Shown here one piece after another: positions 1 to 64,000 of a stretch of DNA of 64,000 nucleotides. Position numbers and translations under genes: made by a program. The notes under the pieces are model-generated. The model made no database searches, was not told the DNA's origin, and worked only from the letters and a program-made list of their open reading frames with translations. The DNA is from Nitrospirota bacterium (lineage in GTDB: Bacteria; Nitrospirota; UBA9217): positions 1 through 64,000 of the forward strand of contig CAVVOB010000027.1 of assembly GCA_963749655.1 (NCBI GenBank). The letters are read 5' to 3'. Positions within the stretch are counted from its first letter, which is position 1, and each line of letters opens with the position of its first letter.

Positions 1-34
1 TGCTCAGCAAGATAGCTGAGCAGCACGGCGTGGA

Positions 35-173
35 TGGCCGTTGGCGTGGAGTGGAAGTGTCAGATGTGGATGGGATGCGAGCCTTATAGACCGGAGGCGT
101 ACTAACTGTACGTCGGAGGGCATAAGGCGCAGCAGACCGCCGCAGATGAACTTCCCGAACACGCCGACGGCCA
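35..173. repeat. MITE/REP-like nested palindromic element (~140 bp)
   Basis: tggccgttggcgtg (35-48) pairs with cacgccgacggcca (160-173); inner arms ccttat/ataagg and gcgtac-taact-gtacgt. Confidence 0.6.
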
Positions 174-195
174 GACACTCCCCCAGCTTGCTTCT

Positions 196-528
196 TCACT
201 CCCACTGCTTCCATACGTCCGGCTGATAGCCGATTGTCGCCTTGCCGCCGTTTCGCACGATGGGAGTCTTGAGCAGGAGCGGATCGTTCAGCAGCTCTTC
301 CTCAACGTCATGGGTCAGGTACTTCAGGTTCTTTCGGGCATACTCCTTGCCTTCCCTGTCTATCAGGTTGTCCATGCCCACTGCCGCTTTCAGACTGGCC
401 ATTTCACCCTTGCTCGGGCCATTTTCCGCAAGATCGATGAACTGGAACCTGATTCCCCTCTCCATGAAATACCTTTGCGCCTTCCTCGTGTCCCAACACT
501 TGAGCGTTCCGAAGATCTGTATGTTCAT
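196..528 (-). CDS. ArsC/Spx-family thioredoxin-fold protein
   Basis: IQIFGTLKCWDTRKA N-terminus and PLLLKTPIVR motif; 110 aa. Confidence 0.85.
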   Translation of the reverse strand: MNIQIFGTLKCWDTRKAQRYFMERGIRFQFIDLAENGPSKGEMASLKAAVGMDNLIDREGKEYARKNLKYLTHDVEEELLNDPLLLKTPIVRNGGKATIGYQPDVWKQWE

Positions 529-728
529 GTTTGCCCCTCGCTATAATCCTGATACCTCAATCATACCATAACAACCGGGCATTAGGAAGCCTGGGCTGAA
601 CCAAACAAAACTAGTGGGAATTACATTGAAGGAAATTATTGGCCGCGGTATAATTTGCATTTGGTGGTCACAATGATTAGAGAAAAGTACAGGAAAACAG
701 TCGGGAACGAAATCGAGAGTGTGAGCAT

Positions 729-2231
729 ATGCCGCGGAGTGCCGAACAGTATTGTCTGGACCTCAAAACACTGCCTCAGCCCGGTATCGGCAAAATCCTG
801 GTAACAGGCGCTACCGGCTATATCGGCGGAAGGCTCGTGCCCGAACTCCTCGACAGGGGCTACGATGTGAGGGTCATGGTTCGGGCCTTTTCGAGGGAGT
901 ATGAGGATCGGTGGCCTGGAGTGGAGGTCGTCACCGGTGATGCTCTCGACCTGGACAGCCTCATCCCTGTCCTGGACGGGGTCCACAGTGCCTACTACCT
1001 TATCCATTCGCTGTTGCACGGCCCCAAGCGGTTTGAAGAACTCGACATCCAGGCAGCGGTAAACTTCCGAAAAGCGGCGGACCGCAACCGGGTAAGCCGT
1101 ATCATATACCTCGGCGGTTTGGGCGACCGAGGATCTAAACTCTCTGACCATCTTCGGAGCAGGCAGGCGATCAGCCATGAGCTGAGGCAAGGTTCGGCAG
1201 CCCTCACGGTACTGCGGGCTGCTATCATCATAGGCTCCGGAAGCGCCTCCTTTGAGATGATCGAGCACCTCGTGAGGACTCTACCCGTCATCTTCCTGCC
1301 GCCATGGGCTGAGACCAAATGCCAGCCCATCGGCATACGTAATGTTATAATGTATCTTGTAGGAGTCCTGGAAACACCGGAAGCAGCAGGAATTTCCTAC
1401 GATATTGGCGGCCCCGATATCTTAAGCTACCACGAGATGCTGAAGATATTTTCAGAGGTCCTCGTTTTGAAACGGCTCTTTATCCCCGTATTTTTCTCCA
1501 ACATTCGTATCTATTCCTATCTTACAAGCCTTGTCACCCCCGTTCCCCACCCCATCGCATTCTCTCTGTTGGAAAGCACTGCAAATACCGTTGTCTGTGA
1601 GAATAATGATATAATGCGGATCGTAAGAATCAACCTGCTTTCTTATCGCGAGGCGGTAATCCGTGCTTTGTCGCGCGAGGACCAGGACCGCATACACACC
1701 AGGTGGTCCGATGCCTACCCCCCGGCGCACGAGCTGGCCATAAAGCTCACGGAAATGGACCTCGAGGCTCTGTACACGAAGACAACGTCAATTTCTACAG
1801 ACAAGTCTCCCGGAGCACTCTTCAGCTCCGTTTGCCGGATAGGCGGCAAAGAAGGCTGGTTCAACATGAACTGGCTCTGGAAGGCGCGGGGTATACTCGA
1901 CAGGGTGCTCACGGGCGTGGGCACTGCGAGGGGGCGGCGCAGTTCCTCTTTTCTCCGGATCAACGATGTCGTCGACTTCTGGCGCGTAGAGGATATCAGT
2001 TCTGATCAACGCGTGCTCCTGCGAGCAGAGATGAAGATTCCAGGCAGGGCGTGGATGGAGTTCTCCATCGACGCCAATCCGGACGGAAAGAGCCGACTCA
2101 CCCTGAAAGCCTATTATCAGCCCTTCGGATTCTGGGGCAAAGCCTATTGGTATGCCTGCTTTCCCCTCCACATTTTCATATTCAACGACCTTATCGAGCA
2201 GATCGAACGGCGCAGCGTTCTCTCCAATTAA
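729..2231 (+). CDS. Atypical SDR NAD(P)-binding oxidoreductase with C-terminal DUF2867-like domain (YbjT-like)
   Basis: ILVTGATGYIGG Rossmann motif; YYLIHS; DFWRVE...LLRAEMKIPGRAW. Confidence 0.85.
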   Translation: MPRSAEQYCLDLKTLPQPGIGKILVTGATGYIGGRLVPELLDRGYDVRVMVRAFSREYEDRWPGVEVVTGDALDLDSLIPVLDGVHSAYYLIHSLLHGPKRFEELDIQAAVNFRKAADRNRVSRIIYLGGLGDRGSKLSDHLRSRQAISHELRQGSAALTVLRAAIIIGSGSASFEMIEHLVRTLPVIFLPPWAETKCQPIGIRNVIMYLVGVLETPEAAGISYDIGGPDILSYHEMLKIFSEVLVLKRLFIPVFFSNIRIYSYLTSLVTPVPHPIAFSLLESTANTVVCENNDIMRIVRINLLSYREAVIRALSREDQDRIHTRWSDAYPPAHELAIKLTEMDLEALYTKTTSISTDKSPGALFSSVCRIGGKEGWFNMNWLWKARGILDRVLTGVGTARGRRSSSFLRINDVVDFWRVEDISSDQRVLLRAEMKIPGRAWMEFSIDANPDGKSRLTLKAYYQPFGFWGKAYWYACFPLHIFIFNDLIEQIERRSVLSN

Positions 2232-2332
2232 TGTTCGTTGTTCCGTCCGAATAGGCCCGGCGGACAACAAGGCCTTTATTTTTACCGGCATAAAATGTAA
2301 TATTTCCGAAACTAACAAGGAGGATATGACAG

Positions 2333-2740
2333 GTGGACGACGAAGCAAGAAGGAAACAGACGCAGGAGACTGCAGCAAAGCTTTTCGGAAAAGGCATCAA
2401 GATGGACCCGCCCTACCTTACATGGAAAGAATTTAACAGAGACCTTGCCAATGACCTTTCGATGTTCATAACCGGCAACCTCTATTCAAGAACCGTTTTG
2501 ACTCTGCCGGAACGGCAGATGGTGGCCTGTGCCATGCTGGCAGCCCTGGGAGCAACAAAGGAACTGAAGCTCCACCTGAATGCCGCCCTGAACGTTGGCT
2601 GCGACCCCAAGAAGCTTGCCGAGGTCATCTTTCAACTCGCCACTTACGGAGGCATGCCGAAAGTCAACGACGCCCTCGACGTGTACCGGGAAGTATTGAA
2701 AGAAAGAGGAGAATGGGAAAGTTTCAGGAAGACCCCTTAA
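2333..2740 (+). CDS. Carboxymuconolactone decarboxylase family protein
   Basis: LKLHLNAALNVG...EVIFQLATYGGMP pattern; aggagg RBS upstream. Confidence 0.8.
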   Translation: MDDEARRKQTQETAAKLFGKGIKMDPPYLTWKEFNRDLANDLSMFITGNLYSRTVLTLPERQMVACAMLAALGATKELKLHLNAALNVGCDPKKLAEVIFQLATYGGMPKVNDALDVYREVLKERGEWESFRKTP

Positions 2741-2855
2741 GGCCGTGACACGCCTGTCCCCGCAAGGGGGTAACGTGTGAAGCGGGTAGAACCCGTGAAG
2801 CGTTAGCCGTGAAGCGTGAAGCGACAATGAATTCAAAAAACTGGGCTGTGAGGCG

Positions 2856-3554
2856 TTGATGGTGAAGCATGAAGCGGCGAAAAATAATGATTCGCTGCCA
2901 TCCTCCTGGACGCGGGCGCTCGAAATGAACGTCCCCGTAGGATCGGACCAGGTGCTGCTCGTCATAGGGGAGACTCTCACTTCACCGGCAGCTCGCATAT
3001 GCCTTATCGAGAGAGCTAAGGGCCGGTGGAAGCCGGTCTACGGACCGATTGAGGCAATAGCAGGCAGAAACGGTTTTGCCCTGCCCGAAGAAAAGAAAGA
3101 AGGGGATGGCAGGACGCCAATCGGCCCTTATCCCCTGGAATTTGCCTTCGGCTATGCCCCGGAAGCTTCTACGAACATGCCCTATCGACAGGCATTGGAC
3201 GGAGATGTCTGGGTTGACGACACTAATTCGCCGGACTACAACAGGTGGGTAAGAAGGGGAGAAACAAGCGCGGCATCATTTGAACAGATGAGGCGAAAAG
3301 ACAATCTGTACAGGTACGGCATCGTGCTAGGATTCAATAGAAACCCTGTTGTGAAGGGGCACGGGAGCGCCATCTTCTTTCATATCTGGAAAGGGATGGG
3401 GGAGCCCACGGCAGGCTGTATTGCCATGGCCGAGGAGGATCTGGTCGCGATCCTGGGCAGACTCGATTGTTCGCAAAAACCGGTCGCGGTCATCGGAACT
3501 GCGCACACATCAGACCCAGATTCATCAATAGAGCTCGGTGTCGGGATCTCCTGA
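2856..3554 (+). CDS. L,D-transpeptidase (YkuD-like) family protein; start uncertain
   Basis: KKEGDGRTP, GSAIFFH and PTAGC catalytic motifs. Confidence 0.8.
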   Translation: MMVKHEAAKNNDSLPSSWTRALEMNVPVGSDQVLLVIGETLTSPAARICLIERAKGRWKPVYGPIEAIAGRNGFALPEEKKEGDGRTPIGPYPLEFAFGYAPEASTNMPYRQALDGDVWVDDTNSPDYNRWVRRGETSAASFEQMRRKDNLYRYGIVLGFNRNPVVKGHGSAIFFHIWKGMGEPTAGCIAMAEEDLVAILGRLDCSQKPVAVIGTAHTSDPDSSIELGVGIS

Positions 3555-3757
3555 AGCAAACCGTCGTGAGGCGAGGAAGCTCGGTCTTCTGCGTAAGCAG
3601 AAGTTCCGAAGCCGAACGCGAGCGAAGGTCGCCGCCGGAGCGACCGAGCGTGTTTGCGTGGAGATTCCGACACCTGTGCCAATCCAATGAAAATCTGGGT
3701 TAGAAGGATTTCTCTATAAAGCGATTGCTTCGATCTGGTCGTTAATGATACAATTGT

Positions 3758-3773
3758 TGGCAAGAAATTTGCA
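3758..3773 (+). promoter_or_regulatory. Putative sigma-54 (-24/-12) promoter of glgP
   Basis: TGGCAAGAAATTTGCA with exact GG-N10-GC spacing, about 30 bp before the ATG at 3805. Confidence 0.55.
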
Positions 3774-3804
3774 TACAATGAATCCGTGGGCACGAAAATA
3801 AAAA

Positions 3805-6249
3805 ATGGGGGCTTTATTGGAAAAAGACGTTGAAATACTCCGCAAATCTCTTTCAGACCACCTCACCTACAGCATCGCAAAAGACAAGTACTCCGCCACC
3901 TCACGGGACAAATACGATTCCCTCGTCCTCTCTGTTCGAGATTTCCTCGTCGAGCGGTGGATAAAGACCCAGCAGCAGTACTATGACGTGGATACAAAAA
4001 GGGTATACTACCTGTCTCTCGAGTTTCTTCTCGGAAGGCTCCTCAACAATTATGCGCTCAACATCGGCCTGTCCGATGAGTACCGCAAGGCTGTGAGTTC
4101 CATAGGGATAGCCTACGAAGACGCCCTGGAGCATGAGTGGGATGCCGGCCTCGGCAATGGAGGCCTTGGAAGGCTCGCGGCCTGTTTTCTCGACTCTCTC
4201 GCCACCCTCCAGTATCCTGCCTACGGCTACGGCATCCGGTACGAATACGGCATATTCTATCAGAAGATACAGGACGGTTTTCAGTTAGAGTCTCCGGACA
4301 ACTGGCTGAGATACGGCAACCTCTGGGAACTCCCTCGGCCCGAGCTTATCTATACAGTCAACTTCTACGGCAAGGTCGATACCATCACCGGCGTAAGCGG
4401 AAAACTGAACACGAAATGGGTAGGCGGGGACGAGGTCATGGCAATGGCCTACGACTATCCGGTTCCGGGTTTTCGGAATGATACCGTAAATACGCTGCGC
4501 TTATGGGCGGCAAAATCTACGCGGGATTTTAACCTCGAATACTTCAACAGCGGCGACTACATCAGGGCTGTGGAGGACAAGAGTCACACCGAGAGTATCT
4601 CAAAAGTCCTCTACCCGCCCGACCAGTATGATGTGGGAAAAGAGCTAAGGCTGAAACAACAGTACTTCTTCGTGAGTGCGACTCTGAAAGATATCATAAG
4701 GAGATACAAAAAGTTCCACCGCACCTACAATGAATTTTCCAGTAAAACAGCTGTACAACTCAATGACACCCACCCGTCCATCGCCATAGCTGAGTTGATG
4801 AGAATACTAGTGGATGAAGAGGGGCTTATCTGGGAAGACGCCTGGGCTATAGTCACAAAAACCTTTAGCTACACCAATCACACGGTCCTGCCAGAGGCGC
4901 TCGAGACGTGGTCCGAAGATCTCTTCGGCAACCTTCTTCCCCGCCACATCCAGATAATCAGGGAGATTGACAGGAAGTTTCTTATACAGGTGTCTGACCG
5001 CTTCACTGACGATCCCTCGTGCAAGGAGCGGATGGCCATTATCACCGGCGACGGGAAACGAAATGTAAACATGGCGCGGCTCGCGATCGTGGGCAGTCAT
5101 GCAATAAACGGGGTGTCGGCACTCCACAGCGAGATCCTGAAACAGAGTGTTTTCAAGGATTTTCACAAGATTATGCCAGACAAATTCCAGAACGTGACGA
5201 ACGGCATAACGCCGAGGCGCTGGCTCCTCGAAGCCAACCCCCTCCTCTCGGCCCTGATTACCGATGCCATAGGAGATGGGTGGATCAAGAACCTGGTGGA
5301 ATTGGAGAAACTGGAGCCTCTGGCGGATGACAGCGAATTTCTTAAACAGTTCGCCAGGATAAAAGAAATGAATAAGAATGCCCTGTCCGAATACCTTTAC
5401 AAGGCCTTCTGGCTCTCCCTGTCTTCAGAGTTCTTTCTTGACTGCCAGACGAAAAGGTTCCACGAGTATAAGCGGCAGCTCTTGAACGCGCTTCACGTCA
5501 TCACGCTCTACAACAGGATACGAGAAGGAAGGATAGACAGGGCCTTTTACCCGAGGACGATTCTCTTTGCCGGGAAGGCAGCTCCGGGATATTTCATCTG
5601 CAAGCTGATCATCAAACTCATCCATGACATAGGCGCACGCATTGATGCCGATCCCGTGGTGCGGGAAAAACTGTGCGTCGTTTTTGTCCCGAATTATGAG
5701 GTGAGCCTTGCCCAGCGAATCATGCCGGCAGCCGAATTATCCGAGCAGATATCTACCGCCGGGTATGAAGCATCGGGAACGGGCAACATGAAATATACCC
5801 TGAACGGCGCCCTCACGATCGGAACCCTTGATGGGGCCAACGTCGAGATCAGGGAAGAGGTAGGCGAGGACAATTTCTTCCTCTTCGGCCTCACCACGGA
5901 AGAGCTTGCCGCGCTGAGGACGTGCTACAATCCTCGCAAGTATTATGAGGAAGGTAAGGAGCTGAAACAAGCCATAGATCAGATCCATAACGGGTACTTT
6001 TCGCCCGGGATGCCAACGTTGTATCACCCGATTACCCATCCGCTCCTGGACCACGACACCTACTTTGTTCTGGCCGATTACGCAGCCTACATCAAGTGCC
6101 AGGAAGAGGTAAACAAAGCCTATGGAGACAGGGATCGCTGGACGAAGATGGCTGTTCTGAACGTTGCCCGGTCAGGCAAGTTTTCGAGCGATAGGGCCAT
6201 CCGGGAATACGCGGAAAAGATCTGGGGCATCTCACCGGTAGCGCTCTAA
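3805..6249 (+). CDS. glgP: Glycogen/alpha-glucan phosphorylase
   Basis: GLGNGGLGRLAACF, LRLKQQYFF, QLNDTHP and PLP-lysine motif EASGTGNMK; 814 aa. Confidence 0.97.
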   Translation: MGALLEKDVEILRKSLSDHLTYSIAKDKYSATSRDKYDSLVLSVRDFLVERWIKTQQQYYDVDTKRVYYLSLEFLLGRLLNNYALNIGLSDEYRKAVSSIGIAYEDALEHEWDAGLGNGGLGRLAACFLDSLATLQYPAYGYGIRYEYGIFYQKIQDGFQLESPDNWLRYGNLWELPRPELIYTVNFYGKVDTITGVSGKLNTKWVGGDEVMAMAYDYPVPGFRNDTVNTLRLWAAKSTRDFNLEYFNSGDYIRAVEDKSHTESISKVLYPPDQYDVGKELRLKQQYFFVSATLKDIIRRYKKFHRTYNEFSSKTAVQLNDTHPSIAIAELMRILVDEEGLIWEDAWAIVTKTFSYTNHTVLPEALETWSEDLFGNLLPRHIQIIREIDRKFLIQVSDRFTDDPSCKERMAIITGDGKRNVNMARLAIVGSHAINGVSALHSEILKQSVFKDFHKIMPDKFQNVTNGITPRRWLLEANPLLSALITDAIGDGWIKNLVELEKLEPLADDSEFLKQFARIKEMNKNALSEYLYKAFWLSLSSEFFLDCQTKRFHEYKRQLLNALHVITLYNRIREGRIDRAFYPRTILFAGKAAPGYFICKLIIKLIHDIGARIDADPVVREKLCVVFVPNYEVSLAQRIMPAAELSEQISTAGYEASGTGNMKYTLNGALTIGTLDGANVEIREEVGEDNFFLFGLTTEELAALRTCYNPRKYYEEGKELKQAIDQIHNGYFSPGMPTLYHPITHPLLDHDTYFVLADYAAYIKCQEEVNKAYGDRDRWTKMAVLNVARSGKFSSDRAIREYAEKIWGISPVAL

Positions 6250-6259
6250 CGCGTAGTGG

Positions 6260-6311
6260 TGGGGATGCCCCCTTCTGACTCAGGAATTGAGTCAGGTAGA
6301 GGGGCATCCCT
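6260..6311. terminator. Hairpin between convergent genes (probable terminator)
   Basis: gggatgcccc...ggggcatccc with inner ctgactca...tgagtcag. Confidence 0.55.
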
Positions 6312-6331
6312 ATCGTCGATGCTTTTCCTGG

Positions 6332-7440
6332 TTAGGTCAGCTTCAATAAACGCCGTGCGTTTTTTGAAAATATTTTGGCCTTCTCTTCCTCTGTTATGTT
6401 CATCCGCTCTATGGCCTTAATCACTGCTTCAAGGTTGACATCGCCGGGATAGGGGTAATCGGTGCCGAAAACCATGTGGTCGGCGCCGAAGAAGTCGTAT
6501 CCGCACATCATGGCCGACGTGTTGCTGCCCAAAACAGTGTCGCCGTAAAATCTTTTGAAATATTCCACGGGTGGTTTCGTCAGCTTCATGATATCACCCT
6601 CGCCGGAAGCTGCTATCACAGGAACCCGTGTAGAGAAGAAGGGAATCATAGCCCCGCAGTGATGGGCGACGAGCTTCAGGTTGGGGTATTTTTCCATGAC
6701 GCCACTGTAAACGAGGCGGCCCATGGCCATCGTTGTTTCATAGGGCCACCCGAAGGCAACGAACAGAGGCATACTTCGCGGATTTTTCACCGGGATAGTC
6801 CGGAACCTCTATGTCTCTGGCCGGGTGTATAAAAATAGGCAGATCGTACTGGGCCATCTTCTCAAAGAGCGGCAGGAACTCCCGGACTGTCCAGCGCTTT
6901 GCCGTTCACGGAACTGAATATCTGGATGCCTTTCATTTTGAGGTCTTTGATAGCCCGGTCCGTTTCGCGGAGAGAAGCATCGACGTCGGTCATGGGCAAG
7001 GATGCTACTGCAGCGACAAAGCGATCGGGGTACTTCCTCACCAGTTCGGCCATTTCGTCGTTGGCAATCCTGGCCAGGTCCACCGCATCTTTTGGAGAAA
7101 CGGCAAATTCTATTGGCGGAGCACCGAGGGTCAGTACATTTTTCAGCCCCCCAAATCTGTCCATCGTCTTAAACCGGAGGTCCAGATCGACAAGGGCGGG
7201 CCTCAGTCGGTTCGCCTCAAGGTTGTAGCAAGGCCTCGATTTTTTCAGCAGCGCCTCATTGTACTTCTTCGGGAGAATATGGGGAAAAATATCGATCTTC
7301 TCGCCCGACTCCTTCTTCTGCGCCGAGGCTATTTTTGGGGCGCCGAGTGTTGCCACTCCGAGGCTTATGGCACTGCTCATTTTGAGAAAAGTCCGACGAT
7401 CCATTCCCTGAGGCTGATCCTTGTCCGTTTTCTTTTTCAC
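6332..7440 (-). pseudogene. Tat-exported amidohydrolase_2-family (ACMSD/decarboxylase-like) gene with two frameshifts
   Basis: DRRTFLK Tat signal; IDIFPH, PIFIHP (in the intervening frame), HHCG, FGTDYPY; extra bases near 6882 and 6766. Confidence 0.8.
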
Positions 7441-7687
7441 TTTCGTCCTCCCTTTTTAAAATGCCGTAAATCGTAAAATCGGAAAACAAAGCAGCAGATA
7501 TGCTGCGTGGTTCCCGGTCTCCTGTTTCAGATTTCCGGTTTCCGATTTTCGACAACGGATTCGAATCCATTTTCCTTTATGCTTCTCCAAAATGCAACTC
7601 TTTTCTTCTGGTAGTTACAAAAAGTTCAAGAATGATGTAGAATTGCTGGTTCAGTAGCACCTTTAGAAGGTGCGAGGAGGAGGGGTA

Positions 7688-8455
7688 GTGAGACTAGTTC
7701 TTATACTGTTATTGGCTACAAGCGTTGCCGTGCCTAACATGGCTGGCGCCGGTCAGGACACTCTTACCCAGATATCGACGATAGACGCCTTGATGACGGG
7801 GGTTTATGATGGGGATACGACGCTCGCGTCTTTGAAGGAGAAGGGGGATTTTGGCCTCGGCACCTTCAATACCCTCGACGGCGAAATGATACTCCTTGAC
7901 GGCCGTTTTTACCGGGTCACAGCCACGGGTACGGTGGAGCAACCCGATCACGCCACAAAGACCCCATTTGCGGCCGTTACGTTCTTTGAGCCGGACCTAA
8001 CGTTTCCCCTGGACAAGGGACTCAATTTTGAGCAACTCACGGCCCGGACCGACCGGCTTCTACCTACGCTCAACGTCTTTTACGCCCTTAAGATCACCGG
8101 CACTTTTCAGATCGTGACCACGAGGAGCGTACCTTCCCAGAAGAAACCTTACAAGCCGTTGAGCGAAGTCGTAAAGACTCAGCCGGTCTTCACCATGAGG
8201 AACATTGAAGGAACGATCGTGGGGTTCCGTTGTCCCTCCTATGTGAAGGGCATCAATGTTTCGGGGTACCACCTCCACTTTCTTACAGCGGACCGAAAGG
8301 CAGGTGGGCACGTGCTGGACTTCAAGGTCGAAAAGGCCACGATGGAACTTGACGAGACAAGAGAGTTCCTTCTCATCCTTCCCTCAGACAAAGCATTCTT
8401 CAGCGCAGACTTGGCAACGGACCGGGAAAAAGAACTGAAAGCGGTGGAAAAATAG
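7688..8455 (+). CDS. budA: Alpha-acetolactate decarboxylase with N-terminal signal peptide
   Basis: GDFGLGTFNTLDGEM, TPFA, TRSVP, GYHLHF, GGHVLD. Confidence 0.92.
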   Translation: MRLVLILLLATSVAVPNMAGAGQDTLTQISTIDALMTGVYDGDTTLASLKEKGDFGLGTFNTLDGEMILLDGRFYRVTATGTVEQPDHATKTPFAAVTFFEPDLTFPLDKGLNFEQLTARTDRLLPTLNVFYALKITGTFQIVTTRSVPSQKKPYKPLSEVVKTQPVFTMRNIEGTIVGFRCPSYVKGINVSGYHLHFLTADRKAGGHVLDFKVEKATMELDETREFLLILPSDKAFFSADLATDREKELKAVEK

Positions 8456-8555
8456 CTTAACACGGATTTTTCATTTGCATACATCAGGGTGTCGGAATCT
8501 CCACGCTCTATTGACAGGTCTGGGATGAATCAACATAAAACCTTTGGTGAACGCT

Positions 8556-10834
<2,279 letters not shown>

Positions 10835-10880
10835 TTACGGTAAGTTGAAGCTCTCCACGTAACTATCGGCAAGAACCGGT

Positions 10881-12044
10881 TTACACCCCTGCTGCCTTCC
10901 TGATAGCATCCACCATGTCGAGCCGCTCCCAGGTAAAGCCTTCTTTTTCGTTTCTCCCAAAATGGCCGCCGCAGGCCGTTCTTTTATATATGGGCTTCAA
11001 GAGATCCAGCTTCTCTATGATCTTTCTGGGCCGTAAATCGAAAAGCTCCAGAACGATCTGGGAAATCCTGTCAGGGCTGATCTTCGATGTCCCCTCGGTA
11101 TCGATCATAACGGAAACGGGCTGTGCAACGCCGATAGTGTATGCAACCTGTATTTCGAGCTTTTCGGCAAGGCCCGCAGCTACAAGGTTTTTCGCGATAT
11201 AGCGTGCCATGTATGATGCGCTCCTGTCCACTTTTGAGGGGTCCTTGCCGGAGAATGCGCCGCCGCCGTGGCGTCCGCCGCCATAGGTATCGACAATGAT
11301 CTTCCTGCCCGTCATTCCGCAGTCTCCCTTGGGACCGCCCACGACAAACCTGCCCGTAGAATTAATATATATCTTTGTGTTTGTGTCCATGAGCTCTGCG
11401 GGCATAATTTTCTTGATCACTTCTTCGGTTATGCCTTCCCTGATCTTCTCGATCGTTACATCAGGATTATGCTGTGCGGCAATAACAACCGCGTCAACCC
11501 GTACAGGCTTCTTGTCGATATATTCAATGGTTACCTGGCTCTTGCCGTCAGGCCTCAAGAAATTAAGGATACCTTTCTTGCGCACTTCGGCAAGTCGCGT
11601 CACAAGCTTATGAGCGTACATAATCGGCATAGGCATATATTCAGGAGTCTCGTTGCAGGCGTAGCCGAACATGAGGCCCTGATCTCCCGCTCCCTGTTCG
11701 TGATCGGCCGATTCATTGACGCCCATGGCGATGTCGGGCGACTGCTCATCGATGACCGTGAGGACCGCACAGGTCTCCCAATCGAAGCCCATAGAGGAAT
11801 CGTTGTATCCGATCTCTTTGACGGTCTGCCTGACTATGTCGGGGATGTTTGCGTAGCTGCTCGTTGTGATTTCGCCGCCAACGAGCGCGAGTCCTGTTGT
11901 CACATATGATTCGCAGGCCACTCGGGCCTTCGGGTCCTGTTCGATGATGGCATCGAGCACTGCGTCAGATATCTGGTCGGCAACCTTGTCCGGGTGCCCT
12001 TCAGCTACCGATTCTGATGTGTAAAGAAATCTACTCATTCCCAT
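10881..12044 (-). CDS. metK: S-adenosylmethionine synthase
   Basis: [26 protein letters not shown]. Confidence 0.97.
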
Positions 12045-12164
12045 TTTGTTATACCTCCTTAGGTTTATTCAAATTTGGTGTGCCGAGTTCTGTTCTGCTT
12101 GTTCAGCGAATGCGTTGCTTTTTACCCTTATCGCTTTAAACAGTTGGAAAACTTAACACTATAT

Positions 12165-13949
12165 TCACTCGTCTTTGTTCATTGCAAAATCTTCCGGGAA
12201 AAGTCTTGTCATCTCCTTTCTCAACAAATATTCGCCAGCCTTAGCCGAATCCTTGCTCAGAACCTCATTCAACAAGGCCTTGCAATAACTATGTTCGAGT
12301 CCCCGTATGATCTTTTTTATCTTCGGAATGGCGTAGGCGTTCATGCTCAATTCATCGAGTTCCAAACCCAGTAATATAGGTACATAGAGCGGCTCACCAG
12401 CCATTTCTCCGCATAAGGCGACTTCAATTTTGTGTGCATGGGCAGCTTGAACCGTCTGTTTGATCATTCTCAGCACAGCGGGGTGGAGCGGCTCGTAAAG
12501 GTACGACACGTATTCATTTCCTCTGTCGATAGCGAGGGTATACTGGATGAGGTCATTCGTCCCGATGCTGAAGAAATCTACCTCCGGCGCGAGTATGTCG
12601 CTTATCATGCACGTGGAAGGTACTTCTATCATGATACCGATTTTTATGTTCCGGTTGAAGTCAACTCCATCATCGGCCAGTTCCTCCATACATTCCCGTA
12701 TTATCGTCTTTGTCTTTTTTACCTCGTCTATGCCGGAGATCATCGGGATCAATATTTTTAGAGGCCCGAAAGCGCTCGCCCGCAGTATGCCCATGAGCTG
12801 GGACCTGAAAATATCCGTTTCCTTGATACAAAGTCTGATGGCCCTCAAGCCCATGGCCGGGTTCATCTCCTTCGGTATTCCCGCATCGGACACGAACTTG
12901 TCTCCGCCTATATCGAGTGTTCGTATCGTGACATATTCCAACTCCTCGCTCTCAGCAAGCTTCTTGTAGATGTGGTAGTGGTCCATCTCCGTGGGTAACA
13001 CCTTTTTCGACAGGTAAATATACTCCGTCCTGTAGAGTCCAACCCCCTGAGCGCCATACTTTTCGATAATGTCCATTTCTGCGAGAAGCTCTATGTTTGC
13101 GCCGACTTTAACCTTGTACCCATCCTTGGTTTCAGATTTCAGTTTTGCGATCTTTAGGAACTCTCTCTTCTGGTTCTTCAGATGGAGATGCTTTGCAATG
13201 TAGTCTTTCTGAATCTCTTTTGTCGGGTTGATTATGACAACGCCCTGGTCGCCGTCGATGATGATGGTGTCGTTGTTCTTGACGAGACTCGTGAGGTTGC
13301 CGACCCCGACAACAGCCGGAATTTCCAGAGCCCTGGCAACGATCGAAGTATGTGACGTTCGTCCGCCCACGTCGGTGACGAACCCCGATATCTTGGTGAG
13401 GTTCAATTGAATGGTGTCCGCGGGGGACAGATCGTGGGCAACAATGATTGATTTTCCTTTTATGCCGGCGCTGTCCAGGCCCGACGTCTTTCCTTTTACC
13501 AGTATCCGGGCAAGTCTGTCGTATATATACTTTATGTCCTGGCCGCGCTCCCTCAAATAGGGGTCTTCCACCTTTTCGAAACCTGCGAGGAATTTTGACA
13601 CGACAATATCGAGGGCCCATTCGGCGTTTATTCTTCTGTCCCTGATCGCTTCGATCACGCCGTTTGCAAAAAAATCGTCCTGGAGAATCAGCACGTGTGC
13701 GTCTATGATGAACGTGTGCTTCCTTATTTCATCGTCAGGTATGGTTTGCTTGACATTGTTTAATTCTTCTATGGCATCTTTCAGGGCATGCCGAAACCGA
13801 ACGACCTCCCTTTCTATATGATCTTCTCTGACAGAGCGCCTGGTGATAGGTATCTTACCTCTTTCGAGTAAGTGCACCTTACCAAAGGTGACGCCCGACG
13901 AAGCGCCTACGCCTCTCAAAATCTTGTTTGCAAGCACATCTTCTTTCAT
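12165..13949 (-). CDS. ptsI: PEP-protein phosphotransferase (PTS enzyme I)
   Basis: GGRTSHTSI phospho-His, GLYRTE, RTLDIGGDK, FSIGTNDL. Confidence 0.95.
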   Translation of the reverse strand: MKEDVLANKILRGVGASSGVTFGKVHLLERGKIPITRRSVREDHIEREVVRFRHALKDAIEELNNVKQTIPDDEIRKHTFIIDAHVLILQDDFFANGVIEAIRDRRINAEWALDIVVSKFLAGFEKVEDPYLRERGQDIKYIYDRLARILVKGKTSGLDSAGIKGKSIIVAHDLSPADTIQLNLTKISGFVTDVGGRTSHTSIVARALEIPAVVGVGNLTSLVKNNDTIIIDGDQGVVIINPTKEIQKDYIAKHLHLKNQKREFLKIAKLKSETKDGYKVKVGANIELLAEMDIIEKYGAQGVGLYRTEYIYLSKKVLPTEMDHYHIYKKLAESEELEYVTIRTLDIGGDKFVSDAGIPKEMNPAMGLRAIRLCIKETDIFRSQLMGILRASAFGPLKILIPMISGIDEVKKTKTIIRECMEELADDGVDFNRNIKIGIMIEVPSTCMISDILAPEVDFFSIGTNDLIQYTLAIDRGNEYVSYLYEPLHPAVLRMIKQTVQAAHAHKIEVALCGEMAGEPLYVPILLGLELDELSMNAYAIPKIKKIIRGLEHSYCKALLNEVLSKDSAKAGEYLLRKEMTRLFPEDFAMNKDE

Positions 13950-14212
13950 GTTTCGTTGAATCCGTCTTCGATTAATCGGCCAAGCTCTTGCAGGGCCTGC
14001 TGCTCATCGCTGCCTTCAATCTTAAGGGTGATTTTGCTCCCAAGAGGACATGCAAGCATCAAAAGACCCATGATGCTTTTTCCATTAACGGTTGTGCCGT
14101 CCTTCTCCATGAAGATCGCTGAAGTAAACTCACAAGCCCTTTTCACAAAGGTAGCGGCCGGCCTCGCGTGGAGGCCCAGTTTGTTCTTAACGGTAAAGGT
14201 GCCTTCCACCAC
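13946..14212 (-). CDS. ptsH: HPr phosphocarrier
   Basis: GLHARPA and KSIMGL motifs. Confidence 0.95.
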   Translation of the reverse strand: MVEGTFTVKNKLGLHARPAATFVKRACEFTSAIFMEKDGTTVNGKSIMGLLMLACPLGSKITLKIEGSDEQQALQELGRLIEDGFNET

Positions 14213-14218
14213 TTGGCT

Positions 14219-14629
14219 CTAAGCCTTCTTCCTCGTTTTCAGTATATCGGTTGCAAGGCATATATTGTTCTGCCCGTATTGCGTGATGAAATGGGCAAGC
14301 TCGTCCAACTGCTTCCCCTCTCTATACGTGATAAGTTTTATTAACATGGGCAGGTTTACCCCCGTAACCACTTCGACTTTTCCTTCTTCCAAAAAGGAAA
14401 GGCTTATATTGGAAGGGGTGCCTCCGAACATATCCGTCATGATCAATACGCCGTCGCCCGTTTCCGTTGCCTTTACTGCATCAGTAAGCCTTTTCTTGAT
14501 TTTCTCCACCTCTTCGTCAGGAAAAATATCCACGGACTCAAACTGACTTTGTTTACCCAGTATCAGATCGGTAGCTGCCACCATTTCTTTTGCCAGATTA
14601 AAATGGGCAACTACGACTAAACCTACCAT
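14219..14629 (-). CDS. PTS EIIA mannose/fructose-type component
   Basis: VVVAH, DMFGGTPSN, GVNLPML. Confidence 0.92.
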   Translation of the reverse strand: MVGLVVVAHFNLAKEMVAATDLILGKQSQFESVDIFPDEEVEKIKKRLTDAVKATETGDGVLIMTDMFGGTPSNISLSFLEEGKVEVVTGVNLPMLIKLITYREGKQLDELAHFITQYGQNNICLATDILKTRKKA

Positions 14630-14644
14630 TATGCCTCCTTGCCA

Positions 14645-15490
14645 TTACTTTTCTATGTCGCGGTGGAGAGTGGAGACGTTGTGACCCATAGCAAGAAGCT
14701 GCTCAGCAAGTTTGCTCACAATAAAAACAGACCTATGCTTTCCACCTGTGCAGCCGAAACACAGAGTAAGGTAACTTTTGCCTTCCTTCTCAAACAAAGG
14801 TATAAGATATAACAAAAAATCAAAAAGCAAAAGAAAATACTTGTTATAAACATCGTCTGAAAGTATGTAATCGGCAACCTCACTTGAAAGTCCTGTCTTA
14901 TCTCTCAACCCCTCAACAAAATAGGGGTTCGGCAAAAATCTCACATCAAGAACCATGTCAGCCTCAAGAGGCACTCCGTAGCTATAGCCAAAGGACATGA
15001 GGTTTATTTTCATCCTGTAATCGGTCTGGCCGTAAGCTTTGAGTGCTGTGCGTCTCAGCTCATGAGGCGTAAGGTACGAAGTATCTATCACTTTATCGGA
15101 GATGTCTTTTATCCAGCCCACAAGCCTTCTTTCTTCTTGCAACGCATCCTTTACGTTGGAGGTTGTGTACAGAGGGTGAAGCCTTCTGGTTTCCTTGAAC
15201 CTTTTAAGCAGGGCTTCTTCAGAGCTTTCAAGGAATACCAATTCCGCACCGAATTTTTCTTTGATGTTCTTTAAGATTACCTTGCCCACGTCGAAGAACT
15301 CTTTTTCTCGAATATCCACCACTATGGCGCATTTTTCGACCTTATCGCCTATCAACTCGGACAGTTCCGAGAATTTCTGGAGCAGAACAAGCGGAAAATG
15401 GTCTACGCAAAAATAGCCGATATCTTCAAGTGCTCTCAGGAACGTTGTCTTGCCGGAACCGGATATACCGCTCAGAATAATTAGCTTCAT
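14645..15490 (-). CDS. rapZ: RNase adapter RapZ/YvcJ-family P-loop protein
   Basis: GISGSGKT, DVRFLPNP, GCTGGKHRSV. Confidence 0.93.
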   Translation of the reverse strand: MKLIILSGISGSGKTTFLRALEDIGYFCVDHFPLVLLQKFSELSELIGDKVEKCAIVVDIREKEFFDVGKVILKNIKEKFGAELVFLESSEEALLKRFKETRRLHPLYTTSNVKDALQEERRLVGWIKDISDKVIDTSYLTPHELRRTALKAYGQTDYRMKINLMSFGYSYGVPLEADMVLDVRFLPNPYFVEGLRDKTGLSSEVADYILSDDVYNKYFLLLFDFLLYLIPLFEKEGKSYLTLCFGCTGGKHRSVFIVSKLAEQLLAMGHNVSTLHRDIEK

Positions 15491-16428
15491 GGCTTTTCTT
15501 CTGTCCTCATCGATTTCAGAATCTTTTCTTCCAACTCCACAGCCGTGTTTATTCCCTGTTTCTTCAAAATGTAATTTCTGCAGGCAAGCTCTATGATAGT
15601 CGAGGCATTCCTCCCCGGGCTGATAGGGATCCTGACCAAGGGCACGTCAATGCTCAAGAGTCTGTACTTATCCTCCCGAAAGCCAATCCTGTCGTATTCT
15701 TCCTTTTCGTTCCAGTCAAGAAGCTCCACAACGAGGTCTATTCTTTTTTTCTCTCTCACCGAAGATACGCCGAACAGACGCCCGATGTCTACTATCCCTA
15801 TCCCCCTTATCTCCAACAAGTTCTTGATCATCTCCGGAGATTCCCCGTAGAGATCTATCGCTCCCATCTTCTTTATGTAAGTCACGTCATCAACAATCAG
15901 CCTGTGTCCTCTCGTGATCAGCTCGAGAGCGCTCTCGCTCTTTCCTATGCCAGGCCTTCCTACTATTAAAACCCCAACCCCGATTACATCCATCAGCACC
16001 CCGTGCACCGTTGTTGAGGGCGCGAGCTTCTCCTCGAGGAGTTTGGTAATCCTTTCGATAAATACGGAGGTGATGAGCTTGGAGCGCAAGAATGGTATTC
16101 TTTTCTCCTCTGCTTCGGTAAGAAAATGGGCTGGAACTTTCAGGTTCCGCGTCACGATAAAACAGACCACATCGTTCTTGCATAGGTCCTTGATGATACC
16201 CTCCCCTTCTGCTTCCGGAAGGGATCTCAGGTATGAGATTTCCGTGTTCCCGAGAATCTGGATTCTATGCGGATGCAGGTATGCCATATGACCTGTGATT
16301 ACCAGACCAAGTTTCTGAATCCTGGGATTGTATATTTTTCTGGAGAGACCCTTGAGTCCCGAGATGGCTTCGAGTTCCAGCCCGTATGATTTGTCATCGA
16401 TGAGTCCCTGAACAGCTATGCCTTTCAT
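15487..16428 (-). CDS. hprK: HPr(Ser) kinase/phosphorylase
   Basis: HGVLM, GIGKSESALELI.RGHRL, LEIRGIGI. Confidence 0.95.
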   Translation of the reverse strand: MKGIAVQGLIDDKSYGLELEAISGLKGLSRKIYNPRIQKLGLVITGHMAYLHPHRIQILGNTEISYLRSLPEAEGEGIIKDLCKNDVVCFIVTRNLKVPAHFLTEAEEKRIPFLRSKLITSVFIERITKLLEEKLAPSTTVHGVLMDVIGVGVLIVGRPGIGKSESALELITRGHRLIVDDVTYIKKMGAIDLYGESPEMIKNLLEIRGIGIVDIGRLFGVSSVREKKRIDLVVELLDWNEKEEYDRIGFREDKYRLLSIDVPLVRIPISPGRNASTIIELACRNYILKKQGINTAVELEEKILKSMRTEEKP

Positions 16429-16480
16429 CTTTGAGCTTCTGGGTTAGGAGATGCAGACTGCGGATAGAAAGACGCCACCG

Positions 16481-16942
16481 TCAAATCTTGCCGTCCTCTT
16501 CAACAATAGCGTTGTATATGTCGCGTGAGGAGGAGAGTTCAGTGAGTCTTTTCCTGAAGGAGGGGTCTCTCAATAGCTTTGAGATGCGGGATAATGTCTT
16601 GAGGTGCAGGCTTGCCGAGTCCTCAGGCGCAAGGAGCAAAAAAAAGATATGGACCGGTTTTGAGTCCACAGCGTCAAAATCTAAGCCTTCTTTTGATTTT
16701 CCGAAGGCGCAGAGTATACTGTGCAGACCCTTCATCTTACCGTGTGGAATTGCTACACCATCACCAATACCGGTGCTGCCAAGCTTTTCCCGCTCAAGGA
16801 TAACGCTGACCGCTTTTTCAATATCTTCTACGAGATGCGCCTTCTTTAATGTATCGACGAGCTCAAGAAGGACTTCGTTCTTTGTCTTGCCTTTTAGGTC
16901 GGCTACGACACACGAGTCCTTGAGAATGTCTTCCATTCTCAT
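16481..16942 (-). CDS. ptsN: PTS EIIA-Ntr-like protein
   Basis: REKLGSTGIGDGVAIPH; position downstream of rpoN-hpf. Confidence 0.9.
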   Translation of the reverse strand: MRMEDILKDSCVVADLKGKTKNEVLLELVDTLKKAHLVEDIEKAVSVILEREKLGSTGIGDGVAIPHGKMKGLHSILCAFGKSKEGLDFDAVDSKPVHIFFLLLAPEDSASLHLKTLSRISKLLRDPSFRKRLTELSSSRDIYNAIVEEDGKI

Positions 16943-17463
16943 GCCGGTTTTCCCGTGGTTTCGATCAGACCAAAATTACCGTCTTTTCTTCTGTAAGCCA
17001 CGCATACATTGCCTCTTTCGGTACTGCTGAAAATGATAAAGTTGTCTCCTGATGCTTCAAGCTGCATAGTCGCTTCTTCTGGATCCATCGGTTTTGCATC
17101 TATGGCCTTCGTCACGATGATATTTGAGCCGGCGCTCTCCTTGGTCAAGACGCCTCGCTTTGGCTTGTTTTCGCGGTACTTTTTCAGCTTGTCTCTGTAC
17201 CGTGTCAATCTTCGCTCCAGCTTATCAAGAATCTTATCTATCGCTGCTCGCATATCATCCATGACTTCATGAGCATTTATGACTACGCCGTTCAAAGTAA
17301 ACATGACATCGATTCTGTGCCTGTATTTTCTTTCAAGAGAGAGTACCACATGGACGTCGAGAGGGGCTTCGACAAATTTTTGCAGTCGTGCTATCTTCTC
17401 CTCTGCGTATTTCTTAACGTTCTCGTCAGGCTCGAGATGTCTAAAGCTTATCGTTATGTCCAT
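16939..17463 (-). CDS. hpf: Ribosome hibernation factor (long HPF / RaiA family)
   Basis: DMRAAIDKILDKLERRL and KPMDPEEA...RRKDGNFGLI; start set at MDITISF. Confidence 0.9.
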   Translation of the reverse strand: MDITISFRHLEPDENVKKYAEEKIARLQKFVEAPLDVHVVLSLERKYRHRIDVMFTLNGVVINAHEVMDDMRAAIDKILDKLERRLTRYRDKLKKYRENKPKRGVLTKESAGSNIIVTKAIDAKPMDPEEATMQLEASGDNFIIFSSTERGNVCVAYRRKDGNFGLIETTGKPA

Positions 17464-17549
17464 ATTGCCTCCGAGTATAAAAATAAGGTTGGCAGACACC
17501 AACCCTAATTACAAGGTTAACAGATATAGTATATGGTGTCAATCCCAAT

Positions 17550-18935
17550 TCAATTCAAGGCTTTTCTCTCTCGCGAAGAGCCTATATTGAGCATTTCTCT
17601 GTACTTTGCTATGGTCCTCCGGGCAACTTTAATGTTGCGTCCTACTTTCAGTCGCACGACAATCTCATCGTCCGTCAAAGGATTATCTTTATTTTCTTTA
17701 TGGACAAATTCCAGAATCAAGTCTTTTATGATATTTGTGGAAAGTTGATCGCCTTCTTCCTGAAAAATACCCGTAGGAAAGAAGAATTTTAGCTCAAAAA
17801 CTCCATATTGCGTGCTCATATATTTATTGGTCGTGATCCGACTGACCGTTGATTCATGGACTCCCACATCCTGGGCTATGTCTTTGAGTATAAGGGGCTT
17901 CAAGAATCGTATCCCTCTCTCAAAAAAGTCCTGCTGGTACTTCACGATACTTTTTGACACAAGGTAGAGAGTTTTTTGCCGCTGCTTCAGGCTCTTTATG
18001 AACCATTCAGCCTGTTTCACTTTTCTCTTTATATATCTTTTCGTTTCGCCGTCGATATTCTTGTCGGCATAAAGACCTACGTAATACTTATTAATCTTAA
18101 GCTCCGGCACGTCTTCGTCGCTCAAGTACACTTCAAAGCCCTCTTCCCCCTTCGCTACGTAAACATCGGGGACGACGTAGGAAGTCAGGTCGTCGCTAAA
18201 ATTCCTTCCCGGCTTTGGGTCAAACCCTTTTATCGTATTAAGAACATCCTGGATCTTTTCCGGCGGGTACCCCGTTCTTTTTGCGATTTCCTTGACGCCT
18301 ACGCTCTGGAATAGCTCAAAGGACGAGTTTACAACATCTTCAAAAATGGGGTCTTTCTCCCCCTTCGTCTCATACTGAAGCAGAATACATTCCTTCAGGT
18401 CTCTTGCGCCAATGCCCGGTGGGTCAAGCTTTTGAATCTTTTTGAGAACAACCTCGAGCATCTCCGGCGCATAGCCCGATGTCTTTGAAATCTCCTCAAG
18501 AGGATAGGCAAGGTAACCGTTATCATCGATATTCTCGATGATCCATTCCGCGGCAATTCGCTCGTTAGGGTCGAACTGGGACAGCCCGATTTGCCATCTC
18601 AGGTAATCGGTGAGGTTGCCCTCCTTCTTGACAATGTTCTCATAATCGGGATACTCTCGATCATCTCTCGGCGTGTATTCTTCGGAAGAGGTATATCTTT
18701 CGAGGAACTCGGCTGTGTCGTCCTTCTCTTGGGTTCGCTCTTCCTCAGGCTCCTTCTCCCGGGCCTGCTCCTCTTCAACCTCTTTTTCCCTCGCTTCCAA
18801 AACCGGGTTCTCGTTAAGCTCCTGCTCAATAGCCTCCACCAGCTCCAATTGCGACAATTGCAGGAGCTTTATTGCCTGCTGAAGCTGCTGCGTCAGTACG
18901 GGTAGAAGCTTCTGTGTTTGTTTAAGTTCCAACAT
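17550..18935 (-). CDS. rpoN: RNA polymerase sigma-54 factor
   Basis: QLQQAIKLLQL, HESTVSR, RpoN box ARRTIAKYR. Confidence 0.97.
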   Translation of the reverse strand: MLELKQTQKLLPVLTQQLQQAIKLLQLSQLELVEAIEQELNENPVLEAREKEVEEEQAREKEPEEERTQEKDDTAEFLERYTSSEEYTPRDDREYPDYENIVKKEGNLTDYLRWQIGLSQFDPNERIAAEWIIENIDDNGYLAYPLEEISKTSGYAPEMLEVVLKKIQKLDPPGIGARDLKECILLQYETKGEKDPIFEDVVNSSFELFQSVGVKEIAKRTGYPPEKIQDVLNTIKGFDPKPGRNFSDDLTSYVVPDVYVAKGEEGFEVYLSDEDVPELKINKYYVGLYADKNIDGETKRYIKRKVKQAEWFIKSLKQRQKTLYLVSKSIVKYQQDFFERGIRFLKPLILKDIAQDVGVHESTVSRITTNKYMSTQYGVFELKFFFPTGIFQEEGDQLSTNIIKDLILEFVHKENKDNPLTDDEIVVRLKVGRNIKVARRTIAKYREMLNIGSSRERKALN

Positions 18936-19665
18936 CGATGTTAAACTCCTCACCTAAATAGACCTCTCGCACTATCTTATCGTTTGCCACATTTTCAGGC
19001 GTTCCTTCGAGGAGTACCTGGCCGTTGTTTACCACATAGGCTCTGTCGCAAAGCGGGAGAGAGTCCCTTACGTTATGGTCCGAAAGGAGTATACCTATGT
19101 CTTTCATCTTCAGACCATTTATTATCTTCTTTAAATCGGAAACCGATATGGGGTCAATGCCTGAGAAAGGCTCGTCAAGTAGCATGAAGCGTGGAGCTAT
19201 CATCAGCGCCCTCGCGATCTCCAGCCTTCTTCTTTCTCCTCCCGAGAGGGAATCGGCGCTGTTTTTGGACAGGTGGTCCAGCTTGAATGATTCGAGCAGT
19301 TCCGCTACCTTATGCCCCATGAGAGTATTGTCCACATTATTAAACTCAAGAATAGATTTAAGGTTGTCTTCTACGCTCATCTTCTTGAAAATAGACGGTT
19401 CCTGCGGCAAATAGGTAATCCCCTTTCGCGCTCTCATAAACATAGGTAGATCCGTAATCTCTTCGGAGCCGAGGAGTATTTTCCCCTGGTCCGGCTTTAT
19501 AAAGCCTATGATCATGTAAAAGGTGGTTGTCTTGCCAGCCCCGTTTGGGCCGAACAATCCGACGATCTCGCCCGTTTTCATGTGTAGAGAGACCTTGTTA
19601 ACTACTTTCCGGCCATTATATGACTTTGTCAGATCGCGGGTATGGAGCATCACCTCATGGGGCAT
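18922..19665 (-). CDS. lptB: LPS export ABC transporter ATPase
   Basis: GPNGAGKTT, YLPQEPS, LSGGERRRLEIAR, DHNVR. Confidence 0.95.
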   Translation of the reverse strand: MPHEVMLHTRDLTKSYNGRKVVNKVSLHMKTGEIVGLFGPNGAGKTTTFYMIIGFIKPDQGKILLGSEEITDLPMFMRARKGITYLPQEPSIFKKMSVEDNLKSILEFNNVDNTLMGHKVAELLESFKLDHLSKNSADSLSGGERRRLEIARALMIAPRFMLLDEPFSGIDPISVSDLKKIINGLKMKDIGILLSDHNVRDSLPLCDRAYVVNNGQVLLEGTPENVANDKIVREVYLGEEFNIDVGT

Positions 19666-20576
19666 TACTTTTCCATCCTCATTTTGGGTTTTTTGATGGA
19701 AAACTTCCTATCGGCCAGACTGTAGACGATAGACTCACCCCCCATTTCCACTTTATCTTTTAGTATTTTAGGGTTCTCCGTTAGCACCACTCTGTCCTCC
19801 CTAAAATGATATACTGCCTTTTCGCTTTTGGCAATAGTCCCTTTTGAAATCAGTCTCACCTTGCCCTTTGCGTCTATTCTCTCCAGTTCATTGTCTTTAC
19901 TGATGAGCAAGAGTTTATCGCACATCAGATTCATGTCCTCGCCCTTCATGATGACCCGGCCGTCAAGGACATACACGTTATCCTTCAAGGCGTAGGTGAA
20001 TCTGTCTGACTCGAACTTATACTTCCCCTTTGCCGTTTCTATGAAACCTGTCACGTCCTTATCAATCCTTACCGTCTCTTCGTTTGTGTCCGCCGTCAAG
20101 CCGACGCCGCGCAACGTCAGTTTGGACCCCTCGATGTTTACGGGGGCATTCGTGTACGTGACGCCTTTCTTGAAATCAAAATCCATGTATTTACTTCTGA
20201 GCCTGTAATCGTTCTTGTAAAGAAAATCCACATCTTCAATCATTCCTCTTTCTTGCTCGGTGTTCATCATCCCCTTTGAACCCTTGAAGGAAACCGCCAC
20301 ATCCGCCTTCGGCCTGTATTTGCCCGTGATGTCCTCCATCTCGATTTCAGGCTTATCGATGTACTTCCTCGCAATCTTTGCATTTATCTCCCAGTCTACA
20401 ACGCCCTTCTTTTCCCCGGAATACTTTACGTCCTTAAAAACTATTACCTTTTTCTCTTCATCCAACACCGGTATCGATATTTTGACGGGTTTCCTAACGA
20501 AGAAGTAGATTGCCAGGAAAAGGCAGGCAATGACAAAGACTGAGGCTACACAAATGATGAGCTTTCTGTCTTTCAT
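19665..20576 (-). CDS. LptC-LptA fusion (tandem OstA beta-jellyroll)
   Basis: N-terminal TM anchor, LptC-like first half, LptA-like second half (IDAKGKVRL...AKSEKAVY...LTENP); sits between kdsD and lptB. Confidence 0.75.
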   Translation of the reverse strand: MKDRKLIICVASVFVIACLFLAIYFFVRKPVKISIPVLDEEKKVIVFKDVKYSGEKKGVVDWEINAKIARKYIDKPEIEMEDITGKYRPKADVAVSFKGSKGMMNTEQERGMIEDVDFLYKNDYRLRSKYMDFDFKKGVTYTNAPVNIEGSKLTLRGVGLTADTNEETVRIDKDVTGFIETAKGKYKFESDRFTYALKDNVYVLDGRVIMKGEDMNLMCDKLLLISKDNELERIDAKGKVRLISKGTIAKSEKAVYHFREDRVVLTENPKILKDKVEMGGESIVYSLADRKFSIKKPKMRMEK

Positions 20577-20592
20577 TCAACTCCATAACTGC

Positions 20593-21570
20593 CTAAACTA
20601 TTTTTGCCTTTAGAAGGTCGTGAATGTGGATTATTCCTAAGGGAGTTTTCCCGCCTTCTTTTTCCATTACAAAGAGCGACGTTATGGAGAACTCTTCCAT
20701 CTGCCCCAGTGCATAGACCGCGAGGGAGTCTTTCAGTATCGTCTTCGGGTTCGCCGTCATCACATCGCGGGCACGTTTTTCCAAAACGTTGTCATGCTTT
20801 TCGATTGCCCTCCGCAAATCGCCATCGGTTATGATGCCCACAAGCTCTTCCTTCTTACTGTAGACCCCCGCAACACCTAATCTTTTTGAAGATATCTCAA
20901 GGATTGCCTCTTTCATGGAAGCTTCCTCGTACACTTTTGGGAGGACGTCTCCGACGTGCATCAAATCTTCGACCTTAAGGAGAAGCTTTCTGCCGATCGA
21001 TCCGCCCGGATGGAGGGAGGCAAAGTCTTCGATCCTGAAGTTCCTTCGTTCTATCAGGGCTACCGCAATGGCATCGCCGATTGCAAGGGTTGCGGTAGTA
21101 CTCGAAGTCGGCACCATGTTGAAGGGACAGGCCTCATCTACTCTTACGTTGAGAACCACATCTCCCTGTCGCGCTATTGTCGAGTTTGTGTTGCCTGTAA
21201 TTACCAGTGTCGTTATGCCCATCCTCTTAATCCATGGAAGTATACTTATAACCTCCTCCGTCTCGCCGCTGTTGCTCACAACCACGAGCACGTCACTCCC
21301 CTGCAGCATGCCGAGGTCTCCGTGCAGAGAATCGGCCGGATGGAGGAATAAGGCAGGCGTGCCCACACTCGAAAGAGTGGAGGCAATCTTCTTGCATACG
21401 AGCCCGGATTTGCCAATACCCGTGAGAACTATCCTCCCAGAGCATTTGAATATGATATCGACTGCCTGCTCAAATGAATTGTCAAGGCCATCCATGACCT
21501 GCAGGATCGCTTCGGCTTCTTTCTTCAGAACCTCTTTGCCAATACTGAGAATGCGCGAGCGCTTAGCCAT
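20593..21570 (-). CDS. kdsD: Arabinose-5-phosphate isomerase (SIS + CBS)
   Basis: GIGKSG, HGDLG, PTSSTT, HPGGSIG and a CBS pair. Confidence 0.93.
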   Translation of the reverse strand: MAKRSRILSIGKEVLKKEAEAILQVMDGLDNSFEQAVDIIFKCSGRIVLTGIGKSGLVCKKIASTLSSVGTPALFLHPADSLHGDLGMLQGSDVLVVVSNSGETEEVISILPWIKRMGITTLVITGNTNSTIARQGDVVLNVRVDEACPFNMVPTSSTTATLAIGDAIAVALIERRNFRIEDFASLHPGGSIGRKLLLKVEDLMHVGDVLPKVYEEASMKEAILEISSKRLGVAGVYSKKEELVGIITDGDLRRAIEKHDNVLEKRARDVMTANPKTILKDSLAVYALGQMEEFSITSLFVMEKEGGKTPLGIIHIHDLLKAKIV

Positions 21571-22390
21571 GGGCGAACCCCGCTGCTTCCTCTATCTTCT
21601 TCAGCGTCTGGAGGATATCCGGTAAATCGTCCAGGACCAGTGAGTTTTCGCCGTCGCATAGCGCTTTTGCCGGGTCCACGTGCACTTCCATGAATATCCC
21701 ATCAACGCCGACTGCCACTGCTGCTTTGGCCAGCGGAAAGATAAACTCCCTTTCTCCGCTCGAACAGGCTGCCCCGGCACCAGGTTTTTGAACGCTGTGT
21801 GTTGCATCAAAAATGACAGGATATCCGAAGCTCTTCATTATCGGTATCGACCTGAAATCATTCACAAGAGTGTTGTATCCGAAGCTCGTTCCTCTCTCGG
21901 TAATGAGTATCTGTCTGTTCCCCGTAGATTCGACTTTCGCGATGGCGTGTTGCATGTCGTAAGGGGAGAGAAACTGACCCTTCTTGATATTTACCGGCTT
22001 GCCGGTCTCCCCACAGGCAACGAGGAGGTCTGTCTGTCTCGAAAGGAGGGCTGGTATCTGGAGGACGTCAACTGTCCGGGACGCGACAGCTGCCTCTTCC
22101 ACGGAGTGCACATCGGTCAGTACGGGAATGTTCAGTTTTTCCCTGACTTCGGCGAGTATCTCCAGGCCTCTTTCTACACCGAGCCCCCTGTAACTCTTTA
22201 CCGAAGTCCTGTTCGCTTTATCGTAAGACGACTTAAAGATGAAAGGCACATTCAAGCCGGTTGTTATTGTTTGCAGTCTCCGGGCTATCTCCAGGGTAAT
22301 ATCACGCCCTTCTATAACACAAGGTCCGCCGATGAAAACAAAAGGTTTTGTCCCGACAGTGATGCTTCCGATACTTACTATTCTGTGCAT
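21563..22390 (-). CDS. kdsA: KDO-8-phosphate synthase
   Basis: [32 protein letters not shown]. Confidence 0.96.
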
Positions 22391-22833
22391 TCCTGCTTAT
22401 CTTTCCTCTTTTTTAGAGATGCTTTGATGAAGTCCCTGAAGAGAGGGTGAGGGTTAAAGGGTTTCGATTTAAACTCAGGATGAAACTGACACCCCAAGAA
22501 CCAAGGGTGCCCTTTCACTTCCACAATCTCGACTAATGTTTCGTCAGGGGATAGGCCTGTGATCGTCAGCCCACATTCCTCCAACTGGTTCCGGTAGCAC
22601 ATGTTAAACTCATACCGGTGCCTGTGTCTTTCATGGATAAGACCCTGTTTGTAGGCCCTGTGGGCAAGGCTGCCCTGTTTTAGCTCGCAGGGATAGGCAC
22701 CGAGCCTCATGGTGCCACCTTTATCAGAATACTTGTCTCTCTTTTGGACCTTTTTTTCTCTGTCCATCCATTCTTCTATCAGGTATATAGCGGGACAGGC
22801 CGTCTGTTCGTTGAATTCCGTGCCGTTTGCATT
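22378..22833 (-). pseudogene. pyrG: CTP synthase, C-terminal fragment only (fused to tolB in this sequence)
   Basis: [21 protein letters not shown]; N-terminal synthetase domain absent. Confidence 0.9.
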
Positions 22834-24042
22834 CATGATATAGATGCCCGACTTTCCCTCGCGGGTCGAGCTGAAGACGATCTGCCGGCCCGACGGCGAC
22901 CAGGACGGGTTTTCGTCGCTGCCCGGCCCGTCGGTGAGAACGCGGAAGTCGGAGCCGTCGGGGTTCACCGTTGCGATCTTGAAGAGGCCCCGGACCTGGC
23001 TTGCAAAAACGATGCGGTCGCCCCGCGGCGACCAGTTCGGAGACGCGTTGTAGCTGCCTTCGAAGGTGACCCGCCGGACATCGGCGCCGTCGGCGCTCAT
23101 GATGTAGAGCTGCGGCGTGCCCGCCCTGCCCGAGGTAAAAACGATCTCCCTGCCGTTCGGCGCACAGGAAGGCGACACATTGTCGGCGAGGCCGTATGTC
23201 AGACGCTCCAGGTCGTTGCCGCCCCTGTTCATCGTGTAGATCTCCGCGCTTCCGTCCTTGCTGAGCGCCAGCGCGATGCGTTTGCCGTCGGGCGACCAGG
23301 CGGGCGAAATATTGAGGCCCTCGGCGCTCGACATCTTCCAGCGCTTGCCGGTCTCCATGTCCAGCGCGTAGAGATCGGGGTTCCTGTCGCGGTACGACAC
23401 GTACAGGAGCATCTTGCCGTCGGGGCTCCAGGCCGGAGAAAGGCAGATGGACCGGTCCGCCGTGATCTTGAGGGGGTTCTTGCCGTCATAGTCCATGACG
23501 TACAATTCCTTGGAACGCGTCTTGTCCGAGACATAGGCCAGACGGGTCCTCGCAATGCCCTTCTCGCCGGTGTACCGGGAAACGATCTCGTCGGCGAAGG
23601 TATGGATCATGCGGCGGAAAGTCTCCTCGTTGCCGAAGTATTCCTTGCTCGCGAGGCGCAAAGCCGTGGGCGCGTCGTAGAGCCGTCCGGACAGCACGAG
23701 GTCCTTGCCCTTGTTCTGAATCCTGAGCCAGACGGCGCCGGACAGGCCGAAGGTTCCGCCGCGCTTGAGGACGTCCTCCGACGGCTCCATATTTCCCGAA
23801 ACCGCAAGGTCGAGCTTCTTCGGATCCACGACATCGAAGATCTGCGAACGCCGCAGGTCGGCCTGCAGCACATCGAGCGCCGTGGCGCCCAGTGTCGGTG
23901 AAAACGTTTCGTTGTGGACGTCCAGCACGGCGATGGGGATCTTCTTGGTCTCGCCGCGGACCACGCCGAGATAGTACTGGGCCGCCGCCGGAACGGCGAT
24001 GAGCATGCAAAGCGTTATGAAAAGTACGGTGCGTTTTATCAT
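22816..24042 (-). CDS. tolB: Tol-Pal beta-propeller protein, C-terminally truncated at the junction
   Basis: Signal peptide, TRLAYVS and repeated [10 protein letters not shown]40 repeats; downstream of tolQRA. Confidence 0.9.
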
Positions 24043-24142
24043 AGATGAATGTAAAGCGTGAACCAGCGGGGATGTCTCCCGTGCGGCAAAGGCAGTCCCA
24101 CTCCTCATATCCTAATCCCTACAAGCCGGAACCTAATGCCCC

Positions 24143-24252
24143 TGGAACCGCGAAGACGCGAAGGTCGCAAGGGAAATCCTGCAGATCATGTCTCAACGCA
24201 AATGTTCCTTTGTTGTTGACGTCCTTCGCGCTCCTCGCGCCTTCCCGGTAAA
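24143..24252. repeat. Palindromic intergenic repeat (cgcgaag type), copy 1
   Basis: gaaccgcgaagacgcgaagg...ccttcgcgctcctcgcgccttcccggtaaa. Confidence 0.8.
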
Positions 24253-24290
24253 GATTCCGTCATTGTGAGGAGAAGTCGAGTCCTTGGTTT

Positions 24291-25025
24291 TTAATCTACC
24301 GGCGTCAGATCAACGGTAAATTCTGCGGTCGGGCGGTACGACTCCTCCGGCATGGGAGGAAAGGGGCTCGACTGTTGTATCGCGCGTATCGCGGCCTGAT
24401 CAAAGTAGAAATTGCCGCTCTGCTCCACCAGTGCCGGATGGTCAAGGATGACCCCTGAACGGTTGATCGTAAACTTGACCTTGGCCTTCAATCCCGCCGC
24501 GCCGGGCGGCGGATTCCAGTTGCGCGCGATTTTATTTCGAACAGCCCCCAGGTAGGTCGCAAGGGCGGGGTCCGATGAGCCTGCGCTGACGGCCACTCCC
24601 TCGCTCGTGCCCTGCGCTTTTCCCGGCGTACCGGTTTCCTTCGCAGCAGGAGTCGGGGCGGGCTCAGTCTGTTCCTGCATCCCGGGGGCCGGCTTCGCCT
24701 GTTTGGGAGCAAGCTCGGGAATGGCGCCCTTGTGCGCAGCGGGCTTCGCCGGCCTGGACTCCGCTTTTTTTACTTTCGGCAGGGGCAATTTCGCCCCCGG
24801 TTTTTCGGACTGCGCGGGCGCCTCGGCGGCCGGCTGGGCCAGGTCCTGGGGCAGTCCCACGAGCTTGACGCTGTAGGACGGCGGAACATTCACCCGGGTC
24901 GTGGTCGCCATGCGGATGATAAGCGCAAGGGCGATCACGGCCAGGTGCAGAAAAAGAGAAAAAAAGACGGAAATCGCGAGCTCATACCGCGACTGCCCGA
25001 TCTTCCTTCCCGAAGCCAACCTCAT
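24291..25025 (-). CDS. tolA: TolA/TonB-family energy transducer
   Basis: TM helix with His, Pro/Ala/Lys-rich linker, TonB_C-like domain (NWNPP...SGNFYFDQAAIRAI). Confidence 0.8.
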   Translation of the reverse strand: MRLASGRKIGQSRYELAISVFFSLFLHLAVIALALIIRMATTTRVNVPPSYSVKLVGLPQDLAQPAAEAPAQSEKPGAKLPLPKVKKAESRPAKPAAHKGAIPELAPKQAKPAPGMQEQTEPAPTPAAKETGTPGKAQGTSEGVAVSAGSSDPALATYLGAVRNKIARNWNPPPGAAGLKAKVKFTINRSGVILDHPALVEQSGNFYFDQAAIRAIQQSSPFPPMPEESYRPTAEFTVDLTPVD

Positions 25026-25441
25026 TTGCCGCGCTCACCGGACGACGCGGCTTCGGTCACCATGCCGAGCCGGTCGATGCCTGCGCGCTTCACGATGTCC
25101 ATGACCTGCACGACGGCGCCGTAGGGAGCGTCGCGGTCCGCCCGGAGATAGACATTGATGAGCGGCTTGGACTTGCGGATGGAATCAAGAACATCTTTCA
25201 GGCGGGCCACGTCGACGCGCTCTTTTTCTATGAACACTTCCTGGTTGTGCGTCACCGTGAGCACGATGCGGTCCTCGGGCTTGATGGTATTTGCCTCGGA
25301 CTTGGGCAGGTTGACGTCGAGCCCGCGGCTCATCATGGGCGAGACGATCATGTAGAAGAACAGGATCGTCAGCAGCACATCGATGAGCGGCACCAGGTTC
25401 AGCTCACGGATGACATGCCGTTCCCGCCGTTCGAAGCTCAT
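25022..25441 (-). CDS. tolR: TolR/ExbD-family protein
   Basis: NLVPLIDVLL and RADRDAPYG. Confidence 0.88.
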   Translation of the reverse strand: MSFERRERHVIRELNLVPLIDVLLTILFFYMIVSPMMSRGLDVNLPKSEANTIKPEDRIVLTVTHNQEVFIEKERVDVARLKDVLDSIRKSKPLINVYLRADRDAPYGAVVQVMDIVKRAGIDRLGMVTEAASSGERGK

Positions 25442-26154
25442 GACTTCCTCCGAAGCAGATGCCGTTCGAGATAGCTCAGGAACTCCATGGAAAAGGAGTC
25501 GCACCGGATGGCGATGTCCCGGATCTTGTCGGCGAAATAGTTGTAGGCGATCACGGCGGGGATCGCCACGAACAGGCCGGAGATGGTGTTGATGAGCGCC
25601 GCCGCGAGGCCCGGCGCCAGGGCGCCGATGTCCCCCGCGCCCTTGAGCCCGATCCCGTAGAAAGCCTCCATGATGCCCCAGACCGTTCCGAACAGCCCGA
25701 GGAGCGGACCCACGGTGCCCGTCGTGCCGAGAAAGGCGAGGTAGCGCTCCATGTACACGACCTCGTCCTGCGTCGTGATCTTGAGCGACCGTTCGATCTC
25801 CTGGGAGATGAGCGGCCGCTCCTCATCGGTGACCTTTCCCTCGGGAAGGGTCTTGATGATGCTCTCGGCGCCGCGGTAGCCGTCGACGAAGAGCGTCGCC
25901 AGGGGGCTGAACTTCCTGGATTCGGCGTACTTCAGCAGTTCCTCGACGTTCTTGGTCTTTCGGAAGGCCTGCAGGAAGGAGTGCGATTCCTTCTCTGCCC
26001 TCCTCAGGAACTGGTACTTGAGAAGGATCATGGCCCAGGACACGATGGAAAACCCCATGAGGATGAACACGATCACCCGGGCGACCCATCCTGTTTCTGC
26101 AAACAGGCCAAGCACTCCCGTGTTCAGCCCGGGCACTGCACTGATAGCGAGCAT
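25438..26154 (-). CDS. tolQ: TolQ/ExbB-family proton channel
   Basis: PLLGLFGTVWGIM and GLFVAIPAVIAYN. Confidence 0.9.
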   Translation of the reverse strand: MLAISAVPGLNTGVLGLFAETGWVARVIVFILMGFSIVSWAMILLKYQFLRRAEKESHSFLQAFRKTKNVEELLKYAESRKFSPLATLFVDGYRGAESIIKTLPEGKVTDEERPLISQEIERSLKITTQDEVVYMERYLAFLGTTGTVGPLLGLFGTVWGIMEAFYGIGLKGAGDIGALAPGLAAALINTISGLFVAIPAVIAYNYFADKIRDIAIRCDSFSMEFLSYLERHLLRRKS

Positions 26155-26378
26155 TTATGATACCTCCGATGATAGTTTTTCCAGGACAGGGGAAAACAAC
26201 AGAAGCATGCCGGACGCAGATGAACGTTGAGAATACGGATACGCTTCAAACAACATTCAAGAAGGTTTCAATCTGTGCCGATCTTTAATCTGCGTCCAGA
26301 AGTATTTCCGGTCTGTTCCCGCGTGGTGAATTGCTCAGCCGTTGCGCCTAAATCCGGACACGACGGAACCACTAACTT

Positions 26379-26486
26379 TGGAACCGCGAAGGCGCGAAGG
26401 TCGCGAAGGGAATCTTGGAATCAAGTCTTAAAGCAAGGCTCCCTTGTATTTGACGTCCTTCGCGCTCCTCGCGCCTTCGCGGTAAA
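26379..26486. repeat. Palindromic intergenic repeat (cgcgaag type), copy 2
   Basis: Arms near-identical to those at 24143-24252. Confidence 0.8.
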
Positions 26487-26524
26487 TTTTCTTCCGTTTT
26501 GAGTCGAATTCTATTCCGTGGCTG

Positions 26525-28457
26525 CTAAAGCGTCGCCATGACCTTTCCCATCTCACTCACGTCGTATCCGCCCATGGCAACGATCTGGTCCCGGAATTCC
26601 CGGTCCTCGCGGATGATGCTGAAGAGCGCCTGCATCATGGGAGTCTCGAAGAACTCTTGCGGCACGGCAAGATCGTACCGCTCCTGCGCAACGGGAACAA
26701 AATCGAGCTCCAGCGCCTGGGCCGCCGAGAGCACGGCGAGGCCCGTGTCCGCGGCTCCCGACACGACCGCTGCGGCCACTGCCATGTGGGTGAATTCTTC
26801 GTGATCATACCCTTTTACGGTTTTCGGGTCAATCTTCAATTTCTTGAGATAGAGGTCCGTCAATAAACGCGTTCCCGCGCCTGCCTGGCGGTTCACGAAC
26901 ACCACATCCGGCCTCGCCAGGTCTTCGAATCCCTTGATGCCTTTGGGATTGCCCTTGGGAACGATGAAGCCCTGAGTCCGGTACACGAGGTTCACGAGGA
27001 CGGTCCTGCGGGCGGCGAGATGTTTTCTGATATAGCTTACGTTGTACTCGCCCGTCTCCTCGTCGAGCAGATGGGTGCCGGCCATGTGCGCTTCCCCGCG
27101 CTTCAGCGCCAGAAGGCCCCCCATGCTGCCCACGTGGGCCGAGGACATGGAGTATTCGGGGATGTTTTTTCTTGAGATAGTTTGCGAGCACGTCCAGGGC
27201 GTTGTCGTGGGAGCCGATGCAGACGATGGTGTTCTCGATTTCGCGGCCGGACCGCAGCAGTTCCACGGTCACTTCCTGGCCCGCGGCGATGCCCTCGCTC
27301 TGCGCCGGGACGCGGATGATGCCGTCGGCCCGCACGAGCGACATGAGCGCCCCGGCGCCGCGCGTGACCGGCGTGGCGATGAGATTGCCCGACACACTGC
27401 CGAGCTTCACGCGGATGAACTCCTCCGAACCGAGGCCCGAGGCGACCTGGCGGCTGAGCCGCGCCGGGATCGTTTCGGGGCCGGCGGACCTGATCCCCAA
27501 AAGCGAAAAGACAAGGGGCTTGACGAAGAGGTTGAACGTGAGGGCCGCCGACACGGGGTATCCGGGGATGCCGATCACGGGCTTGCCCTCCACGATCGCG
27601 AGGATCACGGGCTTGCCGGGCTTGATTGCGACACCGTGCACGATGACCTGTCCGATCCCGGCGATCACGTCGGACGTGAAGTCCTCCCTGCCTGCCGAGG
27701 AGCCTGCGTTGATCACCACGCAGTCCGAGTCCACGAGCGCCTCGAGGATTGTCCTTCGCAGCAAAGCTGCGTCGTCCTTGACGATGGACTTGCGGACGCC
27801 GTGGGCGCCGTATTCCACAGCCATGGCGCAGAGCATGGTGGAGTTGAAATCGATGATGTCGCCCTTCCGGAGGACGCTGCCCGGCTCGATCAGCTCCGTT
27901 CCCGTGGGGATGACGGACACCACGGGCCTCTGCCGGACCTTGACCTCGGAATGACCGCTGGCGATCATGGCGGCCATGTCCACGGGACGGATGACGTGGT
28001 TCTCGGAGATGATGAGCTCCGTGGCCACGATGTCCTCGCCCACAAGCCGTACGTGCTGCCACGGCGTCGCCGGCTTCAGGATCTCGATCTCGGACTCCGA
28101 GATTTTTTCCACGTCCTCGATCATGATCACGGCGTCGAAGCCGTCGGGCATGGGATCGCCGGTGTCGACTGCTACCGCCTGTGAGGGAGATGCAAGGCGC
28201 TTCGGCCGTGTCTCTGCCGCGCCGAAGGTCTCGATGAACCTGACGGCATAGCCGTCCATGGCCGCTGAGTGATAGAAGGGGGACGAGATCTTCGCGATCA
28301 CCGCCTCTGACGTGACCCGTCCGAGGGCGTCGCCGACGGGAATGCGCTCTCCCCCAAGGGGCCCGCCGATGCCTGCTGCTTTCAGGGCGTCGCTGTATTT
28401 CGCGATTGCATCGGCAAGAGGAAGGTTGTCGAGATATTTTTTCTGTTTGAATGCCAT
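26525..28457 (-). CDS. moeA: MoeA fused to a C-terminal periplasmic-binding (PBP/LysR-type) domain; one frameshift
   Basis: AAMDGYAV, GSSAGREDF, IKPGKP, PGYPVS; PBP part GSMGGL, NRQAGAGTR; one extra base in the G-run at 27158-27161 breaks the frame. Confidence 0.88.
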
Positions 28458-28744
28458 CGTGTCCCTCTCCTACGTTCGTCACTCCCGAAAAATCGGGAAT
28501 CCAGGGTAATGTTAAAGTACTTTACGAACCAACATCTTGAATTTTGAGTCAAGTTTTGCAACCACAGGTCCGGCTTCGCCGGACACACAGATGAACACAG
28601 GTGAAAAGCTTTAAACAAGTTTAAGAAACTTGCTTCTATCCGTGTTCATCTGTGGTTACAAATTTCATTGGTCTGAGGCTTGCCTCGTTAATTTCGCATT
28701 TTTTTCTGCATCTCTTTCCCTGACGGGGCAAAGCCGGGGAAGCG

Positions 28745-29131
28745 CTATGCTTTGAGACTGATAAGTTTATTTACTTCCGCGATTACCTGTTCAATCTCCG
28801 GACGAACGGCACTGATAACAGACGTTCCCGCGTGCTTATGCTCCGGGTGAGTTTTTACTTCGGGATGATGAGGTGTATTATCGTAGCGGAAGATAATGCT
28901 TGTATCGGACTGTTGGTAATGATAGCGATAGCTCAACCAGGTTAATGTTCCTGCATTGATATGCAGGGCCTCGCTTATTTCAAGCAAGGAATTATCGAAA
29001 AATCGAAGACGAATACGCAAATTCCCCCGCTCGTTGGACAACACCTGCTCTTCGTACCGTTCTACTTCCAACCTGGATGAGCCCGAAATGAGTCTCTGTA
29101 CTCTTTCGAAATGATCCAGGATCTTGTTCAT
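28745..29131 (-). CDS. DUF6516 / TumE-like toxin
   Basis: YRYHYQ...FRYDNTPHHP...HPEHKH motif. Confidence 0.7.
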   Translation of the reverse strand: MNKILDHFERVQRLISGSSRLEVERYEEQVLSNERGNLRIRLRFFDNSLLEISEALHINAGTLTWLSYRYHYQQSDTSIIFRYDNTPHHPEVKTHPEHKHAGTSVISAVRPEIEQVIAEVNKLISLKA

Positions 29132-29358
29132 GCAACAACCTTCAGCTTCTGCTCCAATTCCTGTTTAAGCGCCATATAGTGCTGGTAATCTCCGGCCCAT
29201 TCAACATTATCGCTGGAATCCTCCAGTGCCCCCGCCAGATACTGTTTGTAGAACTCGGCAGAGGTCGTATTATATTTCCGTTCAAAAGCCGCCAATGACC
29301 GGAGGAGCGAATCCAGCGCATCTACGATTGATCCGTGTGTGACTCTCGTTACACCCAT
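29128..29358 (-). CDS. TumA-like antitoxin
   Basis: FERKYNTTSAEFY...LEDSSDNVEWAG; 4-bp overlap with the toxin gene. Confidence 0.65.
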   Translation of the reverse strand: MGVTRVTHGSIVDALDSLLRSLAAFERKYNTTSAEFYKQYLAGALEDSSDNVEWAGDYQHYMALKQELEQKLKVVA

Positions 29359-29493
29359 TTCCCCCTCCTTATATGATATGCAATATCACAATGCCGCTAA
29401 TATGACGGTACTATAAACCAGATAGAAAATCAATAATTATACAATGTCCTGGCCGCACAATCCGCAAATTGAGCGGTTCTCTTCGCAGGAGCC

Positions 29494-30774
29494 CTAGAAC
29501 AAGCGCACTTCCACTTCCTCCCCCGACTCGATCCCGATCTTGTTCACCGGCACCACCACCGTTCCCACGGCTTTTACGAGCGTGCTGATGAGACCCGATG
29601 CGCCGAACACGGGCCGCGCCCACAAGCCGTCGTCCCTCTTTTCGAGCATCACGCGGACGTGGTCCTCCCTGCCCGGACTCGACGCGATGCTGCGCGCGAG
29701 CTTCGCCTTCACGGAACGATAGGGCGGCGTGCCTTCGAGCGCGGGGTCCGGCCTCTCCCCGGTCAAGCGCAGGAGCGCGGGCTTGACGAAGATCTCGAAG
29801 CAGATATTGACGGCAACGGGATGGCCGGGGAGGCCGAAGACCGGCACCTGTCCGCGTCCGGCGCCGACAATGCCGATGATCAGGGGCTTGCCCGGCCTGA
29901 TCGAAACGCCGTGCACCATGACCCCCGGCGCGCCGGCGTCGTTGATCACCTTTGCCGTCAAGTCCGCCGTGCCCACGGAGCTGCCGCCGGTCATGAGGAC
30001 GAGCGAACAGTCCGCGACCGAGGAATCGAGCGCCTCGCGGAGGCGGTCGTACTCGTCGCGGATGATGCCTTTCTTGACGGGCATGCCGCCGGACTGCGCG
30101 ATCAGACCTTCCAGATTATAGGAATTGGTATCGCGGATCCTGCCCGGACCGGGGTTGCTGTCGGCGGGTACGATCTCGTTCCCTGTTGAAATAATGGCGA
30201 CCCTTGGCCGCTCGAAAACCGGGATGCGGGTGATCCCCATACCTGCCAGGGCGGCCATGTCCTGGGGCCGCATGCGGTGGCCGCGGGAAAGAACGGGCTC
30301 CCCTATGCGGATATCGTCGCCGCGTTGGATCACATTTTCAAGAGGCGCGACGGCCTTCACCGCCTCGATGGTCGCTGCATCGACTGCCTGGGTCTGCTCG
30401 AACATCACCACCGCGTCGGCGCCGGAGGGAAGCGCTCCGCCCGTGGCGATCTTCATGACTTCGCCTTTGCCTATGCCGCGACCGGGCATGGCCCCCATGG
30501 GGATATCTCCCACGACTGCGAGGAGCGCGGGCCGGGACTCGGCTGCGCCGAAAGTGTCGGCGCTCCGCACGGCATAGCCGTCCATGGTGGAGCGGTCGAA
30601 ATCGGGCAGATCAACGGGTGAGATTATGTCGGAGGCGAGAATACGGCCGAGGGAGGAGCTGATGGAAAGCTCCTCGGAAGGAATGGCGGGCACGGTGAAG
30701 TGCTCGTCAAGGACCTTGAGCGCTTCCTCTCGGGACACGACGCCGCGCCTGCCGAGCATGTCTTTGAGGGCCAT
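29494..30774 (-). CDS. moeA: Molybdopterin molybdotransferase
   Basis: RSTMDGYAV, TGGSSVG, RPGKP, LPGHP. Confidence 0.93.
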   Translation of the reverse strand: MALKDMLGRRGVVSREEALKVLDEHFTVPAIPSEELSISSSLGRILASDIISPVDLPDFDRSTMDGYAVRSADTFGAAESRPALLAVVGDIPMGAMPGRGIGKGEVMKIATGGALPSGADAVVMFEQTQAVDAATIEAVKAVAPLENVIQRGDDIRIGEPVLSRGHRMRPQDMAALAGMGITRIPVFERPRVAIISTGNEIVPADSNPGPGRIRDTNSYNLEGLIAQSGGMPVKKGIIRDEYDRLREALDSSVADCSLVLMTGGSSVGTADLTAKVINDAGAPGVMVHGVSIRPGKPLIIGIVGAGRGQVPVFGLPGHPVAVNICFEIFVKPALLRLTGERPDPALEGTPPYRSVKAKLARSIASSPGREDHVRVMLEKRDDGLWARPVFGASGLISTLVKAVGTVVVPVNKIGIESGEEVEVRLF

Positions 30775-30792
30775 GAACTCTCCCGAAAAAAA

Positions 30793-30866
30793 TTTACCGC
30801 GAAGGCGCAAAGGAAATCAGACTTCTTAAGTAAAATCTATTCGCGTTCCTTGCGCCCTGGCGGTTC
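30793..30866. repeat. Palindromic intergenic repeat (cgcgaag type), copy 3, inverted
   Basis: tttaccgcgaaggcgc...cttgcgccctggcggttc. Confidence 0.65.
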
Positions 30867-30908
30867 GATTTTGAGATCAAGATCCGGAAACGCCAGCTGC
30901 GGCCCGTA

Positions 30909-31841
30909 TTACTTCCCTTCCGTCTTTGGTTTCATCTTCCGGACGTAGGATGCGGCGCGCATGCCCGCGACCGCGCCTTCGCCTGCAGCTGACACGATCT
31001 GCATCCCGCCGCAGGTGCAGTCGCCGGCGGCGAACACGCCCTCGAGGTTCATGCGCTGGTGCTTGTCCACGATGAGGCAGCCGCGGTCGTCGGTGAGCCC
31101 TCCCGCTTTCAGGATGAGCTGCGATATCGGCGTCGAGCCCATGGCGATGAACACGCCCTCGAGCGGAATCACCTGCTCGTCTCCGTTCCTGCTGATCTTG
31201 AGCCCCGTGACGAGCTCGTCGCCCACGACCGCGTGGATCTTCGCGACCGGATGGATCTCCACGTTCGGCTTGGACCTGAGCCGGTTCATGACCGCTGTCA
31301 CGATGTCGAGCTCCTTGTGCGGGACCACGGTCACCTTCTCGGCGAGTTCGGCCAGGTGCAGCGCCTCTTCCGCTGCTTCGTCGTCCGCGCCGACGACGGC
31401 CACCTTTCTTCCTTTGAAAAAATTGCCGTCGCAGGTTGCGCAGTACGAAACGCCCTTGCCGAGGAACTCCTTGGCGCCGGGCACTTCGAGCTTCTTCCGG
31501 GCCACGCCGATGGCGATGATCACCGCGGTCCCCTCGTACATTTCGTCGCGGGTGCGCACGCGCTTGACGGCGCCGTTCAGCTCCATGTCCACTACTTCCA
31601 CGGGATAGACGATGGTGGCGCCGAACTTTTCAGCCTGCTTTGCCATGATCTGCGTGAGGTCCATTCCGTTGATGGTCTCGTAGCCGGGGTAGTTCTCGAT
31701 ATGGGCTATCTTCGCGGTGTAGCCGCCGACGAAATCCTTTTCGAGCAACACGCATTTCTGGCCCGCCCTGCCTAGATAGATCGCCGCAGTCAGGCCCGCC
31801 GGACCCGATCCGATGATTATTGTGTCGAAAACTTGCGCCAT
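30909..31841 (-). CDS. trxB: Thioredoxin reductase-like flavoprotein with a degenerate NADPH-binding site
   Basis: GSGPAG FAD motif, CATCD redox motif, FAAGD. Confidence 0.85.
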   Translation of the reverse strand: MAQVFDTIIIGSGPAGLTAAIYLGRAGQKCVLLEKDFVGGYTAKIAHIENYPGYETINGMDLTQIMAKQAEKFGATIVYPVEVVDMELNGAVKRVRTRDEMYEGTAVIIAIGVARKKLEVPGAKEFLGKGVSYCATCDGNFFKGRKVAVVGADDEAAEEALHLAELAEKVTVVPHKELDIVTAVMNRLRSKPNVEIHPVAKIHAVVGDELVTGLKISRNGDEQVIPLEGVFIAMGSTPISQLILKAGGLTDDRGCLIVDKHQRMNLEGVFAAGDCTCGGMQIVSAAGEGAVAGMRAASYVRKMKPKTEGK

Positions 31842-32380
31842 GGGTATTCCCTCCTCGATGATTGTGCTCCGCTCCGGAACATGCATGCTTTGGTTTTAGA
31901 ATCGGCTTATCCGACGGTCCTTGCAGAAAGGGCAGGATGTCCAGAAACGGAACAATGAGTTCATTTTATCGAAGAGACCGGAACAAGTCAATAAAGGAAA
32001 CCGGAGACCTGAGGGTCAAGGGTCAAGTAACATGGAGCAAGAAACGCCTTAGGGTCGAGGGTCCGGTTGCAAGGGGGCCGGGATACCAGCACTTCCAGCT
32101 TCCGGTCCCCGGTTCCCCGAACCCTGCCCCCGCTGTATGAAATTTCCTGCAACTGCACATATTCAGCTTTTTCAGTGGCATGAACCGGATCGTGTCTGCG
32201 ATTTCTGAGATGAATGAAGGAGAAACCATTCAGGTGATGCTCGAACACTGCGAGAGCTTTCATGAACTTGTCCCATCAAATCAACATCTTAATCTGTGCT
32301 TCTATTTTGGCATCTCAATTGTAATAAATAGTAAGTAGGGAACTGACTCGGAACACCATCATGAGAGGGGACGGTAACTT

Positions 32381-33259
32381 ATGCCGGGCATGCGTCTGCT
32401 TGTTCTGTCGGTGATCGCGATCGTGATCCTTGTTTTGGTTCCGGCCTGCAGCATGGAACACCTGCTGAGACGGGACAGCATGGTGCACTCGGGCAAAAGC
32501 GCCTGCGTCACCTGCCACCGTACAACGACTCCCTCTTCCTCGGACAGCGGCAGTTCTTTTGCTGGCGGCATCGATCCTTCCGCAGCATGCCTCGATTGCC
32601 ATCACTACAATGTGAACCACCATCCGGTGAATGTCGCGCCCGACGGCGAGTATGCGCGCAAAGCGACAGGAGCGCTTCCTCTCTACGACGGCCAGGTGCG
32701 GTGCCTGACCTGTCATCAGGCGCACACTGATGCCGGCTGCGGAAACCTCAAAGGGACGCCGGCTCTGCTCCGGGGAGGCCCCTATGCGGACAAGCGGACA
32801 TTGTGCTTCATGTGTCATTATGCAGAAAAATATGCGGAGATAAACCCGCACAAGATGCTCGATGAGAACGGCAACATCCGGACCGTAAACGGATCCGTCG
32901 TATGCCTGCTGTGCCACACCGAAAAGCCCGATCCCTCGGGCGATCCCGGGAATGTTGAATTCAAGGCCGATGTGGCGTTCCTGTGCCAGCGGTGTCATAC
33001 TCCCATGAAAGGCACCTTCCTCGACAGTCACCTCCATATAACGCCGTCGCGGTCGGTCAGATCGCTGATGAAAAAGAACGAAAAGGCCTCGGACATTGCC
33101 ATGCCCCTGGCCCTGGACGGGATGATCACCTGTTCAACGTGCCACAATCCTCACCAGTCCGGCGTCATCCTGCGCAAAGCTGCGAGCGCAGGGGCGGACG
33201 CACCCGGCAGGCTTCGCATTGCCAAAGAGGAAATGTGCACCGCATGCCACTTGATGTAA
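32381..33259 (+). CDS. Octaheme c-type cytochrome lipoprotein
   Basis: Eight CxxCH motifs (CVTCH, CLDCH, CLTCH, CFMCH, CLLCH, CQRCH, CSTCH, CTACH); LVPAC lipobox-like signal. Confidence 0.88.
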   Translation: MPGMRLLVLSVIAIVILVLVPACSMEHLLRRDSMVHSGKSACVTCHRTTTPSSSDSGSSFAGGIDPSAACLDCHHYNVNHHPVNVAPDGEYARKATGALPLYDGQVRCLTCHQAHTDAGCGNLKGTPALLRGGPYADKRTLCFMCHYAEKYAEINPHKMLDENGNIRTVNGSVVCLLCHTEKPDPSGDPGNVEFKADVAFLCQRCHTPMKGTFLDSHLHITPSRSVRSLMKKNEKASDIAMPLALDGMITCSTCHNPHQSGVILRKAASAGADAPGRLRIAKEEMCTACHLM

Positions 33260-33399
33260 AATGATTTCTCAGGGCACGGAGCCCCTGTATCCGCAGCGAC
33301 AATACTCCGCGCAGAGGAGCGAACCTGAACGGGAGAATGCATGGGTTTTACAGGCATTCACGCATCCTGAATCTGCGTAAACAGGAGATGATCAATCAT

Positions 33400-33930
33400 A
33401 TGAACAGAATAAACAAACTATTTATTCCCGTGCTGCTTCTCGGCCTCTCGACAATCGTCGTTCTCGAATTGATGGCTCTTGCAGTGCAGGCTGCGGAAAA
33501 AGACCTGCAATTTGTCCGCGGTGAGCGCGACAGGATCTGGTACCTGAAGACCGATACGCTGATCAGCACCGCTCCGGGCACCTTCAGCTTCTGGAACAAG
33601 GTCGTTCCGGCGAAAGGGAGCCCCTATTTTTCACGGATGGGGGAAGTCCTGCATCATGGGGGAAAAAGGACCGACCGGCTGGAGTTTATCCAGGCCCTGC
33701 AGGAGGTCGACTGCACAGCAGGCACCTCCAGGATCTTGAGCATTGTTTACTTCGACAAGAAGGAGCGCATCATACTCACGCAATATGATGCGAACAGCTC
33801 TCCCGCTCTTGCCGATTTTACCGGGGACGCAAAGCTGGTCGCAGAGACGGTCTGTGCCGAAGCATGGAGTGACAGCGGTGAGCAGTATGCTGTTGCGAGA
33901 TTCGCTCCCGCTCCCGCGCCAGGCAAGTAA
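33400..33930 (+). CDS. Exported protein, surface-adhesin E-like
   Basis: Hydrophobic N-terminus; WYL.TD, FW.K, EVDC...ETVC pattern. Confidence 0.55.
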   Translation: MNRINKLFIPVLLLGLSTIVVLELMALAVQAAEKDLQFVRGERDRIWYLKTDTLISTAPGTFSFWNKVVPAKGSPYFSRMGEVLHHGGKRTDRLEFIQALQEVDCTAGTSRILSIVYFDKKERIILTQYDANSSPALADFTGDAKLVAETVCAEAWSDSGEQYAVARFAPAPAPGK

Positions 33931-33989
33931 GATCCGGGCTGTGGAGAGCGCGGGAAAGAACAAAAAAGGACGGCGCTTTGCAGGTTGTT

Positions 33990-35177
33990 CTACAGGCTGA
34001 TGTTTTCCACCATGCTCCTGAAATACCGGCAGTTCGCCATGAGGTCCGGTCCGTGGGTGAACAGCCCGCCGCCGATCAGGAAGATCAGGTCCCGTCCGTA
34101 AGTTTCGATCATCTCCGGCACCCGTTCAATGCTCATGCCTCCTCCCGGCGCGGGGAAGATGGATTTGAGCGTCCCCATCGGTTCGGAGGCTGCGTCCGCA
34201 ATCTCCCTGCATTCCCTGCGGCTGAAGGAGAATCGCCCCCCGAAGTTCGGGAAGATGGTAGCGTCCGCGCCGCCGAGCCGGGCAAGCTGTCCGAAGACGA
34301 CTCCGTGGGACATGCCGCTGTTGCCCGTGACAAAACTCCCCTGCAGGGCCGGATGGGTAAGGATCGGAAGCGCGAGCCCGTCGTCCTCAGCCAGTTCCCG
34401 CATGCAGTCGTATCCCACCAGACCCGGCGCGACCATGAGCCCTCCGGCCCCCGCTTCCTTCGCAATCCTGGCCCGCTTCAAGACCTCGTTATTCGGCGCG
34501 GTCACGTTGGCTATATATATAGGAGGACTCCCTGATTCCCTGCCCGCCCGTTGTACCGCATCAGCGCAGCGTTTGACCCGCTCCGCAAAAGGCGAACAGC
34601 GCTGGTCCGTCAGGCCGTGGTCGTCCTTGATCATGTCCATGCCGCCCAGGGCGAACCGGTACGCGAGGTCGGCAAGTTCGGTGCAGGAAAGGCCCATGGG
34701 TTTTATCGCGGTCGAGAGGAGCGGCCGCTTCGGAACGTTCAATAATTTCCTGAGCCCGTCCCTGCCGAAGCGGGAGCCTTTAAAATTCCTGAGCAGCGTT
34801 TCAGGCAGATCGAGGTGCTCTACGCGGATGCCGGGCTTGATGCTGCTGTTTCCGAATATGACGTTCAGGAGCTGCGTGAGCTCGCCTGCGGCTATCTCGA
34901 CGGCATAGCTGACGATCGCCCGGAAGCTGTCATTGTCAAACCGTTCGAACAGTTCTATCCGTCCGAACACATGGTCCCGGATCACGCCTTCGGGAACTTC
35001 GTGAGCCGGAAATTCCACGGTCTGTTCGATGCAGATGTCCTCGGCTTTGGCGCGCGCTTCGCTCTCATTGCCGAAGATGCGGTAGAAGACGGAGAAGCGG
35101 CCTGAAGAAAAAAGAGAGGAGGGGGTAGAGGTTTTGTGAAGGATCATGGCGCTCCGTCTCTGTTGACGATTATTCAC
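33990..35177 (-). CDS. RuBisCO-like protein (form IV, R. rubrum MTRu-1-P isomerase type); alternative start 35147
   Basis: EQTVE, FGNSS, IKPMG, GGMDMIKDDHGL, IFPNFGGRF, PGGGM, IGGG. Confidence 0.9.
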   Translation of the reverse strand: MNNRQQRRSAMILHKTSTPSSLFSSGRFSVFYRIFGNESEARAKAEDICIEQTVEFPAHEVPEGVIRDHVFGRIELFERFDNDSFRAIVSYAVEIAAGELTQLLNVIFGNSSIKPGIRVEHLDLPETLLRNFKGSRFGRDGLRKLLNVPKRPLLSTAIKPMGLSCTELADLAYRFALGGMDMIKDDHGLTDQRCSPFAERVKRCADAVQRAGRESGSPPIYIANVTAPNNEVLKRARIAKEAGAGGLMVAPGLVGYDCMRELAEDDGLALPILTHPALQGSFVTGNSGMSHGVVFGQLARLGGADATIFPNFGGRFSFSRRECREIADAASEPMGTLKSIFPAPGGGMSIERVPEMIETYGRDLIFLIGGGLFTHGPDLMANCRYFRSMVENISL

Positions 35178-35628
35178 CGTTGCCGCTGTCCTTTTTAGTT
35201 TTTCCTTCGAGCTGTTTATATTTCCGGAACGCCACGGAAAGCGTCGACGACTCGGATATGGCCCCTGCCACGAGGAGAGCGTCCATGATCTCTTCGAGCG
35301 ACGCGCCGTGGTCCATGGCCCGCGCCATGTGCGCTTCGAGGCAGTGGTCGCACCGAAGTGCCGCGGCAGCGCCGATGGCCACCAGCTCCGCCGTCTTCCT
35401 GTCCAGCGTGGACGGCTCCTTATAGATCGCCATGCCCTTCAGGATGAAGGGGTTGAAATTCCGCGGCCGGTCCTTCAGCACGTTCAAGAGAAACCCCAGC
35501 TCCCCTTTCTTGTTCCGGTGCAGGTCCGCGAGCTCTTCCGTGAGCTCGTCCCTGCAAAGCAGCGCCCGGGTCTCTTTCACGAGGTTTGAATTCTTAACTT
35601 TTTTCGAAGGACTCTTAGCTTTTTTCAT
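35170..35628 (-). CDS. AhpD/CMD-family protein with CxxC
   Basis: ELVAIGAAAALRCDHCLEAH...GASLEEI. Confidence 0.85.
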   Translation of the reverse strand: MKKAKSPSKKVKNSNLVKETRALLCRDELTEELADLHRNKKGELGFLLNVLKDRPRNFNPFILKGMAIYKEPSTLDRKTAELVAIGAAAALRCDHCLEAHMARAMDHGASLEEIMDALLVAGAISESSTLSVAFRKYKQLEGKTKKDSGNGE

Positions 35629-35722
35629 TTAAATTTGCCAATCCGCGTTTCGCAATTATCTTCCCTGGCTACCGGCCCCTTGCCCCAGGCCCCCATCTTT
35701 TCCATTCCGCATTCTCATTGCT

Positions 35723-37720
35723 TTACAGGGCTTCCGCTTTCGCCTCGCTGTGAACGGCGCTGATGTGTGCCTTTGCAAGCTCTTCTTCGGATATGTTGAA
35801 TTTTTCCTTTGTCAGGTTTTCCGTTTCTTTGATCAGCGCCATGGCGTCCATGTCGTATTTCTTCAACAGATAATTTTTGCTCGCGCCGTGGGCATAGGTG
35901 TCTCTGAGGCCCATACGCACCAGTTTTTTCGAAATGCCCGCCTCAGCCATCTGTTCGGCGACGATCGATCCCAGGCCGCCGATGATGGTGTGGTTTTCCA
36001 TGGTGATCACGCCGTGGCGGGATTTCGCGATCGCCTCAAGCACGGATTCGTCATTGAAAGGCTTCAACGTCGAGATGTGCAGATGCTGGATCGACAGCCC
36101 CCGTTGTTTCAGGACCTGCACCGCCCGCAGCGCCTCTTCGGTCATAATGCCCGAGGTCAGGAGCGCGATGTCGCCTCCCGTCGAAAGCGTCCGCGCCCTA
36201 TTGAACTGCATGGGCTCCTCTTTCGGGAACAGCCTCGGGATCTCGCCCCTGAGCATCCGCACGTAGACCGGGCCTTTGATCTTTTCGACCACCGCGAGGA
36301 CCGACTCCACCTCGGTGGCATCGCCGCATTCAAGGACCGTCATGTTCGGCAGCGCCCGCATCAGCGCCACGTCTTCGATGGCCTGGTGAGTGGCCCCGCC
36401 GGGCGTGGTGATGCCGGGCAGGAACCCGATCATCCTGACCGGCAGATTGGGATAGGATACGGACATGGCGATCTGGTCAAAGGCGCGGCGATAGATGAAG
36501 ACCGCGAAAGTATGAACAAAGGGGATGAAACCCTCGCGCGCGAGGCCTGCCGCGAAGCTCAGCATGTTCTGCTCGGCAATGCCCATGGACAGGAACCGGT
36601 CGGGATAAGTCGACCGGAAAAGGTCGATCTCCGTCGAGCTGGTGAGGTCGGCCGAAAGCACGAGCACCTCCGGCTTGTCCGCGGCCCAGGCAACGAGGTT
36701 CTTCGCATGCACCCGCGTGACGATCTCGGGGCCAAGCGGCTTCTCCCCTTTTCCTTCTCCCCTTGAGGGAGAGGGCGGAGTGAGGGGTGCTTCAGAACCC
36801 GTCATCTCAGCCAGAGCAGCCAGATACTGTCCCTTTTCCTCGGCCGACGAAAAGCGGACATAATGCATCTTGGGGGCCCGGGACTTCAGGACCTCGATCC
36901 CCATCGCAGCATCGGTATCGCACAGGACGACGACGGGCCTGCCGTCCGGCGCCAGCGCCCCCGTGTCGGCAAGGCGCTTGATGTCGTGGCCGTTCACCCG
37001 GAACACGCGGCAGCCGAAGGCCTCGAGCCTCTTGTCAAGCGGCTCGATGTCCATGACCGAGCACATCTTTCCGTCGCACTGGAACCCGTTCACGTCCACG
37101 TAGATGACGACGTTGTCGAGCATATGGAAGGACATGGCCTGAAGCGCTTCCCAGGTCTGGCCGATCTGGAACTCGCCGTCGGACATGAAAAGGAAAACCC
37201 TGCCCTTCTCGCCCTTCCGTTTCCGCGCCATGGCAATGCCCGCGGCCTGGCTGATGCCCTGGCCGAGAGAGCCCGTCATGGTCTCCATGCCCGGCGAGTG
37301 CTCCGCGCCGATCATCTCGACGGAGCTGCCGTCCTTGTTGAACTGCAGGAGCCCCTCCTCGGCCATGCGGCCCGTTTCGATCAGGGTCGCATAGAGCACG
37401 AGCGCATACTGGGCCGGTGAAAGAAAGAAGCGGTCGCGGTCCGGGCCGGGCCCGTTGAAGTCCGCTCCCGTGAAATAATGAGGATTGCCGGGTCCGGGAA
37501 CTCCCGGAAACGGCCTGGGGACCAACGGAACTTCGATCGTTCCGAGGTTCATGACCTTGACGTAAAGCGTCGCCAGGATCTCCGCCGAGGAGCAGGCCTG
37601 GGAGAGGTATCCTCCGTTGTTCCTGATCGTGTGTTCGAGCACGCGGCGCCGGATACTTGCTGCAACGCGCTTCACCTCGCTCTGCCATGCCGCACCAATG
37701 TCTTTCTTCTCTGCCTTCAT
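35723..37720 (-). CDS. Transketolase-family ThDP enzyme, N and C subunits fused
   Basis: TGSLGQG, SDGE...N ThDP motif, GIAEQNM, THQ, ENH. Confidence 0.9.
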   Translation of the reverse strand: MKAEKKDIGAAWQSEVKRVAASIRRRVLEHTIRNNGGYLSQACSSAEILATLYVKVMNLGTIEVPLVPRPFPGVPGPGNPHYFTGADFNGPGPDRDRFFLSPAQYALVLYATLIETGRMAEEGLLQFNKDGSSVEMIGAEHSPGMETMTGSLGQGISQAAGIAMARKRKGEKGRVFLFMSDGEFQIGQTWEALQAMSFHMLDNVVIYVDVNGFQCDGKMCSVMDIEPLDKRLEAFGCRVFRVNGHDIKRLADTGALAPDGRPVVVLCDTDAAMGIEVLKSRAPKMHYVRFSSAEEKGQYLAALAEMTGSEAPLTPPSPSRGEGKGEKPLGPEIVTRVHAKNLVAWAADKPEVLVLSADLTSSTEIDLFRSTYPDRFLSMGIAEQNMLSFAAGLAREGFIPFVHTFAVFIYRRAFDQIAMSVSYPNLPVRMIGFLPGITTPGGATHQAIEDVALMRALPNMTVLECGDATEVESVLAVVEKIKGPVYVRMLRGEIPRLFPKEEPMQFNRARTLSTGGDIALLTSGIMTEEALRAVQVLKQRGLSIQHLHISTLKPFNDESVLEAIAKSRHGVITMENHTIIGGLGSIVAEQMAEAGISKKLVRMGLRDTYAHGASKNYLLKKYDMDAMALIKETENLTKEKFNISEEELAKAHISAVHSEAKAEAL

Positions 37721-37845
37721 ACCCTTCTTACGCTCTCCAATTCCGCATTGTTGCTAAAATACCGCCTGTTTCACAAAACAAAACCCCGACAAGCTTGCAG
37801 GCTCACAGGCCGGCAGGCCGGGCTTTGCAACGTCTGACGGCGTTG

Positions 37846-37874
37846 ATTATCACGCAAGGATGAACCGGTGTCAA
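37846..37874 (-). promoter_or_regulatory. Sigma-70-type promoter of the transketolase-AhpD-RLP operon
   Basis: Minus strand TTGACA-17 nt-GATAAT. Confidence 0.55.
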
Positions 37875-38125
37875 GGCGAAAGAGTCCCCGAACCGGACCA
37901 GGGAGCCACCGGTTCCGCGGACGATGCGGAACACACAGTGGGGACACAGAAAAAGTCTCGCAACATTTCATGAAGTATACCCTCCTCCTTGGTTTACTAT
38001 CTGCGTTTATCCGTGTTCACCTGTGGTTCCCTTCTCTTAAAATCCTGCCCGACCGGCCAGGTGGCTGCACTCCGGCCCGCACTACGGGGTCCGGATGCGT
38101 ACTTGCTATTTTTCATATTATTACA

Positions 38126-38154
38126 TTGACACGTTTTTATATATTTGATATAGT
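38126..38154 (+). promoter_or_regulatory. Sigma-70-type promoter
   Basis: TTGACA-17 nt-TATAGT upstream of the gene at 38221. Confidence 0.55.
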
Positions 38155-38220
38155 TGGTATGCCATACTATAGTAATATCAGCACTGTAGACACCTTAACT
38201 ATTACAAAGGAGGCACAAGA

Positions 38221-38691
38221 ATGAAAAAAATGTTGAGCTTGACGATTTCTTTTCTCCTCGTACTCGGGATGATCGCCCCGGTGCTCGCATCAGGACAATT
38301 CGACCACATCCTCACGACTGCGGATGTGGAAAAGGCCACCGGCTTGACGGGCGTAAAACAGGTGCCCCGCGAGCCGCTGAACAAGTTCAGGAACGGAGAC
38401 CTAAACTTCGTTCTGCGTGACGGAACGCCTGTTCTCATGATCCAGTTCCGGCCGTCGTTCGTGTTCGACGCGATGAAATCGGACAGCGGGTACTTCAAAT
38501 CGCCGCTTACGGGCATCGGCGAAGAGGCGTTCACCAGCCCGGCCTTCGACCCCCAGTTCTCGATCAATCTGCACAAGGGGCACTACGTGTCCGTCGTGAC
38601 CACCAATGTCGACCCCCGGGACAAGACCAGGACGGTCATCAATATGGACAAGCTTATCGTGATCGCCAAGATCGTGGCGTCGCGGATGTAG
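38221..38691 (+). CDS. Exported hypothetical protein
   Basis: aaggagg RBS; signal peptide ending VLA; own promoter and terminator. Confidence 0.8.
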   Translation: MKKMLSLTISFLLVLGMIAPVLASGQFDHILTTADVEKATGLTGVKQVPREPLNKFRNGDLNFVLRDGTPVLMIQFRPSFVFDAMKSDSGYFKSPLTGIGEEAFTSPAFDPQFSINLHKGHYVSVVTTNVDPRDKTRTVINMDKLIVIAKIVASRM

Positions 38692-38732
38692 CCCGTCTTC
38701 CCGACCATTAGCACATACAAAACAAAGACAGC

Positions 38733-38768
38733 AAAAAGCCGTCGGTTCAATTGATCCGGCGGCTTTTC
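38733..38768. terminator. Bidirectional rho-independent terminator
   Basis: aaaagccgtcgg...ccggcggctttt between convergent genes. Confidence 0.65.
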
Positions 38769-38924
38769 TATTTGCGTGATTTGGGGACAAATGATTTTAG
38801 AATCCGTTCTGTCCGCAGAGGACGCAGAAAAAGCGAATCGGTAATTTAAATCCGGGCATGCATCTGCGTAATCTGCGGACAAATTGCTCTTGGTAGGTTT
38901 TTATAGAATTTGCGGGGACTGCGC

Positions 38925-39389
38925 TCAGACAGCGACCTTGACCACGATCTTCAGAACAGAAGACGACGCACCGGCTGCAAGTTTCGGAGCATGCGCATCC
39001 TCGGGATAGAACACCGCAAGCTGACCTGCCTGCAGATGCACGGGCGTCCACTTCCCCGCCGGAATTGTGCCGAAGCAGATGTCCCGCTCGGCGCTGTACG
39101 CCTCCGTTACCGTCATCAGCTCCGCAGGCGCCCAGCCGATCATTTCCTCTCCCGACACAATGACCTGGACATCGATATAGGCCGCATGATGCTCGAACTT
39201 CGGCGTACCTGCAGCGGCAGTCTCATATCTCTGGACGGTCGCGAACACGCGCTGCCCGTCGATCTCCACCTTGCCGGCGGCCAAGCCGCCCAGGTCCGCG
39301 CGTTTCAGGAAGTCAATGGCGGTCCTCATAGACGGCGTCATCGCGATCTGATGTTCCATATGCCGGAGATCAGTTGCAAGCACGGTCAC
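38925..39389 (-). CDS. YhcH/YjgK/YiaL (DUF386) family protein
   Basis: FEHH..YIDVQ..SGEE, FYPEDAH.P, KIVVKV. Confidence 0.88.
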   Translation of the reverse strand: MTVLATDLRHMEHQIAMTPSMRTAIDFLKRADLGGLAAGKVEIDGQRVFATVQRYETAAAGTPKFEHHAAYIDVQVIVSGEEMIGWAPAELMTVTEAYSAERDICFGTIPAGKWTPVHLQAGQLAVFYPEDAHAPKLAAGASSSVLKIVVKVAV

Positions 39390-39425
39390 TCTCCCTGTGC
39401 GGGAACGGGGAATCAGACGGCCCGC

Positions 39426-39737
39426 TCACCGCAGCCTCGTCCTGCACTTTTTGCATACTTCACGGTGGATATCGGCGCCCAGGTACCTGTTGCATGATGG
39501 GCACCTCCAGTTGAAGGCCGTGAAGCCGATGAATGTCGCAATGCACCAGGCCTGCATCCCGAAGATCACGTCTTTGGAAAAGTTCCCGAAACGCTCAGGC
39601 TGTTTATAAATCACTGCAGACAGGAGCACGAGAAAGAGCGCTATGGCTATAGCAATGATCTGGCGGGACTGGCGCTCGTAAAATTTCCGTTTGATTGTCT
39701 CAGGGTCTTTTTCCCGAACCGGTGATCTTCTTGCCAT
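39426..39737 (-). CDS. Small membrane protein with C-terminal zinc ribbon
   Basis: Two TM segments; WRCPSC...CKKC. Confidence 0.7.
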   Translation of the reverse strand: MARRSPVREKDPETIKRKFYERQSRQIIAIAIALFLVLLSAVIYKQPERFGNFSKDVIFGMQAWCIATFIGFTAFNWRCPSCNRYLGADIHREVCKKCRTRLR

Positions 39738-39855
39738 GGACCACAACCTCTTTCCCCTTCACATTAACTGTTCAATCCGCAATTAAAAAACGCTGTCAGC
39801 ATTCAGCTTGTGTCACGCACTCCTGGACCCTTGCCTTACTGCTTCCGCACTTGAA

Positions 39856-40341
39856 TCATTTCCCGCAGCATTTCTTGAACTTCTTGCCGCTGCCGCAGGA
39901 ACAGAGATCGTTTCTCCCCACCTTGGGTGCGGCCCGGACCGCGGGCTTCGGCATGAGCTTCCCTGTTGAAAAATACCAGGAACCGTCCTTTTTTTCAAAG
40001 GTGGACACTTCATGGTGCTCCTGCCGTATCCCTTTCTCCGTGTAGAAAACGGTGAACTCGACGGTGCCCGTGGAATCGCCGGCGCCGCCTGCCGTGGTCT
40101 TATGAATCGTGATGCCGTGCCATTCGGCCCGTTCGGCCCAGGCGCGGCTGCTCTGCGCATCATAATCCTTCCGGTAATCGGGATGGAGGGATGACAAAAG
40201 GTAGTCCATCTCCATCCTGACGTAGGCGCTGTAGCGGGAGCGCATGAGCTGTTCGGCTGTTGCCGCCGCCTGTTCGCCCTTGATCAGGGGCCTGCAGCAG
40301 AGCGCGTAATCTTTGTTTGATCCGCAGGGACAATTATCCAT
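39856..40341 (-). CDS. ychJ: YchJ family (SEC-C motif) protein
   Basis: CPCGS...CC, AEQLMRSRYSAY, GRNDLCSCGSGKKFKKCC. Confidence 0.9.
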   Translation of the reverse strand: MDNCPCGSNKDYALCCRPLIKGEQAAATAEQLMRSRYSAYVRMEMDYLLSSLHPDYRKDYDAQSSRAWAERAEWHGITIHKTTAGGAGDSTGTVEFTVFYTEKGIRQEHHEVSTFEKKDGSWYFSTGKLMPKPAVRAAPKVGRNDLCSCGSGKKFKKCCGK

Positions 40342-40361
40342 GAAAAAATTCCTTTCGATGC

Positions 40362-41213
40362 TCAAAAACCGAGCGAACGGTGCAGCTTCTGCCAGGCTGT
40401 CGGCTTGGGTCTCAGGGCCCATACGGTGAACCAGATAGCGGCGATCAGGACGATCACGGTGGCGACCTGCACGGCGCGGGATCGATGAACCTCGGTCCGC
40501 CACCACGTGTATCCCCTCAAGGCAGCGTCGGAGCCCGCCACGAGCAGATTCTGGGCATGCTCTTTTGCGGGGGCGAACACATCAGCAGGGTTGACCACGG
40601 CAAGCCTGTTGCGCACCCGGCTGAGCCCCAGACCGCCGAAGGGCAGACCGGCCGCAGGAGCCCCGGCTGCCGTTATTTTTCCCGCATACCCGCCGGCTTC
40701 GTCGGCCCGCGGAATACGGTACATCCGGACCTTGTCCGAAATACCCTTAAGTTCGGCATAGCCGACTTCCTCCCAGGGGACCTCGGACCGGGTCATGGAG
40801 AGAAAGACAGACTCTGAAAAATAGACCTCTCCTGCCGCTGCCTTGCCCTCGATCCTGGCGGCAATGTTCACCGCTTCTCCGAACACGTCTCCCCCGTCGA
40901 TGCGGACCTCTCCCACATTGACGGCGGCACGGACCTTGAAACGATCCGACGGGTCCACGCCTGCATCGGTCTCCGCGAGCCGGTCCTGGATCGCCGTGGA
41001 GCACAGCAGCCCGTCTGTGGGCGAACGGAAGGTGAGCAGGTAGGCGTCGCCGATGGTCTTCACGACCTTCCCGTTGTATACGCGGACAAGGGGCCGCACG
41101 ATCTCATCAAAACGACGCAGCATGAGCAGGTTCTGTTCGCGCGTCTGGACCGAGGTGCGGGGGGTAAAGCCGGCGATATCCACAAAGACGATGGCGAGGT
41201 TTTCAGTTCTCAT
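40362..41213 (-). CDS. Class III adenylate/guanylate cyclase with C-terminal membrane anchor
   Basis: FVDIAGFT, KTIGDA, DVFGEAVNIAAR. Confidence 0.88.
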   Translation of the reverse strand: MRTENLAIVFVDIAGFTPRTSVQTREQNLLMLRRFDEIVRPLVRVYNGKVVKTIGDAYLLTFRSPTDGLLCSTAIQDRLAETDAGVDPSDRFKVRAAVNVGEVRIDGGDVFGEAVNIAARIEGKAAAGEVYFSESVFLSMTRSEVPWEEVGYAELKGISDKVRMYRIPRADEAGGYAGKITAAGAPAAGLPFGGLGLSRVRNRLAVVNPADVFAPAKEHAQNLLVAGSDAALRGYTWWRTEVHRSRAVQVATVIVLIAAIWFTVWALRPKPTAWQKLHRSLGF

Positions 41214-41373
41214 TGTATTCGACGGGCCCCCGGCGGATCGGCTGCGAAAAATCAGGCAGGGGGCTGTTATGCGCCTCTTTTGTTCAGGATGACAGAGCCG
41301 GATATTCCTACCACAGGATGGCCATGCTGTCAAGCCGTTTTCCGGATCTGACACGCCGCGATCCGTGCAAACC

Positions 41374-41403
41374 TGTAGGGGCGAACGGCCGTTCGCCCCT
41401 ACA
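41374..41403. repeat. GTAG-type REP palindrome
   Basis: Perfect palindrome tgtaggggcgaacggccgttcgcccctaca. Confidence 0.8.
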
Positions 41404-41537
41404 AATGCGAAACGACATTACAATCCCGCCGGTAATAATGAATACCTCTTGCTTTCGGAAAACCATTGTGGAATAATCCATTTTGCTCCGGCGCTCTGCG
41501 CGCACGGAGCGCTCGATTTACATCTTCGGAGGCGTTG

Positions 41538-43013
41538 ATGGCACAACAAGCGGAAGAGCTGCTGATCGCAAAAAACAAAAAAACGGAGGTCGCGGTCCTG
41601 CCGAAAATGGCGAACCGCCACGGCCTGATCGCGGGCGCAACGGGCACGGGCAAAACGATCACCCTCCGGGTAATGGCCGAGCAATTCAGCAGGATCGGCG
41701 TTCCCGTATTCCTGGCCGATGTGAAAGGCGACTTGTCCGGCATCGCGAAGCAGGGAGGCGACCGCCCTGAACCGGCTGCGCGGGCGAAGCAGATGGGGCT
41801 CGCCGACTTCACCTTCGAAGCCTGTCCGTCCGTGTTCTGGGACGTCTTCGGGCTGCAGGGTCATCCAATCCGTACGACCATCTCCGAGATGGGCCCCCTG
41901 CTCCTGTCGCGCATTCTGAACCTGAACGAGGTCCAGGCAGGCGTCCTCACCCTCGTGTTCAAGATCGCCGACGACAACGGCCTTCTGCTGCTGGACCTGA
42001 AGGACCTGAAAGCCATGGCGCAGTTCGCCGGCGACAACGCCGCCAAGTTCAAAACCGAATACGGGAACATCTCTACCGCGAGCATCGGCGCGATCCAGCG
42101 CGGGCTCATCGCACTTGAGGAGCAGGGAGGCAGCGCCTTTTTCGGAGAGCCGGCCCTGGATTTGAACGACTTCCTGCAGACCGACGGAAAGGGCAGGGGC
42201 GTCGTCAACATCCTGGCTGCCGACAAGCTGATGCTCGCTCCCCGGCTTTACGCGACGTTCCTGCTCTGGATGCTGTCCGAGCTCTACGAAACCCTTCCCG
42301 AGGTCGGCGATCCCGACAAGCCTAAAATGGTTTTCTTTTTCGACGAGGCGCATCTGCTGTTCGAAGACGCGCCCAAGGCGCTCGAGGACAAGATCGAACA
42401 GGTCGTTCGGCTCATTCGGTCCAAGGGCATCGGCGTCTACTTCGTGACCCAGAACCCCCTGGATGTTCCCGAAACAGTGCTCGGCCAGCTCGGCAACCGC
42501 GTGCAGCATGCACTCCGGGCCTTCACGCCCCGCGACCAGAAAGCCGTCAAAACAGCGGCAGACACCTTTCGTCCCAACCCGGAATTCGACGCGGCTGCGG
42601 CCATTACCGAGCTTGCCGTGGGCGAGGCCCTGGTCTCGGTGCTCGACGCCAAGGGATCGCCCACGATCGTCGAGCGCGCCCTGGTCTGCCCGCCCCGCAG
42701 CCGCCTGGCGCCCCTTTCGGCTGAAGAGCGCAGCGGTATCATCAAGGAATCGGTTCTCTTCGGTCATTATGAAAAAGCTGTGGACCGGGAGTCGGCGTAC
42801 GAAAAACTGAAACGGCGCGCTGTCGAAGAAAAGGCGCAGGAACCAGCGGAGCCGCAGGGCCGGGGACGGAGTGAGCCGAAATCCGAGACTGCGGAACTTT
42901 TCGGCGCCATGGCCAAGAGCGCGGCCCACGCCATCGGCAGCCAGATCGGCCGCCAGATCATCCGCGGCGTGCTGGGATCGATCCTCGGAGGCGGCGGAAA
43001 GCGGCGGTATTGA
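41538..43013 (+). CDS. DUF853 / YjgR HerA-like ATPase
   Basis: [38 protein letters not shown]. Confidence 0.92.
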
Positions 43014-43057
43014 GACCGAAGGTATTGCGGAATAAAGGAACAAGGCCAAGACTTTTT

Positions 43058-43160
43058 AGCCACGAATTGTCACGAATTGACACGAATAGAGCAATGCAAC
43101 GGCCTGTTCATATTTTTTTCAAAGCTTCAATTCGTGAAAATTCGTGTTAATTCGCGGCAG
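43058..43160. repeat. Palindromic repeat (cacgaat type)
   Basis: gccacgaattgtcacgaattgacacgaat...attcgtgaaaattcgtgttaattcgcggc. Confidence 0.75.
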
Positions 43161-43266
43161 AAACAGGCATTGACCTTCTTTGCGACTTTCCGGTTTTGCG
43201 CGAACATCAACGCCCGCACCTGCTTGATCGGAACAAGGTCATATGCGCCCTAGTGCATCTCTCTCC

Positions 43267-43295
43267 TTGACAGCACAACCTTGATTCGCTATATT
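43267..43295 (+). promoter_or_regulatory. Sigma-70-type promoter
   Basis: TTGACA-17 nt-TATATT. Confidence 0.5.
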
Positions 43296-43331
43296 TTTTA
43301 CCATCATCATCACATCCTGAAGGAGGTTCTT

Positions 43332-43595
43332 ATGAAGCGCATCACCGTGGCAGCAGTAACAGCAGTTGTGGTCGTCATGCTGGTTGCATCAGCAGCTTTC
43401 GCCGGGAAGACCTATCAGTTCACCGGCAAGGTCCTGGAAGTGAAGGACAACGTCATCGTTGTGGACAAGAACGGCGAGAAGTTCGAAATGGCCAAGGACG
43501 CCAACACCAAGGTCAAGGGCGACCTCAAGGTAGGCGCAAAGGTGACGGTGAAGTACGAGTCCCGCGCAGCCGAGATCGAAGTGAAGGGAAAGTAA
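43332..43595 (+). CDS. Small exported OB-fold-like protein
   Basis: aggagg RBS, AFA signal peptide, TKVKGDLKVGAKVTVKY. Confidence 0.8.
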   Translation: MKRITVAAVTAVVVVMLVASAAFAGKTYQFTGKVLEVKDNVIVVDKNGEKFEMAKDANTKVKGDLKVGAKVTVKYESRAAEIEVKGK

Positions 43596-43622
43596 CCAGG
43601 CATCCCGTCTCCGTATCAGACA

Positions 43623-43664
43623 GAACAGCCCCAGGTTTCCATGACTCGGGGCTGTTCTTTTTTG
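43623..43664 (+). terminator. Rho-independent terminator
   Basis: gaacagcccc...ggggctgttc followed by a T-run. Confidence 0.7.
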
Positions 43665-44012
43665 CGGCCATCTCCGGTTTTTTCTGCGTCCTCTGCGCCA
43701 GCTGCGGTTGAAAAGACTTTAAAAACTTTTATCCACAGATTTCGCAGATCAACGGAGATGAAGTCAGCTTTCAAGCCGCAACCTGTGCTTTTCATTATCA
43801 AAGTCAACGTTGCTGCCAGTCGTGGGATTGGCAACCCCGACAGACCTGAGTCAAACAGTAAAGACTGATTCTCGATACAGGCTCTCGATACTTCCTTGCA
43901 TTTTTCATTCGTTTGTCCTATTCTCACGCAAGCGGTTATAAACAATTCGACGCAATGACTTTTCCGGCGAGAGGCCTCGCCCGAAAGGCCCGAGTAAAAG
44001 GAGGACAGGACC

Positions 44013-44843
44013 GTGGGAAAATTCTCGAACACCTGGTCTTTGATGGGCGCATCGTGGGACCTGCTCAAGAAGGACAGGGAAATACTGGTGTTCCCGCTCA
44101 TCTCGGGCATCTGCTGTCTGGCCGTGCTCGCATCGTTCGCAGTCCCGATCATCCTGGCCGTCATGCATTCCCATGACGCCGCGACCTCTGTGGAGCCCAT
44201 CGGCTACGGCATCTTGTTCATGTATTATTTCTGCAGTTACTTCATCATCACCTTCTTCAACACCGCCATCGTCGCCTGCGCAGCCCATCGGATGAAGGGC
44301 AACAATCCGACTGTTTCCTACGGCATGCAGGCCGCGTTCGGCCGGTTAAACCTCATTTTCGGATGGGCCTTGCTCCAGGCAACCGTGGGTTTGGTCCTTC
44401 GCATGATCGAAGACCGCTCGGCGCTTGTGGGGAGGATCGTCGCCGGGATTCTGGGCATGGCCTGGACCGTCACGAGTTTCCTGGTCGTTCCGGTCCTGGT
44501 GGTCGAAAAGATGGGGCCGATCGATGCAATCAAGGCGTCCACGGCGCTGCTCCGAAAGACCTGGGGAGAACAGCTGATCGGCAATTGCAGCTTCGGCCTC
44601 GTCTTCCTGGTCCTCGCGATTCCCGCGCCCTTTTTCGCGGTCATTGGGTTCATGAGCAACAGCGGGGTCGGGGCGATCGCCGGCATCATCGCGGCGGCGC
44701 TCTATATCGTCGGCCTCGCCTTGATCCAGTCCGCACTCCAGGCGATCTTCCAGACCGCGCTGTATTTCTATGCCCGGGACAATAAGGCGCCTGAGGGATT
44801 CGATAACGTCGCGCTTGCGAATGCAGTGAGGATGAAGGGGTAA
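44013..44843 (+). CDS. Integral membrane protein (DUF6159-like)
   Basis: Several TM helices; FLVVPVLVVE..GP..AIK.S..LLRKTWGE. Confidence 0.75.
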   Translation: MGKFSNTWSLMGASWDLLKKDREILVFPLISGICCLAVLASFAVPIILAVMHSHDAATSVEPIGYGILFMYYFCSYFIITFFNTAIVACAAHRMKGNNPTVSYGMQAAFGRLNLIFGWALLQATVGLVLRMIEDRSALVGRIVAGILGMAWTVTSFLVVPVLVVEKMGPIDAIKASTALLRKTWGEQLIGNCSFGLVFLVLAIPAPFFAVIGFMSNSGVGAIAGIIAAALYIVGLALIQSALQAIFQTALYFYARDNKAPEGFDNVALANAVRMKG

Positions 44844-44979
44844 GAGTCGGTTGGAGGTGGTGAAGGGTACCTGAGCCTAAGATGCTTTGAGGGAGAATGT
44901 CAAGTCGCAAGACCTGCCCCTAAGATGTTCCCGGAGTCTGCTCGTCACTTTACGACGGCAAGAGAAAAGGAAGCGTACA

Positions 44980-47901
44980 ATGATTACTATCCCTCCTAAA
45001 TTAGCAAACCTTCTTTATGGGCTGACTGACGATATTTCAGCTTCGGTTGGTAGTGCCTCTGCAACAGTAAGCCCAATTCTTGAACGAAATGAAGCGCCCT
45101 TCTTCTCGGACTACACAGACCATGGCGTTAAACATATAGAAAGCGTGTTGAAAACGTGTGAATTGTTGATTGGCGAAGAAGGCTGGTCAGTATTTACGCG
45201 AGAAGATGCGGCGGTGCTGATGCTAGCTACGATGGCACACGATCTCGGAATGCTAATAAGCGTTGATGGTTTTCGACACTTGGTTAATGGTACCAGAAAA
45301 GTGGAATCTTCTATCGAAGCAAATGATGAGCCATGGCACAAGCTGTGGCGAGAGTTCCAATTGGATGCTCGTCGATTTGACGGAGCCACATTCATACAGC
45401 TTACTGGCTCACCAGAACCTGTGACTTTGAAGGAATTAGACCCCGTTCACTTTAGTGAGCGAGGGATAAGAATCGCTGGAGAGTTTTTGAGGCGCCACCA
45501 CCATCGTCTAGCGCATGAGATCGTTTTGTTTGGCATGCCTGCTGAAAATGATATGGTACAGTTATTTGACAATGTGACGCAGCATCTAAGGGACTTGGCT
45601 GGCCTTGTTGCGAGAAGTCATGGCATTCCTATACGCGACTGTCTTGAATATTTGCTTAAAAGAGACCGTAACGGTCATCGTGAGTATCGTCATATACACC
45701 CAACATTCCTGATGGCTCTCGTACGTCTCGCAGACTATCTCGATCTTGATATTGGCCGTGCACCTGCCTCAATACTTGCAGCGAAATCACTGAAAAGCCC
45801 GATATCACGTCGAGAATGGTGGTCTCACATGGCAATTGTTGATTGTCATTCAATGACAGACGATCCAGAATGTCTTCATGTTGTTGTTGATTCCACAGTA
45901 CTGCCCGATGTGATGACATTCTCCGTAATAGAGGCAAAGATAACAGGAATACAGCATGAGTTGGACGCCTGCTGGGCCGTGCTTGGAGAGGTATATGGCC
46001 GTTTTCCACCGCTAAATCGCTTATCACTCAAAATTAGAAGAATACGATCAGATATCAGAGAAGAGCTTACTCTTCTTAAATTGCCTTTTGTTCCGCATGT
46101 AGCATCACTTGAGTCTGCTAGAGCCGATCTCTTGAAATTGCTTATTGCACCTCTTTACGGTGATCACCCAGGCATCGGTATCCGTGAGCTCATTCAAAAC
46201 GCACTAGACGCCGTGAGAGAACTTGAATATATTCTTTCCCACGAAACGATTGAAAACGTCGAACGTGCTGAGCTAGATGGTGATGTTACTGTTTCTTTCG
46301 AAAAGGATGATAAAGGCGAAGACTGGGTAACGATTGCGGACCGCGGAATAGGGATGAGCTGGCTGACAGTATGTAAGTATTATCTAACTGCTGGTGCTTC
46401 ATTCCGGCAATCCGATGTGTGGAAAAAGAAATTTGCAAATGATGAGGGGGCGAGCAAGGTCTTGCGTTCTGGACGTTTTGGAATCGGCGTACTCGCGGCT
46501 TTTCTATTGGGCGACCGTGTAAAAGTATCTTCTCGTCACTTGGAACAACCTGAAGACCGCGGCATTGAGTTTGAATTTGGATTGGATGATGTCTCTATTG
46601 AGATGAGGTGGGTAAAACGTAAAGTTGGAACAACCGTAAAAATTAGAACATCTCAAAAAGTTATTGATGTTTTTGAAAAAGCAATATATTGGCAGCACGA
46701 TACACTTAATACATGGGACTGGTATTGTTTAGCCAAGCCGGTGCTTATCAGGCGTAGCGTAAAGGGAAGCATATTGAGGCAGAAGTATAACTTACCCGTA
46801 GCAGAAGATGAATTGCCAGATCCTTGGCATCGATTACAAGTGCCAGAATTCCAAGCTATTCATTGGTCATATCGAGCTAACGTCCCAGACCTTGTATGTA
46901 ATGGTATATTAGTCCCAAACGGTTCTGTAGATATTGAGGAGCAATTCAACCCAGTTCAAAAATATGGCAATTCTGGATCTAACTTACTTCTGTCCGATCC
47001 GCATGTTTCAGTTTTTGATCCGGATGGCCGGCTACCTCTTTCTTTAGCCCGTGATCGATTGTCCTACACGCCAAGCGATATTGCAACTGCACTTGCTGAT
47101 GATATCTGCAGAAATTTCATTGCATTTTGCCTTATTAAAGGTCCTAAAGCTAGGTTGCTAGCAAGAGATGAGTCCTCTCCATATCGAATTGTCTATCCAG
47201 GGATGAGCCATTATGGTTCTCTTTTGAGTTGGTTTTTCGATACCCCAAATGGGTTCGGTCTTATCGACCCGTGGAACATCTCTCATTTTACATCCGCACC
47301 AGGTCTGATAATTCGAGCTGCGGCTGGCAACTTAAAGATGCCGCCATCAGCAGTGGGTATTGACACTTCAATCTATGGTTCTATGTACAATTCACCATCT
47401 GATGGCAATCTGACAAACTTTGACACTTGGATTAGACGTCTCGTTCTCTATGACAGAGACGAATGTTTTTCAGCCTTTAAAGGTCTAAAGATAAGAGGAC
47501 TTCGCATTTTAACGCCGAAAAATTGGTATAAAAGATTTGTTAAAAAACAAAGAAGGTTCGTTGTAGACTTATCAACTGTTAGGCTGGAAAAAAACGATTG
47601 GGTCATATGGACCGTAGGAGATTGTCCGGAAAAGGACAATTTATTAGTTTCTCTGGCTTCGGATTCCCAAGCAAATAATACATCATTTGAATGTGTGGCA
47701 GAGTGTTACTTCTCTCCGTTTTCTGAAAATATTAAGCCAGGCCGTATCGCGCAGCTATGGCGAGATGCTATTGGAAGCCCTGTTATTCCCTTTGACAAAA
47801 ATGAACGCCAGCAAATCATAGCAAAACTAAATAAGCAATTTAATCGTCACGTAGTGGAGTGGACAAATAGTGAGACAACAAAGAAGAAACGAACCACATG
47901 A
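44980..47901 (+). CDS. HD-domain + HSP90/GHKL-like ATPase protein (candidate conflict/defence protein)
   Basis: YTDHG..H, HDLGM, RSH, RLADYLD; RELIQNALDA, DRGIGM, GRFGIG, GTTV; AT-richer than flanks. Confidence 0.82.
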   Translation: MITIPPKLANLLYGLTDDISASVGSASATVSPILERNEAPFFSDYTDHGVKHIESVLKTCELLIGEEGWSVFTREDAAVLMLATMAHDLGMLISVDGFRHLVNGTRKVESSIEANDEPWHKLWREFQLDARRFDGATFIQLTGSPEPVTLKELDPVHFSERGIRIAGEFLRRHHHRLAHEIVLFGMPAENDMVQLFDNVTQHLRDLAGLVARSHGIPIRDCLEYLLKRDRNGHREYRHIHPTFLMALVRLADYLDLDIGRAPASILAAKSLKSPISRREWWSHMAIVDCHSMTDDPECLHVVVDSTVLPDVMTFSVIEAKITGIQHELDACWAVLGEVYGRFPPLNRLSLKIRRIRSDIREELTLLKLPFVPHVASLESARADLLKLLIAPLYGDHPGIGIRELIQNALDAVRELEYILSHETIENVERAELDGDVTVSFEKDDKGEDWVTIADRGIGMSWLTVCKYYLTAGASFRQSDVWKKKFANDEGASKVLRSGRFGIGVLAAFLLGDRVKVSSRHLEQPEDRGIEFEFGLDDVSIEMRWVKRKVGTTVKIRTSQKVIDVFEKAIYWQHDTLNTWDWYCLAKPVLIRRSVKGSILRQKYNLPVAEDELPDPWHRLQVPEFQAIHWSYRANVPDLVCNGILVPNGSVDIEEQFNPVQKYGNSGSNLLLSDPHVSVFDPDGRLPLSLARDRLSYTPSDIATALADDICRNFIAFCLIKGPKARLLARDESSPYRIVYPGMSHYGSLLSWFFDTPNGFGLIDPWNISHFTSAPGLIIRAAAGNLKMPPSAVGIDTSIYGSMYNSPSDGNLTNFDTWIRRLVLYDRDECFSAFKGLKIRGLRILTPKNWYKRFVKKQRRFVVDLSTVRLEKNDWVIWTVGDCPEKDNLLVSLASDSQANNTSFECVAECYFSPFSENIKPGRIAQLWRDAIGSPVIPFDKNERQQIIAKLNKQFNRHVVEWTNSETTKKKRTT

Positions 47902-47958
47902 TACAAAACTTCGGGAGGGGGCATCTAGGGTCAGGTCCATACTGTTGTAGCCGTCGGG

Positions 47959-48211
47959 GTAGAGTAGAGAGCTGGCCACACGACCAGCCCTCCCTCATCA
48001 AACCGTGCATGCGGTTTTCCCGCACACGGCTTTCCGATGTTCTTCACCGCGAGGCATGCGCCTGAGTCCAACCCGCTGTCGTCGGCACTTTGTAGAGCCC
48101 GTACTTTTCGTACAGTGACCTGCTGCTGAACCGAGTAAACGCTGTTGCCCTGTTTTTGATCTTATGCCGCCTTCGCAGATGGGTTTGGAGTCGCCCTTCT
48201 ATATAGCCGTC
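47959..48211 (-). mobile_element. 5'-truncated group II intron (maturase C-terminus plus domains V and VI)
   Basis: Minus strand: ...LYEKYGLYKVPTTAGWTQAHASR*, then agccgtgtgcgggaaaaccgcatgcacggtttgatgagggag (DV) and ...ctctactctac 3' end. Confidence 0.85.
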
Positions 48212-48766
48212 GGGGGTCAGACATAAGAAACTAAGATATCTTCAAAAACACCCCGGACCTTGTCTCCCACACTCGCAATAATGTCGCCACCTTTTGCGGC
48301 TATTGTATCCGAGTCCATTGGTCAAATTTAAGAAATAAAATATTTACTGTCAAAATATGCTGGTGCTAGGAAAGAAAAGCTATCGTGGCTATAGGCGGGC
48401 TATCGTGATGTGGCGTAGATTTATTAAATGAAACTAAATGTTTTTTTCAATCAACTCGTCGGGGTATTTTGGGGTATTGACGAAATGGCATAGAGCAGAG
48501 TGCTTAGTACTAAGTTTTGAGTTCTTAGTTCACAGCTCAAAGTTCAGAGTGAATACAAACTGATAGTTCTTAATTCTGAGTTCTAAGTTTCTCGTTTTTT
48601 AGTTCAAGTTCAGGGCACAGAGTCGTCCGTCCGTACCCTGACTTTGCCCTTTTCCGCCCATTTTTTACCATTGCCTCAGACCGCGCCAGTATGCTATATT
48701 CGTATCCCTGCGATCGGACGCCTTCCGCAGGCCCCAACAACCCGAATTCAGTGCCTATCGAGGTAG

Positions 48767-50114
<1,348 letters not shown>

Positions 50115-50122
<8 letters not shown>

Positions 50123-51330
50123 GAAGACCGTCGAACGCAAAGAACTGGAACCCCGCCACCCTCGCCATCCACGGCCTGGGGCGGCTGCCCAAGGCGCACC
50201 ATGCCGGTCTCGACGCCGATCATGCACACCTCCAACTACTATTTCGACACTGCCGACGAGGTCGAGGATTTCATGCGCGCCAAGGGCCAGGGCAAGGTGA
50301 TCCGCGAGCACGAGTACGCCCGCTACGGCAACCCGACCCAGCAGGAGACGGAGCGCAAGCTCGCCGCGATCGAAGGGGCCGAGCAAGCCGTGCTCTACTC
50401 CTCGGGCATGGCAGCGGTGCTGCTCGACGATCATGACCTTCATGAAGCCCAAGGCGGCCACATCATCTTCACCGGCGACTGCTACCGCCAGACGCGCGAC
50501 TTCGCCACGAACTTCCTCGGGAAGTTCGGCATGGAGCATTCCATCGTGGACCCCACGGCCGAGGCCATCGAGAAGGCGATCAAGCCGAACACGAACATCA
50601 TCTTCACCGAGTCGCCCACGAACCCCTATCTGCGCGTGCTCGACATCCCGGCGATCGTGAAGGTGGCCAAGGCCAAGCAAGATCCTGACCATCATCGACG
50701 CCACGCTGGCCACGCCGTACAACATCAAGCCCATCGAGACTGGGCGTGGACATCGTGCTCCACTCGGCCACCAAGTACCAGGGCGGCCACAACGACCTCA
50801 TGGCAGGCGTGGCCCTCGGCTCCGCGGCCCTCATGACCGACTGCTACAAGATGCAGCGCATGATGGGCGCGACCCCGGGCCCGCTCACCTGCTTCCTGCT
50901 GGAGCGGGGACTCAAGACCTTCGGCATGCGCATGGAGCACCACAACAAGGCCGGACTCGCCATTGCCCAGATGCTGGAGGCCCATCCCAAGATCGAGAAG
51001 GTCTGGTACCCGGCGCTCAAGTCGCACCCGGACCACAAGCTCGCCATGGAGCAGATGAAAGGCTTCGGCAGCGTCATCAGCTTCCTGGTCAAGGGCGGCA
51101 ACAAGGAGACGCGGAAGTTCATCGACGCGCTTGAACTTTTCCTGATCACGCCGAGCCTCGGCGGCAGCGAGAGCCTGGTCACGCAGATGTGGGCCATGTC
51201 GTTCTTCGACTATCCCGAGCAGTTCCGCAAGGACATCGGCATGGTGGACAACCTGGTCCGGCTCGCCCTGGGTCTCGAGGACATCGACGACCTGATCGCC
51301 GACCTGAAGCAGGCCCTGGACCAGATCTGA
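50115..51330 (+). CDS. metB: Cystathionine gamma-synthase-family PLP enzyme, multiple frameshifts
   Basis: YARYGNPT, SSGMAA, ESPTNP, SATKYQGGH, SLGGSESL. Confidence 0.8.
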
Positions 51331-51845
51331 TGGGCCGCACCTGCACCTGGTGCAACGCCGAGATCGATCTGCCCGATTCGGGCCGGCACGCCGGCAGGAG
51401 CATGACCGAAGCGCTCTGCACCGAGTGCTCCGAGCATTTCGTATTCCAGATGGGTGTGCCGCTCCAGTCTTTCCTGGACAGCCTCCCTGCTCCGATCTTC
51501 GTCGTCGACGACGACGTGGTGGTAAAGGCTGCGAACAATCTCGGCTACGAACTCCTCAAAAAAGGGCCGGACCAGATCCGGAACAGACTGGGCGGCGTGG
51601 TGTTCGAGTGCGCCTATGCGCGCCTGCCTGAAGGCTGCGGAAGGACGATCCACTGCTCCGCCTGCGCCATCCGGCGCTCGGTCTATTACACTTTCGAGAG
51701 CGGCAAGAGCCTGATCGAGGTGCCGGCGACCCTCAAGTGGCACGACCGGAAGATAGACCAGGAGATCGGGATGTTCATCTCCACGGAAAAGATGGGGAAC
51801 GTGGTCCTGCTCAGGATCGACCGCGTCGAAGGACCGAAGCGGTGA
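51330..51845 (+). CDS. Cys-rich PAS-domain protein
   Basis: CTWC/CTEC N-terminus; FLDSLPAPIFVVD...AAN PAS signature; C...CG..IHC..C. Confidence 0.7.
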   Translation: MGRTCTWCNAEIDLPDSGRHAGRSMTEALCTECSEHFVFQMGVPLQSFLDSLPAPIFVVDDDVVVKAANNLGYELLKKGPDQIRNRLGGVVFECAYARLPEGCGRTIHCSACAIRRSVYYTFESGKSLIEVPATLKWHDRKIDQEIGMFISTEKMGNVVLLRIDRVEGPKR

Positions 51846-52009
51846 TTCCCGGACATCAAAGTGCGAGGACGCTATTTTTTTCATCATTCCTGCGAAGGCA
51901 GGAATCCAGAGGATTTTTCATTTTCTGCCTCCCTTTCGCGGAAGACAATTCATATCCTTATCTTAGGGCCTTCACACAAGCGCGTAGCAACTGACATTAT
52001 TATAATTAC

Positions 52010-52222
52010 ATGAACGAGTTCAAACTGAATAACAGTGAATTTATCGAGCTGAACAGCCTTTTGAAAATCATGGGGCTCTGCGATACCGGCGGCATGGCGA
52101 ATGTGGCAATAACAGAGGGCCTCGTCAAAGTCAACGGCGCGGTAGAACTGCGCAAGCGGTGCAAGATCCGCGCGGGACAGGTCGTCGAGTATGGAGACCG
52201 GAAGATTACCGTTATTCGCTAG
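52010..52222 (+). CDS. S4-domain RNA-binding protein (YbcJ/YaaA-like)
   Basis: FIELNSLLK..GLCDTGG.A...V.VNG.VE.RKR.KI. Confidence 0.88.
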   Translation: MNEFKLNNSEFIELNSLLKIMGLCDTGGMANVAITEGLVKVNGAVELRKRCKIRAGQVVEYGDRKITVIR

Positions 52223-52322
52223 GTCTGTTATGAGTATTGCTTTATAACCGTCATTCCTGCGAAGGCAGGAATCCAGCGGCTTGCTACCGTAGAAAGCTTC
52301 ACAACCTCATTACTGCCAGATC

Positions 52323-52538
52323 ATGGAACCTGACAAAACCGAAAAAAGAATACGCTTTGGCTGCGGGTTCACGTTCGGACTGGTGGCAGGCTTTTTCTCC
52401 ACAGCGCAATATGTCTATAGTTCTGTCGGCGGGCTTGCCGCGGGAACATTTGTCACCGCTGTCGCGTGCGGGCTGCTTGCCCTGAGATATGGCGATCGGT
52501 TTTGGGAAAACCTGCAAAAGTGGCACTTGTGGTGGTGA
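52323..52538 (+). CDS. Small two-TM membrane protein
   Basis: RFGCG..FG, YGDRFW; partial paralogue at 54820. Confidence 0.7.
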   Translation: MEPDKTEKRIRFGCGFTFGLVAGFFSTAQYVYSSVGGLAAGTFVTAVACGLLALRYGDRFWENLQKWHLWW

Positions 52539-53419
52539 AAGATTCTTGATTCCTTCCTGAAGTCTGCACTGAGTGGAATCGAGCGTTTAATGCAGATTAC
52601 ATTTCGTTATTGTCACTGGTGTCTATGCGCTGCATTCCCATTCCTGACTCAAAACTAAAAACTCAAACTCGGAACTCGAAACGGAAAGAATTCGTCTGCC
52701 CCATCAATACCCCGTCGAAATCATTGACATTCATATTCATTTATCCTACTGTACAACACAGAGGAAGATACTCTGAACTCCGGTCTTGAACTGTTAGTGT
52801 TGGGGAGAACATCTCGGAAGTTTTCCCATCTTGCCGAAAATCTTCCCGGCCATTCCTCAATAAATAATGAGAAAGCATTTTGAGAACCAACGTCTGAAAA
52901 AGTATCGAAAGGGTCTCGGGATAACAATATCTTAATTTCTGATGTCTGACCCCGAACGCTCTCGCAACTGCTGGTGCAAGGGGGACATCACGGACGTTTC
53001 CCCATATCGCTGAAAATCTCCCTCTCTTTTTCTTTTTAAAGTATCAGAGGAAAACACGCGTAGAAACAACCTTCCTTTGAGGTCTAGGGACCTCCATCAT
53101 TATATATTCTTCCGCTGGTCTTCCCGCAACGACGCTGAAACAGATTTCCATTCCAAAACCGTCTTTAATTGCTTCGAAATGTCATCCGGAACGGGCTGCA
53201 TTGATTGATCCCACCAGAAAGGTTATTCCATATTGGAATATTATTTCCCTTTTTCAGATAATCCGTGAAATGAATATTCTCCGTTCGACGAGATTCTTGT
53301 GTAATCAATCAGATATGTCAAATGTATTCCCAAAATAATTGACCATAGACACGATCTATGTTACTGTATTTTCGAACCGATACTATCTGGTTAATCCTGA
53401 AAATTGAGAGAATATAAGT

Positions 53420-54089
53420 ATGCTGTTGCATGAAAAATCTGGTTTTGAGCGAAATATACGAAGTATCCTGTGTATCGTGCTATTGACTCTGGTATCTTCG
53501 TGTGCAGCAAGAATTCCCACGAACTACACAGGAGCAGATGTAGGTTATGCTGTCATTGGTATTGGAGCAAAAATCGCATACGAATTATGACAGTTACAAA
53601 CTTCTATTTCGGCTGGTTGGTGAGAAGCGTATGGGCCTGTTTCGTTATTATCCGGATTTTCCACTGTCGTTAAAAAATCTTTTTCGGAATATCAAAGGCT
53701 ACAAATCTGCTGACGAGGCTGGGATAGTTGAAATTGCTGCACTGCCCGCCGGACAGTACGCGTTAGTGAATTTTTTTGTCACTGATTTAATACCGCTTAT
53801 GGTTTATGGGTCTCCTCAAGACTTCTCAATTCCGTTCGAGATAAAACCGGGGCAGGTCGTCTATCTGGGGAACTATCAAGCGAATCGAATAAGAAAGACT
53901 AACTTTCATGGGCCGGCTAAAAGCGGTGCATTTTTTATTGTAGAGGATCGATCTGCGAAGGATTTGGCGATTGCAAAAACGATAGTGACGTCGTTGCCCA
54001 CCGAGAATGCGTGGGATGCGACGCCCGAAGTTAAACAAGTCAACAACCCTTTCTTAATTTCGTCGGAGCAAACCGGGACTTCACATTGA
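53420..54089 (+). pseudogene. Lipoprotein, frameshifted at an A5 run (53569-53573)
   Basis: LVSSC lipobox in the upstream frame joins ORF 53547-54089 (LPAGQY...FEIKPGQVVYLG). Confidence 0.65.
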
Positions 54090-54204
54090 AATACACAACC
54101 TGTGGACATCCTAGAACTCCCCAGAGAGGCATTGGGGTTCAAGTTATCATTGTTGACATCTTGTGTCCGGCCTTTTTAATTGACTCAACTCATCGAATAT
54201 ATGA

Positions 54205-54261
54205 TTTCAACCACCGCGTCCACGTCGTCTCGCCTTGCGGCGAGTGACGCGGGCGTTATTC
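54205..54261 (+). other. Solitary integron attC-like recombination site
   Basis: TTTCAAC-cacc-GCGTC(C)AC...GTGACGC-gggc-GTTATTC with extrahelical base and central ctcgcc/ggcgag stem. Confidence 0.6.
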
Positions 54262-54277
54262 TACAAAAGGATATCGA

Positions 54278-54739
54278 TTGCTGAACGTTTTCGTAGATGC
54301 TGACGCATGCCCTGTGAAGCAAGAGGTCTACCGGGTTGCAGGCAGGTATCATATAGGTGTCACCGTGGTGGCCAACTCTTGGATGCGTGTGCCCATAGAG
54401 GATGGAATCGTACTTCAAGTTGTCGGCAATGGGCTGGATGAGGCCGACAACTGGATTGTTTCCAATGTCACTCCCCACGACATCGTGGTCACGGCTGATA
54501 TTCTTCTAGCGAGCCGATGCATCAAGGCTGGTGCGCACGCAATCGGCCCAACGGGGAAGGCCTTCACCGAGGAAAACATCGGAGATATTGTCGCAACCCG
54601 TAACCTGCTTGCAGAGCTGCGTGGGAACGGCGAAATCACTGGGGGGCCGGCGCCCTTCTCCAAACGCGACAGGTCAAGCTTTTTGCAGCAACTGGACCAG
54701 GTGATTCAGAAGGTTCGGCGCGAACATCCCAGTCGGTAG
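54278..54739 (+). CDS. YaiI/YqxD (UPF0178) family protein
   Basis: VDADACPVK, DEADNWI, VVTADI.LA, GGP.PF. Confidence 0.9.
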   Translation: MLNVFVDADACPVKQEVYRVAGRYHIGVTVVANSWMRVPIEDGIVLQVVGNGLDEADNWIVSNVTPHDIVVTADILLASRCIKAGAHAIGPTGKAFTEENIGDIVATRNLLAELRGNGEITGGPAPFSKRDRSSFLQQLDQVIQKVRREHPSR

Positions 54740-54819
54740 GGTAGAACGACTTTTGTGAAACCCGACATTCTATCTGCCGGAACAGTCATAAAAGTAATGA
54801 ATAGAACGGAAGAATGTCG

Positions 54820-54918
54820 GGGATCGCTGCCGGGACGTATGCCACGGCAATACTGTACGGATGGCTGGCAATGAAGTACGGCGATCGTTTCTGGGAAAAT
54901 CTGCGGAAGTGGCTATAG
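54820..54918 (+). pseudogene. 3' remnant of a paralogue of the 52323 membrane gene
   Basis: GIAAGTYATAILYGWLAMKYGDRFWENLRKWL*. Confidence 0.7.
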
Positions 54919-55076
54919 CGGAGGTGCCACACCTCATACGTTTGACCCCGCGGCTCTGCGCTTTTTTTTTACCGGCAGTTGATCTGAGGAATAAACCACG
55001 CTACCTCCCGCGGACTACGGCGCATTACCCCGGGAGGAGCCGGGGGATGCCAGTCACGGGAGATTGCCGGCAGGCA

Positions 55077-56024
55077 TCATTTAGCCATCCTATTTACCGT
55101 CCCGCCGCTGTACTCGGTCCAATAGACGCTGGCGGCATCCGTCACAATAGCCCATGGAACGCTCCGCCCCGAGGCAAGGGTTGTCACCGTCCCGCCATTT
55201 AACCCTACCTTCTGGATCGTCCCTCCAATATTATTTGTCCAATAGACATTCATTGAGTCCAGGGTCATATTCTCAGGGCCAAGCGACCCTGAGGCGAGGG
55301 GCGTCACCGTCCCGCCGTTTAACCCTGTCTTCTTGACCGTTCCACCTGTATACTCTAACCAATAGACGCTGACAGAATCGACCGCTAAATCAACCGGCGA
55401 GCTCAGGCCTGAGGCGAGGGTCGTCACCGTCCCGCCATTTAACCCTACCTTCCCGACCGTCCCGCCGATGTTGTCAACCCAATACACGCTGTTGGAATCT
55501 ATGGCAATACCATGAGGGTGATTCAGCCCTGAAGCGAGGACCGTCACGGTCCCGCCATCTAATCCTGCCTTCTTGACGGTTCCGGTACTCTCTATCCAAT
55601 AGATGTTAGTGGAATCTACCGCAATATGCGTAGGGCCGTTCAAGCCTGAAGCAAGAGTCGTCACCGTCCCGCCGTTCAGCCCTACCTTCTTGACCGTTCC
55701 ACCGGTATACTCCGCCCAATAGACGCTGGCGGGATCTACCGCTATTCCAACAGGCGAACTCAGGCCGGAAGCAAGGGTCGTCACCGTTCCGCCGGTTAAC
55801 CCAACCTTCCTGACCATTCCGCCTGTATTCTCTGTCCAATAGACGCTGGTGGAATCTACCGTTATACCTTGAGGATTGCTCAGCCCGGAGGCAAGGGTGA
55901 TTATCGGAGGGGCAGTGCCCGGGTTTGATGCGCTGTTTCCCCCACCGCCTCCGCAGCCGCCTGCAACAAGTGCGGCGAGGAGCAATGTGATAAGAGAATA
56001 TAGTCTTGTTTCAGGCATACTCAT
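55077..56024 (-). CDS. Lipoprotein with seven ~40-aa YWTD-like beta-propeller repeats
   Basis: LVAGGC lipobox; seven copies of TLASG..P..I.VD...VYW...GGTV.KVGLNGG. Confidence 0.85.
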   Translation of the reverse strand: MSMPETRLYSLITLLLAALVAGGCGGGGGNSASNPGTAPPIITLASGLSNPQGITVDSTSVYWTENTGGMVRKVGLTGGTVTTLASGLSSPVGIAVDPASVYWAEYTGGTVKKVGLNGGTVTTLASGLNGPTHIAVDSTNIYWIESTGTVKKAGLDGGTVTVLASGLNHPHGIAIDSNSVYWVDNIGGTVGKVGLNGGTVTTLASGLSSPVDLAVDSVSVYWLEYTGGTVKKTGLNGGTVTPLASGSLGPENMTLDSMNVYWTNNIGGTIQKVGLNGGTVTTLASGRSVPWAIVTDAASVYWTEYSGGTVNRMAK

Positions 56025-56168
56025 GTCCTCCTCCTAAGTATATGCACTACTCAGCGCACTGTCAACGGGGGCTATAGACCATGGCGGGATAAGGACATCA
56101 AGGGGGCCTCGCTCCTCAAGCGCATCACTATTGAGAGAAAGAATGACAGGACGACACGTTGTTCGCTG

Positions 56169-56204
56169 AAAAAAGGGGCATCCGCACGACTGCGGATGCC
56201 CCTG
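56169..56204 (-). terminator. Rho-independent terminator after pilT
   Basis: aggggcatccgca...tgcggatgcccct with an adjacent A-run. Confidence 0.75.
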
Positions 56205-56221
56205 AATGTTTTTCCCGTGTC

Positions 56222-57289
56222 CTAACTGTACATCAGCTTCCGCTCGAGGTCTTTTGAGCGGGAGACGCGCTTTGCCTCGTCGAGCGTTATGAGTTCCGCT
56301 TTGCAGAGCTGAATGAGATGCTGGTCCATGGTCTGCATGCCGTATTCGTCCCGCCCCTTTTCGATATGCGCCTCGACCTCGTCGAGACGGTTTTCCCTGA
56401 TGCAAGCCTTAATGGAAGAAGTCGCATACATCACTTCCAAGACCGGCAGGATCGTTTCCTCTTTTTTCCCCCGTATGAGCCGCAGAGAGACGACCGCGAT
56501 GAGGCTCTCTGCCAGCCTCTGCCTGATGTTCTCCTGCGACGGAGGCGGAAAATAGCCGACGATACGGCTGACAGACGACGCCGTATTACTGGTATGCAGC
56601 GTGGACAGCACCAGGTGCCCCGTCTCGGCGGCCTTTACACAGGCGTCCACCGTTTCGAGGTCGCGCATTTCTCCGACCATGATCACGTCCGGATTCATAC
56701 GCATTGCAGACCGCAAGGCAACGCTGAAGCTTTCCGTATCGATGCCTACTTCCCTCTGGATGATACAGCTCTTGTTGGACGTGAACAGAAACTCGATCGG
56801 GTCCTCGATCGTAATGATGTTGTAGTCGAAATTGTCGTTGATGAACCTCATCATCGAAGCGAGCGTCGTTGATTTGCCGTTCCCCGTCGGCCCGGTGACG
56901 AGAATCAGGCCGTTGGGAACCTGCGCGATCTTGCCGAGCACCGCGGGAAGATTCAACTCCTGGAACGTGCCGATCTGGTGCGGGATGACGCGCATGACAA
57001 TACCGAGGTTGCCGCGCTGACGGAAGATGCTCACCCGGAAACGGCCGGCGTTTGCCAGGGTATAAGACGTGTCAAGTTCCTTCAGGTCTTCGGGCAGCTT
57101 CCGGTTGTGATGCGCCATGACCGCGTTCGCGACAAACTCCGTGTCCTGTTTCGTCAAGTTCGCGAGTTTTGAACGAATAAGGTGGCCGCGCGCCCGGAAC
57201 ATTGGAGGGTTGTCCACCTCAAAATGTATATCGGAGACCTTTTTTTCAAAGGCGATGTTGAGAATCTGATTGAATACCGCTATGTCCAT
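56222..57289 (-). CDS. pilT: PilT/PilU-family type IV pilus ATPase
   Basis: GPTGNGKSTT, TIEDPIE, QREVG, VGEMRD, ETGH...TLHT, GMQTMD. Confidence 0.88.
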   Translation of the reverse strand: MDIAVFNQILNIAFEKKVSDIHFEVDNPPMFRARGHLIRSKLANLTKQDTEFVANAVMAHHNRKLPEDLKELDTSYTLANAGRFRVSIFRQRGNLGIVMRVIPHQIGTFQELNLPAVLGKIAQVPNGLILVTGPTGNGKSTTLASMMRFINDNFDYNIITIEDPIEFLFTSNKSCIIQREVGIDTESFSVALRSAMRMNPDVIMVGEMRDLETVDACVKAAETGHLVLSTLHTSNTASSVSRIVGYFPPPSQENIRQRLAESLIAVVSLRLIRGKKEETILPVLEVMYATSSIKACIRENRLDEVEAHIEKGRDEYGMQTMDQHLIQLCKAELITLDEAKRVSRSKDLERKLMYS

Positions 57290-57409
57290 GGCGCGTCGTA
57301 CCTCCGCGATAGAATTATCTTTGTCCTAAAGCCCCTCTCCTTCCAAGGAGAGGGACCGGGTGAGGATGGTTTTCCCTGGCAGTTCCGGGATTGCTTGCTG
57401 CGGGTTTGT

Positions 57410-59185
57410 TCATGCTTTTTTCGCCGCTCTCTCCGCCTGTCTGCGGAAGAGCGTATATTCCAGAACAATGCCCGCCTGCAGGGAAAGCACCTCGAGCATA
57501 TCGATCCGCACCGGAGACGCCTCTTTCTTCCCGAAGTCCCCGTATATCACCGCTACGACCTTTCGGTCGCTTATCAGGGGCAGCAGGGCAATGGCAGGAC
57601 TGAGCGGCTTGCCTATTTCCGCAAAAAAAGCCCTGAGCGTTTCATCGCCGTTCTCTCCGTAATAGGCCCGCCCCTTTTCGACAACGTCCCGGAAAACCGA
57701 AGGCGGCGAAAGCTGGATTTTCAGCCGGTCAGCCGCAGTGGGCCCCAGGCTTTTTTCGGAGCTGATGCCTATGGCCCGTTCACCGATCAGTTCCGAACCA
57801 CGGACGACAAGCGTAACGGCGCGTTCGAACATGTCCGAAACCGCCGTGAGAACCACAAGCGCCGCATCAGAAGGCATGGCGACCTCGCGGAGCGACAGGA
57901 CGCCCTCTTTCAGCTTCTTGCCGTAGATATCGGCATCCTCATGGCCGTACTGAAAGCACTTGATGTACGACATGAACGCGTCGAGGAACTGTATCGTGTC
58001 ATGGATGTACGCTTTCCGGTCTCCTTTTGACGGTTTGGGGAAAACAGCCCTCACACCGGCACGGTAGGATTGCAGGATGAAATCACCATCCTGAAAAGAG
58101 GCGAACTGGATCACAGGAACCGCAGAGTACTTCGCGCTCAACTCTTGCCTCAGGCCGACCATCCTTTCCCCGGAAGGCCCGCCTTCCGGGCCCGCAGGAT
58201 TGTCGAAGACGACCACCGGCATTCTCGCGGAAAGGAGGCACTGCGATACCATCCGGTCGAGCTCCTTTTCATCGCCCGTCGCAAACACGAGCACTCCCGC
58301 GTCGTTGCAGAGAGCCATGACCAAATGACTGATCAGCGTATCATTGCTGAACATGACGACGGCCTTGCTCGCCTGCTTCGCCGCAGTGTCCGGCGCGGCT
58401 TTATGCCCAACGGATTTCCTGACAAAGGAAACAAATGCCTCCTGCTCTTCGGCGGAAAAACCCGGGAGCAGTTCCTGTATTTTCTGGCGGTAGATTGCGT
58501 CCGGATCAAAGACCTCCATTTCAGAAGCAGGCCGGGGTATCTTCTTCTCAAGCCGGTCGAGGTCGGCAAGCCCGAGATCGTCTGCGGTTATTGCCGAAGA
58601 TTCAGCTTTTGCTTCGCCGGCGCCTTCTCCGGGAAGGACATCGGCGTAGAGCGCCTCAAAGGAAGGGACCTCTTTCCCGGCTGCACGGTCGCGTTCCCGC
58701 TCGTCCGAGATGCGAAGTGCATCCATCAAAACCATCTGGGCATCGACGCCCAGGTCCTGCTCTTCGGAAGAAACGATAAATGCGTCCGTGTCGAATGTAA
58801 AGGTCCCTTTCGTCCATGCCATCAGCTCAATGATCGTCAGCTCGACCAGCTTTTTGAGTCCTCTCACGGCGTCTTCCCGCTTCAGCTTGCCCATCTGTAT
58901 CAGGGTAACGAGCAGCGGCATGTGGTTTTTACCGGCGTTCTTCATGACGCCCATCGCCTGCTTGAGATCGTCAACCGCCAGGGCGCCGGTCTTTACCAGG
59001 ACGGACCCGATGCGCACGCTGTCGTTGATATGATTTGCGCCGACGATGGACCCGTTGCTGAAGACAAGCTTGCTCTCCCCCCCCTTGTCCCCCTTAACGG
59101 AAAAAATGCCCGACTTCCGCGTTGTGTGGACCAACTGGATGATGTCTGTTATGGGCAGATGTTCTAAATCGCCGGTAAACGCCAT
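57410..59185 (-). CDS. DUF4388 + degenerate receiver-like + GAF-like signalling protein
   Basis: FTGDLEHLPITDIIQL...KSG, W.KGTF.F; C-terminal LLPL...VAVIYGD. Confidence 0.75.
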   Translation of the reverse strand: MAFTGDLEHLPITDIIQLVHTTRKSGIFSVKGDKGGESKLVFSNGSIVGANHINDSVRIGSVLVKTGALAVDDLKQAMGVMKNAGKNHMPLLVTLIQMGKLKREDAVRGLKKLVELTIIELMAWTKGTFTFDTDAFIVSSEEQDLGVDAQMVLMDALRISDERERDRAAGKEVPSFEALYADVLPGEGAGEAKAESSAITADDLGLADLDRLEKKIPRPASEMEVFDPDAIYRQKIQELLPGFSAEEQEAFVSFVRKSVGHKAAPDTAAKQASKAVVMFSNDTLISHLVMALCNDAGVLVFATGDEKELDRMVSQCLLSARMPVVVFDNPAGPEGGPSGERMVGLRQELSAKYSAVPVIQFASFQDGDFILQSYRAGVRAVFPKPSKGDRKAYIHDTIQFLDAFMSYIKCFQYGHEDADIYGKKLKEGVLSLREVAMPSDAALVVLTAVSDMFERAVTLVVRGSELIGERAIGISSEKSLGPTAADRLKIQLSPPSVFRDVVEKGRAYYGENGDETLRAFFAEIGKPLSPAIALLPLISDRKVVAVIYGDFGKKEASPVRIDMLEVLSLQAGIVLEYTLFRRQAERAAKKA

Positions 59186-59430
59186 GTCTTCTCGTATTAA
59201 TCCTTCACTGGTATTTCCCTGGGAGGCATTGGAACAGGAACCTGGAAAGCGCTGAATCCTGCGCCCCGGAGAGAATGATTCCTTAGAGTATATATTGACA
59301 GGGCATAAGAATCAAGTGCGCCTCTAAAAACATCGACGATAAACTTACTCATGTATTGACAAACCGGCCTGTCCGGTCAACAAACCCCTCCTCTGAAACT
59401 GCTATAATAACGGCAGAGGAGGTATAAACT

Positions 59431-59844
59431 ATGGCTTACATTGTCAGAAAAGTTGCGTATTTCGCGATGGATGTACCGAACAAACCGGGCGAGGCAGCGC
59501 GGATCCTCGGGGCACTGGTAGAGGGCGGAGTGAACATGCTTGCGTTTTCGGGGTTCCCGAGCGGCAGAAAAGCTCAACTTGACTTCATCCCCGACGATGA
59601 AGCCCTGTTCAAGATCGCTGCAAAGGCGGCGAAGATCAAGACACGGGCCCGGAAGTACGGATTCCTGGTACAGGGCGACGACGAAAAGGGCGCTGTAGCG
59701 GATCTGCTCAAGACCCTGGGGGACAAAAAGATCAATGTGACCGCAATCGACGCCGTTGCTGCCGGCGCGGGCCAATATGCCGCGATTCTCTGGGTCGGGT
59801 CAAAGGATGTGAACAAGACCGCAAAAGCGCTGGGAGCGGGGTAA
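59431..59844 (+). CDS. Tandem ACT-domain protein
   Basis: VPNKPGEAARIL..L...GVN and DEKGAVADLL..L...KIN. Confidence 0.8.
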   Translation: MAYIVRKVAYFAMDVPNKPGEAARILGALVEGGVNMLAFSGFPSGRKAQLDFIPDDEALFKIAAKAAKIKTRARKYGFLVQGDDEKGAVADLLKTLGDKKINVTAIDAVAAGAGQYAAILWVGSKDVNKTAKALGAG

Positions 59845-59846
59845 AT

Positions 59847-60066
59847 AATGCGGAATGCGGAGTGCGGAATTAATTCAGAGACACCTGCCATTGTGTCTTT
59901 GGAAGACAAACAGCGCATTCCGCATTTCCCTTGCGCCCACAATTTCTTATTCTGCATTCCGCATTTGCTAAACCTGCCCCCGGCTATCTGCTCCTTGAAC
60001 CTGACCTCTGCCTTTCCCATTCCGCATTCCGAATTCCGCATTCGAAACATTCCGCATTCCGCATTT
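59847..60066. repeat. Heptamer (attccgc/gcggaat) tandem repeats in inverted arrangement
   Basis: atgcggaatgcggagtgcggaat...cattccgcattccgaattccgcatt. Confidence 0.8.
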
Positions 60067-60078
60067 TTCCTTCCCTTG

Positions 60079-61698
60079 CTACTGGACCCTTGACCCTTTC
60101 TTTTCCGGTATCTTGCTCATGGCCCGTTCCGTGAGGGCGGTTATGGTAAGGGAAGGATTGACGCCGGGATTGGCAGAGATCATCGATCCGTCGCATACAT
60201 ACATGTTCTCGTACCCGAACACGCGGTTGTCCTTGTCGATCACGCCTTCGCTCCGGTCCCTGCCCATGACGCAGCCGCCGAGAATATGCGCGGTCGTGGG
60301 TATCCCGAGCAGCGTTTCCGAGAGCAGCACCATGGGTTTTCCCTTCACGATTCCCGCGTACCGGTCTGCCAGCGCGCGCGCTTCGGGCATGAGTGCGGTC
60401 GGCCGTTTTCCCGACTCTTCCGACGACTTCATGCCGAAGAGGCCGCGTTTGAAGCGAAGCGTGCTGTCGAGGGTCTGCATGAACAGCAGGATCTGCGTCC
60501 GCTTTGCCCAATCTCCGACAAAAAATACCTTCAGGTTCCGGACGGGGTGCCGCACGAGGTCGCGGGCGACATTCACCAGCCGTATCAGTAGATTCCTTCC
60601 TCCGGCAACAGGGAAGCCGAGCAAACGCCAGAAGCCGGAACCTGCGGGGTAACGGACCGGCTCCAGGTGGCTGTGCTCGTCCGTATGGAGGATCGAGCTG
60701 ATCGCAACGCCGTCGGAAAAGACCGTTTCCCTGTCCAGCGTGGTCACTCCTATAAGGCTCTCGGAGTTCGTTCTTACACGCGACCCCACGCATTCCGACA
60801 GGTTCGGCAGAGATGCGCGCTTGAGCTTGAGCAGCAGGTCGACGGTCCCGAGCACGCCGCCGCTGAAAACCACTCCGCCTGCAGTGAATTCACCCTTCTT
60901 TTTGAAGACAGCGGTCGAGGAGCGCCACCTGACCCGATATCCTTCCGACCCGTCGCCCCTTCCGGGCGGCAGGACGTCATACACCTCGGACTCCGCCCGG
61001 ATCGTGACGCCGAGTTTCTCGGCGAGGTACAGATAGTTCTTGTCCAGCGTGTTCTTCGCGTTGTACCGGCATCCGACCATGCACCCGCCGCAAAAGGTGC
61101 AGCCGCTGCGCTCCGGTCCCTTGCCGTTAAAATAGGGGTCCGGCACGGTCTTTTCCGGCTCGCCGAAGAAAACCGCGACACTGGTCGGTTCGAACTGGTC
61201 GGACTTGCCGATCTGCTCAGCCAGCGTCCTGAGCGCCTTGTCGCCGGTTTCGAGCCGCGGGCAGACGACGGTCCCGAGCATCGTGGACGCGAGCGGATAA
61301 AACTCCTTCAGCTCCTGCTCCCAGTCGGCAAGATGGGACCAGCTCTTCGATTGGAAGAACGACGGCTTCGGCACGGGCAGCGTATTGGCGTAGACGAGCG
61401 ATCCTCCTCCCACGCCGACGCCGGACAGGACCGTGACGTGCCGGAACCAGGTCAGCTTGAAAAAACCGAAGAACCTGAGCCAGGGCATCCAGAACCATTT
61501 CTTCACGTTCCAGTTCCTGCGCGGAAAGTCGCCGGCACCAAGCCGCTTGCCCTTCTCGAGCACCAGGATCGTATAGCCCTTTTCCGCGAGACGAAGCGCG
61601 GCAACCGAGCCGCCGAAGCCCGAGCCGACGATGATGTAGTCAAAATCGTATTTTTTCGATGATTGAGCCATTTCGGAAATAGTATTACTGTAACGCAC
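60079..61698 (-). CDS. GMC oxidoreductase, cholesterol oxidase (ChoD)-like
   Basis: GSGFGG, GVGGGSLVYAN, C..CGGCMVGC, TAHILGG, GVNPSLTI. Confidence 0.88.
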   Translation of the reverse strand: MRYSNTISEMAQSSKKYDFDYIIVGSGFGGSVAALRLAEKGYTILVLEKGKRLGAGDFPRRNWNVKKWFWMPWLRFFGFFKLTWFRHVTVLSGVGVGGGSLVYANTLPVPKPSFFQSKSWSHLADWEQELKEFYPLASTMLGTVVCPRLETGDKALRTLAEQIGKSDQFEPTSVAVFFGEPEKTVPDPYFNGKGPERSGCTFCGGCMVGCRYNAKNTLDKNYLYLAEKLGVTIRAESEVYDVLPPGRGDGSEGYRVRWRSSTAVFKKKGEFTAGGVVFSGGVLGTVDLLLKLKRASLPNLSECVGSRVRTNSESLIGVTTLDRETVFSDGVAISSILHTDEHSHLEPVRYPAGSGFWRLLGFPVAGGRNLLIRLVNVARDLVRHPVRNLKVFFVGDWAKRTQILLFMQTLDSTLRFKRGLFGMKSSEESGKRPTALMPEARALADRYAGIVKGKPMVLLSETLLGIPTTAHILGGCVMGRDRSEGVIDKDNRVFGYENMYVCDGSMISANPGVNPSLTITALTERAMSKIPEKKGSRVQ

Positions 61699-62250
61699 GC
61701 GCCCTCCGTATTCAGGAACAGGTTCATCATGCCTGCTGCGCGTCTGGTGCTAAGGTTATCGGGATAGATCGATTATATGCCCGTCCATGGCATTGTCAAG
61801 CCCCTGCGCAGAAGTGAAAACATCCGCGATCAGCCGTCAGCTTTCAGCTTGTATCCTGGCTTGGTCTCGTAGTCTAAGGCCGAGCGCTGACCGCTGATCG
61901 CGTCTCTCCATCTCTCCCTGCATACTAAAGAAGCACGAAAACGATGGGGTAGAACTGTCTGACAACCTCCGGATAAAGGCGGAACAGTATTCTGAACAAA
62001 TATAATTAAAGGCACGCAATATGCAGTTATACTTGCATAATCGCAGTTACTGAATTTGCATTACCTGCGATTGCAGGTCTTTACAGCATGCCGGCTCAAA
62101 AGTTCATGTGTCAATATTACTTCATTGTGGTGGTTCTTCCACACCACAGTGATAGATCGCCCCAAGAAGATGCAGCGATGGTTTGACCTACACAGTTACG
62201 AAGGGCTCCGGGATGTTCCCGAAGTCCCGACACGGTTCGAGGAGGATGTC

Positions 62251-62439
62251 ATGAACATCGAAAACGTTCTGGATGAGTATCGCAAGGGAGACGACAGCAA
62301 GCGTCTGAGCCTCTTCCTGGCCTACCGGGAGCTGCGCGACCACTTCAGCAGCATTGAGCAGGAAAGCCCGCACGACGATGACTTCGAGATCATCAAGTAC
62401 CCCTGGAGCAGGAAGCGCGACCTGCCGCAGGCTGCGTGA
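62251..62439 (+). CDS. Small hypothetical protein
   Basis: ggagga RBS; RLSLFLAYRELR; coding-like codon usage. Confidence 0.6.
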   Translation: MNIENVLDEYRKGDDSKRLSLFLAYRELRDHFSSIEQESPHDDDFEIIKYPWSRKRDLPQAA

Positions 62440-62763
62440 TTTCGCACTTGTCTTTACTCAGACAGGTCGGTTTTGTCGGATAAAGTCTTACACTTCGTCC
62501 TTGGCAGGCAATAACTGCGGAATAAATACGACCTGCATCGGCAGGTCGAGTTTTTTCCGCTATTTGAACATAATCGATTGCTCTACTTTTCCTCTTTCCC
62601 CCCCTCATTGTCTTCTTATTCTTTTAAATCGATTGGTGAAGAATCGCCTCGGGATTAGAACACAAGTCGCTTGGCAGCACTACGATATGGTACTATAATG
62701 GTCGCAAAGACCCGTCCGACCGTAGTCTTTGATCTCATCAGCAAAGGCGGTACTATTTCGACC

Positions 62764-63486
62764 ATGGATAAACTTTCAAAAAAGGACGTACTGGCCCTGG
62801 CCTCTTCGAATGGCGACGCATCGAACTGCGACCTTTCGGGCGCGGACCTGAACGGTATGGAGCTGATCGGCATGTGCTTCGACAACGCGAACCTGAGCGC
62901 AGCGCAGCTGAGCAGCGCGAACCTGAGCGGAACGAGCTTCAGGAATGCCGATCTCACGGGCAGCAACCTGAGCAGCTCGAACTTCACCGGATGCCGGTTC
63001 GACAAGGCGCGCCTCGACAAGGCAGACCTTACTTTCTCATCCTTTGTCGGCGCAGTTTTCACGGAAGCGAGCCTCAGGGAGGCAAATTTCACAAACTCGA
63101 AACTGTCCTGCTCTTCTTTCGAAAAGGCCGACCTCACGGCCGCCAACCTTCAGATGGTCGACGCAGGCATGATCCGATGCAGCGGCGCTACCATGACAAA
63201 GATCGTGGGCCGGGGCGCGAGCCTGATCTGCGCCGTGCTCTCCCGATGCGACCTGCGGGAAGCGAAGCTCTACGGCACGGACCTCTCCGGAGCCGACCTG
63301 TCGTCGTCTGATCTGCGCCTGGCGGACATACTCGACTCGACGCTGACCGCCGCTGACCTGACGGATGCAGACATCCGGGAAGTGCGCCTCAAGCGCACCG
63401 ACCTCACGCGAGCGACATTCAAAGGACTCAGGTTCAGCGAAGAACTGCGCGACCTCCTTTCACGGTACAATCGCGGCACGCTGTAG
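62764..63486 (+). CDS. Pentapeptide repeat protein
   Basis: Continuous A(D/N)Lxx repeats. Confidence 0.9.
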   Translation: MDKLSKKDVLALASSNGDASNCDLSGADLNGMELIGMCFDNANLSAAQLSSANLSGTSFRNADLTGSNLSSSNFTGCRFDKARLDKADLTFSSFVGAVFTEASLREANFTNSKLSCSSFEKADLTAANLQMVDAGMIRCSGATMTKIVGRGASLICAVLSRCDLREAKLYGTDLSGADLSSSDLRLADILDSTLTAADLTDADIREVRLKRTDLTRATFKGLRFSEELRDLLSRYNRGTL

Positions 63487-63670
63487 CATTTCCGATCGGG
63501 CCGAATACGAATGCCTCTTTTGCTCTCTTGAAAATGGAGAGAGGCTTTGACATGCGTCAGCGGGAAGAGTAATATTAGAAAGGTTCTCACAGCCGTTTCT
63601 GTTCATTTCAAAGTTGCAGGATAGAGACGCTCCTGGAGTGCAGAAAGAGACCGTGACGAGGGAGCAGCGC

Positions 63671-63862
63671 ATGGACATTCGTTCCCCAAAAACAATTGAT
63701 CCTTCCGGCCAAGAGCAGAGAGCGCTGTCAAAAGAGCAGCGATCAGAGGCCGCCAAGGCAGATACCTGCAGATGCAAAGAAACCTCGACCATGACGCCCC
63801 GCGAACTGCTTCGGCTCATGATGACCGACCTGGTCTTCTGGACAAAATCGAAAAAGAAATGA
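63671..63862 (+). CDS. Small hypothetical protein
   Basis: ggag RBS; CRCKE...TPRELL. Confidence 0.5.
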   Translation: MDIRSPKTIDPSGQEQRALSKEQRSEAAKADTCRCKETSTMTPRELLRLMMTDLVFWTKSKKK

Positions 63863-63915
63863 ACCTGGTCTGAAGGCAGGAAAACCTTTACCAGAGGACG
63901 AACGGAGATTTATTA

Positions 63916-64000
63916 ATGGGTGAAAGACAGGAGTTCCAGCCCTTGACCAGGGAAGACAGAATAACGGTCATGCTCTACCGAGCCGGCATCGTGCTGTCCG
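63916..64000 (+). CDS. N-terminus of a membrane protein (DUF2301-like), runs off the window
   Basis: MGERQEFQPLTREDRITVMLYRAGIVLS; ggag RBS. Confidence 0.55.
   Translation, partial: MGERQEFQPLTREDRITVMLYRAGIVLS

What the first reader, a model, noticed from the sequence alone, without database searches (positions are those of the whole stretch)
33990..37720. Candidate new SAM-by-product pathway: RuBisCO-like protein + AhpD CxxC protein + transketolase
Seen: a three-gene operon with its own promoter; the RLP has KDDH and FPNxGGRF motifs. Known: the R. rubrum RLP of this type isomerises 5-methylthioribulose-1-P to 1-methylthio-xylulose-5-P, and a cupin methylsulfurylase then uses thiols to release methanethiol and DXP. 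Here no cupin is present. Inference: the ThDP enzyme and the dithiol protein replace it, cleaving or transferring the C2 unit of the 1-methylthio/1-deoxy ketose and handling the sulfur. I do not know of this combination being characterised.
Basis: partly seen in the sequence, partly recalled or inferred. Interest (0 to 1): 0.85.

Follow-up and report, generated by a model that had tools for sequence, protein, structure and literature searches.

The report
RuBisCO-like protein paired with odd transketolase
A RuBisCO-like sugar-phosphate isomerase sits next to an unusual transketolase-like enzyme, a pairing found in many bacterial phyla and often beside methylthioribose-recycling genes, which points to an undescribed way of recycling by-products of the cofactor SAM.

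Summary
On the minus strand, a sigma-70-like promoter precedes a transketolase-like (TK) gene, an AhpD/CMD CxxC gene and a RuBisCO-like protein (RLP) gene with the KDDH and FPNFGGRF motifs.

The RLP belongs to the DeepYkr clade of 5-methylthioribulose-1-P isomerases. Its best solved relative is 3QFW. Many 40-50%-identical relatives are fused to a cupin homologous to R. rubrum Rru_A2000. No conserved column separates TK-linked from cupin-linked RLPs.

The conserved unit is the TK-RLP pair, not the trio.
- Of 80 loci found with the TK across about 13 phyla, 44 carry the RLP downstream, 39 of them within 300 nt.
- None of the 80 has the cupin. Only 3, all Nitrospirota, have the AhpD.
- In Bacillota the pair sits with a sugar ABC transporter, MtnK and MtnA.
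- In the window's family, 32 of 34 RLP-positive genomes have the TK orthologue and 0 of 11 RLP-negative ones do.
- AhpD orthologues occur in 18 of 61 family genomes, always alongside RLP or TK.

The genome has MtnP, MtnA and a true DXS. No class II aldolase and no Rru_A2000-type cupin were found.

Caveats: 5 of 43 TK-positive genomes also hold the cupin elsewhere, and the chemistry is inferred. Ten literature searches found no description.

The parts
37846..37874 (-). Sigma-70-like promoter TTGACA-17-GATAAT of the operon. It includes a conserved stretch around the -10 hexamer that could be an operator.
   Evidence: 11 of 12 matches; both hexamers and flanks conserved in 14 of 26 aligned upstream regions of orthologous TK genes; the 20-nt -10 motif is unique in the genome at up to 3 mismatches.
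35723..37720 (-). Transketolase-like ThDP enzyme, 665 aa. It is a fusion of the N and C halves that are separate genes in most other phyla; the linker lies at about 36725-36847. The ThDP/Mg motif (SDG...N), the catalytic Glu (IAEQN), His245, Arg336, Ser362 and Arg491 are kept. Tyr38, Pro102, Gln104, Leu434 and Gly441 replace canonical His, Lys, His, His and Asp.
35170..35628 (-). AhpD/CMD-family protein, 152 aa, with the C-x-x-C-x3-H motif (35329-35352). It is an accessory gene seen only in this lineage.
   Evidence: motif conserved in 14 of 14 orthologues; orthologue in 18 of 61 family genomes, 17 of them TK-positive and the other RLP-positive; present in 3 of 80 TK loci, all Nitrospirota.
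33990..35147 (-). DeepYkr-type RuBisCO-like protein, a presumed 5-methylthioribulose-1-P / 5-deoxyribulose-1-P 1,3-isomerase. The ORF is open to a GTG at 35177, but the likely start is the ATG at 35147. KDDH is at 34617-34628 and FPNFGGRF at 34230-34253.

Best explanation
The operon encodes a two-enzyme core, RLP plus a divergent transketolase-like ThDP enzyme. This core finishes a salvage route for the ribose moiety of SAM by-products, namely 5'-methylthioadenosine and probably 5'-deoxyadenosine.

Step 1 (genes shown present). MtnP and MtnA, encoded elsewhere in the genome, make 5-methylthioribulose-1-P or 5-deoxyribulose-1-P.

Step 2 (inferred from homology). The RLP shifts the carbonyl by a 1,3-isomerisation. 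The products are 1-methylthio-xylulose-5-P or 1-deoxy-xylulose-5-P, as shown for R. rubrum and R. palustris RLP1.

Step 3 (inferred from conserved adjacency and co-occurrence). The TK-like enzyme takes this xylulose-5-P analogue as ketol donor. It cleaves C2-C3 on ThDP and releases glyceraldehyde-3-P.

Step 4 (speculative). My favoured fate for the C2 fragment from the methylthio substrate is beta-elimination of methanethiolate from the ThDP enamine. That gives acetyl-ThDP, as in phosphoketolase or fluoropyruvate chemistry, and hence methanethiol plus acetate or acetyl-P without glutathione or O2. The alternative is protonation and release as (methylthio)acetaldehyde or acetaldehyde. That would be a 'G3P version' of the DHAP shunt.

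The AhpD-like CxxC protein is a lineage-specific helper, not part of the core. It may act as a thiol/disulfide partner, for example handling methanethiol adducts or mixed disulfides, or serving as a lipoamide-like oxidant or acyl acceptor for hydroxyethyl-ThDP from the deoxy substrate. Its role is the least certain part.
For: RLP identity:
- The best solved relative is 3qfw (245 bits). Next come MtnW-type 4nas and 2oek (171 and 155 bits), Photo-type 1ykw (142) and 3nwr (84).
- Of the top 150 cluster representatives, 28 carry a fused cupin. Pfam found Cupin_2 in 8 of the 10 long ones scanned.
- The cupin domain of fusion protein P0191 matches 3jzv, 'Rru_A2000', at E = 4.9e-21. The RLP part of P0191 scores 232 bits on 3qfw, no better than the window's RLP.
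- In a tree of 223 RLPs rooted on a form III RuBisCO, the TK-linked RLPs nest inside cupin-linked clades.
- No alignment column that is at least 90% conserved in both the 58 TK-linked and the 32 cupin-linked RLPs differs between them.

Pairing:
- Of 80 genome loci found with the TK, 44 have the RLP downstream and 39 of those lie within 300 nt. Eight loci are cut by a contig end. None has a cupin.
- In the window's family, among 45 genomes examined for both genes, 32 are RLP+ TK+, 2 are RLP+ TK-, 0 are RLP- TK+ and 11 are RLP- TK-.
- One of the two exceptions, G069, has a cupin next to an RLP that sits inside the TK-linked clade.
- All 5 of 5 loci of the second family f2 have a split TK directly before the RLP.

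Link to SAM by-products:
- Bacillota loci L137, L141, L148, L149 and L153 read ABC transporter, MtnK, MtnA, TK_N, TK_C, RLP. MtnK scores 411 bits against a cut-off of 275, and MtnA 424 against 279.
- All 5 of 5 cross-phylum genomes checked have MtnA above the cut-off.
- The window's genome has MTAP (328 bits, over the cut-off) and MtnA (446 bits). It also has a true DXS (864 bits) and a separate canonical TK. No class II aldolase was found.

Hints on products, each from only a few related loci:
- A CysK/M-family gene lies just upstream of TK-RLP in 3 Spirochaetota loci.
- A PduL-type phosphate acyltransferase lies two genes after the RLP in L151, L154 and L157.
- GAPDH lies one or two genes after the RLP in 3 Nitrospirota loci.

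TK-specific change: the residue aligned with the donor C1-OH-binding His (human His77, yeast His69; role recalled) is Gln. Across the 47 TK rows this Gln is usual in the RLP-linked clade, with His in five rows (L107, L109, L112, L135, L143). It is His in the sister clade and in the genome's canonical TK.
Against: - No enzyme assay or expression data exist. No RNA run was listed.
- Five of 43 TK-positive family genomes (G147, G151, G179, G205, G200) also have a strong Rru_A2000-type cupin (150-154 bits) elsewhere. TK and cupin are therefore not strictly alternatives.
- Tyr38, Leu/Val434 and Gly441 are shared with a sister TK clade in PTS / DeoR / Zn-dehydrogenase / class II aldolase-epimerase operons without an RLP. 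That clade may be ordinary transketolases, so these changes do not by themselves indicate a new substrate.
- An ordinary TK needs an aldose acceptor. A lyase or elimination outcome is unprecedented for this family as far as I know.
- Several Bacillota loci also carry a class II aldolase-family gene. One has LsrF-like and Rpe-like genes, and two have DhaK/DhaL. The downstream chemistry may therefore differ between lineages.
- MtnA is present in the RLP-negative genomes of the family too (53 of 60 overall), and class II aldolase is not complementary to TK. Phylogenetic profiles do not isolate the pathway.
- The related genomes are kin, so the counts overstate independence.
Confidence: 0.5

Rival explanations
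1. Deoxy-only reading. The module serves disposal of 5'-deoxyadenosine / 5-deoxyribose from radical SAM enzymes. The RLP makes 1-deoxy-xylulose-5-P directly. The TK-like enzyme, which resembles DXS in its C-terminal half, then cleaves DXP to G3P plus hydroxyethyl-ThDP, giving acetaldehyde or, with a disulfide oxidant such as AhpD, acetyl. No sulfur chemistry is involved.
For: - B12/radical-SAM genes lie directly upstream of the TK in L112 and L124.
- More distant RLPs of the same phylum sit next to a 730-aa radical SAM protein in 7 loci.
- MtnK/MtnA-type genes also serve 5-deoxyribose in the DHAP shunt (passages of PMC13474568; abstract of PMC6079011).
- The C-terminal half of the TK scores 185 bits on the dxs model.
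- A PduL-type gene and an LsrF-like thiolase in some loci fit an acetyl-level C2 product.
Against: - The RLP active site is indistinguishable from that of cupin-linked RLPs, whose partner needs the methylthio group.
- A CysK/M-family gene lies next to the pair in 3 Spirochaetota loci.
- A CxxC protein co-occurs only with RLP or TK in the window's family.
- DXP is itself useful to a genome with the MEP-pathway DXS, so cleaving it seems wasteful.
Confidence: 0.2
2. Ordinary transketolase reading. The RLP converts a ribulose-1-P-type sugar phosphate into a xylulose-5-P-type donor. The TK simply transfers the ketol to an aldose acceptor and feeds the pentose phosphate pathway. There is no special ThDP chemistry.
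For: - The full TK domain set, ThDP motif, catalytic Glu and the Arg, Ser, Arg phosphate-binding residues are kept.
- The sister clade, which has most of the same substitutions, sits in sugar-alcohol PTS operons.
- DhaK/DhaL lie next to the pair in L148. Cluster membership suggests the same in L149.
Against: - The genome already has a canonical TK with His, Lys, His, His and Asp at the five positions.
- The operons carry MtnK and MtnA above the equivalog cut-offs, not ribokinase.
- Ketol transfer from a 1-methylthio or 1-deoxy donor would only make another dead-end sugar.
- The TK scores below the NCBIfam transketolase cut-off (376 against 488 bits).
Confidence: 0.12
3. AhpD-as-methylsulfurylase reading. 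In this lineage the CxxC protein does the cupin's job. It removes the methylthio group from 1-methylthio-xylulose-5-P with its dithiol, giving DXP, methanethiol and a protein disulfide. The TK acts afterwards or on the minor ribulose epimer.
For: - The AhpD orthologue occurs only in genomes with RLP or TK: 18 of 18, and in just 1 of 18 TK-negative genomes, which is RLP-positive.
- It stays beside the RLP in 3 genomes where the TK lies far away or on another contig (G115, G103, G091).
- The CxxCxxxH motif is invariant in 14 of 14 orthologues.
- The known cupin reaction needs a thiol (passages of PMC5893883).
Against: - It is absent from 41 of the 44 TK-RLP loci found with the TK, and from 26 of 43 TK-positive genomes of the window's own family. 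It therefore cannot be the general solution.
- The genome has 6 CMD-family paralogues.
- I know of no precedent for C-S cleavage by an AhpD-family protein.
Confidence: 0.1
4. Chance neighbours. The three genes are unrelated in function and merely share a promoter.
For: The trio is seen only in this family. In 12 of 29 close orthologous loci the TK is not within about 7 kb of the RLP.
Against: - TK-RLP adjacency occurs in about 13 phyla: 44 of 80 loci.
- Co-occurrence in the family is near-perfect: 32, 2, 0 and 11 in the four classes.
- The two genes overlap or abut in many loci.
Confidence: 0.03

Closest known systems
MTA-isoprenoid shunt of Rhodospirillum rubrum / Rhodopseudomonas palustris (MtnP, MtnA, DeepYkr RLP1, cupin 1-methylthio-xylulose-5-P methylsulfurylase)
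   Same: MtnP and MtnA are in the genome. The RLP is of the same clade with the same conserved active-site columns, and its relatives are fused to an Rru_A2000-type cupin (pathway as described in passages of PMC5893883).
   Different: No Rru_A2000-type cupin was found here. A divergent TK-like ThDP enzyme is the conserved neighbour instead, and the carriers include lineages usually regarded as anaerobic. The product is unlikely to be DXP for isoprenoids if the TK cleaves it.
DHAP shunt (MtnP or MtnN/MtnK, MtnA, class II aldolase Ald2/DrdA)
   Same: The operon logic in Bacillota is the same: sugar transporter, MtnK, MtnA and a C-C-cleaving step. It probably acts on both MTA- and 5'-dAdo-derived sugars and yields a triose phosphate plus a C2 fragment.
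   Different: Cleavage would need two enzymes (RLP isomerase plus ThDP enzyme) and would give G3P rather than DHAP. No class II aldolase was found in the window's genome.
Short or split transketolases (human TK 4kxu; Carboxydothermus hydrogenoformans split TK 6yaj/6yak)
   Same: These are the best solved relatives (213-220 bits). They share the three domains, the ThDP motif, the catalytic Glu and the Arg, Ser, Arg phosphate site.
   Different: Human His37, Lys75, His77, His416 and Asp424 are Tyr, Pro, Gln, Leu and Gly here (residue roles recalled). The score is below the NCBIfam cut-off. The gene is linked to an RLP.
Phosphoketolase, and halopyruvate turnover by ThDP enzymes (mechanistic analogy only, recalled)
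   Same: A beta-leaving group on the ThDP-bound C2 enamine is expelled to give acetyl-ThDP. This is the step I propose for methanethiol release.
   Different: There is no sequence relationship beyond the ThDP fold, and nothing was tested here.
AhpD / carboxymuconolactone decarboxylase family (for example 1vke, 1p8c; M. tuberculosis AhpD 1gu9)
   Same: It has the CMD domain and the CxxCxxxH motif.
   Different: No AhpC-type peroxiredoxin was found among the 10 neighbouring ORFs scanned. Its orthologues occur only in genomes with the RLP or the TK.
1-deoxy-D-xylulose-5-P synthase (DXS)
   Same: It is a ThDP enzyme of the same superfamily that handles the C2-C3 bond of DXP. The C-terminal half matches the dxs model (185 bits).
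   Different: The score is far below the dxs cut-off of 466. The genome has a true DXS at 864 bits.

Membership tests
DeepYkr-clade RLP (5-methylthioribulose-1-P 1,3-isomerase) | RuBisCO large-subunit catalytic domain | tested here: met
   PF00016, 103.9 bits against a cut-off of 30.1.
DeepYkr-clade RLP (5-methylthioribulose-1-P 1,3-isomerase) | Closer to the DeepYkr-type structure than to YkrW/MtnW, Photo or NonPhoto RLPs or to true RuBisCO | tested here: met
   3qfw 245 bits, 4nas 171, 2oek 155, 1ykw 142, 3nwr 84. OiaX model only 75 bits. That 3qfw is a DeepYkr RLP is recalled. It is supported by an RLP-cupin fusion scoring 232 bits on it.
DeepYkr-clade RLP (5-methylthioribulose-1-P 1,3-isomerase) | Placement in the clade that holds RLP-cupin fusions, with the same conserved active-site columns (KDDH, HPA, PNxGGRF, GG) | tested here: met
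   Tree of 223 sequences. No column conserved at 90% or more in both groups differs between 58 TK-linked and 32 cupin-linked RLPs.
DeepYkr-clade RLP (5-methylthioribulose-1-P 1,3-isomerase) | Isomerase activity on 5-methylthioribulose-1-P | not testable with these tools
   Needs an enzyme assay.
MTA-isoprenoid shunt (pathway) | MtnP and MtnA present | tested here: met
   TIGR01694 at 328 bits and TIGR00512 at 446 bits, both over their cut-offs.
MTA-isoprenoid shunt (pathway) | Rru_A2000-type cupin methylsulfurylase, adjacent to or fused with the RLP | tested here: not met
   The best cupin in the genome scores 27 bits, against 104-190 bits for RLP-associated cupins. There was no match at E <= 1e-5 with alignment A1. 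None of the 80 TK loci has one. The genome is 86.6% complete.
Transketolase (EC 2.2.1.1) | N-terminal ThDP, pyrimidine-binding and C-terminal domains; ThDP/Mg motif; cofactor-activating Glu | tested here: met
   (SDG...N, IAEQN).
Transketolase (EC 2.2.1.1) | Canonical substrate-binding residues (yeast His30, His69, His469, Asp477; roles recalled) | tested here: not met
   Tyr38, Gln104, Leu434 and Gly441 here. The genome's own housekeeping TK has His, His, His and Asp.
Transketolase (EC 2.2.1.1) | Score over a curated equivalog cut-off | tested here: not met
   Best is NF004559 at 376 bits against a cut-off of 488. The dxs model gives 185 against 466.
AhpD / CMD family | CMD domain with the CxxCxxxH motif | tested here: met
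   PF02627 at 60.3 bits and TIGR00778 at 42.5 bits. The motif is present in 14 of 14 orthologues.
AhpD / CMD family | Peroxiredoxin (AhpC) partner nearby | tested here: not met
   None among the 10 ORFs scanned between 29494 and 39497. The rest of the genome was not searched for AhpC.
DHAP shunt | Class II aldolase (Ald2/DrdA) acting on the ribulose-1-P intermediate | tested here: not met
   PF00596 had no match in the window's genome, which is 86.6% complete.

The most novel reading that the evidence does not exclude
A widespread, undescribed, glutathione- and oxygen-independent branch of SAM by-product salvage. It is seen in loci from about 13 phyla, including gut Clostridia, spirochaetes and soil Nitrospirota. 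A DeepYkr RLP feeds 1-methylthio-xylulose-5-P (and DXP) to a dedicated transketolase-like enzyme. That enzyme acts as a ThDP-dependent lyase: it releases G3P and expels methanethiol by beta-elimination to give acetyl-ThDP, a phosphoketolase-like reaction new for the transketolase family. In Nitrospirota, an AhpD-type dithiol protein acts as its redox or acyl partner.
Probability: 0.22. Interest if true: 0.88.

Novelty: new variant of a known kind. Interest (0 to 1): 0.72.

Why it matters
MTA and 5'-deoxyadenosine are made by every cell and inhibit the enzymes that produce them. How anaerobes without glutathione recover their carbon and sulfur is only partly known.

A conserved RLP-transketolase pair would add a third exit from 5-methylthioribulose-1-P, beside the cupin route (MTA-isoprenoid shunt) and the aldolase route (DHAP shunt). 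It would also give the RuBisCO superfamily's DeepYkr clade a second pathway context. It may further reveal a transketolase-family enzyme with lyase or elimination chemistry.

It can be tested directly. Record titles name a Hungatella hathewayi strain (WAL-18680) and a metagenome-assembled Leptospira biflexa among the carriers. The proposed products (G3P, methanethiol, acetate or acetyl-P, aldehydes) are easy to assay.

Tried and rejected
- Riboswitch in the 125-nt leader. Rfam with an E-value threshold on 33000-39000 gave only two chance-level hits. The leader folds no better than shuffles (z = 0.73) and is not conserved downstream of the promoter.
- Regulon search. The conserved 20-nt -10 motif is unique in the genome at up to 3 mismatches.
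- Expression. No RNA holder was listed, and only 3 DNA runs held 5-6% of the words.
- MtnA as a phylogenetic-profile marker. It is present in 53 of 60 family genomes, including the RLP-negative ones, so it does not discriminate.
- Class II aldolase as a complement of TK. It is found in 18 of 43 TK-positive and 11 of 18 TK-negative genomes, so the two are not complementary.
- Strict cupin/TK exclusivity. Rejected: 5 of 43 TK-positive genomes also have a strong cupin.
- Reading Tyr38, Leu434 and Gly441 as signs of a new substrate. Weakened, because the RLP-less sister clade shares them.
- Neighbours of the RLP in the window's family were scanned: hybrid-cluster protein, PIN, chromate transporter, DNA methylase, siroheme synthase and a ketopantoate-reductase-like gene. 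They look unrelated.
- Literature. No paper links an RLP with a transketolase in MTA or 5'-dAdo metabolism. I saw passages of PMC5893883, PMC6389311, PMC6079011, PMC6302742, PMC7895386 and PMC13474568. For the other papers I saw only search listings and abstract starts.
- Four papers are not held and were not read: PMC3490199, PMC2168653, PMC3475740 and PMC2606765. What I say about them is recalled. Subscription journals are largely unsearched, and supplements were closed and not consulted. A gene-neighbourhood note in any of these could pre-empt the novelty claim.
- Complex prediction, structure prediction and fold search were not used. I make no claim that the proteins bind each other.

Full report
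**What is there.**
Three co-directional minus-strand ORFs occupy the stated interval: a 665-aa transketolase-like protein (35723-37720), a 152-aa CMD/AhpD-family protein (35170-35628) and a RuBisCO-like protein (33990-35177).
- Pfam and NCBIfam confirm the three families.
- A strong sigma-70-like promoter (TTGACA-17-GATAAT) lies about 125 nt upstream of the TK gene. Both hexamers and their flanks are conserved in 14 of 26 aligned upstream regions of orthologous TK genes.
- No minus-strand terminator-like site separates the genes.
- The RLP most likely starts at the ATG at 35147, behind a GGAG.
- The window is contig C27 of a 4.27-Mb, 39-contig genome that is 86.6% complete. Its close relatives are deposited as Nitrospirota MAGs.

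**Which RLP.**
- The closest solved structure is 3qfw (245 bits). MtnW-type enolases score 171 and 155, the Photo type 142 and 3nwr 84. The apionate-pathway OiaX model scores 75 bits against a cut-off of 700.
- In an exhaustive search of 1.84 billion cluster representatives, 391 proteins match at E <= 1e-30.
- Of the 150 best, 28 carry a cupin domain by BLASTP. Pfam found Cupin_2 in 8 of 10 long ones, an inositol-monophosphatase domain in one and nothing extra in one.
- The cupin of fusion protein P0191 matches 3jzv, 'Rru_A2000', at E = 4.9e-21. I recall this as the R. rubrum methylsulfurylase. The RLP half of P0191 scores 232 bits on 3qfw, no better than the window's RLP.
- In a FastTree of 223 RLPs rooted on a form III RuBisCO from the same phylum, the TK-linked RLPs form a nested subclade. 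Cupin-linked and cupin-fused clades are sister and basal to it.
- Across the alignment, no column conserved at 90% or more in both the 58 TK-linked and the 32 cupin-linked RLPs differs between the groups.

The reaction is most simply the 1,3-isomerisation described for R. rubrum and R. palustris RLP1 (passages of PMC5893883).

**What is conserved.**
I fetched about 16 kb around 56 RLP genes of the phylum and scored them by tblastn.
- Among 29 close orthologues (72-80% identity), 17 have the TK within the fetched stretch, mostly directly upstream. Eleven have the AhpD orthologue.
- All 5 loci of a second family (57-59% identity) have a split TK abutting the RLP and no AhpD.
- None of 18 loci with distant RLPs (38-51% identity) has the TK. 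Four of those have a fused or adjacent cupin.

A scan of one genome per GTDB species with the TK as query gave 80 loci.
- 44 have the RLP downstream, 39 of them within 300 nt. Eight are cut by a contig end. 28 have room but no RLP.
- The carriers are titled Spirochaetota (including Leptospira and Treponema), Acidobacteriota, Anaerolineae, Elusimicrobia, Thermoguttaceae, Synergistia, NC10, Calditrichales, Myxococcales, FCPU426, Vulcanimicrobiota and many Bacillota, including Hungatella hathewayi WAL-18680.
- The AhpD gene appears in 3 of the 80, all Nitrospirota. The cupin appears in none.

Within the window's family, 45 genomes were examined for both genes. Thirty-two are RLP+ TK+, two are RLP+ TK-, none is RLP- TK+ and eleven lack both. 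One exception, G069, lacks the TK orthologue but has a cupin (154 bits on my cupin HMM; 216 bits with alignment A1) next to an RLP that sits inside the TK-linked clade. These genomes are kin, so the counts are not independent.

**Link to SAM by-products.**
- The genome encodes MTAP and MtnA above their equivalog cut-offs. It also encodes a true DXS and a separate TK with canonical residues. No class II aldolase was found.
- In Bacillota loci L137, L141, L148, L149 and L153 the order is sugar ABC transporter, MtnK (411 bits against 275), MtnA (424 against 279), TK_N, TK_C, RLP. A FucU/RbsD-like mutarotase often follows.
- Five of five cross-phylum genomes tested have MtnA. None has a strong cupin; the best scores 43 bits.

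This is the operon logic of the DHAP shunt, with RLP plus TK in the place of the aldolase (DHAP shunt as summarised in passages of PMC13474568).

**The transketolase-like enzyme.**
- Against human TK it keeps the ThDP/Mg motif, the cofactor Glu, His258, and the Arg318, Ser345 and Arg474 phosphate site.
- It has Tyr for His37, Pro for Lys75, Gln for His77, Leu for His416 and Gly for Asp424. The residue roles are recalled from the yeast and human TK literature.
- The pattern holds throughout the RLP-linked clade, where five rows have His rather than Gln at position 104. The genome's own housekeeping TK is canonical.
- A caution: a sister clade (about 50-60% identity) shares Tyr, Val/Leu and Gly. 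It sits with a galactitol-type PTS IIC, a DeoR regulator, a Zn-dehydrogenase and a class II aldolase/epimerase, and lacks an RLP. Only the Pro102/Gln104 pair marks the RLP-linked clade. Gln104 aligns with the His that binds the donor's C1 hydroxyl, the very position that is SCH3 or H in the RLP products.
- Two loci, L169 and L173, pair a sister-clade TK with an RLP.

**Mechanism proposed.**
- Shown: the genes, their families, the adjacency and the co-occurrence.
- Inferred: the RLP makes 1-methylthio-xylulose-5-P or DXP. The TK-like enzyme adds ThDP to C2 and cleaves C2-C3, releasing G3P.
- Speculative: the fate of the C2 unit.
  - I favour beta-elimination of methanethiolate to give acetyl-ThDP. 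It needs no glutathione, no O2 and no acceptor, and it delivers methanethiol for re-use.
  - Weak context fits this. A CysK/M-family gene lies upstream in 3 Spirochaetota loci. A PduL-type phosphate acyltransferase lies after the RLP in 3 Oscillospiraceae-type loci. GAPDH lies near the RLP in 3 Nitrospirota loci.
  - Release as an aldehyde, or plain ketol transfer, remain open.

**The AhpD protein.**
- Its orthologue occurs in 18 of 61 family genomes. Seventeen of these are TK-positive and the other is RLP-positive. It is found in only 1 of the 18 TK-negative genomes.
- Its CxxCxxxH motif is invariant in 14 of 14 orthologues.
- It is sometimes next to the TK, and sometimes next to the RLP when the TK is elsewhere.
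- It is therefore linked to the module but optional. A thiol/disulfide helper role is plausible and untested.

**Evidence against a clean 'TK replaces cupin' story.**
- Seven of 61 family genomes hold a strong cupin orthologue (150-216 bits). Five of these are TK-positive.
- Some Bacillota operons also hold a class II aldolase-family gene. One holds an LsrF-like thiolase (493 bits against 297) and an Rpe-like gene. L148 holds DhaK/DhaL, and by cluster membership L149 does too.
- MtnA and class II aldolase profiles do not discriminate.
- No expression data were available.

**Novelty.**
- Neither the RLP nor the TK reaches any curated NCBIfam cut-off.
- Ten full-text searches found no paper linking an RLP with a transketolase in this metabolism. 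The key subscription papers and all supplements could not be read.
- I file this as a new variant of known SAM by-product salvage routes. It is well supported at the level of the gene pair and open at the level of chemistry.

Noticed in passing
window 37839-37874 (minus strand); upstream regions of TK genes in loci such as L042, L054, L062, L065, L100 and L129: The promoter is unusually well conserved, including about 20 nt around the -10 hexamer that contain a short inverted repeat. This may be an operator for an unknown regulator. The motif is unique in the genome.
   Followed up: partly
L077, L079, L080, L082, L083, L084, L092 (same phylum, RLPs 38-51% identical): A different RLP context. 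The RLP lies next to or near a 725-811-aa radical SAM protein, in some loci with an HD-domain protein, and there is neither a TK nor a cupin. A 1-Cys peroxiredoxin and a pentapeptide-repeat gene lie nearby.
   Followed up: partly
P0168 (726 aa, from the representative search): An inositol-monophosphatase-family domain is fused to the N-terminus of a DeepYkr-type RLP.
   Followed up: no
L137:9178-10814: In one Bacillota MAG the RLP is followed by an LsrF-type 3-hydroxy-5-phosphonooxypentane-2,4-dione thiolase (493 bits, over the cut-off) and an Rpe/LsrE-like epimerase. This hints at a link between this module and AI-2-type 1-deoxy-pentulose phosphate chemistry.
   Followed up: no
L148:9525-11457 and the matching stretch of L149: DhaK and DhaL (dihydroxyacetone kinase subunits) follow the RLP and a FucU-like gene in L148. 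L149 is a near-identical Lachnospiraceae locus where I did not scan them. A TK next to a DHA kinase recalls the DHA synthase / DHA kinase pair of methylotrophic yeasts (recalled).
   Followed up: no
L169, L173 (Parasporobacterium MAGs): A TK of the RLP-less sister clade (Cys/His/Asn/Val signature) is nevertheless followed by an RLP (46% identical to the window's).
   Followed up: no
window 50198-51330 (plus strand): A Cys/Met-metabolism PLP enzyme related to O-acetylhomoserine sulfhydrylase (125 and 92 bits on two pieces) is split over two frames (ORFs 50201-50836 and 50746-51330). This is a frameshift or an assembly error.
   Followed up: partly
genome contig C30:230488-232368: The housekeeping split transketolase has its N-terminal half in two frames (tblastn pieces 230488-230859 and 230855-231244). 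This is a frameshift or an assembly error.
   Followed up: no
G200 (L078) and G155 (L076): In G200 both the TK (8 in-frame stops) and the RLP (stops, two pieces) look like pseudogenes, and that genome has a strong cupin elsewhere. In G155 the RLP is in two frames.
   Followed up: partly
window 37756-37812 (minus strand): A GC-rich hairpin followed by a U-run lies between the promoter and the TK start codon. It looks like an attenuator, but it is no more stable than shuffles and is not conserved in orthologous loci.
   Followed up: partly
window 29494-31886: A MoeA-type molybdopterin molybdotransferase (29494-30810) and a thioredoxin-reductase-like flavoprotein (30909-31886; 291 bits, below the cut-off of 343) lie downstream on the same strand. 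A thioredoxin reductase could in principle recycle a CxxC protein, but no link was tested.
   Followed up: no
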